Positions 1 through 64,000 of a stretch of DNA of 64,000 nucleotides are shown here, piece by piece. How positions within the stretch are numbered: the first letter of the stretch is position 1; every line of letters begins with the position of its first letter. The DNA is taken from positions 1,604 to 65,603 of the forward strand of contig CAYXUD010000148.1 in NCBI GenBank assembly GCA_964467775.1, given 5' to 3'. The notes under the pieces were generated by a model. That model saw only the letters and a list, made by a program, of their open reading frames with translations, had not been told where the DNA came from and made no database searches. Made by a program: the position numbers and the translations under genes. Source of the DNA: an uncultured Bacteroides sp. GTDB taxonomy: Bacteria > Bacteroidota > Bacteroidia > Bacteroidales > GCA-2748055.

Positions 1-1220
1 TGTCTGAAGTTCCCGGTGATATTCATTTCGGAAACCGGTTTGACCAGCTGCCCCTTCTCTACCAGGAACCCTTCAATACCATAGGAAAAATCTCCTGTGG
101 ACCCGTTGCTGTTGCCGCCGTTGAATCCTGTGACGAGGATACCGCGGTCAATGGAAGCCAGCAGCCCTTCCAGGTCCTTCTCCCCCGGCTGGAAGACCAG
201 GTTGGTGGTATCCCCGGAGGTGGGCACCATCCCCAGTTTTTTCCCGTAATAGGTATCGATATAGTAATCCATCAATACCCCGGCGTCAAGGATACTCCTT
301 TTCTTTGTGGCCAGCCCTTCGCTGTCAAAATAGCGCGATCCCCTTCCCGAGACAATGAACGGATCATCCACGATGGTGAACAGGTCTGAACCGATCTTTT
401 CCCCTTCCAATCCGATCAGGAACGAGTTCTTTTGCTGGATGGACCTTCCGTTCAGGGCGGAGATAACCGGTCCCAGCAGGTTCCTCCCCACAACCCGGTT
501 CTCAACGATCATGGGCATCCTTCCCGACCGGATCTTCTCCTGTCCCAGTTTGTCCAGGGCCCTTTTCAGCGCCTCTTTCCCGATACCCTCTTTGATTAGT
601 TCATCGTGGAAGATGGATGATTCGTACCAGTATGATTCTGGCCTGGCGTCCCCGCTTTTCACCGAAACGGCTGCAACCAGGGAAAAGTATGAATTCTCCG
701 CATCTCCCTCAAACCCATTGCTGGTCACCATCACACTGCCGGACATTCCATCATTGTAGGTTGCGGTCACCGAGATGACCCGTTCATCCTTTCCAAGCAC
801 CTCCTTTTCCACGCCATAGGCGCACTTGATCTTATCCTGAGGGTCCACTGATTTAAACTCTTCATCCATTGTCATGAGGTCACTTCCGCCTCCCTTGTAA
901 TAGAGGTCCGGTTCGGGCAGGGTGCGGAACTCATCCTCCGAAAGATATTTTGTGCCCGCAATGGCCTCTTCGATAAACCTTCCCAGCTCATCCATGTTGC
1001 TGAGCCTGTTGGTGGAGATGCTGGAATACTTCTTATCCACATAGAGACTGATCCTCATGCTGTTCCGGTTGGCCTCCTCGAGTTTATCGATCTTCTCTTC
1101 ACGCACCTCGATCCGGCTGCTGTTGTTTTCATCGATGGACACGCTGGCCTGCTGTGCGCCGTTTTTCAGGGCATGGCCCATGGCCCATCTGGCTACGCTG
1201 TATTTTTCTTCTTTGGTCAT
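1..1220 (-). CDS. pmbA: TldE/PmbA family protein (3' end runs off the window)
   Basis: Manual translation from the ATG at 1220 (MTKEEKYSVARW...). Contains RYFDSEG and ..GFNGGNSNGSTGDFSYGIEGFLVEKGQLVKPVSEMNITGN, typical of PmbA/TldE. No HExxxH. Directly downstream of tldD. Confidence 0.9.
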   Translation of the reverse strand, partial: MTKEEKYSVARWAMGHALKNGAQQASVSIDENNSSRIEVREEKIDKLEEANRNSMRISLYVDKKYSSISTNRLSNMDELGRFIEEAIAGTKYLSEDEFRTLPEPDLYYKGGGSDLMTMDEEFKSVDPQDKIKCAYGVEKEVLGKDERVISVTATYNDGMSGSVMVTSNGFEGDAENSYFSLVAAVSVKSGDARPESYWYESSIFHDELIKEGIGKEALKRALDKLGQEKIRSGRMPMIVENRVVGRNLLGPVISALNGRSIQQKNSFLIGLEGEKIGSDLFTIVDDPFIVSGRGSRYFDSEGLATKKRSILDAGVLMDYYIDTYYGKKLGMVPTSGDTTNLVFQPGEKDLEGLLASIDRGILVTGFNGGNSNGSTGDFSYGIEGFLVEKGQLVKPVSEMNITGNFR

Positions 1221-1239
1221 GATTTAGTCTTTTTCAGGG

Positions 1240-2766
1240 TTATGCACTGGTTCCGCCGACGGTCAGTTTTTTCACAAGGACCGTGGGAAGCCCCATGGTC
1301 ACGGGGACCGATTGTCCGCCTTTGCCACACATCCAGGAACCATTATCAGTTTTGTAATCCCCTGCTGCCATGGTGATATCGGCCAGCGCCTGGGGCCCGT
1401 TGCCGATAATATTGACATCCTTGATGGGCCGGGTCAGCTTGCCGTTTTCGATCAGGGAACCCGACTTCACGAAGAATGTGAAATCCCCGGCCCCGATGTT
1501 CACCTGGCCATTGCTGAAGTTGTCCACATATACGCCGTAGTCCACACTGGCAATGATGTCATCTTTTGAATGCGGCCCCGGCTCCATGTAGGTGATGCGC
1601 ATCCGGGGAAGGGGTACGAAGCGGAACGACTCCCTTCTCCCGTTCCCTGTGGGCTCAACGCCATAGAATCTGGCACTGATACGGTCATGGATGTAACTTT
1701 CCAGTACACCGTCTTTCACCAGGTACACCTTCCTGACATCGTTCCCCTCGTCGTCAATATTGATGGAGCCACGGTTGTGCTCAATGGTTCCGTCCTCAAT
1801 GATGCTGATGAAATCCCCGGCGACGCTCTGGCCCATCTTATCACTGAAGATGGAGGTCTTTTTCCGGTTGAAATCGGCCTCGAAGGCATGGCCCATGGCT
1901 TCGTGCAGCAGGATCCCCGATCCTCCGGCACCCAGCACCACCGGCATCTCCCCGGCCCTGGGCCTGGTGGCACTGAAGAGGATATTGGTACGGTCAACGG
2001 CCTCCCGGGCGATCTCCTCGATCAGGTCATCACCCATCCACTCGAACCCGATGCGATAGGAGCGGGAGCTTCCGTCACTCTCGATCTGGCCGTCCTTCTC
2101 CATCACGCAGCGCACCCTGAAACTGGCCAGCGGGCGGTAGTCATAGGTAAAAAGGCCCTCGGAATTGTAGAACATCATATATGCAGTTTCATCGGACAGG
2201 GTTGCATTTACCTTGGTTACCTTCTTATCCAGTTCAAAAACCCGGTCATTGATCTTCTGCACATAGGGCACCTTTTCTTCCACCGACACATTTTCCCATT
2301 TCCGGGAGATCCTGTAATGATCGGCAGGCACCTTCTCCAGGAGCCCGTCCAGCTTGAAAGTGGCCGGATCACTGGCAATGTTGGCCGCGGTCCTGGCTAC
2401 TTTCAGCATGTCCCGGAGGCTGATCGTCTCGGTATAGGCGAACCCTGTCTGTTCACCTTTCAGCACCCTGACCCCCATGCCGTAATCCACGTTTGAGTAG
2501 GCCCGGTTTACCTTGCCGTCCTCGAGTGCGAGGGTATTGGATATCTTGTGTTCAAAGAACAGGTCGGCATAATCTCCTCCCTTCGACATGGCCTCTGCTA
2601 TCACTTTCTGCAGCATCTCGGGAGTCACTTCAAAATGGTCTAAATAGCTTTTCACATCCGGTGAGAGTTGAAGGTTCTGGCACGATTTTAACAGCGGCGG
2701 CAACACCATGGTCCCCGCCACGGCAGCCCCCCCTGATCTTATAAAACTTCGTCTGGAAAGATTCAT
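1240..2766 (-). CDS. tldD: TldD metalloprotease with a twin-arginine (Tat) signal peptide and possible lipobox Cys
   Basis: HEAMGH zinc motif, DDEG motif and C-terminal CGKGGQ. Start placed at MNLSRRSFIRSGG (ATG 2766). Confidence 0.92.
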   Translation of the reverse strand: MNLSRRSFIRSGGAAVAGTMVLPPLLKSCQNLQLSPDVKSYLDHFEVTPEMLQKVIAEAMSKGGDYADLFFEHKISNTLALEDGKVNRAYSNVDYGMGVRVLKGEQTGFAYTETISLRDMLKVARTAANIASDPATFKLDGLLEKVPADHYRISRKWENVSVEEKVPYVQKINDRVFELDKKVTKVNATLSDETAYMMFYNSEGLFTYDYRPLASFRVRCVMEKDGQIESDGSSRSYRIGFEWMGDDLIEEIAREAVDRTNILFSATRPRAGEMPVVLGAGGSGILLHEAMGHAFEADFNRKKTSIFSDKMGQSVAGDFISIIEDGTIEHNRGSINIDDEGNDVRKVYLVKDGVLESYIHDRISARFYGVEPTGNGRRESFRFVPLPRMRITYMEPGPHSKDDIIASVDYGVYVDNFSNGQVNIGAGDFTFFVKSGSLIENGKLTRPIKDVNIIGNGPQALADITMAAGDYKTDNGSWMCGKGGQSVPVTMGLPTVLVKKLTVGGTSA

Positions 2767-2859
2767 AGGGATCAGATTTTGTGATTGATCGCTCAATGTA
2801 CAATTTTTCAGTGGAACAGGAAACAGGATCGATGACTTGTAGGGCAGTATTAACAATTA

Positions 2860-3984
2860 TTAAGAAAGGGATGGAAGGATGTACCGGGTCACCAGCTCAA
2901 AAATGGCCCACTCCTGCTCATTGGTGGCTTCGGGAGGCACATTGTTGTTGCAGGTGGAAACCACGATCAGGTCAAGACCGGGGAATACGATCACAAACTG
3001 GCCGCCATACCCGTATCCCATGAAGGAGTCATGCCCGTTGAACTGGCCCAGCCACCAGAGGCTGGCGTAGTTGTAGTTCTTCCAGGTTCCCCAGCTGTTG
3101 GGATGGGAGAGGTCCGTGCTGGGCTGCAGCGAGTGCTCCACCCATTCCTCAGGGACGATCTGTTTCCCTTTCAGGACCCCGTGTTGAAGATAAAGCAAAC
3201 CGAACACGGCCATTTCCCGGGGAGTCACATGCATGGAATTTCCCCCGAAATAGATACCCTGGGGATCCTGCTCCCAGGAATCAATATCAATGCCCATGGG
3301 ATCGAAAAGATTCTCTTCAGCAAACTCAAGGGTGCTCTGACCCGTTGCCTTTGTAATCACTCCCGAGAGCAGGTGCGTGATGAATGTATTGTACCTCATT
3401 TGCTCACCCGGACCGGAAACCAGCGGGTACTCGATGGTACTTTTAATCCAGTTGGCGGAGTTGTACAACCCGGCATATATGCCATAGTTACCGGCCGATT
3501 CATCCTCGATGCCCATACGCATGGTGAGCAGGTGGCCGATGGTGATCTGGTCCTTCCTGGGATCCAGCTCATCCGAGTCATACTCCGGGAAATAGTCCAG
3601 CATCCTGTCTTCCAGTTCCAGTCCGTAATTCCCGTAAAAGGCCATTCCCGTGATGGCAGAGAGCATGCTTTTGGATACCGACATGATGTTGTGCGGCTGG
3701 TCCCTGGTGAAATCATTGTAATACTGTTCAGCGACGATCTTCCCGCTTTTAACGACCAGCAAACCGTCCACATACCCTTTCTGTGATGCAGCGGTAAAAG
3801 CCGAATCGAGGATCTGTGGGTCCATGCCGGCCTTCAGGGGCGTGGTCATCTCCCATACATACGGTACATAAGGGTTGTTCCCGGATTCTTCCCCGCATCC
3901 CGGCAGCAGGATAAAGATCAATATCACAATGGGAAGCCTGGCAAGGTTCCGGAGAAAGGGTTCTTTTGTGGTTTTCGGGATCAT
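2860..3984 (-). CDS. Serine hydrolase (class C beta-lactamase/esterase family) lipoprotein
   Basis: SVSK (SxxK) catalytic motif, YN motif, LLTMRMG and GYGGQ motifs; hydrophobic stretch ending LLPGC. Start uncertain (3984 or 3996). Confidence 0.85.
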   Translation of the reverse strand: MIPKTTKEPFLRNLARLPIVILIFILLPGCGEESGNNPYVPYVWEMTTPLKAGMDPQILDSAFTAASQKGYVDGLLVVKSGKIVAEQYYNDFTRDQPHNIMSVSKSMLSAITGMAFYGNYGLELEDRMLDYFPEYDSDELDPRKDQITIGHLLTMRMGIEDESAGNYGIYAGLYNSANWIKSTIEYPLVSGPGEQMRYNTFITHLLSGVITKATGQSTLEFAEENLFDPMGIDIDSWEQDPQGIYFGGNSMHVTPREMAVFGLLYLQHGVLKGKQIVPEEWVEHSLQPSTDLSHPNSWGTWKNYNYASLWWLGQFNGHDSFMGYGYGGQFVIVFPGLDLIVVSTCNNNVPPEATNEQEWAIFELVTRYILPSLS

Positions 3985-4205
3985 CCTGACATCCATATGA
4001 TGCACCAGGGGGAGATTACCCCCTGTGATATGACAAATTTATTACTGATTTATTACATTTATCCTGCAGTGAACTATATTCCCAATCATTGACCGGTATA
4101 ATGAGCTGCGGACCGTGGACCGCATGGACCGGGGGGCGGATTTAACAGAATAATTAACATTATACTCCTTTAGTTTGCTTTAACTTACACGCCAAATCAC
4201 CTGTT

Positions 4206-5123
4206 ATGAGTAAAATTAATATAGATCGCCGGAGGTTTATCGGGGCCCTTGCACTGGGGACCGCCCACCTCATGTTCGAGAATCCACTTTACGGGAGGGC
4301 GCCAAGGTTTACATCCACCGATCCGTTGCAGCCCGTGTCCCTGGGCAAATCGGGACTGGATACGACCCTGATCGGTTTCGGGACCGGGGTGTGGGCGGGC
4401 AACCGGAGCTCCTTTCTGACCCGCCAGGAAAAGGATAAAAGCATCGCCACCCTGAGGCATGCCTATGAGCGGGGTATCAGGATGTTTGATTGCGCCGATA
4501 CCTATGGTACCCATGGGATCATGGCCGAGGCGATGAAAACGATGGAGAGGGAGCAGCTGATGGTCTCTTCAAAGATATGGACCCGGCGGGGTAATATTCC
4601 CGACACGGACCGGCCCGATGCCAACATTGTGGTGGACCGGTTCCGAAAAGAGCTGGAAACTGATTATCTCGACCTTGTTCAGATCCACTGCATGGTGGAT
4701 CCGGACTGGACCGGTTCGATGCGGAAACAGATGGATATCCTCGAGGATCTGAAGGCAAAGGGCATCATCCGTGCCCACGGGGTCTCCGTGCATTCCCTGG
4801 ATGCAATGAAAGCTGCACTGGAGGATCCGTGGGTGGATGTGATCCACGTGCGTATCAACCCCTATGGGATATCCATGGACAAGCCGGAACCGGAAGAGGT
4901 GGTGGATGTGATCCACAAACTGCATGCCTCGGGAAAGGGAGTGATCGGGATGAAACTTGTGGGCAACGGGGAATTCAGCAATGAAAGCGAAAAGATCGAT
5001 CACTCCGTCAGGTTTGTGCTGGGACTGGGCAGCGTGGATATGGTGATCGTTGGATTTGAGAACGGCAAGCAGGTGGACAACTACATGGAGCGCACCGAAT
5101 CGGCGCTAAAATCTCTCTCCTGA
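4206..5123 (+). CDS. Aldo/keto reductase with Tat signal
   Basis: GFGT, FDCADTYG, SSK and DLVQIH motifs of the AKR catalytic tetrad; N-terminal DRRRFIG. Confidence 0.88.
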   Translation: MSKINIDRRRFIGALALGTAHLMFENPLYGRAPRFTSTDPLQPVSLGKSGLDTTLIGFGTGVWAGNRSSFLTRQEKDKSIATLRHAYERGIRMFDCADTYGTHGIMAEAMKTMEREQLMVSSKIWTRRGNIPDTDRPDANIVVDRFRKELETDYLDLVQIHCMVDPDWTGSMRKQMDILEDLKAKGIIRAHGVSVHSLDAMKAALEDPWVDVIHVRINPYGISMDKPEPEEVVDVIHKLHASGKGVIGMKLVGNGEFSNESEKIDHSVRFVLGLGSVDMVIVGFENGKQVDNYMERTESALKSLS

Positions 5124-5165
5124 TCCGGAAACAAATGATTATATTTAGGGATAATAGCACGGATT

Positions 5166-6146
5166 ATGCGAAAACGGTCAGCCTCTGTTTGCCTGGAACT
5201 GCTTTTAATATCCTGTCTCTGTACGGCCCAGAGCCCGGCTTTCTACCTGGGGTTTGACCAGATCCTGGACAACAGGGAGTATTTCACTGAATACGGGGTG
5301 CATCAGACCATCTTCGGGGTCCGGATCGATCCCGGTGTCTCCTTTGGATTTGATTCGGTTCACTCGGTGAAGGTGGGGATCAACTACATGTATGAATTCG
5401 GGGGAACCCTGTTCGGCGTAACCCCTCAGCTAGATCTCTATTACAGCTACCAGACGGAGCAGCTGCAGCTGAGATTCGGATCGTTCCCCCGCAGGGAGGT
5501 CGTCGATTACCCCCTTTTCCTGATGACCGATTCCCTGGGCTATTACCGGCCCAATCTGGAAGGGGCATCCGTTCGCTATGCCTGGGGATGGGGGATGGTG
5601 CACGGTTGGGTGGACTGGACCGGAAGGGCTTCCCCGGATACCCGGGAATCGATCCTGGCAGGGATCGATGCCAGCTTTCACCTGGGGGTCTTCTACCTTG
5701 CGCCCATGGCCACACGCTATCACCTGGCCCGGACCACAGCACCGGGCGACAACAACCAGATCAGGGATGACGGTTCCATCATGGTGCTTGCAGGCATTGA
5801 CCTGTCCGACCGGCTCTTTTTTGAAAGGCTTGATTTTGCATCCGGCCTGGCAACCACCTATAAAAGGGACCGGCCCTCATTTTACCAGTGGTTCAACGGC
5901 TGGTACTCCCGGCTCGATATGAAATACTGGATCTTCGGGATGAAAGGGACCTACTACTTTGGGGATACCTCCCCACTCGCATATGGGGACCCCCTGTATG
6001 GTTCAGGGAATTATGGAAGGATCGACCTTTTTGTGGACCCCTTCAGGAATCCGCGCATCTCAGCGAAATTTGCATGGAACTTCCACATCCTTCCATGGGA
6101 CGGGCTCTACCATTCCCAGCAGGTCCTGATCCACGTCACCCTGTAA
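5166..6146 (+). CDS. Hypothetical outer-membrane beta-barrel protein
   Basis: Signal peptide (..CTA/Q), aromatic-rich alternating strands, C-terminal strand QQVLIHVTL. Confidence 0.65.
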   Translation: MRKRSASVCLELLLISCLCTAQSPAFYLGFDQILDNREYFTEYGVHQTIFGVRIDPGVSFGFDSVHSVKVGINYMYEFGGTLFGVTPQLDLYYSYQTEQLQLRFGSFPRREVVDYPLFLMTDSLGYYRPNLEGASVRYAWGWGMVHGWVDWTGRASPDTRESILAGIDASFHLGVFYLAPMATRYHLARTTAPGDNNQIRDDGSIMVLAGIDLSDRLFFERLDFASGLATTYKRDRPSFYQWFNGWYSRLDMKYWIFGMKGTYYFGDTSPLAYGDPLYGSGNYGRIDLFVDPFRNPRISAKFAWNFHILPWDGLYHSQQVLIHVTL

Positions 6147-6203
6147 CGGGGTGAAGTACACGGTGCGAAGTACTCAGATTGCCTGAAAGTGTATTCCCTG
6201 AGA

Positions 6204-6231
6204 TTCCCGGGTTCGCGTTTTGCGCCGGGAA
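6204..6231. terminator. Hairpin between convergent genes, probable terminator
   Basis: TTCCCGG..CGC-loop-GCG CCGGGAA inverted repeat; no strong U tract. Confidence 0.4.
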
Positions 6232-6238
6232 ACGTACA

Positions 6239-7681
6239 CTAAGATCTCCGGAGGAGATCGCTTGCAGTGTTGTAGCCGTTGATTATGGCCCCGGAGAATC
6301 CGCCACCGAGCTTACCCCATGCAGAGGCAATATGGATGTTCTCCGGAAGGGAGGCCAGGTATTCGACAGGCTTCCCGGGATCCTGGGCAAATCCGTAGAC
6401 TGCACCCCCGGGGTTGAGGGTAAAACGTTTAACACTCAGCGATGTGGCCACCTCTATGTACTCCACGGCATCCCTGAACCCGGGGATGAATCTTTCACAG
6501 CGGTCGGTCATTGTATCAGCCAGGTCGGCTTTCATCCGGGTGTACTCCTCACGGTTCAGCCCTTCCCAGTCGGATGGGTAGTCAATGCCGCACACAGCCC
6601 CGACACTTTTTCCCGCGGGTGCCAGCCTTGAATCAACCTGTCCGTAATCCACAAAAGTGAAGCTCCTGGTGCTGAAGTCGCCGTGGTTGTTGGCAACTAT
6701 ATCGGCCTGGGTGCGGATCGACGGATCGAAGACAAAGGTGGAGTAATACCTGTTGCCTAAATCCTTGAGTGGTTGATTGAAACCATAGTAGACCGTGAAG
6801 AGGGAGGCCCCGATCCTGTTGTTCCGGAGGCTTTCTGCCAATCTTTTCCCATCAGGTCCGGGGAGCAGCTCCGTGGCAAGATTGGGGACAGCCGCATTGA
6901 CAATGATATCATCCGCCCGGGCGGAATAAATTCCCCGCTCTTTCCCTTTCACATCCTGATAACTGACGCCCGCAGGTCTCTTGTTTTCATATTCGACGGC
7001 AGTGACCAGGCTGTTCAGTTTCACCTCCCCGCCATGCTCCAGAATGATCTCCATCAATGCATTGGACAGCTGCTGTGATCCGCCCTGGATGAAGTTGGAC
7101 CTGCCACCGTAGTTGCTCCCCTGGGCCGACAGGTAATAGAACCATGAAAGGGAATAGGGATCGTCGCTGAAATAACCAAGGTTCCCCAGCAGCACAAGTT
7201 TCAGGTCTTCCTCCCTGATGATCTCGTCCAGGAACTGTCCCGCGCTTTTTTCAGGTTCACCGCGGTGCATCACCATGACCCGTTTGGCATTGGCAAGGTG
7301 CCAGAAATAGGCATCAATCCCTTCACTCTCCCCGGGGAATGCATTTTTCAGGATCCGTTTGGCCTCTTCCGCATCATGGGGGATCACGATATCCTGCCGG
7401 CCGTTGATGAACCTGTAGAACTCGGGCAGGGCAAGGAAGGTTACCCGGCCGAGGAGCCCGAGGTCCTCAAACAACCTGTTTTTTGTATCCCTGGGATAGA
7501 GGCCTTCCATCTCATGCAGGCCCACCTCCATGGTAAATCCCTTCCGTTTGAATGTGGTGGCACAGCCTCCCGGCCTGTCGTGCTGCTCGAGCAATAGCAG
7601 GGTTTTCCCCTCCTTGGCCAGTTTTGCCCCGGCAGTAAGGCCTCCCAGTCCGCCTCCAATGATGATGAAATCGTATTTCAT
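6239..7681 (-). CDS. NAD(P)/FAD-dependent oxidoreductase, phytoene dehydrogenase/retinol saturase-like
   Basis: N-terminal IIIGGGLGGL dinucleotide-binding motif, EQHDRPGG, and C-terminal ATSLSVKRFTLNPGGAVYG..GGGFSGA. Confidence 0.85.
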   Translation of the reverse strand: MKYDFIIIGGGLGGLTAGAKLAKEGKTLLLLEQHDRPGGCATTFKRKGFTMEVGLHEMEGLYPRDTKNRLFEDLGLLGRVTFLALPEFYRFINGRQDIVIPHDAEEAKRILKNAFPGESEGIDAYFWHLANAKRVMVMHRGEPEKSAGQFLDEIIREEDLKLVLLGNLGYFSDDPYSLSWFYYLSAQGSNYGGRSNFIQGGSQQLSNALMEIILEHGGEVKLNSLVTAVEYENKRPAGVSYQDVKGKERGIYSARADDIIVNAAVPNLATELLPGPDGKRLAESLRNNRIGASLFTVYYGFNQPLKDLGNRYYSTFVFDPSIRTQADIVANNHGDFSTRSFTFVDYGQVDSRLAPAGKSVGAVCGIDYPSDWEGLNREEYTRMKADLADTMTDRCERFIPGFRDAVEYIEVATSLSVKRFTLNPGGAVYGFAQDPGKPVEYLASLPENIHIASAWGKLGGGFSGAIINGYNTASDLLRRS

Positions 7682-7696
7682 GGCATGATGATCTGT

Positions 7697-8872
7697 TCAG
7701 CCACCCTTCTCCCCGGGGATCGGATATCTTTTGAACTCCCTGTTGCGGTCAAAAAGAACCCTGTATGTGATATAGTGTTTCACCGACTGGCATCCAACCG
7801 ATATAAAGATCTTTCGCATCTTCGGATTGAAATCCCCGACCCATGAAAACTCTATCTCCGTATAGTGCGGTTTCCGTTCGAAGACCTTCACCAGGTTCAG
7901 GATGATGGCCGCCTCGACCCCCAGTCCCTGGAAAGCAGGGATCACTCCCATCAGCACCCCCCTGGCCCGGGTCATGGTCTTCTTCTTTTTCAGGTAGAGG
8001 AACTTCACCATGGCCGGCAGGGTCATCCTTCCGTTCAGATGTTTGAGGATCTGGTTTACATCGGGATACATCAGGTAGATGGCAATGGGTTTGCCCTTGT
8101 GGTAGGCAATCCAGATAAACTCCTGGTCGATGATGGCCCTGGCCTTTTGAAGGGTCTTTCTGATGTATGAGACTTCCAGGGGCTCAAAATTGTCCTTGAA
8201 TGAGGCCCATGCTTCATTGAATACAGCCACAAAATCCCTGACCAGGCGTTCTTGATCCTTCCATTCAAAGTGCCTGAACTCATAGCCGGGCTTCTGAACA
8301 ATCCATTCAGCGATCCGCTTGAACCGGGGCGGAAGGGGCTGCGTGATATCGAGGTGAAAACCCTCCTGCATGAAATAGGGCCTGAACCCGTAAGATTCAA
8401 AGAGCTGCCGGTAGTAAGGAGGATTGTAGGCTATTTCATAGGAAGGGTGGGTGAAGCCATCCACCAGCAGGCCCCAGTATTTGTCAGTCTCCCCGAAATT
8501 GACAGGACCGTCCATCGCCTCCATCCCCCTGGCTTCCAGCCACTCCCTGCAGGTGTCGAACAGCAGGCAGGAGGCCTCGGTGTCATTGATGCACTCAAAA
8601 AAGCCCATTCCCCCGGTGGGCTGGTCTTGCCTGTCGGCGGTATGGTGGTCAATAAATGCAGCCACCCTGCCGATCAGTGCGCCACGGCTGTCATACAGCA
8701 CCCACCGTGTGGCTTCCCCGTGCCTGAAATAGACATTTTTACCGGGATCGAAAATGGATTCTATCTCCTTATCCAGCGGGCATACCCAGGTTGGGTCCTC
8801 CCGGTAGATGATCCTGGGGACCTCCAGGAATGCCTTCTTTAAACCTTTGCCGGATACCTCAGATATCTTCAT
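7697..8872 (-). CDS. Tandem-GNAT N-acyltransferase (YghO/bacterial ceramide synthase-like family)
   Basis: GRVAAFI, GFFEC, GPVNFGE..WGLLVDGF, YNPPYY, GVIPAFQGLG and SWVGDFN motifs. Start placed at MKISEV (8872). Confidence 0.8.
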   Translation of the reverse strand: MKISEVSGKGLKKAFLEVPRIIYREDPTWVCPLDKEIESIFDPGKNVYFRHGEATRWVLYDSRGALIGRVAAFIDHHTADRQDQPTGGMGFFECINDTEASCLLFDTCREWLEARGMEAMDGPVNFGETDKYWGLLVDGFTHPSYEIAYNPPYYRQLFESYGFRPYFMQEGFHLDITQPLPPRFKRIAEWIVQKPGYEFRHFEWKDQERLVRDFVAVFNEAWASFKDNFEPLEVSYIRKTLQKARAIIDQEFIWIAYHKGKPIAIYLMYPDVNQILKHLNGRMTLPAMVKFLYLKKKKTMTRARGVLMGVIPAFQGLGVEAAIILNLVKVFERKPHYTEIEFSWVGDFNPKMRKIFISVGCQSVKHYITYRVLFDRNREFKRYPIPGEKGG

Positions 8873-8898
8873 GGCCGCGGAGGCTTGTTGATGGTGGA

Positions 8899-10680
8899 TC
8901 AGGACTGTTTTTGATAGATCGAATCTAGCAAACCAGAATACCTGGAGACCACAGCGCTGCGCTTCAGTTTCAGGCTGGCAGAAAGCTCCCCCGTTGCGGG
9001 GGACCATTCATGGGGTACGATGCGGATCCGGTTGATTCTTTCCCACTGCTGCAGTGTCTTGTTGATCCTGCGTACCTCTTCGTTGAAGACCGAAACCACC
9101 TCGGTAAGGCAGATGATCTGTTCATTGGTCATTCCTTTGCCAAGGCCACTGGCAGCGCACCACTCCTTCAGGTACTTGAAATCCGGCACAAGCAGTGCAC
9201 TGGCGAATTTCTGGTGCTCACCCACCACCATGGACTGGTCGATGAACAGGGATTCCTTGAGCCGGTTCTCTATGAGCTGCGGGGCAATGAATTTACCGCT
9301 GGAGAGTTTGAAGATCTCCTTCTTCCTGTCGGTGATCACAAGGAACTTCCCATCCACAAGGTGCCCCATATCACCGGTATGGAACCATCCGTCTTCATCA
9401 AAAGCGTTCCTGGTCTGTGCTTCATCCTTGTAATAACCCAGCATCACACAGTGCCCTTTGCAGAGAACCTCGCCGTCCCCGGCGATCCTGATTTCCACGC
9501 CATCGATCACCGATCCCACCGTTCCCAGTTTGCACCGGCCTTTTTCCTGCCGGTTAATGGTGATCGTGGGAGAGGTCTCCGTAAGTCCGTATATGTTGAT
9601 GATCTTGAGACCGCTGGCCCAGAAGATTCTCTCCAGCCTTGGCTGCAGGCTTGCTCCGCCACATCCGACCAGCCTGGCTTCTCCGCCCAGGGCTTCGCGC
9701 CACTTGCTGAAGATCAGCCGGTCGGCAAGCTTCAGCTTCCTGTAATAGAACCAGCTCTTTTCACCATGCGGTTGATACCTGAGACCCAGACTGACAGCCC
9801 AGAAGAAGATTCTCCTTTTCAACCCGGTGAGGCTTCGTCCCCTGGCTATCACATTGTCATAGATCTTCTCCAGGATCCTGGGAACCGCATCGAACCCGGT
9901 GGCTTTGATCTCCTTCAGGTTCGCGGCTATGGTCCCCATGTTCTCCGCATAGTAGATACAGGCGCCTGCATACTGCGTCTGGTAGTTACCCAACCTGCCT
10001 CCCACATGGCAGACCGGGATGATGCTCAGGTAACGGTCCTCCGGGGTGAGCTGGAAAACATCTGCTGCAGCCAGGAAATTCCGCACAAGGTTGTCATGGG
10101 AGAGCATGACACCCTTGGACCTGCCGGTGGTCCCTGAGGTATAGATAATGGATGCCACATCCCCGGGCAGGATCTCTCTCTTGGTCGCTTTCAGCCTGTT
10201 CCTGGCAGCTTCTCCCGCTCTCTTTCCCGTTTCAAGGACCTCTTGCCAGTGCGGGGCCCCTTCGATTTCATCGAATGTAAAGTAGTGCCTGATGGCCCCT
10301 ATCTTTTCCGAGAGCGGGTGGATGAGATCATGGAGCTTCCGGTCCGAGACAATGACCATCGAAGCATCGGAATGCCCGAGAATATAGCTGTACTCCTCGC
10401 CGTTCATGGATGTGTAGACAGGCACATGTACCATCCCTGCCAGCAGCATCCCCATGTCTGCAAAATTCCACTGAGGACGGTTGTTGGTGACCGTTACGAT
10501 CTTATCCCCCTTTTTGAGCCCGAGTTCGAGCAGGCCGAGGGCAAACTGGTGGGCGATTTCATGATACCTTTCGGAGCTGTAGAAAGTCCACTCGCCGTCC
10601 AGCTTTTCTGAAAGGACATTCCGGTCCGGGAACTGCGTCACCAGGCGTTCCAGCAGGTCAAAAATACGTGTCGGGGTCAT
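8899..10680 (-). CDS. Long-chain fatty acid--CoA ligase
   Basis: AMP-binding motif YTSGTTGRSKG, YGLTET, and WFHTGDMG..ITDRKKEIFKLSSGKFIAP. Confidence 0.93.
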   Translation of the reverse strand: MTPTRIFDLLERLVTQFPDRNVLSEKLDGEWTFYSSERYHEIAHQFALGLLELGLKKGDKIVTVTNNRPQWNFADMGMLLAGMVHVPVYTSMNGEEYSYILGHSDASMVIVSDRKLHDLIHPLSEKIGAIRHYFTFDEIEGAPHWQEVLETGKRAGEAARNRLKATKREILPGDVASIIYTSGTTGRSKGVMLSHDNLVRNFLAAADVFQLTPEDRYLSIIPVCHVGGRLGNYQTQYAGACIYYAENMGTIAANLKEIKATGFDAVPRILEKIYDNVIARGRSLTGLKRRIFFWAVSLGLRYQPHGEKSWFYYRKLKLADRLIFSKWREALGGEARLVGCGGASLQPRLERIFWASGLKIINIYGLTETSPTITINRQEKGRCKLGTVGSVIDGVEIRIAGDGEVLCKGHCVMLGYYKDEAQTRNAFDEDGWFHTGDMGHLVDGKFLVITDRKKEIFKLSSGKFIAPQLIENRLKESLFIDQSMVVGEHQKFASALLVPDFKYLKEWCAASGLGKGMTNEQIICLTEVVSVFNEEVRRINKTLQQWERINRIRIVPHEWSPATGELSASLKLKRSAVVSRYSGLLDSIYQKQS

Positions 10681-10730
10681 GATTCGCTGTTTAGGTGTTC
10701 CTGCAAGATAGGGATTCTGAAAGGAAATGA

Positions 10731-12134
10731 TCAGAAATAACTGGAATTGTCCCAGCAGTGGGTGCAAAGTTTCTCCTTCGGCAGGCCTATGGCCTCCACC
10801 AGATCGCCCAGGTCCTGGTACATGAGGGAATTGATTCCCAGGTTCCTGGCAATCTGTTCAACCATGGCCCGGTATTTGTCCGTTGCAGGATCAGCATATG
10901 CCTGAAGGTCCTTCTCCTCTCCTTCCAGCTGCTTGATGGCTTTACGGGATGCCAGTTCCATGGGGGACCTGGACTGGGAGAAGTTGAGGAAACTGCAGGG
11001 AAAAGTGAGCGGCGGGCAGGCAATGCGCATATGTACCTCCTTTGCCCCGGCCTTTCTGAGGTCAATGGTGTTGTCCTTCAGCTGGGTTCCCCTCACGATG
11101 GAATCATCACAGAAGACGATCCGCTTGCCCTCTATCACCTCCCGGATGGGGATCAGTTTCATCTTGGCGACCAAATCGCGCATATCCTGGCTCTGAGGCA
11201 TAAAACTCCTGGGCCAGGTCGGAGTGTATTTGGAGTAAGGCCGCTTATAGGGCAGGCCATTCGCATTCCCGTACCCGATGGCGTGGCCCACGCCGGAGTC
11301 GGGGATCCCGCTTACAAAGTCAGCCTCGACCGTATCCCTCCTGGCAAGCGCTGCACCACAACGGTACCTGACCTCTTCCACGTTGATTCCTTCATAATAA
11401 GAGGGAGGATAACCATAATAGACCCAGAGAAAGGCACAGATCTGCATCTTCTCCCTGGCCGGTTTCAGGATTTCGTACCCTTCCGCCGTGATCTCAACGA
11501 TCTCACCGGGACCCAGGAAATATTCAATCTGGTAACCGGTGTTGGGAAATGCACATGTTTCAGATGCCACCGCAAAGGAGCCCTCCTTGCGGCCGACGAT
11601 GATGGTGGTCCGGCCCAGTTTATCCCTCGCAGCGATCATGCTGTGGGGAGTCAGCAGCAACATGCTGCAGGAGCCTTTTACCTGCCCGAAGACATTTTCG
11701 ATGCCTGCTACGAAATCATCCTCCTCGCAGATCAGGTTGGCAACCACCTCTGTTGGATTGACATTTCCCTCAAAATTCTCGGTGAAGTGTTTTTTCTTCC
11801 TGAGGAATGACTGCTCCAGCTCATCAATGTTCATCATGCGGCTTACTGTGGAGACTGCAAACCTGCCCATATGGGAATTGAAAAGGATGGGCTGGGGATC
11901 AGTATCACTGATGATCCCCATACCGCTGTTCCCCCTGAATTGTCCCAGGTCAGACTCAAACTTGCTGCGGAAATACCCGTTCTCAAGGCTGTGGATGGAT
12001 CTTCTGAAACCTTCTTCCTGGTTGTAAAATACCATTCCTGCCCTCTTGGTGCCCAGGTGGGAGTGATAGTCGGTCCCGTAGAAGACATCATAGACGCAGT
12101 CCTGCTTGGAGATTGCTCCGAAAAAACCGCTCAT
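10731..12134 (-). CDS. purF: Amidophosphoribosyltransferase (variant with N-terminal Ser instead of Cys)
   Basis: Ntn-type N-terminal domain, PRPP-binding DDSIVRGTQ, GIPDSG, and Fe-S cysteines (ICAF, CSF, CTHC). Confidence 0.93.
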   Translation of the reverse strand: MSGFFGAISKQDCVYDVFYGTDYHSHLGTKRAGMVFYNQEEGFRRSIHSLENGYFRSKFESDLGQFRGNSGMGIISDTDPQPILFNSHMGRFAVSTVSRMMNIDELEQSFLRKKKHFTENFEGNVNPTEVVANLICEEDDFVAGIENVFGQVKGSCSMLLLTPHSMIAARDKLGRTTIIVGRKEGSFAVASETCAFPNTGYQIEYFLGPGEIVEITAEGYEILKPAREKMQICAFLWVYYGYPPSYYEGINVEEVRYRCGAALARRDTVEADFVSGIPDSGVGHAIGYGNANGLPYKRPYSKYTPTWPRSFMPQSQDMRDLVAKMKLIPIREVIEGKRIVFCDDSIVRGTQLKDNTIDLRKAGAKEVHMRIACPPLTFPCSFLNFSQSRSPMELASRKAIKQLEGEEKDLQAYADPATDKYRAMVEQIARNLGINSLMYQDLGDLVEAIGLPKEKLCTHCWDNSSYF

Positions 12135-12265
12135 GAAATGTTGTAGTTTTAGAAATTAGTCGTCCTAAAACTAAATATAAATGTCTTTGGAATGAATGCG
12201 AATAAGAAAAAGGAGATCACAGGAGAAAGTGTTGTTTTTCAGGATTCTTCCAACCTGCCCGGGAT

Positions 12266-12766
12266 TCATATTTCACCCTGAATATCTTCCGTGCCTTCAA
12301 AGCCGGCAGGATGATGGCCAGCAGGATCTGCAGGCAGGCCGGATCTCTTTTTTTTCCTGAACGAGGATGGGACCAGGTTGAATCCCCTGATCCCGAACCT
12401 GCGGGCCAGCAGTTCCAGTCCCAGCAGTGAGATAATACCTCCGGGGAGGATCACCAGGGTGGCGAATACGGAAAACCGGCCCACATCCTTCAACTGTTCG
12501 ATGGCTGCTTTCACCTCCTCTTCGGCAGGGGGGTCGGTGCGGCCGTTGAGGTCGAGTTTTGCTTCCAGCATCCTGAAAAAAGAGCGGGCCATCTTTTCAG
12601 TCTCCTCAGCCTCCTGCCCCATGGCCTGGATGCCCTCATTGATCAGAACGCTCGTTTTTGCCGCATACTTTTTGGCAAACCGGTGGCTTCTGGAATCTTT
12701 CAGGGGAAAGTTCCAGGCGGCCTGCTTCAGCTCCTTCAGCTTGTTGATGATGGATTGATTCTGCAT
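12266..12766 (-). CDS. Hypothetical membrane protein, LETM1-like domain
   Basis: EQLKD..hydrophobic segment with LPGG..LVPSSF. TATCTTTG promoter element at 12812-12819 (-) supports the ATG at 12766. Confidence 0.55.
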   Translation of the reverse strand: MQNQSIINKLKELKQAAWNFPLKDSRSHRFAKKYAAKTSVLINEGIQAMGQEAEETEKMARSFFRMLEAKLDLNGRTDPPAEEEVKAAIEQLKDVGRFSVFATLVILPGGIISLLGLELLARRFGIRGFNLVPSSFRKKKRSGLPADPAGHHPAGFEGTEDIQGEI

Positions 12767-12923
12767 GGTCAGGATCTTTTGCTGGCAGCGGAAAACCATT
12801 GTCCCTGCAAACAAAGATATGCGTTAAAGAGTTCTGTTGAATGATTTATTTAATTTTGTGGGCCTGATTCCGGGCTAGAACAAAGTGCCGGGAAAAACGT
12901 TTTACAGCTATCAGAACTTCATC

Positions 12924-14450
12924 ATGAAACATAAGAAAGCAATGCTGATGATCCTCGATGGATGGGGGATCGGAAAGGGTGACAGGGCCGATGTGATCAG
13001 CCAGGTCCCCACACCCAATATGGACCGGCTGGCAAAAGAGTATCCCTCATCGCGGCTGTTTGCCTGCGGGGAAAACGTGGGATTGCCCGACGGACAGATG
13101 GGAAATTCGGAAGTGGGTCATCTGAATATCGGGGCGGGACGGATTGTATACCAGGACCTGGTGAAGATCAATATTGCGATCAGGGATCATTCAATTGATG
13201 AGAACAAGGCCCTGGTGGAGGCATTTTCCTACGCCCGGGACAGCGGGAAACAGGTTCATTTCATAGGATTGCTTTCCGACGGCGGGGTCCATTCACTGGA
13301 TAAACATCTCTATAAACTGTGTGATATGACCGGGGATTACGGGATCAGGAAGGTCTTTGTTCACGGCTTCGGGGATGGACGCGACACGGATCCCCAGAGC
13401 GGAAAAGGTTTTATGAAAGACCTGGAAAGACATCTGGCCGGGTCGAACGTCAGAATAGCTTCTTTCATCGGCCGCTACTATGCCATGGACCGGGACAAGC
13501 GGTGGGAGCGGATCAGGGAAGCCTATGAGCTGCTGGTACATGGAAAGGGGAAAGCCACAAAGGATGTGGTGGCTGCCATCCGGGAGTCTTACAACGAAGG
13601 AGTGACCGATGAGTTTATGAAGCCCATCGTTGTGGTGGATGATGCAGGCCAGCCTGTGGGGACCCTCAGGGAAGGCGATGTGGTCGTTTTTTTTAATTTC
13701 AGGAACGACCGTGCCCGGGAACTGACCATCGTGCTCACTCAGCAGAACATGCATGAGTTCGGAATGCAGACCCTTCCGCTTCACTACTGTACCATGACTC
13801 CCTATGATGTTACCTTCAGGGGGCTTCATGTGATCTTTGATAAGGATAATGTGAACAATACCATGGGTGAGGTGTTGGCCAATGCCGGTCTCAGCCAGTT
13901 AAGGATTGCCGAAACGGAAAAATATGCCCATGTGACCTTCTTCTTTTCGGGCGGCAGGGAAGAGGTTTTCAAGGGAGAGAACCGGATCCTGATCCCCTCA
14001 CCAAAAGTGGCCACCTATGACCTTAAACCCGAAATGAGTGCGTATGAAGTGAAGGATGCCGTCATCAGGAATATCCGGTCAGCGCACCCCGATTTCATCT
14101 GCCTAAACTTTGCCAATGGTGATATGGTGGGGCATACAGGTGTATATGAATCCATCAAGAAAGCAATAATAACAGTGGATGAGTGCGTGGGTGAGGTGGT
14201 GGAGGCTGCCCGGGGTGATGGTTATGATGTTATGATCATTGCCGACCACGGGAATGCCGATCATGCGTTGAATGCAGACGGCTCTCCCAACACAGCGCAT
14301 TCGCTTAACCCCGTTCCATGTATCATGCTTTCATCTGATTACACGCGGGTCGAAGAGGGAATCCTGGCCGATGTGGCCCCGACGCTGCTGCATGTGATGG
14401 GTATTGACCGCCCGGAAGAGATGACCGGGAAGGTGATGGTTTCAGGCTAA
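12924..14450 (+). CDS. gpmI: 2,3-bisphosphoglycerate-independent phosphoglycerate mutase
   Basis: [37 protein letters not shown] and ADHGNA motifs. Confidence 0.97.
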
Positions 14451-15139
14451 ATCATTTCCCGGGTTTTCAGTGCACCCAGAATAATGTCGACGATCTCATC
14501 AGTCTCGAGGGTCATGCAGTTCAATTTGATATCAAATCGGGTATAATCGGTCCCCTTTCCCTGGAAATAATCCCTGAACTGTGCTCTTTTTTTATCAACG
14601 TTCAGGGCGTAGCTGCGGGCCTGTTCGATGGACAGATCATGCTTTTCCGCAACCCTCAGGGCCCTCCATTCCATAGGTGCTTCCAGGAAAATGTGCAGTG
14701 ATTTCGGAATGTCCCTCGTGATGGCCACCCCTCCCCTGCCCACGATCACCGCATTGCCCTCGTTGGCAAACTTGCGTATCACCTTGGCGATGGTGGTCCT
14801 GATCTTGAGGTCTGATTTATAATAGTCTTTTGACTGGGCGAGAAGCAGGTCTTCCAGCACTCCCCGGCTTTTATAGTCAAAAACATGCTGGATCTGGCTC
14901 GAATCCACCTGCAGTTCCCTGGCCGATTCCAGAAGGATCTCCTTGCTGATCCAGTGCCAGGGATGTTCCTTGGCTTTTGTTTTTTTCAGGGTGTTCAGTC
15001 GCTCTGTCAGGGAGAATGCAATCACCTTGGCCGGGCAACCCAGTTCCCTTGAAATGGTCACTACTGGTCCCGGGTAAATATGCTTGGCCGGGTCCTCTTT
15101 GTACCAGTTATCCAGGTATTTTGACAGATCGATTTTCAT
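14447..15139 (-). CDS. Cytidylate kinase-like family protein
   Basis: [10 protein letters not shown]-loop-like start, VIVGRGG, and DKKRAQF motif. Confidence 0.8.
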
Positions 15140-15319
15140 ATGCGGGGGCGGAGGAAGGGTTGTCGGTCAATTTAACATATTTACCGGGTAAAGTCAAGTT
15201 TCCGGGCCATATGCTCTATAACAATTCCCGGCACGTGCGAGAATTTGTTACATTTATGACTGCTCAACTGGAAGATACAGCACACAGCTTTATTTTTTTT
15301 ACTTAAAAACCCTGTACCT

Positions 15320-16261
15320 ATGAACAGAATTACAGTAATCGGCGCCGGAAATGTGGGTGCCACCTGTGCCAATGTGATTGCACACAAAAACCTCGCCAAC
15401 GAGGTTGTACTCCTGGATATCAAAGAGGGCCTGGCTGAAGGAAAGGCGCTGGATATCTGGCAGACCTCATCCATAAACCATTTCGACACGCGGGTAATAG
15501 GAACTACCAATGATTACCTGAAAACCAAGGGATCAGGGATTATTGTGATCACCTCCGGCATACCCCGCAAGCCGGGGATGTCCCGTGATGACCTGATCAA
15601 AACCAATGCAGGCATTGTAAAGGAGGTTACCGAGAAAGCCATCAGACACTCCCCCGACGCGATCGTTATCGTGGTTTCCAATCCGCTGGATGTGATGACT
15701 TACACGGCCTACCTGGCGGCAGATAAGGATCCGAACAGAGTGTTCGGCATGGCGGGTATCCTGGATACCGGACGGTTTAAGGCCTTTATGGCAGATGCCC
15801 TGGAAATTTCACCGAATGATATCCAGGCCATGCTGCTGGGCGGACACGGGGATACCATGGTGCCCCTGCCAAGATATACAACAGTAAGCGGGATCCCGGT
15901 CACCGAGTTACTGGGTGAGGAGGTCATCGACAAGATCGTAGAAAGAACACGCAAAGGAGGTGGAGAACTGGTGAGCCTGATGGGTACCTCCGCATGGTAT
16001 GCCCCGGGGGCAGCCGTGGCACAGATGGTGGAAGCCATCGTGGACAACCAGCACCGGATCTTCCCGGTTTGTGCCTACCTGAACGGCGAATACGGCCAGA
16101 AGAAGATCTACCTGGGTGTTCCGGTGAAACTGGGGAAGAACGGCGTGGAAAAGATCATCGAGATCAGCCTGAACAGTGAAGAGAAGAAGATGCTGAATGC
16201 ATCGGCAGATAGCGTCCGGCAGGTCATGAAGGTGCTGGATGATCTGAAGCTGTTTGGCTGA
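15320..16261 (+). CDS. mdh: Malate dehydrogenase (LDH-like)
   Basis: GAGNVG, PRKPGMSRDDL, GILDTGR and GGHGD motifs. Confidence 0.96.
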   Translation: MNRITVIGAGNVGATCANVIAHKNLANEVVLLDIKEGLAEGKALDIWQTSSINHFDTRVIGTTNDYLKTKGSGIIVITSGIPRKPGMSRDDLIKTNAGIVKEVTEKAIRHSPDAIVIVVSNPLDVMTYTAYLAADKDPNRVFGMAGILDTGRFKAFMADALEISPNDIQAMLLGGHGDTMVPLPRYTTVSGIPVTELLGEEVIDKIVERTRKGGGELVSLMGTSAWYAPGAAVAQMVEAIVDNQHRIFPVCAYLNGEYGQKKIYLGVPVKLGKNGVEKIIEISLNSEEKKMLNASADSVRQVMKVLDDLKLFG

Positions 16262-16306
16262 TATGATGTAAAATACATATAATTAATTCTTTAGATCAGA
16301 ATAATT

Positions 16307-16342
16307 GGGTAACCGGCGTTCATGCCGGTACCCTATTTTTTT
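16307..16342 (+). terminator. Intrinsic terminator of mdh
   Basis: GGGTAACCGGC-GTTCAT-GCCGGTACCC stem followed by TATTTTTTT. Confidence 0.75.
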
Positions 16343-16375
16343 AGCTGCATCCTCCCAAGTGCAAAAAAATAGTGC

Positions 16376-16383
16376 TATATTTG
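16376..16383 (+). promoter_or_regulatory. Bacteroidota housekeeping-sigma -7 element upstream of secDF
   Basis: TATATTTG matches TAnnTTTG, 50 nt before the ATG. Confidence 0.6.
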
Positions 16384-16433
16384 CGGCCTACTCGAAAAAG
16401 ACAACCAAGTAACTATTAATAAAGAGGTTAAAA

Positions 16434-19400
16434 ATGCAGAATAAAGGTGCCATCAGGTTCTTTACGATTGTCCTGGCCATTGTCAGCATATACCAGCTCC
16501 TGTTCACATTCTTTGCCCAGAAGGTTGAAAGAGATGCGAGGGAGTATGCCAACGGCGATATACGGATAGAGCGCTCGTACCTCGATTCAATGAAGGGTGA
16601 GGTCGTGTACAATGTCCTGTTCAAGAAATACACATACCTCGATTGCAAGGAGAGGGAGATCAACCTGGGTCTTGACCTGAAGGGCGGGATGAACGTGATC
16701 CTTGAAATTGCCGTGGAGGATATCATCCGGTCCATCGCTGCACCTCAGTACCTGACTGATCCGGTGTTCATCGAGACCATGAGCCTGGCCCGTGAAAAGA
16801 AATCCAGAAGCCAGAGTGATTTCGTGGACCTGTTTGCAGAAGCCTTCGAGGAGTTGAATCCGGGAGCACAGCTTGCACAGTTCTTCATGAAGCCGGAGAC
16901 AAGGGGCCAGATCGATTTTAATACTACCAATGAGGAGGTGGTGGCGTTCCTGAAAGCTGAAGCTGAAAGTGCCATCGACAATTCGTACAATGTATTGAGG
17001 AACCGCATCGACCGGTTCGGAGTGGTTCAGCTGAACATCCAGAAACTGGAGAGACAGGGAAGGATCCTGGTGGAGCTGCCAGGTGTGAAGGAGCCTGAAA
17101 GGGTGACCAAACTGCTTACCGGGACTGCCAACCTGGAATTCTGGACCACCTACCAGGCATCCGAAGTCTGGACATACCTGGAGAAGGTCAATACCACCCT
17201 GGCTACGATCATAAGCGCCGACGAGGAAACGGAAAAACCCGGCCTGGAAACTGGCGCTGAAGCTGCAGAGGCTCCGGGGACAGGTGAGGCCGGATCCATT
17301 CTTGATATTCCAGAGGATGAGCTGCTGCTCGACACGGCGGGACTGGACCTTCTGACCGGCCTCGATTCCACCCAGCTGTTCGATGACCAGGAAGCCCAGT
17401 TTTACCGGGAGAATCCCCTGTTCGCCGTACTGACACCCTACCTGGACAACCAGCGCAACTTCATACCCGGGTCTACGATTGGTGTTGTGCTGCTGAAGGA
17501 TACTGCCAAAGTGGATGAATACCTTTCCATCCCTCAGATCAGGCAGCTTTTACCCTCGGATATGATCTTTGCATGGCATTTCCAGCCCGATGGGACCGAA
17601 CAGCAGTTTTTAAGGCTCCATGCGCTGAAAGCCACCCGGAACGATCAGCCAGCCCTTGATGGCAAATATGTGACCGATGCCAGGGTGGGGACAGACCCCT
17701 ATACCGGTGAGTTCAATGTGAGCATGAACATGAACTCCGAAGGTGCCAAAAGGTGGGCCAACCTGACCCGTGAAAATGTGGGTGAGGCCCTGGCCATTGT
17801 GCTGGACGGACTGGTCTATTCGGCACCCACGGTCAGTGAAGAGATCAAAGGAGGCAGTTCCTCCATCTCCGGGAACTTCAGCCAGAGTGAGGCGGACGAC
17901 CTGGCCAATATCCTGAAATCAGGGAAAATGCCTGCCCGTGCACGCATCGAATCAAGTGAAGTGATCGGCCCGTCCCTGGGTGCCAAATCTGTAAGGGATG
18001 GACTGAACTCCTTCCTGATCGCTTTTATTGTCGTACTGGCCTACATGATCTTCTACTACAGCCGAAGTGCTGGATTGGTTGCGGATATTGCCCTGATAGC
18101 CAACATGTTCTTTTTGATTGGTGTGCTTGCCTCGCTGCAGGCGGTACTGACCCTTCCGGGGATTGCCGGGATCGTGCTGACCATCGGTATGTCGGTGGAT
18201 GCCAATGTGCTTATCTATGAAAGGATCCGCGAAGAGCTGAGTGCCGGTAAAAACCTGAAGGCAGCCGTTAAAGATGGTTACAGGAATGCCTACTCGGCCA
18301 TTTTTGATGCCCAGATCACCACTTTCCTCACCGGGCTGATCCTCTTTTTCTTTGGTACCGGGCCTATCAAGGGTTTTGCCACCACCCTGGTGATCGGGAT
18401 TCTGACTTCACTGTTCAGCGCCATCATTCTTACCAGGCTCATATTTGAAAGAATGCTGACCAAAGGACGGGTTATAACTTTTGACACCAGGATCACCAGG
18501 AACGCGTTCAAAAATGCCAGGATCGATTTCCTGGGGAAAAGGAAGATCTTTTACGTAATATCAGGCCTGGTTATCCTGGCCGGAGTGGTCTCCCTGGCAA
18601 CCAAGGGCCTGAACCTGGGCGTGGACTTCACGGGGGGGCGCAACTACGTGATCTCGTTCAAGCAGAATGTGGAGACCCCCGAGGTGCAGAGCCACCTGGC
18701 AGCTGCTTTCGGTGAGGCACCCACGGTGATTACTTACGGTACGAAGAATATGGTCAGGGTGACAACGAAGTATCTGATCAATGATGACCGCCCCGAGGTG
18801 GATTCCATTATCAAGGCACAGATGTTTGAAGGCCTCCAGCCTTATCTGGACAGCGATGTGAGCCTGGATGAGTTCCTGAACGGACAGGACTACATCATCA
18901 GCGCCCACCAGGTGGGGCCCACCATTGCCGATGATATCAAGCGGATCGCAGTGATCGTGATCTTTGCCTCGCTTCTGATCATCTTCCTCTATATCCTCGT
19001 CCGGTTCCGGAACTGGCAGTTCGGTCTGGGGGCCCTGGTAGCCCTGCTGCATGATGTGTTGATCGTCATCGGGCTCTTCTCCCTGCTGCACGGGATCATG
19101 CCCTTCTCGCTGGAGCTTGACCAGTCCTTTATTGCGGCCATCCTCACGGTGGTGGGTTATTCCATCAACGATACAGTGGTGATTTTTGACCGGATCAGGG
19201 AGTATGTTGGGCTTCAGAAGAAACGTGACCGGAAGGAGGTCTTCAATGCCGCCCTGAACAGCACCCTGAGCCGTACATTCAGTACCTCCCTGAGTACTTT
19301 CTTTGTCATACTGTCCATCTTCATATTCGGGGGTGATGTGATCAGGGGCTTTACCTTTGCCCTGCTGATTGGTATTATTGTGGGTACCTACTCATCACTT

Positions 19401-19481
19401 TTCATTGCCACCCCTGTGGTGTATGATACCATCAAGAAAGGTGAAACACCCTCCCCGTTAAAGGGAGCACCGAGAACCTAA
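16434..19481 (+). CDS. secDF: Protein translocase subunit SecDF (fused)
   Basis: LGLDLKGG, RIDRFGV, IGPSLG, LTLPGIAG, DANVLIYERIREE, GVDFTGG and GYSINDTVVIFDRIRE motifs. Confidence 0.97.
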   Translation: MQNKGAIRFFTIVLAIVSIYQLLFTFFAQKVERDAREYANGDIRIERSYLDSMKGEVVYNVLFKKYTYLDCKEREINLGLDLKGGMNVILEIAVEDIIRSIAAPQYLTDPVFIETMSLAREKKSRSQSDFVDLFAEAFEELNPGAQLAQFFMKPETRGQIDFNTTNEEVVAFLKAEAESAIDNSYNVLRNRIDRFGVVQLNIQKLERQGRILVELPGVKEPERVTKLLTGTANLEFWTTYQASEVWTYLEKVNTTLATIISADEETEKPGLETGAEAAEAPGTGEAGSILDIPEDELLLDTAGLDLLTGLDSTQLFDDQEAQFYRENPLFAVLTPYLDNQRNFIPGSTIGVVLLKDTAKVDEYLSIPQIRQLLPSDMIFAWHFQPDGTEQQFLRLHALKATRNDQPALDGKYVTDARVGTDPYTGEFNVSMNMNSEGAKRWANLTRENVGEALAIVLDGLVYSAPTVSEEIKGGSSSISGNFSQSEADDLANILKSGKMPARARIESSEVIGPSLGAKSVRDGLNSFLIAFIVVLAYMIFYYSRSAGLVADIALIANMFFLIGVLASLQAVLTLPGIAGIVLTIGMSVDANVLIYERIREELSAGKNLKAAVKDGYRNAYSAIFDAQITTFLTGLILFFFGTGPIKGFATTLVIGILTSLFSAIILTRLIFERMLTKGRVITFDTRITRNAFKNARIDFLGKRKIFYVISGLVILAGVVSLATKGLNLGVDFTGGRNYVISFKQNVETPEVQSHLAAAFGEAPTVITYGTKNMVRVTTKYLINDDRPEVDSIIKAQMFEGLQPYLDSDVSLDEFLNGQDYIISAHQVGPTIADDIKRIAVIVIFASLLIIFLYILVRFRNWQFGLGALVALLHDVLIVIGLFSLLHGIMPFSLELDQSFIAAILTVVGYSINDTVVIFDRIREYVGLQKKRDRKEVFNAALNSTLSRTFSTSLSTFFVILSIFIFGGDVIRGFTFALLIGIIVGTYSSLFIATPVVYDTIKKGETPSPLKGAPRT

Positions 19482-19495
19482 ATTCTTCTGAAGAA

Positions 19496-20179
19496 CTACT
19501 TGGGGGTGTGGGTGGAGACCTTGAAAATGAATCCCACCCCCCTTTTTGTTTCCAGGGAGACGGTGGGTTCAGATTGCAGGTATTTTCTCAGCCTCGAAAT
19601 GAAGACATCCATCGACCTGCCGAGGAAGTAATCGTTCTGGCCCCAAAGTTCCTGCAGGATCTGTTCACGGGTCACCACGCGGTTCTGGTTCTCGACCAGG
19701 AAGCGAAGCAGCTCGGATTCCCTGGGGGTCAGGTCGTACCGGTTCCCATTATCTTCAATGACCAGTTCATTGTAGTTGATCAACAGGGTTCCAAGCTGGA
19801 CAGATTCCCCGGTTTCCTTCCCTGACCGTTTCAATATATTATAGAGGCGGAGGACCAGCTCTTCTGCCTCGAAGGGCTTGGTGATATAGTCATCTGCACC
19901 GATCTTCAGCCCTTTCAGCCGGTCTTCCTTCTGGTTCTTGGCGGTGAGGAACACGATGGGCATTTCCGGATCGATGGCACGGATCTCCCTGGCGAGGGTG
20001 AATCCATCCATCACCGGCATCATCACATCCAGGATGCAAAGATCGGCGTGGTGTTTTTTGAACACCTCGAGGCCGTGCCTGCCATGGTTGGCCGCATGCA
20101 CAGTAAACCCCGATAATTCCAGGTACTGTGCCAGTACCTTCTGAAGATCAATGTCATCTTCAACCAGCAGTATATCCAT
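19496..20179 (-). CDS. OmpR/PhoB-family response regulator
   Basis: Receiver domain (VEDD, LDVMMP, GADDYITKPF) plus winged helix (RSMDVFISRLRK..RGVGF). Confidence 0.95.
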   Translation of the reverse strand: MDILLVEDDIDLQKVLAQYLELSGFTVHAANHGRHGLEVFKKHHADLCILDVMMPVMDGFTLAREIRAIDPEMPIVFLTAKNQKEDRLKGLKIGADDYITKPFEAEELVLRLYNILKRSGKETGESVQLGTLLINYNELVIEDNGNRYDLTPRESELLRFLVENQNRVVTREQILQELWGQNDYFLGRSMDVFISRLRKYLQSEPTVSLETKRGVGFIFKVSTHTPK

Positions 20180-21512
20180 GATCTGTAGGTATTTTTATGA
20201 TAAACTGTGTACCGCTCCCGGGAGAGCTCCTGGCGGTAATGGTCCCCTGGTGGGCCTCCACGATCTGCCTGACATAGTAGAGGCCCAGTCCCAGGCCCTT
20301 GATGACTCTTTGCCTCGATTCACTGCCGCGGTAGAATTTCTCAAATATATGTTTCATCTCCTCCTTGTGGATGCCCGGACCGTTATCGGAGACCATGATC
20401 ACCAGGGACCGGTTATTTTCAGTAACCGTCAGTTCTATTTTGCAGGGGGGATGGCCGTATTTCACTGCATTGGAAAGCAGATTGTTAACGGCTGTGGACA
20501 TATGCACCTCATCCAGCATCATGGATCCCGGCGGAAAATCCACATTGATCCCCAGGTTCACGGAGGAACGGCCCTGCTCCAGCAGGAAAGCACCGGTCAA
20601 TTCACTGATCCATGATTCCACCCGGACAGGTTTTTCCTTGAGCTTGACCTGGTCTTTTTCCCAGATGTTGATGTCCAGTATCCGGTCGATCAGTTCTGAA
20701 AGGTGCCGGTTCTGTTTCCTGATGAGCTCCGAAAGCTCCTCCACCCTTTTCTCCTGATGGATCACCGAAGGGTTGCCCAGGGAACTGGATGCCACCGATA
20801 TGGTGGAGAGGGGTGTTTTAAGCTCATGGGTCATGTTGTTGATGAAATCGGTCTTCATCTCTGAGAGCCTTTTCTGAAGCATCATGTTCCTCAGTGTTAT
20901 GTAAAACACGGAAAAAACCAGCAGCAGGGTGAAGACAGAAAGGGTGATGATCAGCCACATTTCGTGAAGGATCAGCTTTGTCCGGTTGGTGAAATTGATA
21001 TATACTTCGTAGGAAACCCGGAAAAAGTTTCGCTCATGGGTATAGGACCCTGCCAGGACGGACCCGGCCGGCACCTTCTCCAGCAAGAGGCTGTCGGGGT
21101 AGACCTGCTGTTGAAATCCCATGTTGAGCAAATAGAGATCATTGAGCTGCACCAGGCAGGTGAAATCAGGATCTTCCCCTGCATTTACCAGGTAGTCACG
21201 GATAGAAGCTTCCGGTTCCCGGTAATCGGAAAGGACTTTATGGAACGCCTCTCCGCAGGTGAAGGAGAGCGTATCGCGATCCGCATAGATATATTCAAGG
21301 GCCAGGTTATCAAGCAGGTAGAGTACCGAGTCGAAGCCAAAATTGAAATCCTGGCTGTTGAACTGAAGCAGCGCCTCCCTTGCCAGGGCCCCGTACTTTG
21401 CGTCAATCTGCCGCTTCTTTGTGGAGTAGGTCTCCCGGATGAAGATATACTGGACAGAGATGAGAACAAGGAGCGCCAGGGCGGACAACCATATGAAAAA
21501 GCGGTTCTTCAT
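20160..21512 (-). CDS. Sensor histidine kinase
   Basis: Two TM segments, H-box NNMTHELKTPL, N-box NLLSNAVKY, and G-boxes DNGPGI and GLGLGL. Confidence 0.93.
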   Translation of the reverse strand: MKNRFFIWLSALALLVLISVQYIFIRETYSTKKRQIDAKYGALAREALLQFNSQDFNFGFDSVLYLLDNLALEYIYADRDTLSFTCGEAFHKVLSDYREPEASIRDYLVNAGEDPDFTCLVQLNDLYLLNMGFQQQVYPDSLLLEKVPAGSVLAGSYTHERNFFRVSYEVYINFTNRTKLILHEMWLIITLSVFTLLLVFSVFYITLRNMMLQKRLSEMKTDFINNMTHELKTPLSTISVASSSLGNPSVIHQEKRVEELSELIRKQNRHLSELIDRILDINIWEKDQVKLKEKPVRVESWISELTGAFLLEQGRSSVNLGINVDFPPGSMMLDEVHMSTAVNNLLSNAVKYGHPPCKIELTVTENNRSLVIMVSDNGPGIHKEEMKHIFEKFYRGSESRQRVIKGLGLGLYYVRQIVEAHQGTITARSSPGSGTQFIIKIPTDHGYTAG

Positions 21513-21552
21513 CCGGATGGTATGATAGCTAAGATAATACCTTTCCTGCTGC

Positions 21553-21580
21553 ATTAACCAACCATTAACACAGTATTAAC
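21553..21580. promoter_or_regulatory. Three ATTAAC direct repeats at 11-bp period; probable binding site of the adjacent OmpR-family regulator
   Basis: ATTAAC at 21553, 21564 and 21575; TAATTTTG -7 element at 21603-21610. Confidence 0.65.
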
Positions 21581-21644
21581 CAAGTTGTACGGGTTATCCC
21601 CATAATTTTGTAGTGTCAGCAGGTTAAACAAAAAACAAACTGCA

Positions 21645-22286
21645 ATGAAAACAACACGTCAAACAGGTTATTTACTGATCATGGCTTTTTTCCTGCTCAC
21701 CGGAAATGCAATGGCCCAGGAGCCGGACATTGCCAGGGAGAAGGAGGCCAGGGAGAGGAAAAAGACTGTGCAGCAGGAAGAATTAAAGACCAGGAAAGAG
21801 GCACTGGAGACCCAGAAAGAGATGAAGGAAAAGATGGCGCAGGAATACTTCGAGCAGGCTGAGATCATGAAGGCAAGGTCCAGGGAGATGGTACGCACGC
21901 CGGAACCTTTTACCAGCGGGTTTGTCTACAGTGACCCTGCGGTACCCATGCTCCTCTATGAGAACCAAACCCAGCTTACCCTGCGCAACAGTTTCAATGG
22001 TGGTTCCGACAATTCAAAAGGAGATTTTGATGTGGAAAAAGGAACCCGGTATTTCAGGTGCATGATCAACGGGAGGGTCCGCTCCGGCAAGATCTATATC
22101 AAGGTAGAGTACCCCGGGGGGAAAATCTTCAAGGAGCTCACCATTACATCCTCGGCGGAGATCAACTACAGCCAGTCCCTGGCCATCAGGGAGGGTGAAG
22201 AGGCTAAATACCTGGGTACCTGGAAATATACCGTCGAGGCGGAAAAGGCAGAAGGCAACTACATGCTACAGATCTCCACCCACTGA
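21645..22286 (+). CDS. Hypothetical secreted protein (charged coiled coil plus beta-rich C-terminal domain)
   Basis: Signal peptide ..NAMA/Q, E/K-rich helix, beta-strand-rich C-terminus. Confidence 0.75.
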   Translation: MKTTRQTGYLLIMAFFLLTGNAMAQEPDIAREKEARERKKTVQQEELKTRKEALETQKEMKEKMAQEYFEQAEIMKARSREMVRTPEPFTSGFVYSDPAVPMLLYENQTQLTLRNSFNGGSDNSKGDFDVEKGTRYFRCMINGRVRSGKIYIKVEYPGGKIFKELTITSSAEINYSQSLAIREGEEAKYLGTWKYTVEAEKAEGNYMLQISTH

Positions 22287-22391
22287 GCAAGAATCACATG
22301 CGGTTCCGGTGATCTCCGCAGTCATCTGGGATTTCGATACAGATGGCCATTTCATTGCGGAATTGCTATCTTTGCGTAAATCGAGGCAGAG

Positions 22392-22697
22392 ATGTTTGGG
22401 ACTACTCTATTTATCAGCGGGCAGGAGATCATATTTGCTTTATTGATTGCATTGTTGCTGTTTGGATCCAAGGAGATTCCCAAACTGGCCAGGACTTTTG
22501 GCAAGGGAATGAAGGAGTTCAAGCGGGCAACGGAAGATATCAAACGTGAATTTGAGAGCAGTTCGCCGGAGGTTCTGGAGGACTTCAAGGATATCAAGAA
22601 GAATCTCACCAAGGATGCCACAGATATCAAGAAGAATCTCACCAAGGACGCAGATGATATCCTGAAGGGTGTGAAGAAGAACACGGACCTTGATTAG
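22392..22697 (+). CDS. tatA: Twin-arginine translocase TatA/TatE subunit
   Basis: TM helix, then LLFGSKEIPKLARTFGKGMKEFK; TATCTTTG promoter element at 22367-22374. Confidence 0.9.
   Translation: MFGTTLFISGQEIIFALLIALLLFGSKEIPKLARTFGKGMKEFKRATEDIKREFESSSPEVLEDFKDIKKNLTKDATDIKKNLTKDADDILKGVKKNTDLD
22590..22661 (+). repeat. 33-bp in-frame tandem repeat in tatA
   Basis: GATATCAAGAAGAATCTCACCAAGGA is identical at 22590 and 22623; a third GATATC starts at 22656. Confidence 0.85.
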
Positions 22698-22713
22698 CAC
22701 CTGGCCCTGATCG

Positions 22714-23649
22714 ATGATACAAGTTTACCTGTACCTGCTGATCGGACTGCTGCTTCTTTTTGCAAGCGGAAAGTACCTGGTTGAAAGCAGTGCGGCCATT
22801 GCCCGGAGGCTCCGGATCCCCTCGATGATCATCGGTTTGACCGTAGTGGCATTCGGCACCTCCGCCCCCGAACTGCTGGTCAGCATGCAGGCTGCCTTCA
22901 GGGGACTCCCCGAAATCGCGATGGGCAATGTGGTGGGCAGCAACATCTCCAATATCCTCCTGGTACTGGCCATCACAGCCATTATCTTTCCCATTCCGGT
23001 GCCTGCCAAGTCCGTCAGGCTGGACTGGCCTGTTATGATGTCCGTTTCCCTGCTGTTGTTCGCCTTTTCCCTGAACGGATGGCTGACCAAAGCGGAAGGA
23101 GCAGTACTGATCACCCTTCTTCTTATTTACATCAGCTATAATGTCATCCAGGTTAAAAAGAATCAGGGAGCACGGGCGGAAGAGATCATGACCGGGACCA
23201 TGAAAACCTGGGTGGCTGTGGTCCTTTTCCTGGTCTCCTGTGTGGGCCTCGCTTTTGGTGCAGACCTTCTGGTGAAAAACGCCGCCACGATTGCAGAGCA
23301 CCTGGGAATTTCCCAGCGTGTCATATCCATTACCATGGTGGCTGTCGGAACCAGCATTCCTGAACTGGCCACCAGCGTTATTGCAGCATTCAAAAAAGAG
23401 ACCGATATTTCGGTGGGGAACATTATTGGTTCCAATATCATGAATATCCTGACAGTGCTTGGATTGACCAGCATGGTGGGGCCCATCAGGGTGGACAAAG
23501 CCATTGCCCGGTTCGACATTCCCTGTATGCTAGGGGTTTCGGTGGTATTGCTGCTGATGATGTTACCTGCTGCCAGGTCGCGGATCACCAGGTGGGAAGG
23601 CATATTCATGATTATGCTCTATCTTCTGTATATTTACCTGATATTCTGA
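22714..23649 (+). CDS. Calcium/sodium antiporter (YrbG/CaCA family)
   Basis: Alpha-repeats GTSAPE..GNVVGSN and [13 protein letters not shown]; about 10 TM segments. Confidence 0.92.
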   Translation: MIQVYLYLLIGLLLLFASGKYLVESSAAIARRLRIPSMIIGLTVVAFGTSAPELLVSMQAAFRGLPEIAMGNVVGSNISNILLVLAITAIIFPIPVPAKSVRLDWPVMMSVSLLLFAFSLNGWLTKAEGAVLITLLLIYISYNVIQVKKNQGARAEEIMTGTMKTWVAVVLFLVSCVGLAFGADLLVKNAATIAEHLGISQRVISITMVAVGTSIPELATSVIAAFKKETDISVGNIIGSNIMNILTVLGLTSMVGPIRVDKAIARFDIPCMLGVSVVLLLMMLPAARSRITRWEGIFMIMLYLLYIYLIF

Positions 23650-23655
23650 ACGGGG

Positions 23656-24309
23656 ATGATCCAGGCGCAACAGATCACCAAATCCTTTGGGAACCTGCAG
23701 GTATTGAAAGGGATCAACCTTGAGATTGGTGCAGGTGAGGTGGTATCCATCGTGGGTCCTTCCGGAGCGGGGAAGACCACCCTTCTGCAGATCCTCGGGA
23801 CACTCAGCAAGCAGGACAGCGGGATTGTAACCATTAACGGGATCCGGACAGACCGGCTTGTGAATAACCAGCTGGCCCGGTTCCGCAACCAGCATATCGG
23901 ATTTGTATTTCAGTTCCACCAGCTTCTGCCGGAATTCAGTGCACTGGAAAATGTATGCATCCCCGGTTATATTGCACATAAACCCAGGAAGGAAGTGGAA
24001 GAGAGGGCAGGGGAGCTGCTTGATTTCCTTGGATTATCCGAAAGGCTTGAACATAAACCTGCCGAACTCTCAGGAGGGGAACAGCAGCGGGTGGCAGTGG
24101 CCCGGGCCCTGGTCAATGATCCGCAGGTGATCCTTGCCGATGAACCATCCGGGAACCTGGATACGGAAAACAAGAAGGAGCTGCACAGGTTGTTTATCCG
24201 CCTCAGGGAAAAGTTCCAGAAGACCCTGGTGATCGTTACCCACGACAGGGAGCTGGCGGGAATGGCGGACCGCATCATCACCATGAAGGATGGCAGGGTG
24301 GAGCAGTGA
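23656..24309 (+). CDS. lolD: ABC transporter ATP-binding protein, LolD-like
   Basis: [35 protein letters not shown] and ADEPSGNLD motifs. Confidence 0.8.
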
Positions 24310-24356
24310 GATCGATCCGGCTGACATCCAGGCTGAGGAAGATGGACCCCCGTGAT

Positions 24357-24385
24357 CCGGGCAGGTATGATTATGCCCTGTTCGG
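24357..24385. terminator. Hairpin between convergent lolD-like and saccharopine dehydrogenase genes
   Basis: CCGGGCAGG..CCTGTTCGG stem (G-U pairs on the + strand). Confidence 0.4.
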
Positions 24386-24393
24386 CCCGGGCA

Positions 24394-25731
24394 TCATGAA
24401 GAGATTCTGACCTCCTCTTCAACGAACCTGATCCCGTACTGTTCCAGCTCACTCAGCACCGGGTTATAGATATCCGGATGAATAGGCAGCTGTACCCCCG
24501 GTTCCCCGGCATTGCCTTCCAGGATCCTCCGGGCTGTCATGGCCAGTGGGAGCCCGACGGTCATGGACATGGCCGTGTGCCTTGTGTCCTGGCCGATGCA
24601 GACCATGGTGGCGTACCTTTTCTTATGCTCACCATGCAGCAGGAAATCGAACTGGTGCTGCATCACGATCATATCTTTGTCCCCGGGATCCAGTTTCCAT
24701 TTCTCCTCGAGGATCTTTTGCAGGATCCGGGCGGGTGAAAGCTTCGGGATCCCGATCTTCCTGTTCTCAAAAATACCCAGCCACCTGAGCCGGTCCATCA
24801 TTTCCGAATCTTCACTGAAACCCAGGTAACGGGCAAGCTTTATCTCTACAGGAGTCTCAGTCTCGTAGGCCATGAAGCTGTTAATGAATTCCCGGTAAGT
24901 CATGTTTTCCGTATCTTCCATCTCATAGGAATCATCGGTGGCACCGAGCTGGACAAAGATGTCCCACGCCTCGCAGAAACCGGGCCTGCGGATGGTCCCG
25001 CGGAACATGGTCTTCAGGTTGTGAAGGCCATAGGTCTCCCGGTAGGTGAGGGAGTCCCGGTTCCCGTAAACCTCGAACTCACCGAGGTCAAGCACCCGGA
25101 TGGTCTCGATCCGCCGGAATACCTTATGGTAGGGAATATATTTGAATTTGCCGTTGTGCAGAAAACGGGCCCCTTCACTGCCGGCAAGTACCACATTCCT
25201 GGGGTTCCAGGTGAATTTATACTGCCATGGATTGGTTTCATACCCCGGGGCCACCAGGCCGCCTGTGCTCGATTCAAATGCCAGGAGTTCACCCCCTTCC
25301 TCCCAGATGCGGGTAATCATCTGCATGGCCGACATATGGTCTATGCCCGGATCCACCCCGCACTCATTCATCAGGACAATTCCTCTCTTGCGGGCCGGTC
25401 CGTCCAGGGCCTTGATGGAAGGGGAAAGATAGGATGCGGTAACCATGTTCCTGCCTTCCTCAACACAGGTACCGGCTACCAGGTGATGCATCCTGGCAGG
25501 CAGGAGGCTGATCACGATATCGGCCCTGCGGATCTCCTCTGCACGCTGTTCATCCCGGTAGACATCAAAGCTGAATGCCTCTCCGGCCGGATAGCCCCCG
25601 ATCTTATCCAGGGCAAGATCGGGCCTGATATCCCCCACCCGTACCTTCCAGTCCCTATCAGCATGATCCAGCAGGTATTTGATCAAGGAGGTGGAGGAGA
25701 GTCCCGCCCCGAGGACAAGTATGGTTTGCAT
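24394..25731 (-). CDS. Saccharopine dehydrogenase family protein
   Basis: ILVLGAG, VTASY, ECGVDPGIDHM, YKFTWNPRNV, YGNRDS and AMSMTVGLP motifs; TATATTTG promoter element at 25750-25757 (-). Confidence 0.9.
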   Translation of the reverse strand: MQTILVLGAGLSSTSLIKYLLDHADRDWKVRVGDIRPDLALDKIGGYPAGEAFSFDVYRDEQRAEEIRRADIVISLLPARMHHLVAGTCVEEGRNMVTASYLSPSIKALDGPARKRGIVLMNECGVDPGIDHMSAMQMITRIWEEGGELLAFESSTGGLVAPGYETNPWQYKFTWNPRNVVLAGSEGARFLHNGKFKYIPYHKVFRRIETIRVLDLGEFEVYGNRDSLTYRETYGLHNLKTMFRGTIRRPGFCEAWDIFVQLGATDDSYEMEDTENMTYREFINSFMAYETETPVEIKLARYLGFSEDSEMMDRLRWLGIFENRKIGIPKLSPARILQKILEEKWKLDPGDKDMIVMQHQFDFLLHGEHKKRYATMVCIGQDTRHTAMSMTVGLPLAMTARRILEGNAGEPGVQLPIHPDIYNPVLSELEQYGIRFVEEEVRISS

Positions 25732-25813
25732 CTGCCGGGATTTGGAAACCAAATATACAAAACAGGCTGGTCTCTTCAGGGGATCGATCCGCTACTGTAC
25801 AACATAGAGGGAC

Positions 25814-26413
25814 CTAATTTCCCAGCTGCGATCTCAGGATCTTCGCGACGTATTTGCCGATGATGTCAAATTCGATATTCACCACTGTGCCCACCTGGAT
25901 CTGATGGAAATTGGTTACCTCGTAGGTATAGGGAATGATGGCCACCTGGAATGACCTCTCCGTTGAATCAACCACGGTCAGGCTGACCCCGTTGACCGAA
26001 ACCGATCCCTTTTCAACCGTGATATGCTCTTCACTGGCGGGTTCATATTCGAAGGTATAGTACCAGCTGCCGCCGGCTTCGGTAATCTGCGTGCAGATGG
26101 CCGTGAGATCCACATGGCCCTGCACCATATGTCCGTCAAGCCTGGCATCCAGCCTGGTACTCCGTTCAAGGTTCACCTTGTCACCTCTTCTGAGCAATCC
26201 CAGGTTTGATCTGAGCAGCGTTTCACGGATGGCTGTAACGGTGTAGGTGCCTTCACCGATGCCCACAACGGTCAGGCAAACACCGTTGTGCGCAATGCTC
26301 TGATCGATCTTCAGCTCATGGGTGAAGGAACATCGCATGGTGATATGGAGGTTGTCCCGCTCTTTTTCCAACCCCACCACAACGGCAGCCTCTTCAACAA
26401 TTCCTGAAAACAT
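25814..26413 (-). CDS. ribE: Riboflavin synthase (alpha chain)
   Basis: MFSGIVE start, NGVCLTV, GHMVQGHVD and KGSVSVNGVSLTV motifs. Confidence 0.95.
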   Translation of the reverse strand: MFSGIVEEAAVVVGLEKERDNLHITMRCSFTHELKIDQSIAHNGVCLTVVGIGEGTYTVTAIRETLLRSNLGLLRRGDKVNLERSTRLDARLDGHMVQGHVDLTAICTQITEAGGSWYYTFEYEPASEEHITVEKGSVSVNGVSLTVVDSTERSFQVAIIPYTYEVTNFHQIQVGTVVNIEFDIIGKYVAKILRSQLGN

Positions 26414-26473
26414 CCTGGTTCAAAGTTAAGCAATTATGCAAAAAACCTTCAACAGGGTACCGGGTGCCTTGTG

Positions 26474-27730
26474 CTATCTCAGGCCGAAGGCTTTCCTGAA
26501 AGTGTCGACAAGATCCAGTTTCTCCCATGTGAAGAGCTCCACCTCCAGGGTTATACCATCCCAGTACTGGGAGCTGAACTCCTTGATCACAGTTTTCGGT
26601 GTACGGCCCATATGGCCATAGGAAGCAGTCTCCCTGTAGATGGGATTGCGAAGCTTCAGATGCTTCTCGATAGCAGCGGGCCTGAGATCGTACATTGCGG
26701 CAATCTTTGCGGCTATTTCACTGTCTGGCATATCCACTTTGGATTTACCGTAACTGTTCACGAACACCCCGATGGGTTCGACCACTCCGATGGCGTAGGA
26801 GAGCTGGACAAGCACCTCGTCAGTGACCCCGGCAGCCACCAGGTTCTTGGCAATGTGCCTTGCCGCGTAAGCCGCTGAACGGTCAACCTTTGAAGGATCT
26901 TTTCCTGAGAAGGCCCCGCCTCCGTGGGCTCCTTTCCCTCCATAGGTGTCCACGATGATCTTTCTTCCGGTAAGTCCCGTATCACCATGTGGCCCTCCGA
27001 TCACAAATTTACCGGTTGGGTTCACGTGGAGAATGATATTGTCATCAAACAGGGCCCGGAGCCTTTCGGGAAGCTGCCCGGCCACACGGGGAATCAATAT
27101 CTCTTTCACATCAGCCCGGATCCTTGCAAGCATGCGTTCATCCTCATCAAATTCATCATGCTGCGTGGAGAGGACAATGGTATGTACCCTGGAAGGAGTA
27201 TCGTCGTCGTTGTATTCAACTGTGACCTGCGACTTTGAATCAGGGCGAAGGTAGGTCATCACCCTCTTTTCCCTGCGGATCGCAGCCAGTTCAAAGAGCA
27301 GCCTGTGACTCAATTCTAGGGGCAGGGGCATGTATTCGTCTGTTTCGTTGGTAGCATACCCGAACATCATGCCCTGATCCCCTGCACCCTGGTCCATGGG
27401 ATCCTGCCTGTCAATACCACGGGTGATATCAGGAGATTGTTCATGGATAAGGGTCATTACCCCGCAGGAGTTGCATTCAAACTGGTAGGCGCTCTCCGTG
27501 TACCCGATCTTGCAGATCACATCGCGGGCCACTTTCTGCACATCAATGTATGTGTTGGTATGGACTTCCCCGGCAAGGACCACCTGTCCGGTGGTTACCA
27601 GGGTTTCACATGCGACTTTCGATTTCGGGTCGAATGCAAGGAATTCATCAAGCAGCGCATCAGAGATCTGGTCAGCTATTTTATCAGGGTGACCTTCTGA
27701 TACGGATTCGGAAGTAAATAGATAAGACAT
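26474..27730 (-). CDS. metK: S-adenosylmethionine synthetase
   Basis: [19 protein letters not shown] and GGGAFSGKD signatures. Confidence 0.98.
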
Positions 27731-27796
27731 GGGATTAATGGTTCATTTTCATACAATTACGTGGTGGGGAAAGACTGATCGTCTGGTAATTTCCTG

Positions 27797-27842
27797 TTTT
27801 AGCATTTTTTAATGTGGTTGCAATCAGTCAAATCTCTCCACC
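27797..27842 (-). promoter_or_regulatory. SAM-II class riboswitch aptamer upstream of metK
   Basis: Minus strand reads GGUGG AGAGAUUUGACUGAUUGCAA CCAC AUUAAAAAAUGCUAAAA. P1 is GUGG/CCAC; GAUUU..UUGCAA and AAAU..GCUAAAA match the SAM-II consensus; metK is the classic context. Confidence 0.85.
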
Positions 27843-27933
27843 GAGATCGGACAAAGAAAGCAAATTTCGGGGATGTGACAAAAAAAAGCAGCGTATTTTA
27901 CGCTGCTTGTTCAATAAGTTGCTTACCTGCACA

Positions 27934-28914
27934 TCAACTGCATCCGGGGATGGACCCCATCTTCTTTTCCGCCCTGCTCAGGAAGGGCTCTTCCACCACT
28001 TTCTGAAGGGCTTCACACGCTTTTTCATATTCCACGGTATTCTGGTATGCATGTCCCAGTTCGAAATTAATGGCCGATATCCATACAGGCTCTGTTTCGA
28101 ACTCGAGGGCCTTCAGGGCATAATCGATGGCAGCATCGTACTCGATCTTCTTATTGCTGATCAGGGCCAGGTGATACAGGGCCCTGGGATTTTCCGGATT
28201 GGCAGCCAGGGCATTCTCACATGCCTCAACCACATAGGAATAGTCTTCTTCTTCAGGATCAATCATTTCGATCTCCTCCTGGATGATCTTGTTATAGTAG
28301 GTATCGATCACGCCATTGATGCTGCTGATGGTCTCCGTGTCATTTTTTTCCATGGCACCTTCCTTGGCCAGTTTAAACTCTTCCATCATAGGTTCAATCT
28401 CGCCCTGTTCCAGGAAAACCAGGCCTTTCCCCTGGTGGGCCTGGTACAGATCCTCATCGATGGCCAATGCCTTATCAAAAAAGGTCAACGCATCGCTGTA
28501 GGACTCGTTCTTATAGTTGCGCTGGCCCTCCACCATACAGGACTGCATCAGATACTTTGTGGCCTTCGAAGCCGATTCCTCGTTGTTGTTGAATTCGGCA
28601 GCCTTCTCAATGGTCCTCTCCAGGTAGGGGATTGCATTGTCAAACTGCTTTCTCTTCAAGAACAGTGTTGCCTGCCTGTAGTAAGCCAGCGGTATCTGCT
28701 CCTCGGCCTTGACTTTCATCTCATCGGCCTCGCTTCCGACTGCTTCAGCCAGGGCAAGGACCTGGTCGAAATGCACAATGGATTCATCATACTCCTGGTT
28801 GTTGACCCTGGCAACACCCTCATTAAATTCATTGATCACGTCTGTGAGGGTTTGGGCAGACAACGAAGCTGCCAGCAGAATGGCTCCTGATACTGCTATT
28901 ACCCGTAACTTCAT
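27934..28914 (-). CDS. Secreted tetratricopeptide-repeat protein
   Basis: Signal peptide ..SLSA/Q and repeated TPR helices (e.g. QFDNAIPYLERTIE, NPENPRALYHLA). Confidence 0.85.
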   Translation of the reverse strand: MKLRVIAVSGAILLAASLSAQTLTDVINEFNEGVARVNNQEYDESIVHFDQVLALAEAVGSEADEMKVKAEEQIPLAYYRQATLFLKRKQFDNAIPYLERTIEKAAEFNNNEESASKATKYLMQSCMVEGQRNYKNESYSDALTFFDKALAIDEDLYQAHQGKGLVFLEQGEIEPMMEEFKLAKEGAMEKNDTETISSINGVIDTYYNKIIQEEIEMIDPEEEDYSYVVEACENALAANPENPRALYHLALISNKKIEYDAAIDYALKALEFETEPVWISAINFELGHAYQNTVEYEKACEALQKVVEEPFLSRAEKKMGSIPGCS

Positions 28915-28965
28915 TGTGTAATCTTTTGGTTTTAATTTGAATCGGTAAATATATAAATAATGTAG

Positions 28966-28982
28966 ACAAATACAATGCCAAA
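28966..28982 (-). promoter_or_regulatory. Putative sigma54 (-24/-12) promoter of the TPR gene
   Basis: Minus strand TTTGGCATTGTATTTGT; GG and TG have the canonical sigma54 spacing. Confidence 0.65.
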
Positions 28983-29016
28983 TTGTTGATAGCGCATTTA
29001 ACAAATAATCAGATGA

Positions 29017-29934
29017 TTAACCTCCGGTGATCTCCCTGAATGCCTGCTCAAGGCTCTTTTCTTTCAGGGAGAGGGATAGTATAGTAAGACCCTGACTGAC
29101 AGCATAATTAAAAATATCACCCCGGATATCCCTCTCTTCATGGGTTTCCAGCAGGAAACGGTTCCCCCCGAGGTATTTGACATCATGGACAAAGGGGAGC
29201 TTTTTCCAGAGAGCCGGGTCTGCCGGTGATCCCAGCTCCACATGGATGGTCTGGATGCTCTTTGGACCCTTTTTTATCAGGGAGGCGGAATGCCCGTCGG
29301 CAACAATCCGGCCCTGGTCAATGATGATGACCCTGTCACAGATGGCCTCAACTTCCTGAAGGATATGTGTTGAAAGGAGGACTGTTTTCTTCTTTCCAAC
29401 GGCTGAGATCAGGTTCCGGATCTCAACCAGCTGGTTGGGATCGAGGCCGGATGTGGGTTCATCCAGGACCAGGATCTCGGGTTCATGAATAAGGGCCTGG
29501 GCCAGACCGACCCGCTGCCTGAACCCCTTGGAAAGCTGCCCGATCTTTTTGTGGGCTTCGGGATGGAGTCGCGTCATTTCAATGACCTCTTCGATCCGCT
29601 TCTTTCTCCCCAGTCCGGAAATGCTGTAAAGGCCGGCCACATAACCAAGATACTCACGGACATACATATCCAGGTACAACGGATTGTGTTCGGGGAGATA
29701 ACCAATGATCCTGCGGATCTCCTTCCGGTTTTCCACAGCAGGCATATCCCGGATCTCCACCTGGCCCCGGTCGGGAGGGATGATCCCGGTAATGATCTTG
29801 AAGGTGGTTGATTTACCGGCCCCGTTGGGACCGATGAAGCCCACGATCTCGCCTTTGGAAACAGTAAAAGAAACGTCATTGACTGCAGCCTGGGCGCCAT
29901 AGTACTTGGTAATTTCCTTCACTGCTATTGACAT
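29017..29934 (-). CDS. gldA: Gliding-motility-associated ABC transporter ATP-binding subunit GldA
   Basis: GPNGAGKST, IGYLPEHNPLYLDMYVREYL, LSKGFRQRVGLAQAL and LDEPTSGLDPNQLVEIR motifs. Confidence 0.85.
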   Translation of the reverse strand: MSIAVKEITKYYGAQAAVNDVSFTVSKGEIVGFIGPNGAGKSTTFKIITGIIPPDRGQVEIRDMPAVENRKEIRRIIGYLPEHNPLYLDMYVREYLGYVAGLYSISGLGRKKRIEEVIEMTRLHPEAHKKIGQLSKGFRQRVGLAQALIHEPEILVLDEPTSGLDPNQLVEIRNLISAVGKKKTVLLSTHILQEVEAICDRVIIIDQGRIVADGHSASLIKKGPKSIQTIHVELGSPADPALWKKLPFVHDVKYLGGNRFLLETHEERDIRGDIFNYAVSQGLTILSLSLKEKSLEQAFREITGG

Positions 29935-30039
29935 ACCTCAGAGCTCTTGGATTGGGTGGTCATCTTCGTTGAGCGCCCAGGCCCGGCAGCTTCACAAACA
30001 TTCAGGCTTCATGGCCCGCTTCGCGAACATCAGGGTCAC

Positions 30040-30882
30040 TCAGCCGTACATGAACTGGCCCACCTTGGCGAAGTTGGATTTCGGGTTGACGCACATCACC
30101 GGGATCTTCTCGTTGTTTGAAAGCAGGTATTGCTCCTTGGCACCAAAGATATAATCAACCTTGGTAAGATGCTTGGTGGTGGTGATCAGGATCAGGTCTG
30201 CTTTGATCTTTTTTGAGAAAGCAAGAATCTCCTTTTGAAAATTGCCGGTTTTCTGCGCTGTATGAATTTCATAATCAATGTTGTTCTGGATAAGGAACCG
30301 GATCGCAAAATTCAGGTTCACATTGGCTTTTTTCTGCAGGGTCTTATCGTTCAGCGGCGCTTTATAAAGGTGGATCTTGGAATTCAGGTATTTCCCAAGA
30401 AATATGGCCCACTGCAGTTTTTCCTTGTTCTCGGCCTTAAAGTCTATCGGGAAGACAATATCGGTATACCTGTCTTTGTCGGGCGGGGCATCCTGGACAA
30501 CAATAAACGGAACAGTTGACCCCGATATCACTTTCAGGGCCCAGCTGCCGAACAGTTTCTGTCCGCCTTTCATCCCGTGGGTACCCATCACCACAAAATC
30601 CACATGGTTCTTCTCCTCGGATGCGTAGTCTGATATTTCTTTAAAGATCTTACCATGGTGTACGTAATACCCCACCTCCTCTCCAAATTCTTTCTTTATC
30701 TCCTCAACGGTAGTCTCCATCTTCTCCCTGGCTGCTTCAACCTCTGATTCATCCCTTACAATGTGAAACAATACAATGTGGTATTTCACAATGTGTGACA
30801 TCTTGATGGCATGCTTGAGGGCATTATAGGATACAGCAGAAAAATCCCAGGTGACCAGGATGGATTTCTTCTCTTGCTCCAT
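30040..30882 (-). CDS. Universal stress protein (tandem Usp domains)
   Basis: ILVTWDFS..NAL, VVMGTHG..LFGS, and a second domain starting IVFPIDF. Confidence 0.88.
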   Translation of the reverse strand: MEQEKKSILVTWDFSAVSYNALKHAIKMSHIVKYHIVLFHIVRDESEVEAAREKMETTVEEIKKEFGEEVGYYVHHGKIFKEISDYASEEKNHVDFVVMGTHGMKGGQKLFGSWALKVISGSTVPFIVVQDAPPDKDRYTDIVFPIDFKAENKEKLQWAIFLGKYLNSKIHLYKAPLNDKTLQKKANVNLNFAIRFLIQNNIDYEIHTAQKTGNFQKEILAFSKKIKADLILITTTKHLTKVDYIFGAKEQYLLSNNEKIPVMCVNPKSNFAKVGQFMYG

Positions 30883-30993
30883 GGTGTAAGTTTTTGATAT
30901 CCGGGTAAAATTAATTGATTCTTTTTAGATTATGAAGATAACGATCGGAAATCGTAAAATTGTATTTTTATAGACTGCAAAAAGGAAAAGGAT

Positions 30994-32382
30994 ATGAAAA
31001 GATCGACCGTAAAGAAGTTGCTGTCCTCCTCTGAGACAGGCGGGGATGTGCTGTTAAAAGGGTGGGTCAGAACAAGGAGAAGCAACAACCAGGTGGCTTT
31101 CATCGCGGTCAATGACGGAACCATTCTTCACAGCATCCAGGTGGTTGCCGACCTGACAGGCTTCCCGGAGGAGACCATGAAACGGGTTACTACCGGGTCA
31201 AGTATCAGCGTCACGGGGCAGCTGGTGGAATCTGTCGGGAAAGGGCAGCGCGTGGAGATCCGCGCAAAAGAGATCACAATCCTTGGCGATGCCGATCCTG
31301 AAGTCTATCCCCTTCAGAAGAAGGGGCATTCATTTGAGTTTTTGAGGGAAATTGCGCACCTGCGTTTCAGGACCAACACTTTCGGGGCCGTCTTTCGAAT
31401 CAGGCATGCCCTCGCCTTTTCCATCCATAAATACTACAACGATCTCGGATTCTACTACCTGCACACGCCCATCATCACTGCTTCTGATGCGGAAGGGGCA
31501 GGGGCGATGTTCAGGGTGACCACCCTGGACCTGGAAAAGGTTCCTAAAAGTGACACCGGTGAAATTGATTATACACAGGATTTTTTCGGACGCCCCACCA
31601 ACCTGACCGTTTCGGGCCAGCTCGAGGGGGAGCTCGGTGCACTGGCGCTCTCCTCCATCTACACCTTCGGTCCAACCTTCAGGGCTGAGAATTCCAACAC
31701 ACCCCGGCATGTGGCCGAATTCTGGATGATCGAACCGGAGATGGCTTTCTATGATATCCATGATAACATGGACCTGGCCGAAGATTTCCTAAAGTACCTG
31801 ATCAGGTATATCCTTGAACAGTGCCAGGATGACCTGGAGTTCCTGAATGAAATGGTAGACAAGGGGCTCCTTGACCGGCTCAGGTTTGTTCTCGATCATC
31901 CCTTTGAAAGGAAAAGCTATAGTGAAGCGATCGATATTCTGCTGAAAGCGGACAGGCGCTTTGAGTACCCGGTCAGATGGGGATCTGATCTGCAGGCCGA
32001 ACATGAACGATACCTGGTGGAGCACCATTTCAGGCGCCCTGTGATCCTGACGGACTACCCGAAGGATATCAAGGCTTTCTACATGAAACAGAATGATGAC
32101 GGAACGACGGTCAGGGCCATGGATGTACTGTTCCCGCTGATCGGTGAGATCATTGGAGGTTCGCAGAGGGAAGAGCGGCTGGAAAAACTGCAGAACAGGA
32201 TGAGGGAAATGAATATTCCTGAAGAGGAATTGTGGTGGTATCTGGAAACTCGTAAATTTGGAACAGTGGAGCATAGCGGATTCGGACTCGGGTTTGAGCG
32301 GTTGCTCATGTTCATCACAGGGATGAGCAATATCCGGGATGTGATCCCGTTTCCCCGTACACCCAAGAGTGCCGAGTTTTAA
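30994..32382 (+). CDS. asnS: Asparagine--tRNA ligase
   Basis: [28 protein letters not shown] and GFGLGFER motifs. Confidence 0.97.
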
Positions 32383-32391
32383 CGATGCAAT

Positions 32392-33840
32392 ATGCTAAAA
32401 CAGAAGCTTCAGCAAAAACTGTTACAGAAACTGTCCCCGCAGCAGATACAGATGATCAAGTTGCTGGAGATACCTGCCATGCAGCTGGAGCAACGAATCA
32501 AAAAGGAGATGGAGGAGAATCCGGTACTGGAGGAAGGGGATGATGATCCTTTCGGGGACCAGGAAGAGGTGAAGGAGGACCAGCCGGCCGAACAACAGGA
32601 TGAATTCTCGCTGGAAGATTACATGCAGGATGATGAAATCCCCAGCTACCGTTTGAATACACAGAACTATTCGGCCGATGACAAGAGGGAAGAGATCCCT
32701 TTCACTTTGGGAAGCACCTTCAGGGAGCAGATGAAAAGCCAGCTTGGGCTCAGGAAGCTGGACGAGAAGCAGGAGATCCTTGCCGAGTACATCCTTGGGA
32801 ACATCGATGATGACGGTTACCTCAGGCGGGAACTGGAAGCCATTGCCGATGACCTGGCATTCTCGGTTGGATTGGAGACCTCCTATGAAGCTCTGCATGA
32901 AGTCTTAATGATCATCCAGGAGTTTGATCCGGCCGGTGTGGGCGCCAGGAATCTTCAGGAGTGCCTGCTGCTGCAGATTGGCAGGAAGGATATGGACAAT
33001 CCGGTCACCGAACTGGCCCAACGCATCCTCAGGAATCACTTCGATGAGTTCACCAACAAGCACTATGACAAGATCATTCAAAGGCTTAATATCAGTGAAG
33101 AGATGCTGAAGCAAGCCCTGGATGAGATCCTCAGGCTCAACCCGAAGCCTGGCGGAGCCGTTGGCGATTCCCAGGGGAAGTCATTTCACCACATTGTTCC
33201 CGATTTCATCCTGGAAGAGAATGATGGAGAGCTGCAGCTCTACCTGAATTCAAATAATGTACCGGAGCTGAGGGTCAGCCGGACCTATTCGGATATGTTT
33301 GAGAGCTACAATGCCAACAGGGCTTCTGCCAGCCGTGACGAAAAGGACGCCATTACCTTCGTAAAACAGAAACTGGATTCTGCAAAGTGGTTTATTGATG
33401 CCATCAAACAGCGGCAAAACACCATGCTCCTTACCATGAATGCCATTCTGGAATACCAGCAGGACTATTTTTATGAAGGTGATGAAACACGGATGCGCCC
33501 CATGATCCTGAAGGACATTGCAGATATGACAGACCTGGATATATCCACCATCTCCAGGGTGGTGAACAGTAAATATATCCAGACACATTTTGGCATTTAT
33601 CCGTTGAAATATTTCTTTTCCGAGGGGATGCAGACTGAAAGCGGGGAGGAGGTTTCCACCAGGGAGATCAAAAAGATCCTGCAGAATTGCATTGGCAGTG
33701 AAGATAAAAGGAGACCCCTGACGGATGACCGGCTCTCTGCCATCCTCAATGAAAAAGGCTACCAGATTGCCAGGAGGACGGTTGCCAAATACAGGGAACA
33801 GCTGGGACTGCCTGTCGCCCGCCTGCGGAAGGAGTTGTAA
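32392..33840 (+). CDS. rpoN: RNA polymerase sigma-54 factor
   Basis: Q/L-rich region I, DISTISRV helix-turn-helix and RpoN box ARRTVAKYRE. Confidence 0.97.
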   Translation: MLKQKLQQKLLQKLSPQQIQMIKLLEIPAMQLEQRIKKEMEENPVLEEGDDDPFGDQEEVKEDQPAEQQDEFSLEDYMQDDEIPSYRLNTQNYSADDKREEIPFTLGSTFREQMKSQLGLRKLDEKQEILAEYILGNIDDDGYLRRELEAIADDLAFSVGLETSYEALHEVLMIIQEFDPAGVGARNLQECLLLQIGRKDMDNPVTELAQRILRNHFDEFTNKHYDKIIQRLNISEEMLKQALDEILRLNPKPGGAVGDSQGKSFHHIVPDFILEENDGELQLYLNSNNVPELRVSRTYSDMFESYNANRASASRDEKDAITFVKQKLDSAKWFIDAIKQRQNTMLLTMNAILEYQQDYFYEGDETRMRPMILKDIADMTDLDISTISRVVNSKYIQTHFGIYPLKYFFSEGMQTESGEEVSTREIKKILQNCIGSEDKRRPLTDDRLSAILNEKGYQIARRTVAKYREQLGLPVARLRKEL

Positions 33841-33849
33841 TATTTGAAA

Positions 33850-34488
33850 ATGAAGACAGCAGCCCGGTTGATCTCCTATTTGTTCCATCCCCTGCTCATG
33901 CCGACACTTGGGCTGCTGCTGATCCTCAACTCCGGCACCTATCTCTCCCTGCTGAATCCTGATGCAAAACGTGCCATCCTGTTCGTGATGGCCCTGGGTA
34001 CCCTGATCTTTCCCCTGATGCTGATCCCGGTTCTTTACTACCGGAACCTCATATCCACGCTTCAGAATAGCTCCAGGGAAGATAAACTGATACCCCACAT
34101 GGTGGTACTGATCCTCTATGTGATCACCTTTATCTATTTTGCAAGGTTGCCACTGAGCAGGATCATCCATGCCTATGCCCTTTCGGCCGCCATCCTGCTG
34201 TTCATTCTGCTGCTGGTCAGCCTGAGGTTTAACATTTGCGGCCACATGACTGCACTCGGGGGGATCACCGGCCTGACCTTAAGCCTGATCGTGCTTTATG
34301 GCACACCTCTGCAGGGGGTGCTCATGATCACATTGCTTGCATCCGGTCTGACCGGCAGCGCAAGGTTATCCCTGAAGATACAGCGGCCGGTTGAGATCTA
34401 CACAGGTTACCTGCTTGGTGTGGTGGTGGTCATGCTCACTTTACTAGTTTACCAGGGTCCTCTGCCTGGTCATTTTCATCCAGCATGA
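33850..34488 (+). CDS. Hypothetical membrane protein (PAP2-like)
   Basis: About 7 TM segments; ISYLFHPLLMP, ICGHM and SARL motifs. Confidence 0.7.
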   Translation: MKTAARLISYLFHPLLMPTLGLLLILNSGTYLSLLNPDAKRAILFVMALGTLIFPLMLIPVLYYRNLISTLQNSSREDKLIPHMVVLILYVITFIYFARLPLSRIIHAYALSAAILLFILLLVSLRFNICGHMTALGGITGLTLSLIVLYGTPLQGVLMITLLASGLTGSARLSLKIQRPVEIYTGYLLGVVVVMLTLLVYQGPLPGHFHPA

Positions 34489-34816
34489 TATTCAGCTTCA
34501 TGAGGACATCGTTGTATACCTGGTCCAGCAAAAGGGGATGCCTGCTGTATTCATACATGGTGGTGTCGAACATCTGCAGGCTGATCTTGTGTTTTTCTAA
34601 GATGGGACCAAGCAGGTCCACGGAATCCACATCCTCATAACGCCGGTAGAATTTCCGGTCGTTGGTGATCCCGTCCATCAGATGGATATCCACCAGTACA
34701 TCCACCAGGACTTCCCTTGGAACAAACTCTTTACCGGAGATCTGCTTCTTTTTCAAACAGCCGGCCGGAACAAGAAGGGTCAGGATCAGGAAAATGGAAG
34801 GGACCCGGAGAGACAT
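34436..34816 (-). CDS. DUF4296-family lipoprotein
   Basis: Lipobox PAGC; LVDIHL..ILEKHKIS..F..YSRHP..YNDV pattern. Confidence 0.75.
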   Translation of the reverse strand: MSLRVPSIFLILTLLVPAGCLKKKQISGKEFVPREVLVDVLVDIHLMDGITNDRKFYRRYEDVDSVDLLGPILEKHKISLQMFDTTMYEYSRHPLLLDQVYNDVLMKLNIMLDENDQAEDPGKLVK

Positions 34817-34821
34817 TATAT

Positions 34822-35724
34822 CTATTTGATATCGTTAAAACGGTATCCGATCATGATTTCGTGTGTGCCTGTATTGTATTTCCGAAGGCTGGTGATGCCG
34901 ATATCATATGAATAGCCAAAAAAGAGGGTTTTTTCATAACTGTAACCGAGCAGGATTGCGACGGCTTCATGGTACCGGTAAGAAACAGCCCCCCAGATCA
35001 TTTTTCTCCATTCGGTCCGGGCGGTTATATCGAAACCAAACTCGCGCGGGGCGGCCGCTTTGATCATTACAGACGGCTCCAGGCTCCAGTCCCGGGCCAC
35101 CTCAAACCTGTAAGCTCCCGTGAGGTTGACGTGTGTTTTCAGCCGGTTCAGCCCGTTCTTGTTTTCAAAGATCCTGACGTTGTTGTTCAGGAGCTGGGCC
35201 ACCGAGAGGCCCACATAGAACTCCTCGGCGTAGAGGTAGGCCCCGATTCCGGCATCAGGCATATAGGAGGTGCTGGTCATGTCCAGGATGGCAGGATCGG
35301 ATACATCTTTTGGATTCAGCTGCGTGCCGTCGATGCGGAACTGCAGCAGCGAGGCCGCAATTCCCATGGAGAGCCGGATATCGCCTGTAACAGCAATGTT
35401 ATAGGCATATGCCCCTGTAACCCCTGTCCTGCTGGTGGGCCCGGTTACGTCATTATAAATATATCCGCCGTATCCCATGTTCCATTTTGCATGGGGGCCG
35501 TAGAATGCGATGGAGTTGGTCAGCGGGGGATCCTCCAGCCCCACCCACTGGAACCTGTGATTGGTACGGATCTGGTAGTAATTGTGGACCCCGGCAATGG
35601 CCGGGTTGATCACGAAGTCATTGAACATGTATTGAGTATACTGGGGTAATTGCTGACCGGACAGCATGACAGGTACAGCAAGGGATGCCAGCAGCGGTAT
35701 GGTTATGGTTATGATCCTTCTCAT
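34822..35724 (-). CDS. T9SS membrane protein, PorP/SprF family
   Basis: QQLPQYTQYMFN..INPAIAG, RFQWVG and GYSYD..GTHEIMIGY motifs. Confidence 0.93.
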   Translation of the reverse strand: MRRIITITIPLLASLAVPVMLSGQQLPQYTQYMFNDFVINPAIAGVHNYYQIRTNHRFQWVGLEDPPLTNSIAFYGPHAKWNMGYGGYIYNDVTGPTSRTGVTGAYAYNIAVTGDIRLSMGIAASLLQFRIDGTQLNPKDVSDPAILDMTSTSYMPDAGIGAYLYAEEFYVGLSVAQLLNNNVRIFENKNGLNRLKTHVNLTGAYRFEVARDWSLEPSVMIKAAAPREFGFDITARTEWRKMIWGAVSYRYHEAVAILLGYSYEKTLFFGYSYDIGITSLRKYNTGTHEIMIGYRFNDIK

Positions 35725-35728
35725 GCTG

Positions 35729-38700
35729 CTACCTGATTATCGTTACATTACCGGTGATGGGTGCTGCCCCTCTGTAAGGGATGATCACATAGTAATAGGT
35801 ACCCACGGGAGCATCTTTCCCGTGTGCCTTGCCGTCCCACCTGCTGGCATCATCATAGCCCGTGGTCGAGAACAACATGTCCCCCCACCGGTTGTAAACC
35901 TCTACAACCATTTCAGGGAACCTGTATGCATTTTCTATATCGAAAAAGTCGTTGATCCCGTCCCCGTTCGGTGAGAATACATTATAAGCCTTGAGATCCT
36001 CTATGACTTCAACATATACGGAATCGGATTCCTCGCATCCATATTCACTGGTCCCGTAAACCGTGTAGATGGTCGATTGCTGCGGAGAGGCCACAGGATT
36101 TGGGATGGTACTGTTATCAAGACCGGCGGCCGGTTCCCAGCGGTAGGCACTGAACGGTCCGCCCGTGACCTCCAGCTGGACCGATGTGCCTTTTACGATA
36201 AATGTATCTTCCGTGACCACTATTCCGGTCAGCGGATAGATGGAAATGACCACGGTATCAGTATTGTAGCATCCGTAAACGCTGCCCTCTTCTGTGATGG
36301 TCAGTACATAGGCCGTTGTTTCAGTAACACCGGTGGCCACGGGACTGGCAATACCAGGATCGGAGAGAAAATCCACGGGCGACCACGAAGGGGTATGTCC
36401 TCCCTCTCCGTTAAGCTGCACGGATGTCCCGTGGCAGATGGTGGTATCCTCCCCGGCATACGCATCAACGGTCACCAGGCTGTTCACCGTGATGGTGTCC
36501 ACACCGGTACAGTTATTGGAATCGGTAGTCTGCACGATATAGGTTCCCGCTACCAGATTGGTACGGTCCTCATCCGAACTGCCGTCAGACCAGAGATAGG
36601 TAAAGGAGCCTGAGCCTCCCGTAACAGTAATGTCGATGGCGCCGGTCTCGCTGAAGGCATTGCACTCAGCGGCAGTAACGTTCCTGGCAATGATGATCTC
36701 CTCCGGTTCAATAATGGTCACCGAACCGGTAAATACCTTCCCGGCTTCATCCCTGGCCACCAGGTAATAGGTGGTGTTGCCTGAAAGGCCAGTGAAGAGG
36801 GCATCCGGGTAAAAACTTATCCCGCTGTCGACGGAATACTCCACGGCTCCCTCGGCATCGAGGGGATTGAATGTAATGGTCCCGTCGTTTTCCCCGAAAC
36901 AGGTCACATCGGTCACGGTCAGTTCAACAGCCAGCGGGAGAACATCAAGGATGTCGATCATCTCCTCGTAGATGCATCCGTTGGCATCCCGGACCATGAC
37001 ATGGTAGGTGCCGGCCTCCAGCATGGTATACGAGGTGTCGGAAGAGAAAGTGCCCCCGGGGCCCTCGATGGTGTACTCGTAAGGGGAGGTTCCTCCGGCG
37101 GTTCCGGTAATGGTAATACTCCCCAGGTTGCCAAACGTGGCATCTGTTTTCTCAATGGTAGCCGTAACAGGTGCCGGCTCATTGATGGTGACCGGCTCGG
37201 AGATCAGGCACCCCACCGAGTCCCTCAGATAGATGGTGTACGCTCCGGCCGCCAGGTTCACAAAGGTGCCTGTGTCCTGGAAATTCACCCCGTCCATCGA
37301 ATATTCCACCATTCCTTCTCCGCCGCTTCCCGTGGCCCCGATGGCCCCTGAGGCATCGCCATAACAGGAGGTGATATCAGTGACGGTAATGGAGAGGATC
37401 AGCGGGGGAGGCTCACTGATGATGAAAGATCCGCCGTAGAGGAGGCAGAAATTGGCATCCCTGGCAAATACCTCGAAAGTATCCGGGGAGAGGCCGGTGA
37501 TGAGGGAGTCCGGTCCCCAGGTCGCCTGGTTGTCGACAGAATACTCATAGGGGGGTACACCCCCGGAAGCATAAATGGTGATGCTCCCGTTGCCGGCGCC
37601 GTTGCAGCTGATATCTGTTTCCAGGATGGAGTCCAGAAGGAACTCAGGCGGATCGGAGAGTACCAGCGGGGAAGAATCCACAGGCCCGCACCCCCGGGAA
37701 TCATTTACAGTAACGGTATATGTTCCGGGTCCCAGACTGCTGAACAGGCCTGCCGGGCCGGACACAGACCCCGGGTTCAGGGTATAACTGAGGGGAGGGG
37801 TTCCGCCTGAAGCAATGATCTCGATCATCCCGTCACCGGTCCCGGCACAGGTGATCTGGGTAACCAGCTCAGCGGTAATGGCAACCGGATCCGGTTCATT
37901 GATCGCGATGACCGTATCCAGGGTACAGTCCTGGCCATCTTTCAGGGTAAGCGTATGGTTCCCGGCCGTAAGACCGGCAAAGTTCCCGCCCGGCTGGAAA
38001 CTCCCGCCGTCCACCGCATAGGTAATGGCCCCCGTACCCCCTGAACCGGAAACGGATATTTCCCCCGAGGAATCCCCGGCACACCCTGTTATATGGGTCA
38101 CCGTCATATTATCCACAACGATCTGCGGAGGCGTGAGGATCACCACGGTGGTATCACGGGTACAGCCGTTTTCATCCTCCATGATTACCTTGTGGGAACC
38201 ACCGGGCAAATTCTTGAAATCTCCCAGCGGTCGGGAAAGCGTATCGTTCAGGGTATAGGTGATCTTCCCGTTTCCGCCGGTGCCTGCAATCACAATCCGG
38301 CCTTCCCTGGCGTCGAAACAGCTGGTGATATCTTCCTGGGCATAGGAATCAATCCTCAGCATGGAGGGCTGGGTAATGACGTTCAGGTTGCCTGAAGCTG
38401 TGCAACCGCTGGCATCCCTCACAACGGTCTGGTAATTCCCGGCCGGCAGGTTGGTGAAGAGACTGGTGCTGTAGAAATCGGCTCCCCCGTTGATGGAGTA
38501 TTCATAGGGCAGAACGCCCCCGGTTACGTCATAGATATTGATCTGGGCGGAGGAGTCCCCGTAGCAAAGGTTTTGTCCCGATTTGGTTTCACCATTGATC
38601 TGGATCTCCTCGGGTTCTTCAATGGTAATGGTGTCGCTCACCACACACCGGTTGGCATCCCTGGTGTAAATGGTATAAAGGTTCGGCCCCAGTCCGCTGA

Positions 38701-41665
38701 AGATATTTAGGGGCTGGTAAAAGGGGTCCAGATCGGCCACCCTGGAGTATTCATATGGACCGGTGCCCCCCGTGGCGGTCACCGTGATGGTCCCGTTCCC
38801 ATCCCCGTAGCACTGAATATCTGTTTTTGCAAGAGCAGCGGAAAGGGGCAGCGGTTCTGCAATGGTCCGCAGGTCTGGATATGCAACGGAACATCCATTG
38901 GCATCGGTAATGGATACGGAATAGGTTTCAGCCGGAAGGCCGGCGGGATCCTCATCGGTGGATACGGTAATCCCCGTACTGTTGGTCCAGTCGAAAACAA
39001 AGGGAGCCGTACCCCCGGACACATCAATCTCGATGGACCCGGTTGCATCCCCGTTGCAGAGCACATCCTGGTGGGAGACGCAGGTTGCCGTAATGGCCGC
39101 GGGCTCTATGATGGTCCCCACATCCGGGAAGTCCATGGTGCAACCGTTACCGTCGGTGACCGAAACGCTGTATGAACCGGGTCCCAGCCCGGAGATATCC
39201 TCGGTGGTTGCAAGAAACCCCCCGGGACCGGTCCAGTTGAAAATATAGGGCTGGATGCCGCCGGTAACCGTGATATCAATGGACCCGTCTGTCAATCCTC
39301 CGCATGAGATATCTATCTTCACAGAGGTGTACTGGATCTCTGCAGGTTCCAGGATGACAGCAATGCCGGTAAACAAGACGGGACAGCCATTGGCATCGGT
39401 GACCGTGACACTGTATGATCCCGGTACCAGTCCGGATACATCCTCGGTGGTCTCGCTGAATCCCCCGGGGCCGGTCCATGCAAAAGTATAAGGGGGAATG
39501 CCTCCCGAAGGGGTCAGGTCCACCGATCCGTTTGCCGCCCCGAAACAATCAATATCCACATGGGTGGCGGAAGCGGTCACTGCCGTGGGTTCTGTAAGCT
39601 CCTGCGGAGCCATCACCCCGGTGCAGCCCAGGTCATCCGTCACAGTCAGCTGGTAGGTTCCGGGAACCAGACCGGAAATATCTTTCCCGGTTTCAGAAAA
39701 TCCGCCGGGTCCGGACCACGCATAGGTATAATCGGGTATACCCCCGGATACAGTAGTCCCGATGGTGCCGTCGGCTCCTCCGTTACAGGAGATATCTGTC
39801 AGAGTGAATGCGGCAGCAATGGGAGTGTTGGTATTGACAGTCGCCACACTGATGAACTCCTTGAGGCAACCCCTGGAATCGGTCAGTGTAAGGTCATAAT
39901 CTCCTGCACCAAGGTTTGCAATGTCCCTGGTGCCGGCAGTGAATCCGCCCGGACCGCTCCATGAATATGAATAGCCGGGTGTGCCTCCTGCCGGGGTGAT
40001 CTGGACCGAGCCGGTGAACTCCCCGTAGCAATCCACGTCGGTGATGTTATCCACCGTTACTGAAAGGTCTGCAGGTTCAGCAATGGTGACCAGATTATCG
40101 GAGAAGAGGATGCAGCCGTTGTTATCCAGGATGGTCAGGTCATAGGTGTCCGGGATAAGGTCATCGGGGTCCTCCTGGCCTGAAGTATGCCCGGTGATAT
40201 CCCCGGTCCAGTTAAAGGTGTAGAAGGGAGTGCCGCCGGTGACCGTAATATCGGCCGATCCATTGCTTCCCCCGAAACAGGAAACCTCTGTAAAGCCATT
40301 TAAGGTGACTGCGATCGGGGCAGGTTCATGAATGGTCAGGAGGCCGGGAAATGGCTGGCTGCAGCCGTTTGCATCTGTGATGGTCACATCGTAATCATCG
40401 GCCGGCATCCCTGTGGGATCCTTTTCAGTGGATGAGTAGCCCGAGGTGGCACCTGACCATAAATAAGTATAGGACGGTGTACCCCCGGACGGCGTGATGG
40501 TGGCTGAGCCATCCGAGAACCCCGGGCATGACACATCGGTAGTACCGTCCACATTGATGTTGAAGGGGTCGGGTTCACCAATGGTGGCAAAGGAGTAGAA
40601 AGTTCTGGAGCAACCGTTGGCATCGTCCAGGATGAAATCATAGATGTCGGCCACCAGGTTGACAGGGTTCTGGTCGGTGGAGATCAAACCGACCACCTGG
40701 CCTTCCCAGTAATAGGAATACCCCCCTGCACCACCGCCGGGGGTCATTCCGGCTTTCCCGTCGTTCCCCCCGATGCAGCTGACATCCGTTGTACTGGTCA
40801 GGAGTGCAGTAAGCTCCGGGGGCTGCGAGACATGGATGGGGCCGGCATTGGCCGAACACATGTTGGCATCGAAGACAGTAACGGAATAATCACCGCTTTC
40901 AAGGCCGGTGATGTCTTCTGTGGTTGCGGTAAATCCGTCGGGCCCGGTCCATGAATAGGTATAGCCTGTTCCAACACCCGAGGGTGTCCCCTCATCCGGG
41001 GTGATGGCAATCGATCCGGTATTGTCGCCATAGCAGAGCACATCAACTACATTGTCAATGGCAATGGTAATGGATGACGGGTTATTGATGTTCAGAACCG
41101 GGGTTACATCTGAAGAGGGACAACCGTCCCTGTCGCTGACCGTTACCGTGTAATCCCCCCCTGACAATCCGGTGAAGATCCCCGTTTCATTGCTTCCGGG
41201 ATCGGGGCCTGCCAGATCAAAGATGTAGTTTCCTCCCTCGCCGATGGCCGTAACGGTAATGGTCCCGTTGTCTGCGTCATGGCAGGTGATATCGGTGTCA
41301 ATGGCCGAGGTGATCGTAATGGGAACCGGTCCGCCTACCGTGGCGTTCTCATTATCAAATCCTATGACGACCGGGTCCCCGTCCTCCACGATCACCAGGT
41401 AGAGGAAGGATTTAATAAGCCCGGTAAACTGATAACTGGTACTGCTGGTGATCCCGCTGCTTGCCACAAAGGTGGCACCCCTGAACAGGGTGTAATTATG
41501 GGCCCCGGTCCCGCCGCTGATGTAGACGAAAAGGGTCCCGTCCGAACCCCCTCCGCAGGTGACCGGTGTTGCACTGATGCTGTCGATGGTCACCTGTGCC
41601 TGCAGGGATAATGCTGATGAAACTAAAACTAGGATCGCAAAGAATGAATTCCTGATTTCTTTCAT
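35729..41665 (-). CDS. Large SprB-repeat surface protein with T9SS type B C-terminal sorting domain
   Basis: Signal peptide ..LQA/Q; about 20 repeats of C.G...G.I.....GG..PY...W....L..G.Y.V.V.D.NGC; C-terminal NVFSPNGDGINDFF..YNRWG..WDG..GTYYY. Confidence 0.92.
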   Translation of the reverse strand: MKEIRNSFFAILVLVSSALSLQAQVTIDSISATPVTCGGGSDGTLFVYISGGTGAHNYTLFRGATFVASSGITSSTSYQFTGLIKSFLYLVIVEDGDPVVIGFDNENATVGGPVPITITSAIDTDITCHDADNGTITVTAIGEGGNYIFDLAGPDPGSNETGIFTGLSGGDYTVTVSDRDGCPSSDVTPVLNINNPSSITIAIDNVVDVLCYGDNTGSIAITPDEGTPSGVGTGYTYSWTGPDGFTATTEDITGLESGDYSVTVFDANMCSANAGPIHVSQPPELTALLTSTTDVSCIGGNDGKAGMTPGGGAGGYSYYWEGQVVGLISTDQNPVNLVADIYDFILDDANGCSRTFYSFATIGEPDPFNINVDGTTDVSCPGFSDGSATITPSGGTPSYTYLWSGATSGYSSTEKDPTGMPADDYDVTITDANGCSQPFPGLLTIHEPAPIAVTLNGFTEVSCFGGSNGSADITVTGGTPFYTFNWTGDITGHTSGQEDPDDLIPDTYDLTILDNNGCILFSDNLVTIAEPADLSVTVDNITDVDCYGEFTGSVQITPAGGTPGYSYSWSGPGGFTAGTRDIANLGAGDYDLTLTDSRGCLKEFISVATVNTNTPIAAAFTLTDISCNGGADGTIGTTVSGGIPDYTYAWSGPGGFSETGKDISGLVPGTYQLTVTDDLGCTGVMAPQELTEPTAVTASATHVDIDCFGAANGSVDLTPSGGIPPYTFAWTGPGGFSETTEDVSGLVPGSYSVTVTDANGCPVLFTGIAVILEPAEIQYTSVKIDISCGGLTDGSIDITVTGGIQPYIFNWTGPGGFLATTEDISGLGPGSYSVSVTDGNGCTMDFPDVGTIIEPAAITATCVSHQDVLCNGDATGSIEIDVSGGTAPFVFDWTNSTGITVSTDEDPAGLPAETYSVSITDANGCSVAYPDLRTIAEPLPLSAALAKTDIQCYGDGNGTITVTATGGTGPYEYSRVADLDPFYQPLNIFSGLGPNLYTIYTRDANRCVVSDTITIEEPEEIQINGETKSGQNLCYGDSSAQINIYDVTGGVLPYEYSINGGADFYSTSLFTNLPAGNYQTVVRDASGCTASGNLNVITQPSMLRIDSYAQEDITSCFDAREGRIVIAGTGGNGKITYTLNDTLSRPLGDFKNLPGGSHKVIMEDENGCTRDTTVVILTPPQIVVDNMTVTHITGCAGDSSGEISVSGSGGTGAITYAVDGGSFQPGGNFAGLTAGNHTLTLKDGQDCTLDTVIAINEPDPVAITAELVTQITCAGTGDGMIEIIASGGTPPLSYTLNPGSVSGPAGLFSSLGPGTYTVTVNDSRGCGPVDSSPLVLSDPPEFLLDSILETDISCNGAGNGSITIYASGGVPPYEYSVDNQATWGPDSLITGLSPDTFEVFARDANFCLLYGGSFIISEPPPLILSITVTDITSCYGDASGAIGATGSGGEGMVEYSMDGVNFQDTGTFVNLAAGAYTIYLRDSVGCLISEPVTINEPAPVTATIEKTDATFGNLGSITITGTAGGTSPYEYTIEGPGGTFSSDTSYTMLEAGTYHVMVRDANGCIYEEMIDILDVLPLAVELTVTDVTCFGENDGTITFNPLDAEGAVEYSVDSGISFYPDALFTGLSGNTTYYLVARDEAGKVFTGSVTIIEPEEIIIARNVTAAECNAFSETGAIDITVTGGSGSFTYLWSDGSSDEDRTNLVAGTYIVQTTDSNNCTGVDTITVNSLVTVDAYAGEDTTICHGTSVQLNGEGGHTPSWSPVDFLSDPGIASPVATGVTETTAYVLTITEEGSVYGCYNTDTVVISIYPLTGIVVTEDTFIVKGTSVQLEVTGGPFSAYRWEPAAGLDNSTIPNPVASPQQSTIYTVYGTSEYGCEESDSVYVEVIEDLKAYNVFSPNGDGINDFFDIENAYRFPEMVVEVYNRWGDMLFSTTGYDDASRWDGKAHGKDAPVGTYYYVIIPYRGAAPITGNVTIIR

Positions 41666-41789
41666 TATGTTCGGATCAGCAGTTATTTACAATACAGCTT
41701 TGCCCTGCATTTGGTTGCAGAGAGCAACACAATTTATTCTCAGACGATTATAAAAATAGATCATCTGCCTTAAGTAGAGGTACAAAGTT

Positions 41790-43031
41790 TTAAACAATCC
41801 CGTCCCTTTCAATGCTTTTAAGGTATTTGCGGGAGATCTGTCTTACAGGAATCCTGGCTGCCATCCATCCGATCAAAAGGACAGTGAACCAGATCATCAG
41901 AATGTCAACAGGCTCGATTCTAACAGGATACGCATCTATGACGAAAGAGCCGCTCCCTTTCAGCCGGATCAGGCCGAAACGCTGTTGGATCCAGCTGATC
42001 CCGGTCCCGAGGAGCAGCCCCAGGAAGCTGCCTGTAACCGAGATCAACCACCCCTCAACCAGAAAGATCTTTCCAATCAGTTGATTACCAGCACCCATAT
42101 TGCGCAGGGAACCAATATCCCTCTTCTTATCGATGATCAGCATGCTGAGCGAACCTATAATATTGAATGAGGCAATAATCAGAATGAAGGTCAGGATCAG
42201 GAAAATGGCCCATTTTTCTGATTTCATGACCCGGTAAAACAGTGCGTTCTGCTGCTCCCGGTTCTTTACATGGAATCCCCCGCCCATGATGGCGATGATA
42301 TCATCCTGCACCTGGTCAGCAGGGAAACGGGGATCCAGTTTCACTTCCAGGAAGGAGACCTCTTTTTCATAAGAAAGAAGTTCCCGCGTAAAATCAATGG
42401 GAACGATCACATATTTAGAATCAAAATCCTGTTCAATGGCAAAGATGCCTGATGGATAGATGAACTCCCTGCGAATGGATTCCTCGGGCTGTGCCATATT
42501 GAACCTGGATTTCCGGTCGATGGAATAGACAAACAGGGGAGTGATGAAATTGAGCCCGATCCTCAGGCTGTAAGCCACGCCCTGTCCGACCACAGCATAG
42601 GGCCGGTTCTCATCCTTCAGCTTCATGGATCCGTCGTATATCATGGAATCAATTCCGGTGACGGTCCGGAAATAATCATCCACTCCTTTGATCGTTGCAA
42701 TGTGTTGCTTCTCCCCGTAAAGCAGCAATACATTCTCCTCAAGAACCTCTGACAGGGCGATCACGCCGGGCAATGCCCGGATCTTTCCGGTTACCAGCGG
42801 ATCAGGTACAAATGTCTTTCCTTCGGCTGCAGAGATCTTGATATCAGGATCAAAAGTGCTGAAAAGGGATTTTACCACCTGGTCGAACCCGTTAAAAACC
42901 GACAACACGATAACCAGGGCCATGGTTCCAACGGTAACCCCGATGACAGAGATTCCGGAGATGATGTTGATGGCATTCTGGGATTTCTTCCCGAAAAGGT
43001 AACGCCTTGCTATGTAAAACGAAAGGTTCAC
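41790..43031 (-). CDS. ABC transporter permease, LolC/E (FtsX-like) family
   Basis: FYIARRYL..VLSVFNGF; one N-terminal and three C-terminal TM segments. GTG start overlaps the upstream TGA (GTGA). Confidence 0.88.
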   Translation of the reverse strand: MNLSFYIARRYLFGKKSQNAINIISGISVIGVTVGTMALVIVLSVFNGFDQVVKSLFSTFDPDIKISAAEGKTFVPDPLVTGKIRALPGVIALSEVLEENVLLLYGEKQHIATIKGVDDYFRTVTGIDSMIYDGSMKLKDENRPYAVVGQGVAYSLRIGLNFITPLFVYSIDRKSRFNMAQPEESIRREFIYPSGIFAIEQDFDSKYVIVPIDFTRELLSYEKEVSFLEVKLDPRFPADQVQDDIIAIMGGGFHVKNREQQNALFYRVMKSEKWAIFLILTFILIIASFNIIGSLSMLIIDKKRDIGSLRNMGAGNQLIGKIFLVEGWLISVTGSFLGLLLGTGISWIQQRFGLIRLKGSGSFVIDAYPVRIEPVDILMIWFTVLLIGWMAARIPVRQISRKYLKSIERDGIV

Positions 43032-43837
43032 CTCTTACACTTCACGATAAGCCCCGTACCCGTGGTATGATGGCCCTTCACATCTGCCATGTTCAGCAGC
43101 AGGCAGACCGGATAGACCACCAGGTAATAGAGAGGAAGGAGCAGCAGAAAAACCCTGCTCATATTGGCCAGCTGAATGGGGTATTTCATGGACAGGCGCC
43201 ATGACATCCTGCCGGGTTTCCCGTAGGAGTAGCGGGTTTCAATATCCTCAAAGCCGGCTTCCCTGAGCTTTCCGGCAATCTCCTCTACCCCGTAGCCATC
43301 CCTCACGTGTTCATCAATGAATGATTCATCATCCTCATGATGCACATCGGATCCTCCCTGGTCCGAAGGCGTGGAGATCAGCAGGATCCCCCCTGGCCTG
43401 AGCGCCCGGCAGAGCCGCTTCATCACTCCCCGGTCATCCTCGATGTGCTCCATCACATCCACTGACAGGATCAAATCATACGCTGATGTCCGGTCAAGTT
43501 GGTTCAGATCAGCATATTCAAAAGAGACGAGGTCCTGTTTGCCGATGGAAGCAAAGAACCGGTTGCAGTCCTCCACCTGCTCCTGCTTGATATCAAGTCC
43601 CGTGATCCTGGCATCCGGGTATTTCCTGGAAAGGTAATGAACATACTGTCCGAATCCTGAACCGGCATCTGCCACATGCCCGGGGTAGAATCCCTCCTTC
43701 CTGAGCTTGCGCAGTTCACGGCGGATATGCCATGAGCGTAACAGAAGCAGATCCAGCAACCGGTAGAACAGCAAACGCAGAAAAGGAGTCCTGTTAAAGA
43801 TGGTCCCCAGGCTGCGTTTGATGGGATCATACTTCAT
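43028..43837 (-). CDS. Class I SAM-dependent methyltransferase
   Basis: ADAGSGFG motif I, YDLILSVDVMEH and LRPGGILLISTP. Confidence 0.9.
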   Translation of the reverse strand: MKYDPIKRSLGTIFNRTPFLRLLFYRLLDLLLLRSWHIRRELRKLRKEGFYPGHVADAGSGFGQYVHYLSRKYPDARITGLDIKQEQVEDCNRFFASIGKQDLVSFEYADLNQLDRTSAYDLILSVDVMEHIEDDRGVMKRLCRALRPGGILLISTPSDQGGSDVHHEDDESFIDEHVRDGYGVEEIAGKLREAGFEDIETRYSYGKPGRMSWRLSMKYPIQLANMSRVFLLLLPLYYLVVYPVCLLLNMADVKGHHTTGTGLIVKCKR

Positions 43838-43839
43838 TT

Positions 43840-44178
43840 TCAGTTATTTAAGAGATTCTCGATCCGGTCAATATAGTCGAGGGAGTCGTCCAGGTAGAAA
43901 ACGAATTCAGGGATATGCTTCAACTGGTCACGGAGCCTTTTTCCCATTTCACTTCTGACCATCAGTGCCCGTTCGGCCACTGTCTTGAGATCGTGATCCT
44001 TTTGCTCACCCGGGAAAATGCTCAGGTAGACTTTCGCCACACCCAGGTCGGGGCTGATCCGGACCACGGTAACCGTGACCATTTTCCCGCCTGTCAGTTC
44101 CGGACCGTTCTTCTGGAAATAATTCCCGAGTTCTTTCTGTAACAGCCTGGAAACTTTATGCTGGCGGGTGGTGGTCAT
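43840..44178 (-). CDS. rbfA: Ribosome-binding factor A
   Basis: VTVTVVRISPDLGVAKVYLS and IPEFVFYLDDSL motifs. Confidence 0.95.
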   Translation of the reverse strand: MTTTRQHKVSRLLQKELGNYFQKNGPELTGGKMVTVTVVRISPDLGVAKVYLSIFPGEQKDHDLKTVAERALMVRSEMGKRLRDQLKHIPEFVFYLDDSLDYIDRIENLLNN

Positions 44179-44224
44179 GCTGGCAAAAGTACGTTTTTTC
44201 CATAACATTTTATAGTTTTGCAGC

Positions 44225-45214
44225 ATGGACACAGTATTGAGCGGGATCAGGTCGACCGGGAACCTGCACCTGGGGAATTACTTCGGGGCGGTGAAGAATT
44301 TTGTGAAAATGCAGCATGAAAACAGGTGCTTCTTCTTTGTGGCTGACTACCACTCCCTGACCACCCATCCAAAGCCGGACAACCTGCAGGACAACATCAG
44401 GACCGTGATCTCCGAGTACCTGGCAGCCGGACTGGATCCCGAAGTGGCCACCCTCTATGTACAGAGCGATGTTCCCGAGATCCCCGAACTCTACCTGTTG
44501 CTCAATATGAATGCCTATGTGGGGGAGCTGGAACGCACCACCACATTCAAGGAGAAGATCCGCAAGCAACCCGAGAACATCAATGCGGGACTGCTAACCT
44601 ACCCGGTGCTGATGTGTGCGGATATCATCATCCATAATGCGGACAAGGTACCCGTGGGAAAGGACCAGGAACAGAATCTGGAAATGGCGAGGAGATTTGC
44701 AAGGCGGTTCAACCACATGTACGGGGTGGAGTACTTTACGCTGCCTGAACCATACAATTTCGGGGATGAGCTGATCAAGGTACCGGGCCTGGATGGCACC
44801 GGCAAGATGGGGAAAAGTGAAGGGAACGGCATCTATCTTGCCGATCAGCCGGGGGTGATCCGGAAAAAGGTGATGAAGGCCGTGACCGATACCGGACCCC
44901 GGGAACCCAATTCCCCCATGAGTGAACCGGTAGCCAATCTTTTCTACCTGCTTGAATTGCTTTCCACGCCGGACACCGTTGAACACTTCAGGAGCAGGTA
45001 CAATGATTGTTCCATCCGGTACGGGGAGCTGAAGAAACAGCTGGCCGAGGATATCATTGCATTTACCTCACCCATCAGGGAACGCATCAACGAGATTTAT
45101 AACAATGCGGAAACCCTGAGGAAGGTGGTGAAAATGGGGGCGGAAAAGGCCCGCGAAAGCGCCTCGAAGACGGTCCGTGATGTCCGCGGGATCATCGGTT
45201 ATAAGCCGTTCTGA
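44225..45214 (+). CDS. trpS: Tryptophan--tRNA ligase
   Basis: SGIRSTGNLHLGNY, VPVGKDQ and KMGKS motifs. Confidence 0.97.
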   Translation: MDTVLSGIRSTGNLHLGNYFGAVKNFVKMQHENRCFFFVADYHSLTTHPKPDNLQDNIRTVISEYLAAGLDPEVATLYVQSDVPEIPELYLLLNMNAYVGELERTTTFKEKIRKQPENINAGLLTYPVLMCADIIIHNADKVPVGKDQEQNLEMARRFARRFNHMYGVEYFTLPEPYNFGDELIKVPGLDGTGKMGKSEGNGIYLADQPGVIRKKVMKAVTDTGPREPNSPMSEPVANLFYLLELLSTPDTVEHFRSRYNDCSIRYGELKKQLAEDIIAFTSPIRERINEIYNNAETLRKVVKMGAEKARESASKTVRDVRGIIGYKPF

Positions 45215-45257
45215 GGGCTTCAATAACCCTGAAGAAGATACGGGGGGAGATCGGTGG

Positions 45258-45291
45258 AAAAAATAGAAGTCCGCCTGTTGGAGACGGACCT
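45258..45291 (-). terminator. Intrinsic terminator (candidate sRNA and/or ung)
   Basis: AGGUCCGUCU-CCAAC-AGGCGGACUU then CUAUUUUUU. Confidence 0.8.
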
Positions 45292-45327
45292 GGCCCCGAA
45301 GGGAATATAATTGGATGAACTGTCACC
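45258..45327 (-). ncRNA. Candidate sigma54-dependent small RNA (~70 nt)
   Basis: Starts about 12 nt after a sigma54 -12 element. Single-stranded 5' part, CCC-UUCG-GGG hairpin, 10-bp terminator stem and U tract. No ORF on this strand. Confidence 0.55.
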
Positions 45328-45336
45328 TGATAAAAC

Positions 45337-45353
45337 ACAAATAGCGTGCCAAA
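45337..45353 (-). promoter_or_regulatory. Putative sigma54 (-24/-12) promoter
   Basis: Minus strand TTTGGCACGCTATTTGT versus the consensus TGGCACG-N4-TTGC. Confidence 0.7.
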
Positions 45354-45378
45354 AAGGGTCACTTCGGAACCTGCCTGC

Positions 45379-46056
45379 CTACAGGGACCAGTTGATCCTG
45401 TCAATCCCCTGCTGCTTCAGGTAGGTATTGGCCTTGGAGAAGTGGCGGCAACCGAAAAAGCCGTTGTTTGCAGAGAACGGGGAGGGATGGGCGGCTTTCA
45501 GAAGCAGGTGTTTCTGCCCATCGATCAGGGACTCTTTTGCCTGGGCATACCTTCCCCAAAGCAGGAAAACGACCCCTGTTTTCAATTGTGAAATCTTCCC
45601 GATAACCGAATCGGTAAAGGTTTCCCATCCCCGGTTCTGGTGTGATCCTGCCTGGCCGGCCCGTACCGTCAGGGTGGCATTCAGGAGCAGCACCCCCTGG
45701 TCTGCCCAGCTTTCCAGGCTGCCGTGAACGGGAACGGGGATCCCCAGATCAGCATGAAGCTCTCTGAAGATGTTGACCAGTGAAGGTGGCTGGGGGATCC
45801 CGGCAGGTACCGAAAAGCACAATCCATGTGCCTGCCCTTTGCCATGGTAGGGATCCTGACCGAGGATCACCGCCCTGACCTTCCCGAAGGGAGTGTGATG
45901 AAAGGCGTTGAAAATCAGTTTTCCGGGCGGGAAAATGGTAAATTTCTGCCGTTCCAGCAGAAGGAACTCTTTCAGCTCCCTGAAATAGGGCGACTGGAAC
46001 TCATCCCACAGGATCCTCTTCCATCCCTCCTCGATGACCGGATCAATAGGCTGCAT
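45379..46056 (-). CDS. ung: Uracil-DNA glycosylase (family 1)
   Basis: GQDPYH, GVLLLN and HPSP motifs. Confidence 0.97.
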   Translation of the reverse strand: MQPIDPVIEEGWKRILWDEFQSPYFRELKEFLLLERQKFTIFPPGKLIFNAFHHTPFGKVRAVILGQDPYHGKGQAHGLCFSVPAGIPQPPSLVNIFRELHADLGIPVPVHGSLESWADQGVLLLNATLTVRAGQAGSHQNRGWETFTDSVIGKISQLKTGVVFLLWGRYAQAKESLIDGQKHLLLKAAHPSPFSANNGFFGCRHFSKANTYLKQQGIDRINWSL

Positions 46057-46097
46057 GGAGATGAAAGATACCAAATGTGGATCTCCCATGCAATCTT

Positions 46098-48488
46098 CTA
46101 CAGGGTAAATCTGGCAGTCACAAGAAAGTTCCGGCCCGGCGCACTGAGGCCGGAAGCATAGGGTTTATAGAACTGATCAAGCAGGTTCTCAATGGCCACC
46201 ATAAGATCAAAACAGGTGGCCAGGCGAAATCCCGCTTTCAGGTTGGCGGTCCACCACGAAGGAAAACCAAACTCCATCGCTTCACCCTCGTTGTCCTCGC
46301 CGTAAGGGGAAAAATCCGCCGCATTCTTCCAGCCGTTATATATAAGATAGGTATCCAGGAAAAACCTCTCCTTCCGATAGGTGATGGAGGTCCGGCCAAA
46401 AACGGGGGGGATATGGCCCAGAGGAACATCATCTGAAATGTTATGTCCGCGGGTATAGTTGAAAGTGGCTTTCAGGGTGAGGTCCTGATTCAGGTTCGAG
46501 GTAAGGCGCATGGAAACGCCATAGATATATCCCTTCCCGGCATTATAATTGGTGGTGATCCTGTACATCTCCCCGTCGTACAAAAGGGAATCTATCCCGT
46601 TCAGCTGATAGAGGGTCCTGACAATGGCATCTTTCAGGTAGCTATAGTACCCCGACAATTCAAGTTTTATATAACCCTCCACCATCCTGCTGATTCCGAG
46701 TTCAGCATTGTACGTGTATTCAGGGGAGAGCTTCTCATTGGGTACAGTGATGAGGTCATCCTTGGCCCTCACCTTTCCGTAATCATCCACGTTTGGATTC
46801 CGGAAGCCGTTGGAGAGGATGGCATTGATCTGCCAGCGGTCTGAAGGGGTAAGGATCATCCCCAGGCTTCCTGTGAGCGCCCCGTTCATTATGCGGACCT
46901 CGTCAAAGGGGAGGTTCCCGTCTGTGAACTCCGAAAAGAGGCCTGCCCTGCCGTACCTTGCGCCACCGTTCAGCAACAGACGTTTTCCCAGGATCCACTT
47001 GTAGCTTGCATAGGCAGATGCGCTCCACGTCCTGCTTCCCCCGCCCGGGTAACGGGTCAGGGCAGGGGTCCGTTCATCGCTGTAAATATTTTCATACCAC
47101 GCCGCCGAAGCGACCCTGTTGTGGTTGAATTGCAGTCCGTAGTTCAGTTTATGCCTGGATCCCCACACTTTCAGCAGGTCGCTGTTCAGGCTGGCCACGG
47201 TAACATCCTCCTGCTGGGCCAGCCGCTCTTCAACCCTGAATTTCCTGGTATAACGGTCCTCATCGATCCTCTGAAAAGCTACAATGGTCGTCATCTTCGT
47301 GAAGAGGGGATTATCTTTCTTCACTACGTTCTTCAGGGAAAGAAGAAGCCTGTTCTGCGGCCCGTAATAGCTGGAGGCATACCGCAGGTTCTTCCCGCTG
47401 TAATCGTTCAGCTGGTCAAGCCGGTCAATGTCCGATGAGGTGGAGTACTGTATATTCAGCATCCACTCCACAACCTTTGAAGGGACATAACGAAGTTTCT
47501 GAAGGATATCCAGCTGGCTGTAACCCGTGTTCTTCTGGATGAGCGGGTTTTCGTTCACCAGGGTCGAATCGGTCCCGTTCACCTGGCCCACATAGTGCAT
47601 GACCTTCCCCCAGTTCCCCAGATAAGGGTTTCTGCGCGAACCCATACGGATATCCCCCAGCTCCTTGTAAGTGACACTGGTGAGGGAGCCCCATCTTTTT
47701 CGGCCCGCGGAGAAGTCCAGGTGCCCCTTGATTCCCCGGTTTACCGAAGCAAAGCCGGCACAGGCACCGACGTGGCAACAGGGTGGGCTGTCTCCGGCAA
47801 TTTCCGGGTCCCTGGTGTAATAGTGAATGACCCCGCCGAGGGCATCACTCCCGTAGATAATGGATGTGGGTCCGAAAATTACCTCGGTCCGTTCGAGTAT
47901 GGAATTGTCAACGGTGATTGAATTCTGAAGGTGGCCGCTTCGGTAGATGGCGTTATTAAGCCTGATTCCATCCACCACAAGCAGGATTCTATTGGCCTCG
48001 AACCCGCGAAGGATAGGGCTTCCGCCTCCGCCCTGGGTCCTTTGAATAATGATGTTCCCGGTGCCTTCGAGTATTTCGGCGGCTGTAAGCCCTGTGCTTT
48101 CGTTCAGCACTCTTTGCTCAAGCACATCCACCATGTAGGGAATGATCAGTTTGCTTTCCCTGGACTTTGATGCGGAAATCACATATTCCTCGATCAGGAT
48201 GTTCTTCCTGTGAAGCACCACGGAACGCTCGCCTTCCAGCTGATACTTGCTGAAGATGGCAGTGATGTATGAAGGGTGCTGAAAAACAATGGTATCCGAA
48301 AGCGCGAAAATAGAAAGATCGATCATCCCCAGGGAATCGGTAATAGCGGCCCTCTCCCTGGTGCTGTTGAATACAGCCACATGTTCGATGGGGGAGCGGT
48401 CTGCAGCACCAAGCACCCTGATCTGCTGTGCCTCCAGGGAGACGACAGGGATCAACATGTTTATTATGAAGAAAATACGATATGCCAT
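46098..48488 (-). CDS. TonB-dependent receptor (non-SusC type)
   Basis: Signal peptide, plug motif ERTEVIFGPTSIIYGSDALGGVI, GFRNPN and C-terminal PGRNFLVTARFTL. Confidence 0.92.
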   Translation of the reverse strand: MAYRIFFIINMLIPVVSLEAQQIRVLGAADRSPIEHVAVFNSTRERAAITDSLGMIDLSIFALSDTIVFQHPSYITAIFSKYQLEGERSVVLHRKNILIEEYVISASKSRESKLIIPYMVDVLEQRVLNESTGLTAAEILEGTGNIIIQRTQGGGGSPILRGFEANRILLVVDGIRLNNAIYRSGHLQNSITVDNSILERTEVIFGPTSIIYGSDALGGVIHYYTRDPEIAGDSPPCCHVGACAGFASVNRGIKGHLDFSAGRKRWGSLTSVTYKELGDIRMGSRRNPYLGNWGKVMHYVGQVNGTDSTLVNENPLIQKNTGYSQLDILQKLRYVPSKVVEWMLNIQYSTSSDIDRLDQLNDYSGKNLRYASSYYGPQNRLLLSLKNVVKKDNPLFTKMTTIVAFQRIDEDRYTRKFRVEERLAQQEDVTVASLNSDLLKVWGSRHKLNYGLQFNHNRVASAAWYENIYSDERTPALTRYPGGGSRTWSASAYASYKWILGKRLLLNGGARYGRAGLFSEFTDGNLPFDEVRIMNGALTGSLGMILTPSDRWQINAILSNGFRNPNVDDYGKVRAKDDLITVPNEKLSPEYTYNAELGISRMVEGYIKLELSGYYSYLKDAIVRTLYQLNGIDSLLYDGEMYRITTNYNAGKGYIYGVSMRLTSNLNQDLTLKATFNYTRGHNISDDVPLGHIPPVFGRTSITYRKERFFLDTYLIYNGWKNAADFSPYGEDNEGEAMEFGFPSWWTANLKAGFRLATCFDLMVAIENLLDQFYKPYASGLSAPGRNFLVTARFTL

Positions 48489-48635
48489 GAAGAGGGAAAG
48501 TAAGCAAAAATAAACAAAAACTATACCATTGAATTCCCGGTAATGCCTCCAGCAGGGCAGGAGGGGCGGCTGTGTTGGTAATTTTCCCCTCAACCTGCTT
48601 GTGAAATTCATATTTTTGGGTTAAACAGGCCCCGA

Positions 48636-51395
48636 ATGTTGAAAAGGATTTTATATGGCGGGCTTTTTGCGGTGGTATGTGCAGGCCTGGTGGCAGTCAT
48701 TCTTCTGCAGCGGCTGGACAGGATCACACCCATTGAAGCATTGCAGGCTGTACCTGGTGATGCCATACTCTTTATCGAGGATGTGGACTACGAGTACCTG
48801 GCAGAGACATTTATCCCCGGAAGCAGGATATGGATAGATTTTGTGAATACCACCGGCAGGCAAAGGCTGGACTCCCTGGTCAACAGGGCGATTTCCCTGG
48901 TCAATACGAACAAGCCTTTACGGGAGCTCCTTTTAAAGGATGGACTGAGCATCTCCATTCACCTGCAGGGGAAGGACCAGCTTATGCCCCTTTTCTACAT
49001 ACCTTATGCCGATCATCACAGCGACCATGAATTCGAACAGGTGATCCTCTCCCTGCTGGACGGGGAAGCCATGTTTAACGAGCGGAAATATGAAACCGAA
49101 ACGCTCTATGATGGTTCAGGCCATCCAGGCCATATCCCCGGCAAGTTTACATTCTCCTGTGTGAACGGGATCTGCCTGGCCAGTCCTTCGAAACTGCTGG
49201 TGGAAGCATCAGTCAGGACCATCCATTCAGAGTCCGATCTGTCGCAGGACGCAGGTCTGCAAATGATCCGGGGCACTGCCGGCAGGTATGTGCATGCCAA
49301 CGTGTATATGAATTATGCCAAGGCCCATCTCCTGTTGTACCCCTTCATCCGCCAGGAGAGCTGGGATCTGATCCACAGGATGTCACAGCTGGCGACCTGG
49401 GGGGAGCTTGACCTCGATATCAAGGAGAATGCCATCGTGCTGAACGGGATGACCCTGGCCGACAGCGGGACCCCCCTTTTCCTGGGAGCTTTTGCAAACC
49501 AGTCACCCGTTAAGATGGAACTGCATGAAATGATGCCTTCGGGCACTTCCTGTTTCCTTCACATGGGGATCAGCGACAGGTCCGGGTTGAAACAGCAGAT
49601 GGAGGCATACCTGTCCGGCACGGGTGAATGGGCCGAAATAGAAGCTGAATCGAAAAGGATAAAACAGCTTTACGGGATCGATCCCCTGGAGGACCTGTTC
49701 GGGATCATGGATGATGAGTTGGCCTGGTTCGCCATCGAAGGGGAAACCACCCGCCCGGAGGAGGAGGTACTTCTCATGGAAACCAGGAGCCACAGCGAAA
49801 CCCTGGAAGTGGTCATGAGGTGGATCGAAAAGTACCTGCAGCTCCACGCCTTTGATATGCAGTCCTTCAACCATGTCTACCAGCTTGATCCACAGACCAG
49901 GTTCAACATCTACCGCCTGCCTGAACCCTATTACGAAGGATTGATGCCGGGACGGCTTTTCAACAGTTACTTCACGGTGTATGAAAACTGTCTGATCTTT
50001 GGTCCTTCGGTCGATGTACTGTCAAGGGTGATCTATCAGAACATCCTGCAGAAGACATTTATCAGCGACCCCGTCTTCCAGGAGATGTCCGATTATTTTT
50101 CCAACCGGAGCAATATCACGCTTTTTCTCAGGCCATTTGCCTACCTGGATTATAAGAGGGAACTGCTGAATGAGAAAACAGCGGCACGACTGGCGGCCAT
50201 GGAGATCTTCCTGCGAAGGGTACCCGGGATCGTGATCCAGTACAGTGCTGAAGACCGTCTCCTGTATCAGAGCGTGAGCTGTAAATATACCTCCCAGATC
50301 AAGGAGAAGGCGCTTACCGTATGGGAAAGCCTGATGGATTCATCCGGGGTGATCAAACCGGCCCTGGTGGTCAACCACGATACACAGGAAAAGGAGATTT
50401 TCGTGCAGGATGCATCCGACAAGATCTACCTGATCAACAGTACCGGAAGGATCCTCTGGGAAAAGAAGCTGGACGGACCGATCATGGGCGATGTGTTCCA
50501 GGTTGATTTCTACAAGAACGGGAAGCTGCAGTACCTGTTTAACACGGCGGAGAAACTACACCTGATCGACAGGAACGGAAATGATGTGGAACGATACCCG
50601 GTCATCCTCCGTTCACCGGCCACTGCCCCCATGGCACTTTTCGATTATGACAACAGCAGGGATTACCGGATCTTTCTGGCATGCGAGGACCGGAAGGTCT
50701 ATGTGTACGACATCGAAGGCAAGGTGGTAACGGGCTGGGGTTTCGGGAAAACTGAATCCATTGTCACCGGGGCCCCCCAGCATTTCAGGATCAACGACAA
50801 GGATTATATCGTGCTGTGGGACCAGAACCGCCCCTACTTCCTTGACCGCAGGGGTAAGGAGCGGATCAAACCGAAGGAGAGGGTGGTGTTCTCTGCCGGA
50901 AATCCCCTGACACTCGACATGAATATCAGGGAGGAGAAACCCAGGTGGATCTCCACGGATACTTCGGGCAGCGTCGTCTGTATCTATATGGACGGCTCTC
51001 TCTCCACCCTGCTGGAGCAGCATCTCTCAGGTGAACATTTCTTCACCATGCAGGACATGGACATGGACGGGGTGCCCGAATATATCTTTGCCGAAGGCAA
51101 TGAACTGAGTGTGCTCCGCCAGGACGGGAAAAGGCTTTTCAGTTACCGGGTAAAGGACAGGATCAGTGACATGCCGGATATTTACAAATTCTCTGCTTCT
51201 GACATCAAGATCGGTATAACGGACCGTTCCAGAAACCGGATCTACCTGATCAATGCTGACGGATCACTGTATGAAGGTTTTCCTCTGGAGGGTTCCACCA
51301 GGTTCAGTATCGGCTATTTTGCCGGGTCGGACAGCAGGTTCAACCTGATTGTGGGAAGCGCGAACAATTTTTTATACAACTATTCAATCGAGTAG
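48636..51395 (+). CDS. Large membrane-anchored hypothetical protein (DUF3352-like) with C-terminal beta-propeller
   Basis: N-terminal TM anchor; C-terminal blade repeats (DFYKNGKLQYLF, DYDNSRDY, DMDMDGVPEY). Confidence 0.7.
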   Translation: MLKRILYGGLFAVVCAGLVAVILLQRLDRITPIEALQAVPGDAILFIEDVDYEYLAETFIPGSRIWIDFVNTTGRQRLDSLVNRAISLVNTNKPLRELLLKDGLSISIHLQGKDQLMPLFYIPYADHHSDHEFEQVILSLLDGEAMFNERKYETETLYDGSGHPGHIPGKFTFSCVNGICLASPSKLLVEASVRTIHSESDLSQDAGLQMIRGTAGRYVHANVYMNYAKAHLLLYPFIRQESWDLIHRMSQLATWGELDLDIKENAIVLNGMTLADSGTPLFLGAFANQSPVKMELHEMMPSGTSCFLHMGISDRSGLKQQMEAYLSGTGEWAEIEAESKRIKQLYGIDPLEDLFGIMDDELAWFAIEGETTRPEEEVLLMETRSHSETLEVVMRWIEKYLQLHAFDMQSFNHVYQLDPQTRFNIYRLPEPYYEGLMPGRLFNSYFTVYENCLIFGPSVDVLSRVIYQNILQKTFISDPVFQEMSDYFSNRSNITLFLRPFAYLDYKRELLNEKTAARLAAMEIFLRRVPGIVIQYSAEDRLLYQSVSCKYTSQIKEKALTVWESLMDSSGVIKPALVVNHDTQEKEIFVQDASDKIYLINSTGRILWEKKLDGPIMGDVFQVDFYKNGKLQYLFNTAEKLHLIDRNGNDVERYPVILRSPATAPMALFDYDNSRDYRIFLACEDRKVYVYDIEGKVVTGWGFGKTESIVTGAPQHFRINDKDYIVLWDQNRPYFLDRRGKERIKPKERVVFSAGNPLTLDMNIREEKPRWISTDTSGSVVCIYMDGSLSTLLEQHLSGEHFFTMQDMDMDGVPEYIFAEGNELSVLRQDGKRLFSYRVKDRISDMPDIYKFSASDIKIGITDRSRNRIYLINADGSLYEGFPLEGSTRFSIGYFAGSDSRFNLIVGSANNFLYNYSIE

Positions 51396-51398
51396 ATC

Positions 51399-52061
51399 AT
51401 GAAACGACATATTCCTTCCGGAATACTCTTTCTCCTGGCAGTTAGCTTCATGCTTACCACCTGTCATAAAGAGTATTTTGAATTTGACAAGCTTTCCACA
51501 GAAATGGAGCTGGAACCAGGCCTTGTGGCCCCGCTGTTGTATGGATCCTTCACAATGGAAGATCTCATTGAATTCCTCGATTCGACCGATTACTCCCTGG
51601 AGGACGAAGCCGGACTGACCTATTATCTGATCTATGCCGATACCATTTTTTCGGTCGACGATACAACGAGCTTTGAAACAGGTATGCAGGAGGACATGGT
51701 GACACAGTTACAGGTGAACCTTAAGACGGTCAATGAACTGCCCTTTTATATGGAGCTGCAGGTCTACCTGGAGAATGAAAACCAGGCGGTACTCGATTCG
51801 GTGTTCGATAACCAGGGAGTGGTGCTTACGCCGGCCCAGTTGGACAGTGAAGGAAAACTCTTAGTCATCACCGAGGATGAGAACAGCTCCACGTTTGATG
51901 ACGAGAAAATCAGTATTCTGGATAGCGTCGCCTATCTACGGGTAAAATCAAGAATGGTGGTCGCAAGTGAAGGGGCTGACTTTGTAAAGGTCTATGCCAC
52001 CTACTCCATGAATTATAAACTATCGTTATCGGCAAAGGCCAGGCTTAAAATCCAAAACTGA
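51399..52061 (+). CDS. Hypothetical lipoprotein
   Basis: Signal peptide ending LTTC; acidic beta-rich body; 3 nt after the upstream stop. Confidence 0.7.
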   Translation: MKRHIPSGILFLLAVSFMLTTCHKEYFEFDKLSTEMELEPGLVAPLLYGSFTMEDLIEFLDSTDYSLEDEAGLTYYLIYADTIFSVDDTTSFETGMQEDMVTQLQVNLKTVNELPFYMELQVYLENENQAVLDSVFDNQGVVLTPAQLDSEGKLLVITEDENSSTFDDEKISILDSVAYLRVKSRMVVASEGADFVKVYATYSMNYKLSLSAKARLKIQN

Positions 52062-52066
52062 AGATC

Positions 52067-53536
52067 ATGAAGCTATCTGTAAAGGCATGGACCCGCAGGA
52101 CATCTATTTTCGTGATTACCCTTACCATGGGCATATCCGGCATGGCTCAGATCAACAGTACGCTCTATTTCATGCACGGCATACCACAGGCAAACCGGAT
52201 CAATCCCGCTTACCAGCCCCGCTGCGGATTATACCTGGGGCTTCCGCTGGTTTCGCCCGCAAGGGGAGGGTTCTCTTTCAGTTCACAGTCTTATGAAGAT
52301 GTGATCCAGCGCCATCCCACCGAGAACTCCCTGATCACATTCCTCCACCCGCTGGCAGACAGGGAGCCCTATTTGGAGCACCTGAAGCCGGTCAACCTGG
52401 TGGCATCGAACCTGGCAACATCCCTGGCTTCGCTGGGGTTCAGGACCAAGATCGGTTTCTTCTCCCTGGGGGTGGCCACCCGGATGGATGGAAGCCTTAC
52501 ATACCCGGCCGATCTGATCCACCTTCTGGTTGATGGAGTAGAGGAGGGAGGAACCTATAGCCTCGATGGCCTAGGGGCGAACCTGTCGCTTTTCGAAGAG
52601 ATCTCGGCGGGGTGGGCAGGAAGCCTGTCGGACCGCCTTGACATCGGGGTCCGGGCCAAGGTGCTGCTGGGGGTCGGAAACCTCTTCACCAATCGTTCGG
52701 AAGTATCCCTTTATACATCGCAGGAGGCATGGAACATCAGATCCGACCTGTTGATCAATACCTCCCTTGGCTTTGCCGAGGTAATCTATAACGAGGAGGG
52801 GCTGATCGAAGAGATCAAGGTGGATGAGGAACTCCGGAACCCCACGCCCTATGAGATCGCAAGGTATGCATTCGGATCAGGCAATTATGGTTTCGGAGCG
52901 GACCTGGGTATTGTGTACAGGCCGGTGGATAAGCTGTCACTGAATATAAGCGTGGTGGACCTGGCATATATCCGCTGGGAACAGGAGGTGCACCAGATCA
53001 GCTTCAAGGGGGAATATGAATTTGACGGCATTGAATTCAATCCATTCGGCCTTGCAGAGGATGAAACTTTCGGAGACTACCTTGACAGTACCCTGTCACA
53101 GATCGCTGACAGCCTCTCCGGTTTTCTGGTCATGGGCCCGGGCGCTCCGTACAGCAAAAGGCTGAACACGAAACTTTATGTGGGGGCGTCCTATGATATA
53201 GCGCCTATGCTCAGTTTCGGCATTCTCTCACGAACAGAATTCCGGAAGAGGATCATTACGGAACATGTGACAGCCACGGCCAATTTTTCCGCCGGCCGTT
53301 TGATCAACCTGAGTTTGAGTTATTCCTACATGCATTCCAGTTTCAGGAATATCGGGGCAGGCTTTGCCTTCAATGTGGGCCCCCTGAATCTTTACATGGT
53401 TTCAGACAATCTCCTCAACCTTGTATTCTGGCCCCAGGCCAGCCGTGCGGTCAATGTCTGGCTGGGAATGAACCTCGTGTTCGGATACAAAAGCTTCATG
53501 CAGGGTGTGGAAAGGGACAGGCCGCTGGTTTATTAA
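52067..53536 (+). CDS. DUF5723-family outer-membrane protein
   Basis: Signal peptide, INPA motif, GFGADLGIVY, SVVDLAYIRW and terminal GMNLVFG strand. Confidence 0.75.
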   Translation: MKLSVKAWTRRTSIFVITLTMGISGMAQINSTLYFMHGIPQANRINPAYQPRCGLYLGLPLVSPARGGFSFSSQSYEDVIQRHPTENSLITFLHPLADREPYLEHLKPVNLVASNLATSLASLGFRTKIGFFSLGVATRMDGSLTYPADLIHLLVDGVEEGGTYSLDGLGANLSLFEEISAGWAGSLSDRLDIGVRAKVLLGVGNLFTNRSEVSLYTSQEAWNIRSDLLINTSLGFAEVIYNEEGLIEEIKVDEELRNPTPYEIARYAFGSGNYGFGADLGIVYRPVDKLSLNISVVDLAYIRWEQEVHQISFKGEYEFDGIEFNPFGLAEDETFGDYLDSTLSQIADSLSGFLVMGPGAPYSKRLNTKLYVGASYDIAPMLSFGILSRTEFRKRIITEHVTATANFSAGRLINLSLSYSYMHSSFRNIGAGFAFNVGPLNLYMVSDNLLNLVFWPQASRAVNVWLGMNLVFGYKSFMQGVERDRPLVY

Positions 53537-53550
53537 AGCCCTGACCCCAT

Positions 53551-54300
53551 CTATTTCGGTTTGATCTTCCTGGCCATGTTGGTGGCGAATACAAAATTAT
53601 TCAGGGGTTCATTTTCTGTTTTCAGGATCTCCTCACCGGTACCTTCCCAGCACTTGCAGCCTTCATGCATAAAGACCACAAAGTCACCGATCTCCAGCAC
53701 TGAGTTCATGTCATGAGAGTTCACGATGGTGGTCATATTGAAATCCTCGGTAAGCTCCTTGATCAGGTTATCAATGACGATCCCGGTTTCCGGATCGAGG
53801 CCGGAATTGGGTTCATCACAGAAGAGAAAACGGGGATTCATTGCAATGGCCCTGGCAATGGCCACCCTTTTTCTCATTCCACCGCTCAGTTCAGCCGGGA
53901 AGAGCCTGTTTGAACCGGTTACCCTTACCCTTTCAAGGCAGAAGTTCACCCGGTCAAGCTTTTCTGCCCTGGACTGAGTGGTCAGCATATCCAGGGGGAA
54001 CATCACATTTTCTTCCACCGAAAGGGAATCGAAAAGCGCTCCTCCCTGGAAAAGCACGCCCATTTGCTTGCGGATCTCCTGCTGCTCTCCCGCACTCATA
54101 TGACTGAAATTCTGCTCGTTATACCAGATCTCCCCGCTGTCCACCCGGACCAGGCCCACAATGGACTTGAGCAGGACGGTCTTTCCCGATCCGCTGCGGC
54201 CAATGATCAGGTTGCACTTCCCCTGCTCGAAGCTAACGCTCACATCATTGAGCACCAGGTTCCCGTCGTACTCCTTATACAGGTTTTTCACCTTGATCAT
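53551..54300 (-). CDS. mlaF: ABC transporter ATP-binding protein, MlaF/Mkl family
   Basis: GRSGSGKT, LFQGGALFDSL, LSGGMRKRVAIARA and DEPNSGLDP motifs. Confidence 0.88.
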   Translation of the reverse strand: MIKVKNLYKEYDGNLVLNDVSVSFEQGKCNLIIGRSGSGKTVLLKSIVGLVRVDSGEIWYNEQNFSHMSAGEQQEIRKQMGVLFQGGALFDSLSVEENVMFPLDMLTTQSRAEKLDRVNFCLERVRVTGSNRLFPAELSGGMRKRVAIARAIAMNPRFLFCDEPNSGLDPETGIVIDNLIKELTEDFNMTTIVNSHDMNSVLEIGDFVVFMHEGCKCWEGTGEEILKTENEPLNNFVFATNMARKIKPK

Positions 54301-55037
54301 TGCAGGATAATTCTGGTGAGGACAAGGTTGGCCAGCAGGATCAGCACACTGCTCTGGACCACTGCTTTTGTACTGGACCTTCCCACTTCAATGGCCCCCC
54401 CTTCGACATAGTATCCCAGATAGGATGATACGGAGGTGATGATAAAGGCGTAGAAGGCTGTTTTGGTCATGGCATAGCTGATGTAATTGGGACTGAAAGC
54501 ATATTGTATTCCGTAGATGTACTCCGAAGGCGGCACCACGTTGGCCACCACACAGGAGAAGTATCCTCCGGCCAGCCCCACGATCATGCTCAGCAGGCAC
54601 AGAATGGGAAAGAAAATGACAGCAGCGATCATCTTCGGCAGGATCAGGTAGGAGGCAGAATTGACACCCATGACCTCCAGGGCATCGATCTGTTCCGTGA
54701 CCCTCATCATTCCCAGCTCAGAAGCTATGCTCGATCCGACTTTCCCTGCAAGGATGAGGGCGACCATGGTGGAGGAGAATTCCAGCAGAAGCGAATCCCT
54801 GACGGTCACCCCTACCAGGTATTTGGGCAACAGCGGGTTTTCAATATTGAAATTGGTCTGTATGGTGATCACCGCTCCCACGAATATGGATATAATGACC
54901 ACGATGGCAAAGGAGTTGATCCCCACCTTTTCGATCTCCCTCAAGGTCTGGCGGTAGAGGACAGGCAGCTTTTCCGGACGGCTGAAGGTCCTCATCAGGA
55001 GGAGAAAATAGGATCCTATCTGGTTAAGCAGATGCAT
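54297..55037 (-). CDS. mlaE: ABC transporter permease, MlaE family
   Basis: AGKVGSSIASELGMMRVTEQIDAL and GGAIEVGRSSTKAVV motifs; ATGA overlap with mlaF. Confidence 0.9.
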   Translation of the reverse strand: MHLLNQIGSYFLLLMRTFSRPEKLPVLYRQTLREIEKVGINSFAIVVIISIFVGAVITIQTNFNIENPLLPKYLVGVTVRDSLLLEFSSTMVALILAGKVGSSIASELGMMRVTEQIDALEVMGVNSASYLILPKMIAAVIFFPILCLLSMIVGLAGGYFSCVVANVVPPSEYIYGIQYAFSPNYISYAMTKTAFYAFIITSVSSYLGYYVEGGAIEVGRSSTKAVVQSSVLILLANLVLTRIILQ

Positions 55038-55153
55038 AAGCAGGATATAAAATTAAATATATCATTTATAAAACATCCTTCCCCGTCCGGATGTTATTTA
55101 AAAACCAGCTATATTTATTTCTATTACAAAAGTAACTCCCTACCGGAATAATC

Positions 55154-56248
55154 ATGAATACAGATAATTATTGCGTCATTATGGCCGGCGGCATCGGAAG
55201 CCGATTCTGGCCACTGAGTAAAGCCCAGCGCCCCAAGCAGTTCCTTGATATCCTCGGGGTAGGGAGAACCCTTCTTCAGCAGACCTATGACCGGTTCATC
55301 CAGCTGGTTCCTGCCGACCAGATCTATATTGTCAGTAACCTGGAGTACCAGGGGATCATTGCCGAACAGCTGCCTGACATCCCCCTGGAGAACATGCTGC
55401 TTGAACCGCTCCGGAGGAATACGGCTCCCTGCATTGACTATGCCAATTTCCGGATCCACCGGAAGAATCCCGATGCCAATATTGTGGTGGCGCCATCGGA
55501 TCACCTTATCGTGAAGGAGGAGGAGTTTCTCAGAGAGGTGAAACAGGGACTTGAATTTGTCATGGCCAACGATGCCCTGCTCACCATGGGGATTGTGCCC
55601 AGCCGGCCGGAAACGGGATATGGATATATCCAGTCTGTTCAGAAAGAGGTGAAAGGGTACGAGTCAACCGGCCTTCGCAAAGTAAAAACCTTTACCGAGA
55701 AACCTGATATTGAGCTGGCCAGGGTTTTCCTTGACAGCGGGGACTTTTACTGGAACGCAGGTATTTTCTTCTGGTCGCTGAAGAGTATCATGCATGCCTT
55801 TGAAACATACCTCCCCGAGATCCACTCCCTCTTCAGGGAGGGCGTGGATGCTTATGGAACAGCGGAGGAGGGTGAATTCATTGAAAAAACCTACAGCAAC
55901 TGCCGGAACATCAGCATCGATTACGGGGTCATGGAGAAAGCTGAGAATGTCTATGTCCTTGTATCGGACTTCGGCTGGTCTGACCTGGGAACGTGGGGAT
56001 CCCTGTATGATCAGCTCCACAAGGATGAAAAGCGTAATTCGGTGACAGGGAAACACGTCTTTATGTACGATTCCACAGGGAACATCGTTAATGTCCAGGA
56101 TGACAAACTGGTTGTTCTTCAGGGTCTCAAAGACTATATTGTGGTACAGAACGAGGACATCATCCTGGTTTGCCGAAGGGATGATGAGCAGAAGATCAAA
56201 CAGTTCGTCAACGAGATTAAATCCGAGATCGGGGAAGAGATGATGTAG
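55154..56248 (+). CDS. manC: Mannose-1-phosphate guanylyltransferase
   Basis: IMAGGIGSRFWPLS..PKQF, EPLRRNTAP, PSDH, FTEKP and WSDLGTW motifs. Confidence 0.93.
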   Translation: MNTDNYCVIMAGGIGSRFWPLSKAQRPKQFLDILGVGRTLLQQTYDRFIQLVPADQIYIVSNLEYQGIIAEQLPDIPLENMLLEPLRRNTAPCIDYANFRIHRKNPDANIVVAPSDHLIVKEEEFLREVKQGLEFVMANDALLTMGIVPSRPETGYGYIQSVQKEVKGYESTGLRKVKTFTEKPDIELARVFLDSGDFYWNAGIFFWSLKSIMHAFETYLPEIHSLFREGVDAYGTAEEGEFIEKTYSNCRNISIDYGVMEKAENVYVLVSDFGWSDLGTWGSLYDQLHKDEKRNSVTGKHVFMYDSTGNIVNVQDDKLVVLQGLKDYIVVQNEDIILVCRRDDEQKIKQFVNEIKSEIGEEMM

Positions 56249-56328
56249 GCAGTGAAGCTGACCGCAGCGGGGAACAGAATCCCTTGGAGCCCTGGAAAAC
56301 ATAGAGGCTTTTCAAAAGAAAATCCAGA

Positions 56329-56344
56329 GTTAGGTATACCTAAC
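56329..56344. repeat. Perfect 16-bp palindrome GTTAGGTATACCTAAC
   Basis: Self-complementary sequence read directly. Confidence 0.8.
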
Positions 56345-56376
56345 GAAAGAGGCCGTACCTTCTGATACAGCCTCTT
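56343..56376 (-). terminator. Intrinsic terminator downstream of gldN
   Basis: AAGAGGCUGUA-8 nt-UACGGCCUCUU followed by UCGUU on the minus strand. Confidence 0.65.
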
Positions 56377-56401
56377 AGTGGTTTATGGTTCCGGGGTGCT
56401 G

Positions 56402-57304
56402 TTAATACTCCCAGAGATCGTGCTCCATTTCGAACAGGTCTTCCTTGATCCTTTCTGCTTCAAGCAGTATGTCCTGACCTGTTTTGTACTGCTGCACAAA
56501 CCTGTCTCCCATTACATTTGATTCAGCGATGATGGTGCTGGTGAACCGCCGCTGGAAAAAGAGGTCATCAAAGGAGATCTGCTGTGCATCGTTATTGGGA
56601 TTGTAGACTGAATGGGTGGCAAACAGCCTCCGGCACTGGGGAAAATAAACGATGAAGGGAACCCTTTGCAGCGGTTCAGGCCTGATGTTGTTTTGCTCAT
56701 CATACATGTCGTACCAGACCGGTGCCAATCCGATGATGCGGACATTCATCGTGGAATGCTTCTTGTCAAAATACCATTGTTCCTGGATCTCAAATTTCAG
56801 CACATTCTCGAAATTATAATCAATGTAGGCACTTCCATCATCCAATGGTACTGAATCAGCAAAATTCTTCATGCTGTTGATTTCCTGAATGGTAGTGATT
56901 TTTGAAAAGGGATCTTTCCATCCGACATTCGGCTGGTATGCATATGGTGTAACCTCTTCGGTCTCTATTCCTTTCATGAGAAGCCCCACCAGATTATACC
57001 TTTCACCACTCGACATAACTCCGGAAACGGGATAGCGGAGAGCCATATTGGCGCGCTGCCTCAGGTCGATCACCCTCCAGATGGTCTTGGCCCACATCAC
57101 ATCCGCCTCCCGTATATAGGCATAAGGAACGGGTTTCTTTTCCGGAATGATGGTCTCTTTTTTATATACATCCGTTCTGGGGGCATAAGCCGTCATAGAC
57201 GGAGTGCTTCCGGGTGTGAGGGATGTGGTCACTTCCTGCGCGGATAAAGTAGCTGCAAAAATGGTGCATGCTGATAATCCGATGATAATCCTTCTAGCCT
57301 TCAT
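56402..57304 (-). CDS. gldN: T9SS/gliding protein GldN/PorN
   Basis: READVMWAKTIWRVIDL, WYFDKK..RIIGLAP and EHDLWEY motifs. Confidence 0.93.
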   Translation of the reverse strand: MKARRIIIGLSACTIFAATLSAQEVTTSLTPGSTPSMTAYAPRTDVYKKETIIPEKKPVPYAYIREADVMWAKTIWRVIDLRQRANMALRYPVSGVMSSGERYNLVGLLMKGIETEEVTPYAYQPNVGWKDPFSKITTIQEINSMKNFADSVPLDDGSAYIDYNFENVLKFEIQEQWYFDKKHSTMNVRIIGLAPVWYDMYDEQNNIRPEPLQRVPFIVYFPQCRRLFATHSVYNPNNDAQQISFDDLFFQRRFTSTIIAESNVMGDRFVQQYKTGQDILLEAERIKEDLFEMEHDLWEY

Positions 57305-57305
57305 T

Positions 57306-58895
57306 TTATCTTACTCTAATGTTAATGGGATTGAGTGACCGGACTTTGCCATCCGGTCCGATCGCTTTCACCTGAGAAATGGAGATAATCTGGCCGCTTC
57401 TCATGCTTCTGAAAATCGCTTTCTGCTCACTGGTAAACGCATTGCCTTTGGCTGGCTCCACCACGTACTTTCCATTGGCATCGGTAAAACCGATTTCAAA
57501 CTCGGTGACTTTAAAATCAACCTCGAAAAGGAAATCCTCCGCCTCAGCCTTCACGATATCGAGCCCTGCCAGCTGACCGACCGAAAGAACACCTTCGCTG
57601 CCCTGGATACCACTGACCCTTGCATCGGGATCAGGAATCTCACGTACCCTGAATTCTTCCTGGGTCATCAGCTTTGAAGTACCGTCCACCTGGGTATAAA
57701 CACTGACAATGGCTTTATCCCCCTGCGTGCCGGGCTTCACCTCGTATTCGCCGGCACTGATCCGCCTGATGCTGTGGGGACTGTTTATGGTAGCTTTTAC
57801 TGTACTTTCAGCTACGCTGCCTGCCGAAATCCTCACAGGATTGGAGATCCCCCGATAGAAGACGTTCATGGCGGTAGCTGAGACGGTGGCATTGGCCTTG
57901 GCCACTTCATACGTCTCTTCGAATGGCTGACTGTAGATGCGCCCTTCATGCTCCAGTTGGATGGTACCGGCCCATGTGCGGAATCCTAAGGTATTGGGAG
58001 TGACAGTGTAAATGCCCTTCCCCTGTTCAACCGGGAGCATGGTACCGTCACTGAGTTTTACCTCGGGCATTTTGGTGGAATCATATCCCGCAAGGAATAC
58101 CTTGGCCCGGTACTCCTGCCCGGGGAAGACCAGGCTCCGTTCAGGGATCACAACCGCCTCGATGGAATTCACGGGAATGGACCCTGCATCCACCTGTGAA
58201 AGGAGATAATTGATCATCTCTGCCTCCACGTTCCTGACATCTGCCTGCATCTTGGAGAGCAATGTAATTACCGCAGCCAGTGGCAGATCTTCAAAATAAC
58301 CGGATTGCCAGGTGAGGGTCTCAGATTTCTTCCTGCTATGGGAAAGCTTATCGGGAGGTTCAGTACTCAGGTTATTCTCAATGGCCTCGACCGTCGAGGC
58401 ATACTTCTCCTTGTCTTCAATGGTGGAGAGCATGTATTCACGGGTTTCATCGAGCATCCGTTTCAGCTCCTTGTACCTTCTGCCTCCCTCTTCGGTGATC
58501 ATCACCTCGGCCCCCCTTTCCAGGTTGTCCTTCACCTTTACCTCGTGCCAGTCTATCTCGCCGTCAACAATGGCATCTTCATCCTTGTCACGTATGATAT
58601 CCAGCTTGCACTCCTGGAGAAAATTATAAAGCTCATCGGTTCGGGTGCGCACTTCATTGGCCCGGTCCATCCACATGCCCACCTTTTCTTCATTCTCTTC
58701 AGCCAGAAAAGCGAACCTGCTGTAGGAGGCCTCGTTCTTTGCTGCAAAGGCTTCAGTGGTTATCTTCAGGCCGTTGTCAACCAGTACGAAAGCATCGAGA
58801 ACCTCCTTCGATACGTTCAGGGCAAGCATGGCGGTCAGCACGAGATACATCATGCCGATCATCTTTTGTCTCGGTGTTTCGTTACCGTGTGCCAT
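57306..58895 (-). CDS. gldM: T9SS/gliding motor protein GldM/PorM
   Basis: PRQKMIGMMYLVLTAMLALNVS and MNVFYRGISNP motifs. Confidence 0.95.
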   Translation of the reverse strand: MAHGNETPRQKMIGMMYLVLTAMLALNVSKEVLDAFVLVDNGLKITTEAFAAKNEASYSRFAFLAEENEEKVGMWMDRANEVRTRTDELYNFLQECKLDIIRDKDEDAIVDGEIDWHEVKVKDNLERGAEVMITEEGGRRYKELKRMLDETREYMLSTIEDKEKYASTVEAIENNLSTEPPDKLSHSRKKSETLTWQSGYFEDLPLAAVITLLSKMQADVRNVEAEMINYLLSQVDAGSIPVNSIEAVVIPERSLVFPGQEYRAKVFLAGYDSTKMPEVKLSDGTMLPVEQGKGIYTVTPNTLGFRTWAGTIQLEHEGRIYSQPFEETYEVAKANATVSATAMNVFYRGISNPVRISAGSVAESTVKATINSPHSIRRISAGEYEVKPGTQGDKAIVSVYTQVDGTSKLMTQEEFRVREIPDPDARVSGIQGSEGVLSVGQLAGLDIVKAEAEDFLFEVDFKVTEFEIGFTDANGKYVVEPAKGNAFTSEQKAIFRSMRSGQIISISQVKAIGPDGKVRSLNPINIRVR

Positions 58896-58915
58896 AAGTC
58901 ACTATTATTGGATTT

Positions 58916-59878
58916 TTACTTCTTTCTGATGCTCATGGCGGAGAGCATGTTGCCGTATACATTGTTGAGTTCAGCAAGGCTTTCGCTCAGTTTTACGATT
59001 TCGTTCTTATATTTCTGTGTCTCTTCCACAGAGGCCCGGAGATTGGCAATCATCTCACTGAGACCTTTATAAACACCCGCGGTGCCCTGCAGGTGGTCTT
59101 TGCTTCCCTTCACCTGGTCAGCATAGGTGGTATTCAGTTCGGACAGGTTCCTGGTCAGGGTTTCGAGCTGACTGTTGAACTGCTTCTGGCTTTCCGAGAT
59201 CTGTGAATGCTCCTGCCTGACCTCGCCTGACATGGCTTCATAGGTGGCCGTCAGGTTGGCACTTGACAATGCAAACTTCTCGGCAATGTCCTTGCCTTTC
59301 TGATCGATCAGCGAGGCGGTATGCTTGTATGACTCGGCCAGGGTGTTCACCGATTCGTTCAGGACACTGGTATTGGTTCCATAGGCTGTGGCCACATTGT
59401 CCATGTTCTGTGCGGCATGGCCCATCTTGTCAAAATACTCCTTGGTGGCCAGCGATGATTTGGTGATATCCCCGATGGTTTCCGTCGTGGAAGAGATGGT
59501 ATTCAGGTGTTTTCCTAGACTGCGTATATCTTCGGCATTGATCTGGGATTGCTGAAAGAGTTCGTCAAATTTCTGCAGACCCACGTTCCTGTCAGCGATG
59601 GCCTGTTCCTTGTATTCGTCAATCTCATCAGGGTCTGACATTCCGGCCAGCTCAGGGTAAACCAGTGTCCAGTCCAGTTCTTCATGAAGTGGTTCGAACG
59701 CTGAAAAGAAAAAGATAATTGCCTCAGTGATCAGGCCGCAGGATAATGCAATACCCGAGCCCGGCCAGTGCATAATTTTGAAGAGTGCTCCAGTAATCAC
59801 AATAGAAGCCCCGAAACCATACATCTTGGCCGTAAAACTCTTCCAGCCCGAAGTTTGAACTAATTCTGTAATTCCCAT
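58916..59878 (-). CDS. gldL: T9SS/gliding motor protein GldL/PorL
   Basis: YGFGASIVITGALFKIMHW, TEAIIFFFSAFEP, WTLVYPEL and LNNVYGNMLSAM motifs. Confidence 0.95.
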   Translation of the reverse strand: MGITELVQTSGWKSFTAKMYGFGASIVITGALFKIMHWPGSGIALSCGLITEAIIFFFSAFEPLHEELDWTLVYPELAGMSDPDEIDEYKEQAIADRNVGLQKFDELFQQSQINAEDIRSLGKHLNTISSTTETIGDITKSSLATKEYFDKMGHAAQNMDNVATAYGTNTSVLNESVNTLAESYKHTASLIDQKGKDIAEKFALSSANLTATYEAMSGEVRQEHSQISESQKQFNSQLETLTRNLSELNTTYADQVKGSKDHLQGTAGVYKGLSEMIANLRASVEETQKYKNEIVKLSESLAELNNVYGNMLSAMSIRKK

Positions 59879-59890
59879 TATGTAAAGTGT

Positions 59891-61282
59891 TTAATTAGTA
59901 TCACCCAAAAATGAACGCACGCACCTGAATCCTATGAAGGATCTTGCAGAATCCTGATATTCGAAATCACGGGTGCTTACCTGGAGATAACGGGCTACAT
60001 CTTTCCAGGAACCACCTCTTATCACTTTCCGCTTCATCACCGGCGGATCATCAGGTTTGGCATCGTAGCTGTAATAGGGGTTCATATCGTGTGAAAAGAC
60101 ATAAGCCGAGGGGTCATAGGCAGTAATGGTCCATTCAGCCACATTTCCAGCCATGTCATACAATCCGAACTCGTTGGGATTACCACTGTAGTGGGCTACC
60201 CTCGTAGGATACATGGAGCCATCGTCCGTATAGTTGCCCCTCAGGGGCTTGAAGTTCGCGATGAAACAACCGTGCATGTTCCTGAGATAGACCCCTCCCC
60301 ATGGATACATGTTGTGCTTGAGGCCTCCACGGGCGGCATATTCCCATTCCGCTTCAATAGGGAGCCTGTAATTCTGCACAACGGGCTGGTTGCTGCTGAC
60401 CAGTGCCCAGTTCAGGTAATTGGTCCTCCAGATACAGAAAGCATTGGCCTGTTTCCAGGTGACCCCCACAACAGGATAGTTGTCGTATGAGGGAGACCGG
60501 AAATACATGTTGGTCATGGGTTCGTTGTAGGAATAGGTGAAATCGGCAATCCAGACAAGGGTGTCGGGGTAGACAAGCACCCAGTCCTTGTTCACAAATG
60601 AAGACCTGCTGGTTACATCTTCCTGTGTGCCGTCCGGCCGGGTTACAGTACCCTCGTAAGTGACCACGGGATCGGTGGTACCGCCGGAATAATCCAGCTT
60701 GAACCGGTTGGAGGCCTTGGAGGCTTGCATCAGATCCACCCAGTAGTAGTTGTAGATGAGCTTGGTGACGTTGATCTCCGGAGCAATGTAAGTGAGGCGG
60801 TCGGCCCCGCTGTAGTAGATTCCCAGGTCATCAATGATCTGCTGGATATTGCCTTCCTTGTCTTTCTTGGCATTCAGGGGCGTGTTCCAGTTGATGATCG
60901 GTTCGCCGTCCCTGTCCTCATAGGGCTGGTCCTCATCGTCTTTCAGGATAAAATCTTCCACTCCCTGAATGGCAAGTTCCTTACGGATGATGGAGTCGCG
61001 AACCCAGTCAACATACTGCCTGTATTCGGTGTTGGTGATCTCAGTTTCATCCATCCAGAATGCATCGACCGCCACAGTTCTCGACATGGCATTCTGCGTC
61101 CAGGTTATATCCATGTCACTGGGACCCATGGCAAAGGATCCGTTGGGTATGGGTCTCATGCCGTGCGGAACCGGTTCAGCATATGCTTTTCGTCCCTGAA
61201 CCCCGATAAGTTCCCCAGTGTTGTATGTGCCACAACTTGCGATGATTGTCACGAGGACAATGAATACAACGATTCGTTTCAT
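59891..61282 (-). CDS. gldK: T9SS/gliding lipoprotein GldK/PorK
   Basis: Lipobox IASC, FGE-like domain (YPVVGVTW, RLPIEAEWEYAARGG, GFRCV) and VYPDTLVW. Confidence 0.95.
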   Translation of the reverse strand: MKRIVVFIVLVTIIASCGTYNTGELIGVQGRKAYAEPVPHGMRPIPNGSFAMGPSDMDITWTQNAMSRTVAVDAFWMDETEITNTEYRQYVDWVRDSIIRKELAIQGVEDFILKDDEDQPYEDRDGEPIINWNTPLNAKKDKEGNIQQIIDDLGIYYSGADRLTYIAPEINVTKLIYNYYWVDLMQASKASNRFKLDYSGGTTDPVVTYEGTVTRPDGTQEDVTSRSSFVNKDWVLVYPDTLVWIADFTYSYNEPMTNMYFRSPSYDNYPVVGVTWKQANAFCIWRTNYLNWALVSSNQPVVQNYRLPIEAEWEYAARGGLKHNMYPWGGVYLRNMHGCFIANFKPLRGNYTDDGSMYPTRVAHYSGNPNEFGLYDMAGNVAEWTITAYDPSAYVFSHDMNPYYSYDAKPDDPPVMKRKVIRGGSWKDVARYLQVSTRDFEYQDSARSFIGFRCVRSFLGDTN

Positions 61283-61363
61283 AGTACAACGCTTAAAAGA
61301 TGCAAAAACCAGCCTTTTACGAATTGTTTAAATTATAAAAAACAATTTAAATATAGGTAAATT

Positions 61364-62302
61364 TTACAAAAATCTTATACTCTTATACTTTTGCGGACTC
61401 TTGTCAATACTGAGATCGAAGCAATATCGAACCGTCACTTCATGTGAACCGCTGTTGTAGTTCAGCAGGGGTGAAAGTTCAAAATCATATGAATATCCGA
61501 TCCTGAGTCCGTTCATCAGTTCAATTCCAAGAAGTGCCGTCAGGGCACCGCTTACAGAATAAGAAACTCCTCCCCAGAACCTTTTATTGTATCGCACATT
61601 GGTATTCAGGTAGAGCAGGTGTGACCGGCCATCCGACTGCAGCATCAGCGAGGGAATGATCTCAAACATGGGATTGGTCAGCTGAATATTGTATCCGGCA
61701 AGCAGGTAATAATGCCTGATCAGCTTGGTCTCCTCGTTCTCCTCGGGATAGATGAAAGAGGTCTGGTTGAGATGGGTGGTTGACAGGCCAACGTAAAGGT
61801 TATCTGTATTGTAGTAGACCCCGAGTCCCATGTCAAAACCAAAAACGCTTCCCCCGCTGCCCGGGATGGACGGGTCCCCTTCGACATCGATGATGTCGGC
61901 CCCGTTCCAGTCAGGGGAAAGGGACTGGTTGGCAACCCCCACATTGGCACCGATGCCAAGGCGGCCCATGCCCAGCTCGATCCTGAATGCATAAGAGGCA
62001 CTGAACAGGAAATCATTGTTGAACGCCAGGTTGTCATTCATCAGGTTCAACCCTATCCCGTGGGTCCTTCCCAGGAAACTGAGCGGCATGTGGGCGGTGA
62101 AAGTGGTGGTTATCGGGGCATTGGGAAGGCCGGTCCACTGGTTCCGGAATGCGGCTGCAAGGCAGATCTTGTCACTGCTGCCCACGGCACCGGGATTGAA
62201 TACAGGTGCCATAAACATATTCTGGCTGAATTTCGGATCCTGCTGTGCCAGCAAACCTGTTTCAATAATTCCGAAAAAGATTATGATAACCAGTCTCTTC
62301 AT
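61364..62302 (-). CDS. porP: T9SS membrane protein PorP
   Basis: QQDPKFSQNMF..NPG, RNQW, GYSYD..GSHE and KYKSIRFL tail; position directly upstream of porK. Confidence 0.88.
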   Translation of the reverse strand: MKRLVIIIFFGIIETGLLAQQDPKFSQNMFMAPVFNPGAVGSSDKICLAAAFRNQWTGLPNAPITTTFTAHMPLSFLGRTHGIGLNLMNDNLAFNNDFLFSASYAFRIELGMGRLGIGANVGVANQSLSPDWNGADIIDVEGDPSIPGSGGSVFGFDMGLGVYYNTDNLYVGLSTTHLNQTSFIYPEENEETKLIRHYYLLAGYNIQLTNPMFEIIPSLMLQSDGRSHLLYLNTNVRYNKRFWGGVSYSVSGALTALLGIELMNGLRIGYSYDFELSPLLNYNSGSHEVTVRYCFDLSIDKSPQKYKSIRFL

Positions 62303-62478
62303 TGGGCTTTGAATTCTCCTGCAGGCTTTATTATTCGTGCTTTAGAAGCACAAGTAAAATAAGCAAAAATAGTTCTATCAAACAAATTTTATTAACAGTG
62401 AGTTATTCAGATCACACGTGATCACTGCGGGCCCTAAACTGCTAAAATCCACCCCGGTTCCGGATATAAGAACGTCAA

Positions 62479-63654
62479 TTATTCAGGATCATTACCAAGC
62501 CTGTGCAAATAACGCCACCAGCGGTCCGGAATCTCCTGGTTGCAGGCGTGCTGGTAATCCTCATACGAACATGAAACAAAAAAGTTATAACCGGTAAGCG
62601 GATTCTTAACAGGGATCTCCATCCACCACCTTTCTGAAAGGGTACTTTTATGAAAAACAATGTCGTGGCCGGCAGCATTCAGATTCACGATAAACTTCCT
62701 GATATGCTCCGGGGTATCGACAGGATTTTCCCTGATTCGGTGTGCAAGGCCGTCGAGGAAGTACCAGGCTGCCTGTGCGGTGAGGTGGGCGGTCTGCCCG
62801 TTCAGGTCCCTGGAGGGAATGAACTCGAACAGACCGATGCAGTCCACCTGTTCGCTCATGCCGGCATACCTGGTGATCTGGCACAATTCGTCCCCGAAGA
62901 ACCCGTTCGGGGAGGGGATCGATGCCCCGGGGGCATCTGAATGCCTCACCGCACCCAGGTCAATGCTGACAAACCCGGAATCCCTGATCAGCGGCTCCGA
63001 CTGCTTCATGTTGCTGCGGGCCACACCCAGCCGGATACTCTCCAGGTACGACCTTTCCAGCTGTTCCAGCTGGGCACTGGATGCAAAACAGGCCTGGTGA
63101 CCGAGGTTGGTAAAAGTGAACCGTTCCATGAAGCCGGGTTGCAGCAACTGGTTCAGATAGTTTCTTGAATGCAGCGTTCCGGTTGAACTGGAAAAGTCGA
63201 GCATGGAATCAATGGTCAGCACCTGGTGCAATCCTTCCTCTCTCTCCATGGCAAGGAAGACACCGCGGCTCAGGTCCTGTGAGCCGCCAAGGATCAGGCA
63301 GACCAGCCGCCGCTCCTTCAGCTCGAGGAGAATATCCCTGACAGCAAAATAGGTATCACTGACCGATCCTCCTTTCTTGACATTGCCAAGGTCATAGACC
63401 TTCAGCCCCCGGTTGACCCTGACCAGCTGGAAAAGCTGGCTCCTCACCGCATCCGGGGAGTCCTTGCTGCCCTTCACAAAACCGTTTCTGTCTTCGGGCA
63501 CCCCCATGATGACCGCCTGGTGCCTGTCCAACTCCCTGATGGGCTGATCAGGAGTATGGACCGAAATATGGTGGCTGAATGATTCCCGGTTATCCAGGTA
63601 TTCGAATTCGGGTCTTTCCAGGCTGACTGGATCGAAGTATCCGTTGAGGTCCAT
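62479..63654 (-). CDS. Arginase/formimidoylglutamase-family protein with degenerate metal sites
   Basis: GVPEDR, DLGNV, LGGSQD and SPNGF motifs; usual position between topA and the gld genes. Confidence 0.82.
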   Translation of the reverse strand: MDLNGYFDPVSLERPEFEYLDNRESFSHHISVHTPDQPIRELDRHQAVIMGVPEDRNGFVKGSKDSPDAVRSQLFQLVRVNRGLKVYDLGNVKKGGSVSDTYFAVRDILLELKERRLVCLILGGSQDLSRGVFLAMEREEGLHQVLTIDSMLDFSSSTGTLHSRNYLNQLLQPGFMERFTFTNLGHQACFASSAQLEQLERSYLESIRLGVARSNMKQSEPLIRDSGFVSIDLGAVRHSDAPGASIPSPNGFFGDELCQITRYAGMSEQVDCIGLFEFIPSRDLNGQTAHLTAQAAWYFLDGLAHRIRENPVDTPEHIRKFIVNLNAAGHDIVFHKSTLSERWWMEIPVKNPLTGYNFFVSCSYEDYQHACNQEIPDRWWRYLHRLGNDPE

Positions 63655-63666
63655 GGGATGTGCCGT

Positions 63667-64000
63667 TTATGTGGTTCCTTTTTTTGTCCTGGCATCGGCT
63701 TTTCTGATGATCTCCCGGCACTCTTCAAGGCTGAGCTCTTCAGGTTTTTTACCCTTGGGGATCCTGTAATTCTTCTTCAGGAAGGCGATATAGGGACCAT
63801 ACCTTCCGTTGAGGATCTGCAGGCCGGGCTCCTCATCAAATTGCTTGATATTCCTGTTTTCTTCCCGGGTCCGTTTCTCCTCTATGATCTCGATGGCCCT
63901 CTCCACCTGCATGGTATAGGGGTCATCAGTTTTGGCCAGGCTGTAGAACCTGGATTTATGGCGAACGTACGGACCATATTTCCCCACCCCGATCACCAGT
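63667..64000 (-). CDS. topA: DNA topoisomerase I, C-terminal repeats (partial)
   Basis: Two Toprim C-terminal repeats, GKYGPYV and GRYGPYI. Confidence 0.88.
   Translation of the reverse strand, partial: LVIGVGKYGPYVRHKSRFYSLAKTDDPYTMQVERAIEIIEEKRTREENRNIKQFDEEPGLQILNGRYGPYIAFLKKNYRIPKGKKPEELSLEECREIIRKADARTKKGTT

Follow-up and report, generated by a model that had tools for sequence, protein, structure and literature searches.

Organization of the trpS–ung intergenic region

Within the window, i.e. the whole 64,000-nucleotide stretch of DNA analysed here, a trpS-like gene (44225..45214, plus strand) and an ung-like gene (45379..46089, minus strand) converge on a gap of 164 bp (45215-45378), as judged from the list of open reading frames and a domain search. 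The first encodes a class-I W/Y tRNA synthetase (PF00579, tRNA-synt_1b, E=2.8e-62), the second a member of the uracil-DNA glycosylase superfamily (PF03167, E=2.6e-16). On the minus strand the gap contains a sigma-54-type promoter, TTTGGCACGCTATTTGT (45337..45353), with the GG of the -24 element at 45350-45349 and the TTG of the -12 element at 45340-45338. A spacer of 11 nt (45326..45336, minus strand), fixed in length and unconserved in its letters, leads from the -12 element to the start of a predicted small RNA of about 62-68 nt (45258..45325, minus strand). This RNA was delimited by the onset of conservation at GACAG and by the BLAST blocks of relatives, which end at 45258. Its 5′ end would lie at 45325/45324, 12-13 nt past the -12 position, and its 3′ end within the T-run. 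In the source genome (G000), 25 nt separate the ung stop codon from the promoter box that follows it, compared with 5-6 nt in most relatives. An insertion of 25 nt between ung stop and promoter (45354..45378, minus strand) is found in G000 only and appears as a gap in 23/23 aligned relatives. The distance from the trpS stop codon to the RNA 3′ end is 43 nt in G000 and 1-5 nt in many other genomes.

The RNA begins with a G-poor region, GACAGTTCATCC, followed by an A/T-rich part (..ATAT..); together they form the candidate seed (45304..45324, minus strand), which the centroid fold leaves mostly unpaired, as an earlier note on this DNA had proposed for the 5′ region. Hairpin 1, CCC[TTCG]GGG (45294..45303, minus strand), follows in the predicted fold. 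The last element is an intrinsic terminator on the same strand, consisting of a stem of 10 pairs (45291-45282 / 45276-45267) with the loop CCAAC, then CTA and T6 at 45263-45258; it thus combines a hairpin and a U-run with a stem that is maintained by compensatory change. Promoter, spacer, hairpin, terminator and the 164-bp convergent gap were all recovered on the minus strand at the positions where the earlier note had placed them.

Reading of the minus strand revealed no ATG, GTG or TTG within 45325-45258, so that the description of these 68 nt as devoid of an ORF holds. A small-protein gene is also at odds with the genus copies, in which indels of 1-2 nt break the frame in the conserved 5′ region. 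Statistics on the single sequence are weak: the fold has a z-score of -1.84, and TGGCAYN5TTG occurs five times in the 64-kb window versus 1.41 expected, with 2/100 shuffles reaching five. The case against chance therefore rests on the comparison with relatives.

Conservation and distribution of the unit

BLAST of 45500-45100 against 40 relatives gave matches in 24/24 genomes of the same genus, and in 23 of them the match included the intergenic unit. These matches ran either from ung through to window position 45258 or covered 45353-45258 alone at about 80% identity; identity of the conserved block in the same-genus genomes was 77-87% (23/24). The sole same-genus genome to match the trpS part of the query only (G002) is 82% complete. 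When the gap alone was used as query, the blocks extended from query position 24-28 to 121-124, which corresponds to 45353-45258, the boundaries drawn from the single sequence. Conservation at orthologous loci, on which the earlier note had let its proposal stand or fall, is thus seen in 23/24 same-genus genomes. Since the block is conserved with exact boundaries in relatives, we conclude from this comparison that the unit is not a chance arrangement.

The alignment of the genus copies has a characteristic profile. TTTGGCA[C/T]G...TTTG is invariant, the next 11-12 nt are unconserved, and GACAGTTCATCC is invariant again, being identical in 24/24 copies with 12 consecutive unpaired nucleotides unchanged. 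TGGCA[CT]G and TTTG are likewise invariant in 24/24 copies, G000 included. In the 3′ part a hairpin with a variable loop is followed by a nearly invariant terminator.

A covariance model, R1, was built from the 24 genus copies. It found a single copy in its own genome and copies in 8/151 genomes drawn as one per family of the order, six of them from other families; in two genomes of other families the copies were in tandem, each with its own promoter box and terminator. Scanning the species-representative collection with a pattern gave at least 118 stretches, of which 80 loci were examined with R1. The model matched 48 of these 80 loci, giving 50 copies. One of the 48 is marginal (L082, 22.3 bits), and the other 47 are all labelled Bacteroidales, Bacteroidia, Bacteroidota or 'Bacteroides' metagenome-assembled genomes; among the 80 loci examined of the at least 118 stretches, those labelled as other phyla all failed R1. 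On these labels, the order of the carriers is Bacteroidales. A second covariance model, R2, detected one copy in 81/91 genomes of the family (50/54 high-quality genomes and 14/14 genera), and none in the 150 other genomes of a phylum-wide draw. The carriers are environmental, metagenome-assembled lineages, and throughout the family of Bacteroidales the unit has changed very little.

Covariation in the two hairpins

Compensatory changes were observed at 15/16 pairs across both hairpins in alignments A2 and A4. In hairpin 1, both alignments showed two-sided changes at 6/6 pairs. The terminator stem, almost invariant inside the genus, showed compensatory changes at 9/10 pairs across families, with pairing of 96-97%. 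In A2 93.7% of the cells were paired versus 80.5% in shuffles, and in A4 92.1% versus 68.5%, with 0/500 shuffles reaching the observed value in either case, both alignments having been fitted to a covariance model, which favours the modelled structure. Despite this fitting, the terminator stems are plainly different in sequence between families. When the partner columns were slid by one, pairing fell to about 60%.

The extra-stable cUUCGg tetraloop, which had been put forward as a feature of the RNA, turned out to be lineage-specific, occurring in G000 and in 2/23 genus relatives (3/24 copies). In the other 21/23 relatives hairpin 1 is longer, with 4-6 bp on the same CCC/GGG base. Judged from the alignment, CCC-TTCG-GGG is a shortened form of the relatives' 4-6 bp hairpin with its variable loop.

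Two further pairings were discarded. The fold of the whole gap joins 45370-45361 to the hairpin-1 region over a long range, using the insertion that is confined to G000. A TGGC/GCCA pairing proposed by RNAalifold showed no covariation, and the linker of other genera reads GCAA or GCAC.

Promoter type

The sigma-54 consensus is TGGCAC-N5-TTGC, with GG at -24, (T)GC at -12 and fixed spacing between them. The promoter of the unit, TGGCACGCTATTTGT, has exactly this spacing and the form TGGCACG-N4-TTGT. At 45337 a T stands where the consensus has C (T 15, C 6 and A 3 in the 24 genus copies), so that the promoter is near-consensus rather than perfect, as the earlier note had described it. Its core is highly constrained: TTG and GG are invariant in 24/24 genus copies and in 28/28 divergent copies, and in the latter TGG, A and TTG are invariant and 27 copies retain the C. 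Within the unit the columns of the -24 and -12 boxes vary least, also where the RNA 5′ region drifts in other genera. Conservation ends past the -12 element and resumes 12-13 nt further on, at about the start expected for sigma-54. The gap from YTG to CAGTTC was 15 nt in nearly all model-confirmed copies, where the pattern had allowed 10-18.

For A2 and A4 the conservation of the promoter is partly circular, because the models include the promoter and the A2 loci were collected by a pattern that required it. Free of this circularity are only the genus BLAST matches and alignments and a promoter-blind seed search. The latter, run on 401 genomes of the order, gave 15 matches versus three for a reversed control. 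Five of these carry hairpin and terminator, and in all five TGGCAY-N5-YTG precedes ACAG by exactly 14 nt. The other ten are located in coding sequence and have neither promoter nor hairpin/terminator.

The alternative that a housekeeping Bacteroidota promoter (TTTG at -33, TAnnTTTG at -7) drives the unit instead of sigma-54 appears very improbable. Two TTTG words are indeed present, and in the available text of the Bacteroides thetaiotaomicron transcriptome study the housekeeping consensus was assigned to 76% of the intergenic sRNA candidates (PMC7366714). At the unit, however, the TTTG words are 8 nt apart and not about 20, and the TA is out of register, the last eight letters ahead of the spacer being GCTATTTG or GCAATTTG. 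A housekeeping promoter would also leave the invariant GGCAC unexplained, and its -7 box would set the start about 7 nt upstream of the onset of conservation. The arrangement of the housekeeping sigma-ABfr promoter as given in the accessible part of that source (TAnnTTTG at -7, TTTG at about -33; PMC7366714) is thus not seen at the unit. For another member of the Bacteroidota, a sigma-54 motif with -24/-12 elements has been reported as functional, according to the available text of that study (PMC9723704).

The genome is equipped for sigma-54-dependent transcription. rpoN is located in the same window and contig, 11.5 kb from the RNA unit; its sigma-54 DNA-binding domain (33358..33831, plus strand; G000:C148:34961-35434; PF04552, 179 bits) lies in an open frame of 485 aa. 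Twelve PF00158 matches above 180 bits indicate about 12 strong enhancer-binding activators. There are 95 sigma-54-like boxes in the genome, 25 of them in the roughly 10% that is non-coding, and many of these 25 are 18-100 nt from an ORF on the same strand. A second sigma-54-type box in the window, TGGCATTGTATTTGT (28966..28980, minus strand), precedes a TPR-repeat ORF (27937-28914) by 52 nt and has TTGT; its TGGCA is kept in 23/24 aligned genus sequences, G000 included. The link of the TPR gene to sigma-54 that had been suggested is therefore borne out at the level of the sequence.

Activator sites of sigma-54 promoters are typically found about 70-150 bp upstream. No such site was seen in the aligned 260 nt upstream of the unit, where the only conservation is codon-periodic and inside ung, and inspection by eye of the contexts other than ung revealed no shared upstream motif. 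No PF00158 gene is present on the contig of the RNA in G000.

Genomic context

Among 60 unique loci, the upstream ORF on the same strand is UDG/ung-like in 45 and the downstream convergent ORF is trpS-like in 32, with other convergent ORFs elsewhere; both neighbours are present in 22 loci and neither in five. Where the downstream neighbour has been replaced, genes for DUF4838, TPR and outer-membrane proteins take its place; upstream replacements are a LapA-domain gene, a histidine kinase and a divergent gene (gatC by eye). A role in cis would also be compatible with the tight synteny of the unit with both stop codons, that of ung and that of trpS.

The next gene downstream is convergent, and the unit is consequently not a leader: a leader, an attenuator or a riboswitch was rejected, as no gene follows on the same strand in the window or in the loci examined.

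The position of the box prompts the question whether there is a separate transcript at all. The hairpin could be the 3′ UTR and terminator of ung, and the box another kind of site or a place of non-productive sigma-54 binding. The box is indeed located 5-6 nt past the ung stop in most genomes, no other ung terminator is visible and no upstream activator site was seen. Nevertheless, unit and box persist together behind a LapA-domain gene, a histidine kinase, trpS or a divergent gene, and in tandem copies each copy repeats the box. Moreover, the box has the spacing and letters of sigma-54 and is invariant where the RNA drifts, and the apparent TGGC/GCCA pairing is lost in other genera. We therefore regard this explanation as improbable. 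A conserved RNA gene with a sigma-54 promoter is judged quite probable from the sequence comparisons.

Tight synteny with ung and trpS, which the earlier note had missed, raises the standing of explanations in which the RNA acts in cis, either as antisense to a read-through trpS mRNA or through a shared terminator, with sigma-54 modulating trpS or ung. The trpS-like gene is convergent in 32/60 unique loci, loci without ung included, and its stop is often only 1-5 nt from the RNA 3′ end. In one locus (L034) the RNA is directly downstream of trpS in the same direction. Furthermore, the hairpin lacks a T-run on the trpS strand, which makes read-through from trpS plausible. On the other hand, trpS and RNA are 43 nt apart in G000, and at least 12 of 23 genus loci have another downstream neighbour, 130-240 nt away, with the RNA equally conserved. 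Five unique loci have neither upstream ung nor convergent trpS, and an antisense role would need neither the invariant 5′ stretch nor the covarying hairpin 1. Action in cis is hence considered unlikely. Replacement of either neighbour leaves the unit in place. It thus behaves as an autonomous gene, apparently inherited in an old ung–trpS gap, and may still have cis effects on these genes.

Candidate targets and mode of action

Two properties favour base pairing in trans as the mode of action: a run of 12 unpaired nucleotides does not vary within the genus, and the design of 5′ seed, small hairpin and terminator resembles that of many sRNAs. We consider the odds that the RNA is a trans-acting base-pairing regulator to be about even.

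Searches for mRNA partners were carried out with the seed complement, by duplex energy and in orthologues, on unannotated genomes and with crude gene starts; within this scope no conserved complementary mRNA site was found. The exact complement of the seed, GGATGAACTGTC, has two non-self sites in its own genome, one inside an ORF on the same strand and the other away from any called gene start, so that neither is at a called gene start. When 3177 crude start regions were scanned for duplex energy, the best value was -23.2 kcal/mol (mean -9.8, sd 3.0), and the top sites were mostly ...DEL... codons. Across 91 genomes of the family the 12-mer complementary to the seed gave 150 + 62 matches versus four control matches. 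All of the 20 non-self sites that were examined lie in coding sequence, and 16 of them are in nusG, rpoC or an ETF-alpha-like gene, each time encoding the peptide DELS. The nusG site pairs at 20/22 positions with one sRNA variant (hand count). nusG was nevertheless rejected as a target, since its codons differ synonymously in five other sRNA-bearing families without tracking the seed variants; the gene is absent from the G000 assembly. The rpoC and ETF-alpha-like sites are coincidences of DELS codons without covariation, with two mismatches each in G000. Another candidate, in the 5′ UTR of an epimerase-like gene (G000:C89), recurred in none of 17 orthologous upstream regions. The complement of a seed variant, GGAAGAACTGC, has 13 non-self sites in the two genomes searched (G034 and G079), with no gene in common.

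It had been suggested that the unpaired part pairs with an A/U-rich leader and the start codon. Members with the seed UUCUUCC instead of UUCAUCC lose the complement to AUG, which weakens the idea that the RNA covers start codons, and no conserved target of this kind emerged. In other genera CAGTTC and ATAT are the best-kept columns of the RNA.

Failure to find a conserved complementary target is also what would be expected if the sigma-54-driven RNA were real and bound a protein, acting as a sponge or decoy, rather than pairing with mRNAs. From genus to genus the letters of the seed change (ATCC, TTCC, AACC, AATT...) and CAGTTC, ATATACC and the base of the hairpin stay, a pattern that would suit a motif recognized by a protein, and the genome lacks Hfq but contains two RRM_1 proteins. 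The known sponges CrcZ and RsmZ carry several motifs. The present RNA, in contrast, has one short single-stranded motif without repeats, and its 12 consecutive unpaired nucleotides are invariant in the genus as in typical seeds; the target search that speaks for a sponge was, moreover, a crude one on unannotated genomes. A protein binder is therefore judged unlikely, if somewhat less so than action in cis, and base pairing in trans is retained as the favoured mode.

Similarity to known RNA families and a second unit

At gathering threshold, Rfam 15 gave only SAM-II (27789-27847) in the window. Relaxing the search of 45150-45450 to E<=10 yielded only SNORD110 (17.9 bits versus a cut-off of 64) and RAGATH-25 (10.3 versus 49), both on the opposite strand. 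The unit thus matches no family in Rfam 15, the outcome on which the novelty of the proposed RNA had been made to depend. A search of mostly open-access literature, covering article text rather than supplementary tables, turned up neither this RNA nor any sigma-54-dependent sRNA in Bacteroidota. In the available text of the B. thetaiotaomicron transcriptome map, sRNA promoters are housekeeping or 'PM2', and RpoN/sigma-54 is not mentioned (PMC7366714).

All 95 sigma-54-like boxes of the genome were scanned for a following hairpin and T-run. Four matches were obtained, two of them non-coding, namely the present unit and G000:C11:4264-4371. The search for further sigma-54-to-terminator units that the earlier note had recommended therefore uncovered a second one, unrelated to the first. 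It has an invariant TGTGGCAT-N5-TTTG box and a spacer of variable length, followed by a G/U-rich body, which is invariant and contains UAGUU-like repeats, and by a terminator that covaries. This second unit is present in 15/18 genomes of the genus searched and in none of 12 other families; in Rfam it gave only a sub-threshold match to BTnc231 (16.1 bits versus a cut-off of 80.4). Its existence makes it more credible that small RNAs driven by sigma-54 are a trait of this lineage.

Discussion

The reading that we prefer, with a probability of roughly 0.6, is that the unit is an independent non-coding RNA gene of about 67 nt, transcribed by sigma-54 and most likely acting in trans. Conservation, covariation and the linkage between promoter and RNA support the proposal of a self-contained non-coding promoter-to-terminator unit. 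On the basis of these comparisons the unit looks like a new family of sigma-54-dependent small RNA, which is the best reading of the data. That it represents the first family of sigma-54-dependent riboregulators in Bacteroidota, with a second, unrelated unit in the same genome, is put forward more tentatively, as a claim with slightly less than even chances.

In the mechanism that we propose, one of the about 12 enhancer-binding activators would switch on the TGGCACG-N4-TTGT promoter, and RNA polymerase with sigma-54 would start at about 45325/45324. The transcript would end at the hairpin and U-run, at 45258. Its unpaired, G-poor 5′ stretch would measure about 21 nt and be followed by a small structural hairpin and then by that of the terminator. 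The 5′ stretch, as the working part, would most likely pair with mRNAs in trans. Such pairing would be independent of Hfq, for which no match was found in the genome, in agreement with the Hfq-lacking host assumed in the earlier note. Two RRM_1 proteins are encoded in the genome, at G000:C64:10531-10740 and G000:C78:11592-11801, and RRM-type proteins may perhaps assist the pairing with mRNAs. By this route one sigma-54 signalling pathway would gain a post-transcriptional output.

To our knowledge, few small RNAs of Bacteroidota have been characterized, and almost all of these come from gut Bacteroides. If the more tentative claim of a first riboregulator family is true, signalling by enhancer-binding proteins in Hfq-less Bacteroidales would routinely have small-RNA output arms, a layer that has not been described for Bacteroidota. 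Through a single-copy RNA gene carried by almost all genomes of a family, one enhancer-binding-protein pathway would be linked to post-transcriptional control in a phylum without Hfq. Conservation of the promoter exceeds that of the RNA, and the unit could serve as a clean and short candidate reporter of sigma-54 activity in uncultured Bacteroidales. Models R1 and R2 could be the starting point for the entry of a new RNA family. For now the value of the unit is limited by its carriers, which are metagenome-assembled environmental lineages.

Known sRNAs of Bacteroides include GibS and the BTnc RNAs, for which Rfam 15 contains families; they belong to the same order and, as far as the available text describes them, share with the unit the lack of Hfq and the combination of an unstructured seed with a terminator (PMC7366714). 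The unit differs from them in that it has no Rfam match and was not found in 145 of 151 order-level genomes.

Sigma-54-dependent small RNAs are known from Pseudomonadota or Myxococcota, namely GlmY, CrcZ, NrsZ, NfiS and Pxr. The unit would share with these the principle of an activator-driven non-coding RNA as post-transcriptional output. They are, however, longer and of other sequence, and none was matched in Rfam.

With regard to placement, type I 3′-UTR-embedded sRNAs offer the nearest parallel, for example DapZ and MicL, the latter transcribed from a sigma-E promoter inside cutC. Like these, the unit is an sRNA at the 3′ end of a protein gene with its own alternative-sigma promoter and probably a shared terminator. 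Unlike them, it has its promoter just past the stop codon and not in the coding region, and it also occurs away from ung.

The Qrr1-5 RNAs of Vibrio depend on sigma-54 and LuxO, as stated in the accessible part of the source (10.1101/2021.07.01.450815). Like these, the unit is a short RNA gene with a sigma-54 promoter, an intrinsic terminator and a highly conserved unpaired region, present as one copy in some genomes and as several in others. It differs from Qrr1-5 by the phylum, by a host without Hfq and by the lack of similarity in sequence or model (no Rfam match at E<=10, and Rfam holds Qrr); moreover, no LuxO-type sites were seen upstream of the unit. From these comparisons, the unit appears to resemble Qrr-type sRNAs in function and MicL-type sRNAs in placement, while being a member of none of these groups.

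Copies of the predicted RNA gene in other families

The predicted ~67-nt sigma-54-promoted small RNA (45353-45258, minus strand), encoded between the convergent genes ung and trpS, has counterparts in other Bacteroidales families. Tandem duplication of the gene was found in two other-family genomes, G079 and G034 (L035, 472-737, the place of L110; L037, 1501-1780, the place of L070). The copies lie approximately 38 nt apart, each is equipped with its own sigma-54 box and terminator, and the seed, the G-poor unpaired 5′ region of the RNA, reads UUCUUCC. A LapA-domain gene is located upstream of the tandem pair in place of ung. In one further genome from another family, G031 (L034, 324-1614), the RNA gene, with the seed UUCACCU, is situated 50 nt downstream of trpS and on the same strand, not convergent with it.

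In the source genome (G000) only, approximately 21–25 nt (45354-45378, minus strand) separate the ung stop codon from the promoter. Folding of the whole gap showed that this insert is able to pair with the region of hairpin 1 (CCC-TTCG-GGG, 45294-45303). As the insert is not conserved, this predicted pairing is probably accidental.

Matches to the seed complement

Searching 91 genomes of the family for GGATGAACTGTC gave 212 matches, compared with four for the reversed control. The 20 non-self sites that were fetched fall mainly on conserved DELS codons of nusG, rpoC and an ETF-alpha-like gene (examples at loci L173-L187). The excess of GGATGAACTGTC is a trap for seed-based target prediction. 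In the G000 assembly itself, contig C85 starts inside rpoC (C85:1-823), and nusG was not found by tblastn against the whole assembly (best E = 0.43). The stretch from nusG to rpoB is probably unassembled in this 96%-complete genome.

Further sigma-54-type elements

A second unit running from a sigma-54 box to a terminator, unrelated to the main RNA gene, is located outside the window on contig C11 (G000:C11:4264-4371, minus strand; locus L273, ~565-672). Its box, TGTGGCAT-N5-TTTG, is invariant. Next come a spacer that varies in length, a G/U-rich body, also invariant, in which UAGUU-like repeats occur, and a terminator that covaries. This unit was present in 15 of the 18 same-genus genomes searched and in none of the 12 searched from other families. 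The sole Rfam signal was a weak, sub-threshold one to BTnc231 (RF04180; 16.1 bits vs a cut-off of 80.4).

Within the window, the sigma-54-type box TGGCATTGTATTTGT (28966-28980, minus strand) lies 52 nt 5′ of the TPR-repeat ORF (27937-28914, minus strand). In the genus alignment (24 sequences, with that of G000), 23 keep its TGGCA, and an A/T-rich 5′ leader in this region is also conserved. Directly 3′ of the ORF, on the same strand, lies a SAM-II (long-loop) riboswitch (27789-27847; 68.2 bits, gathering score 44).
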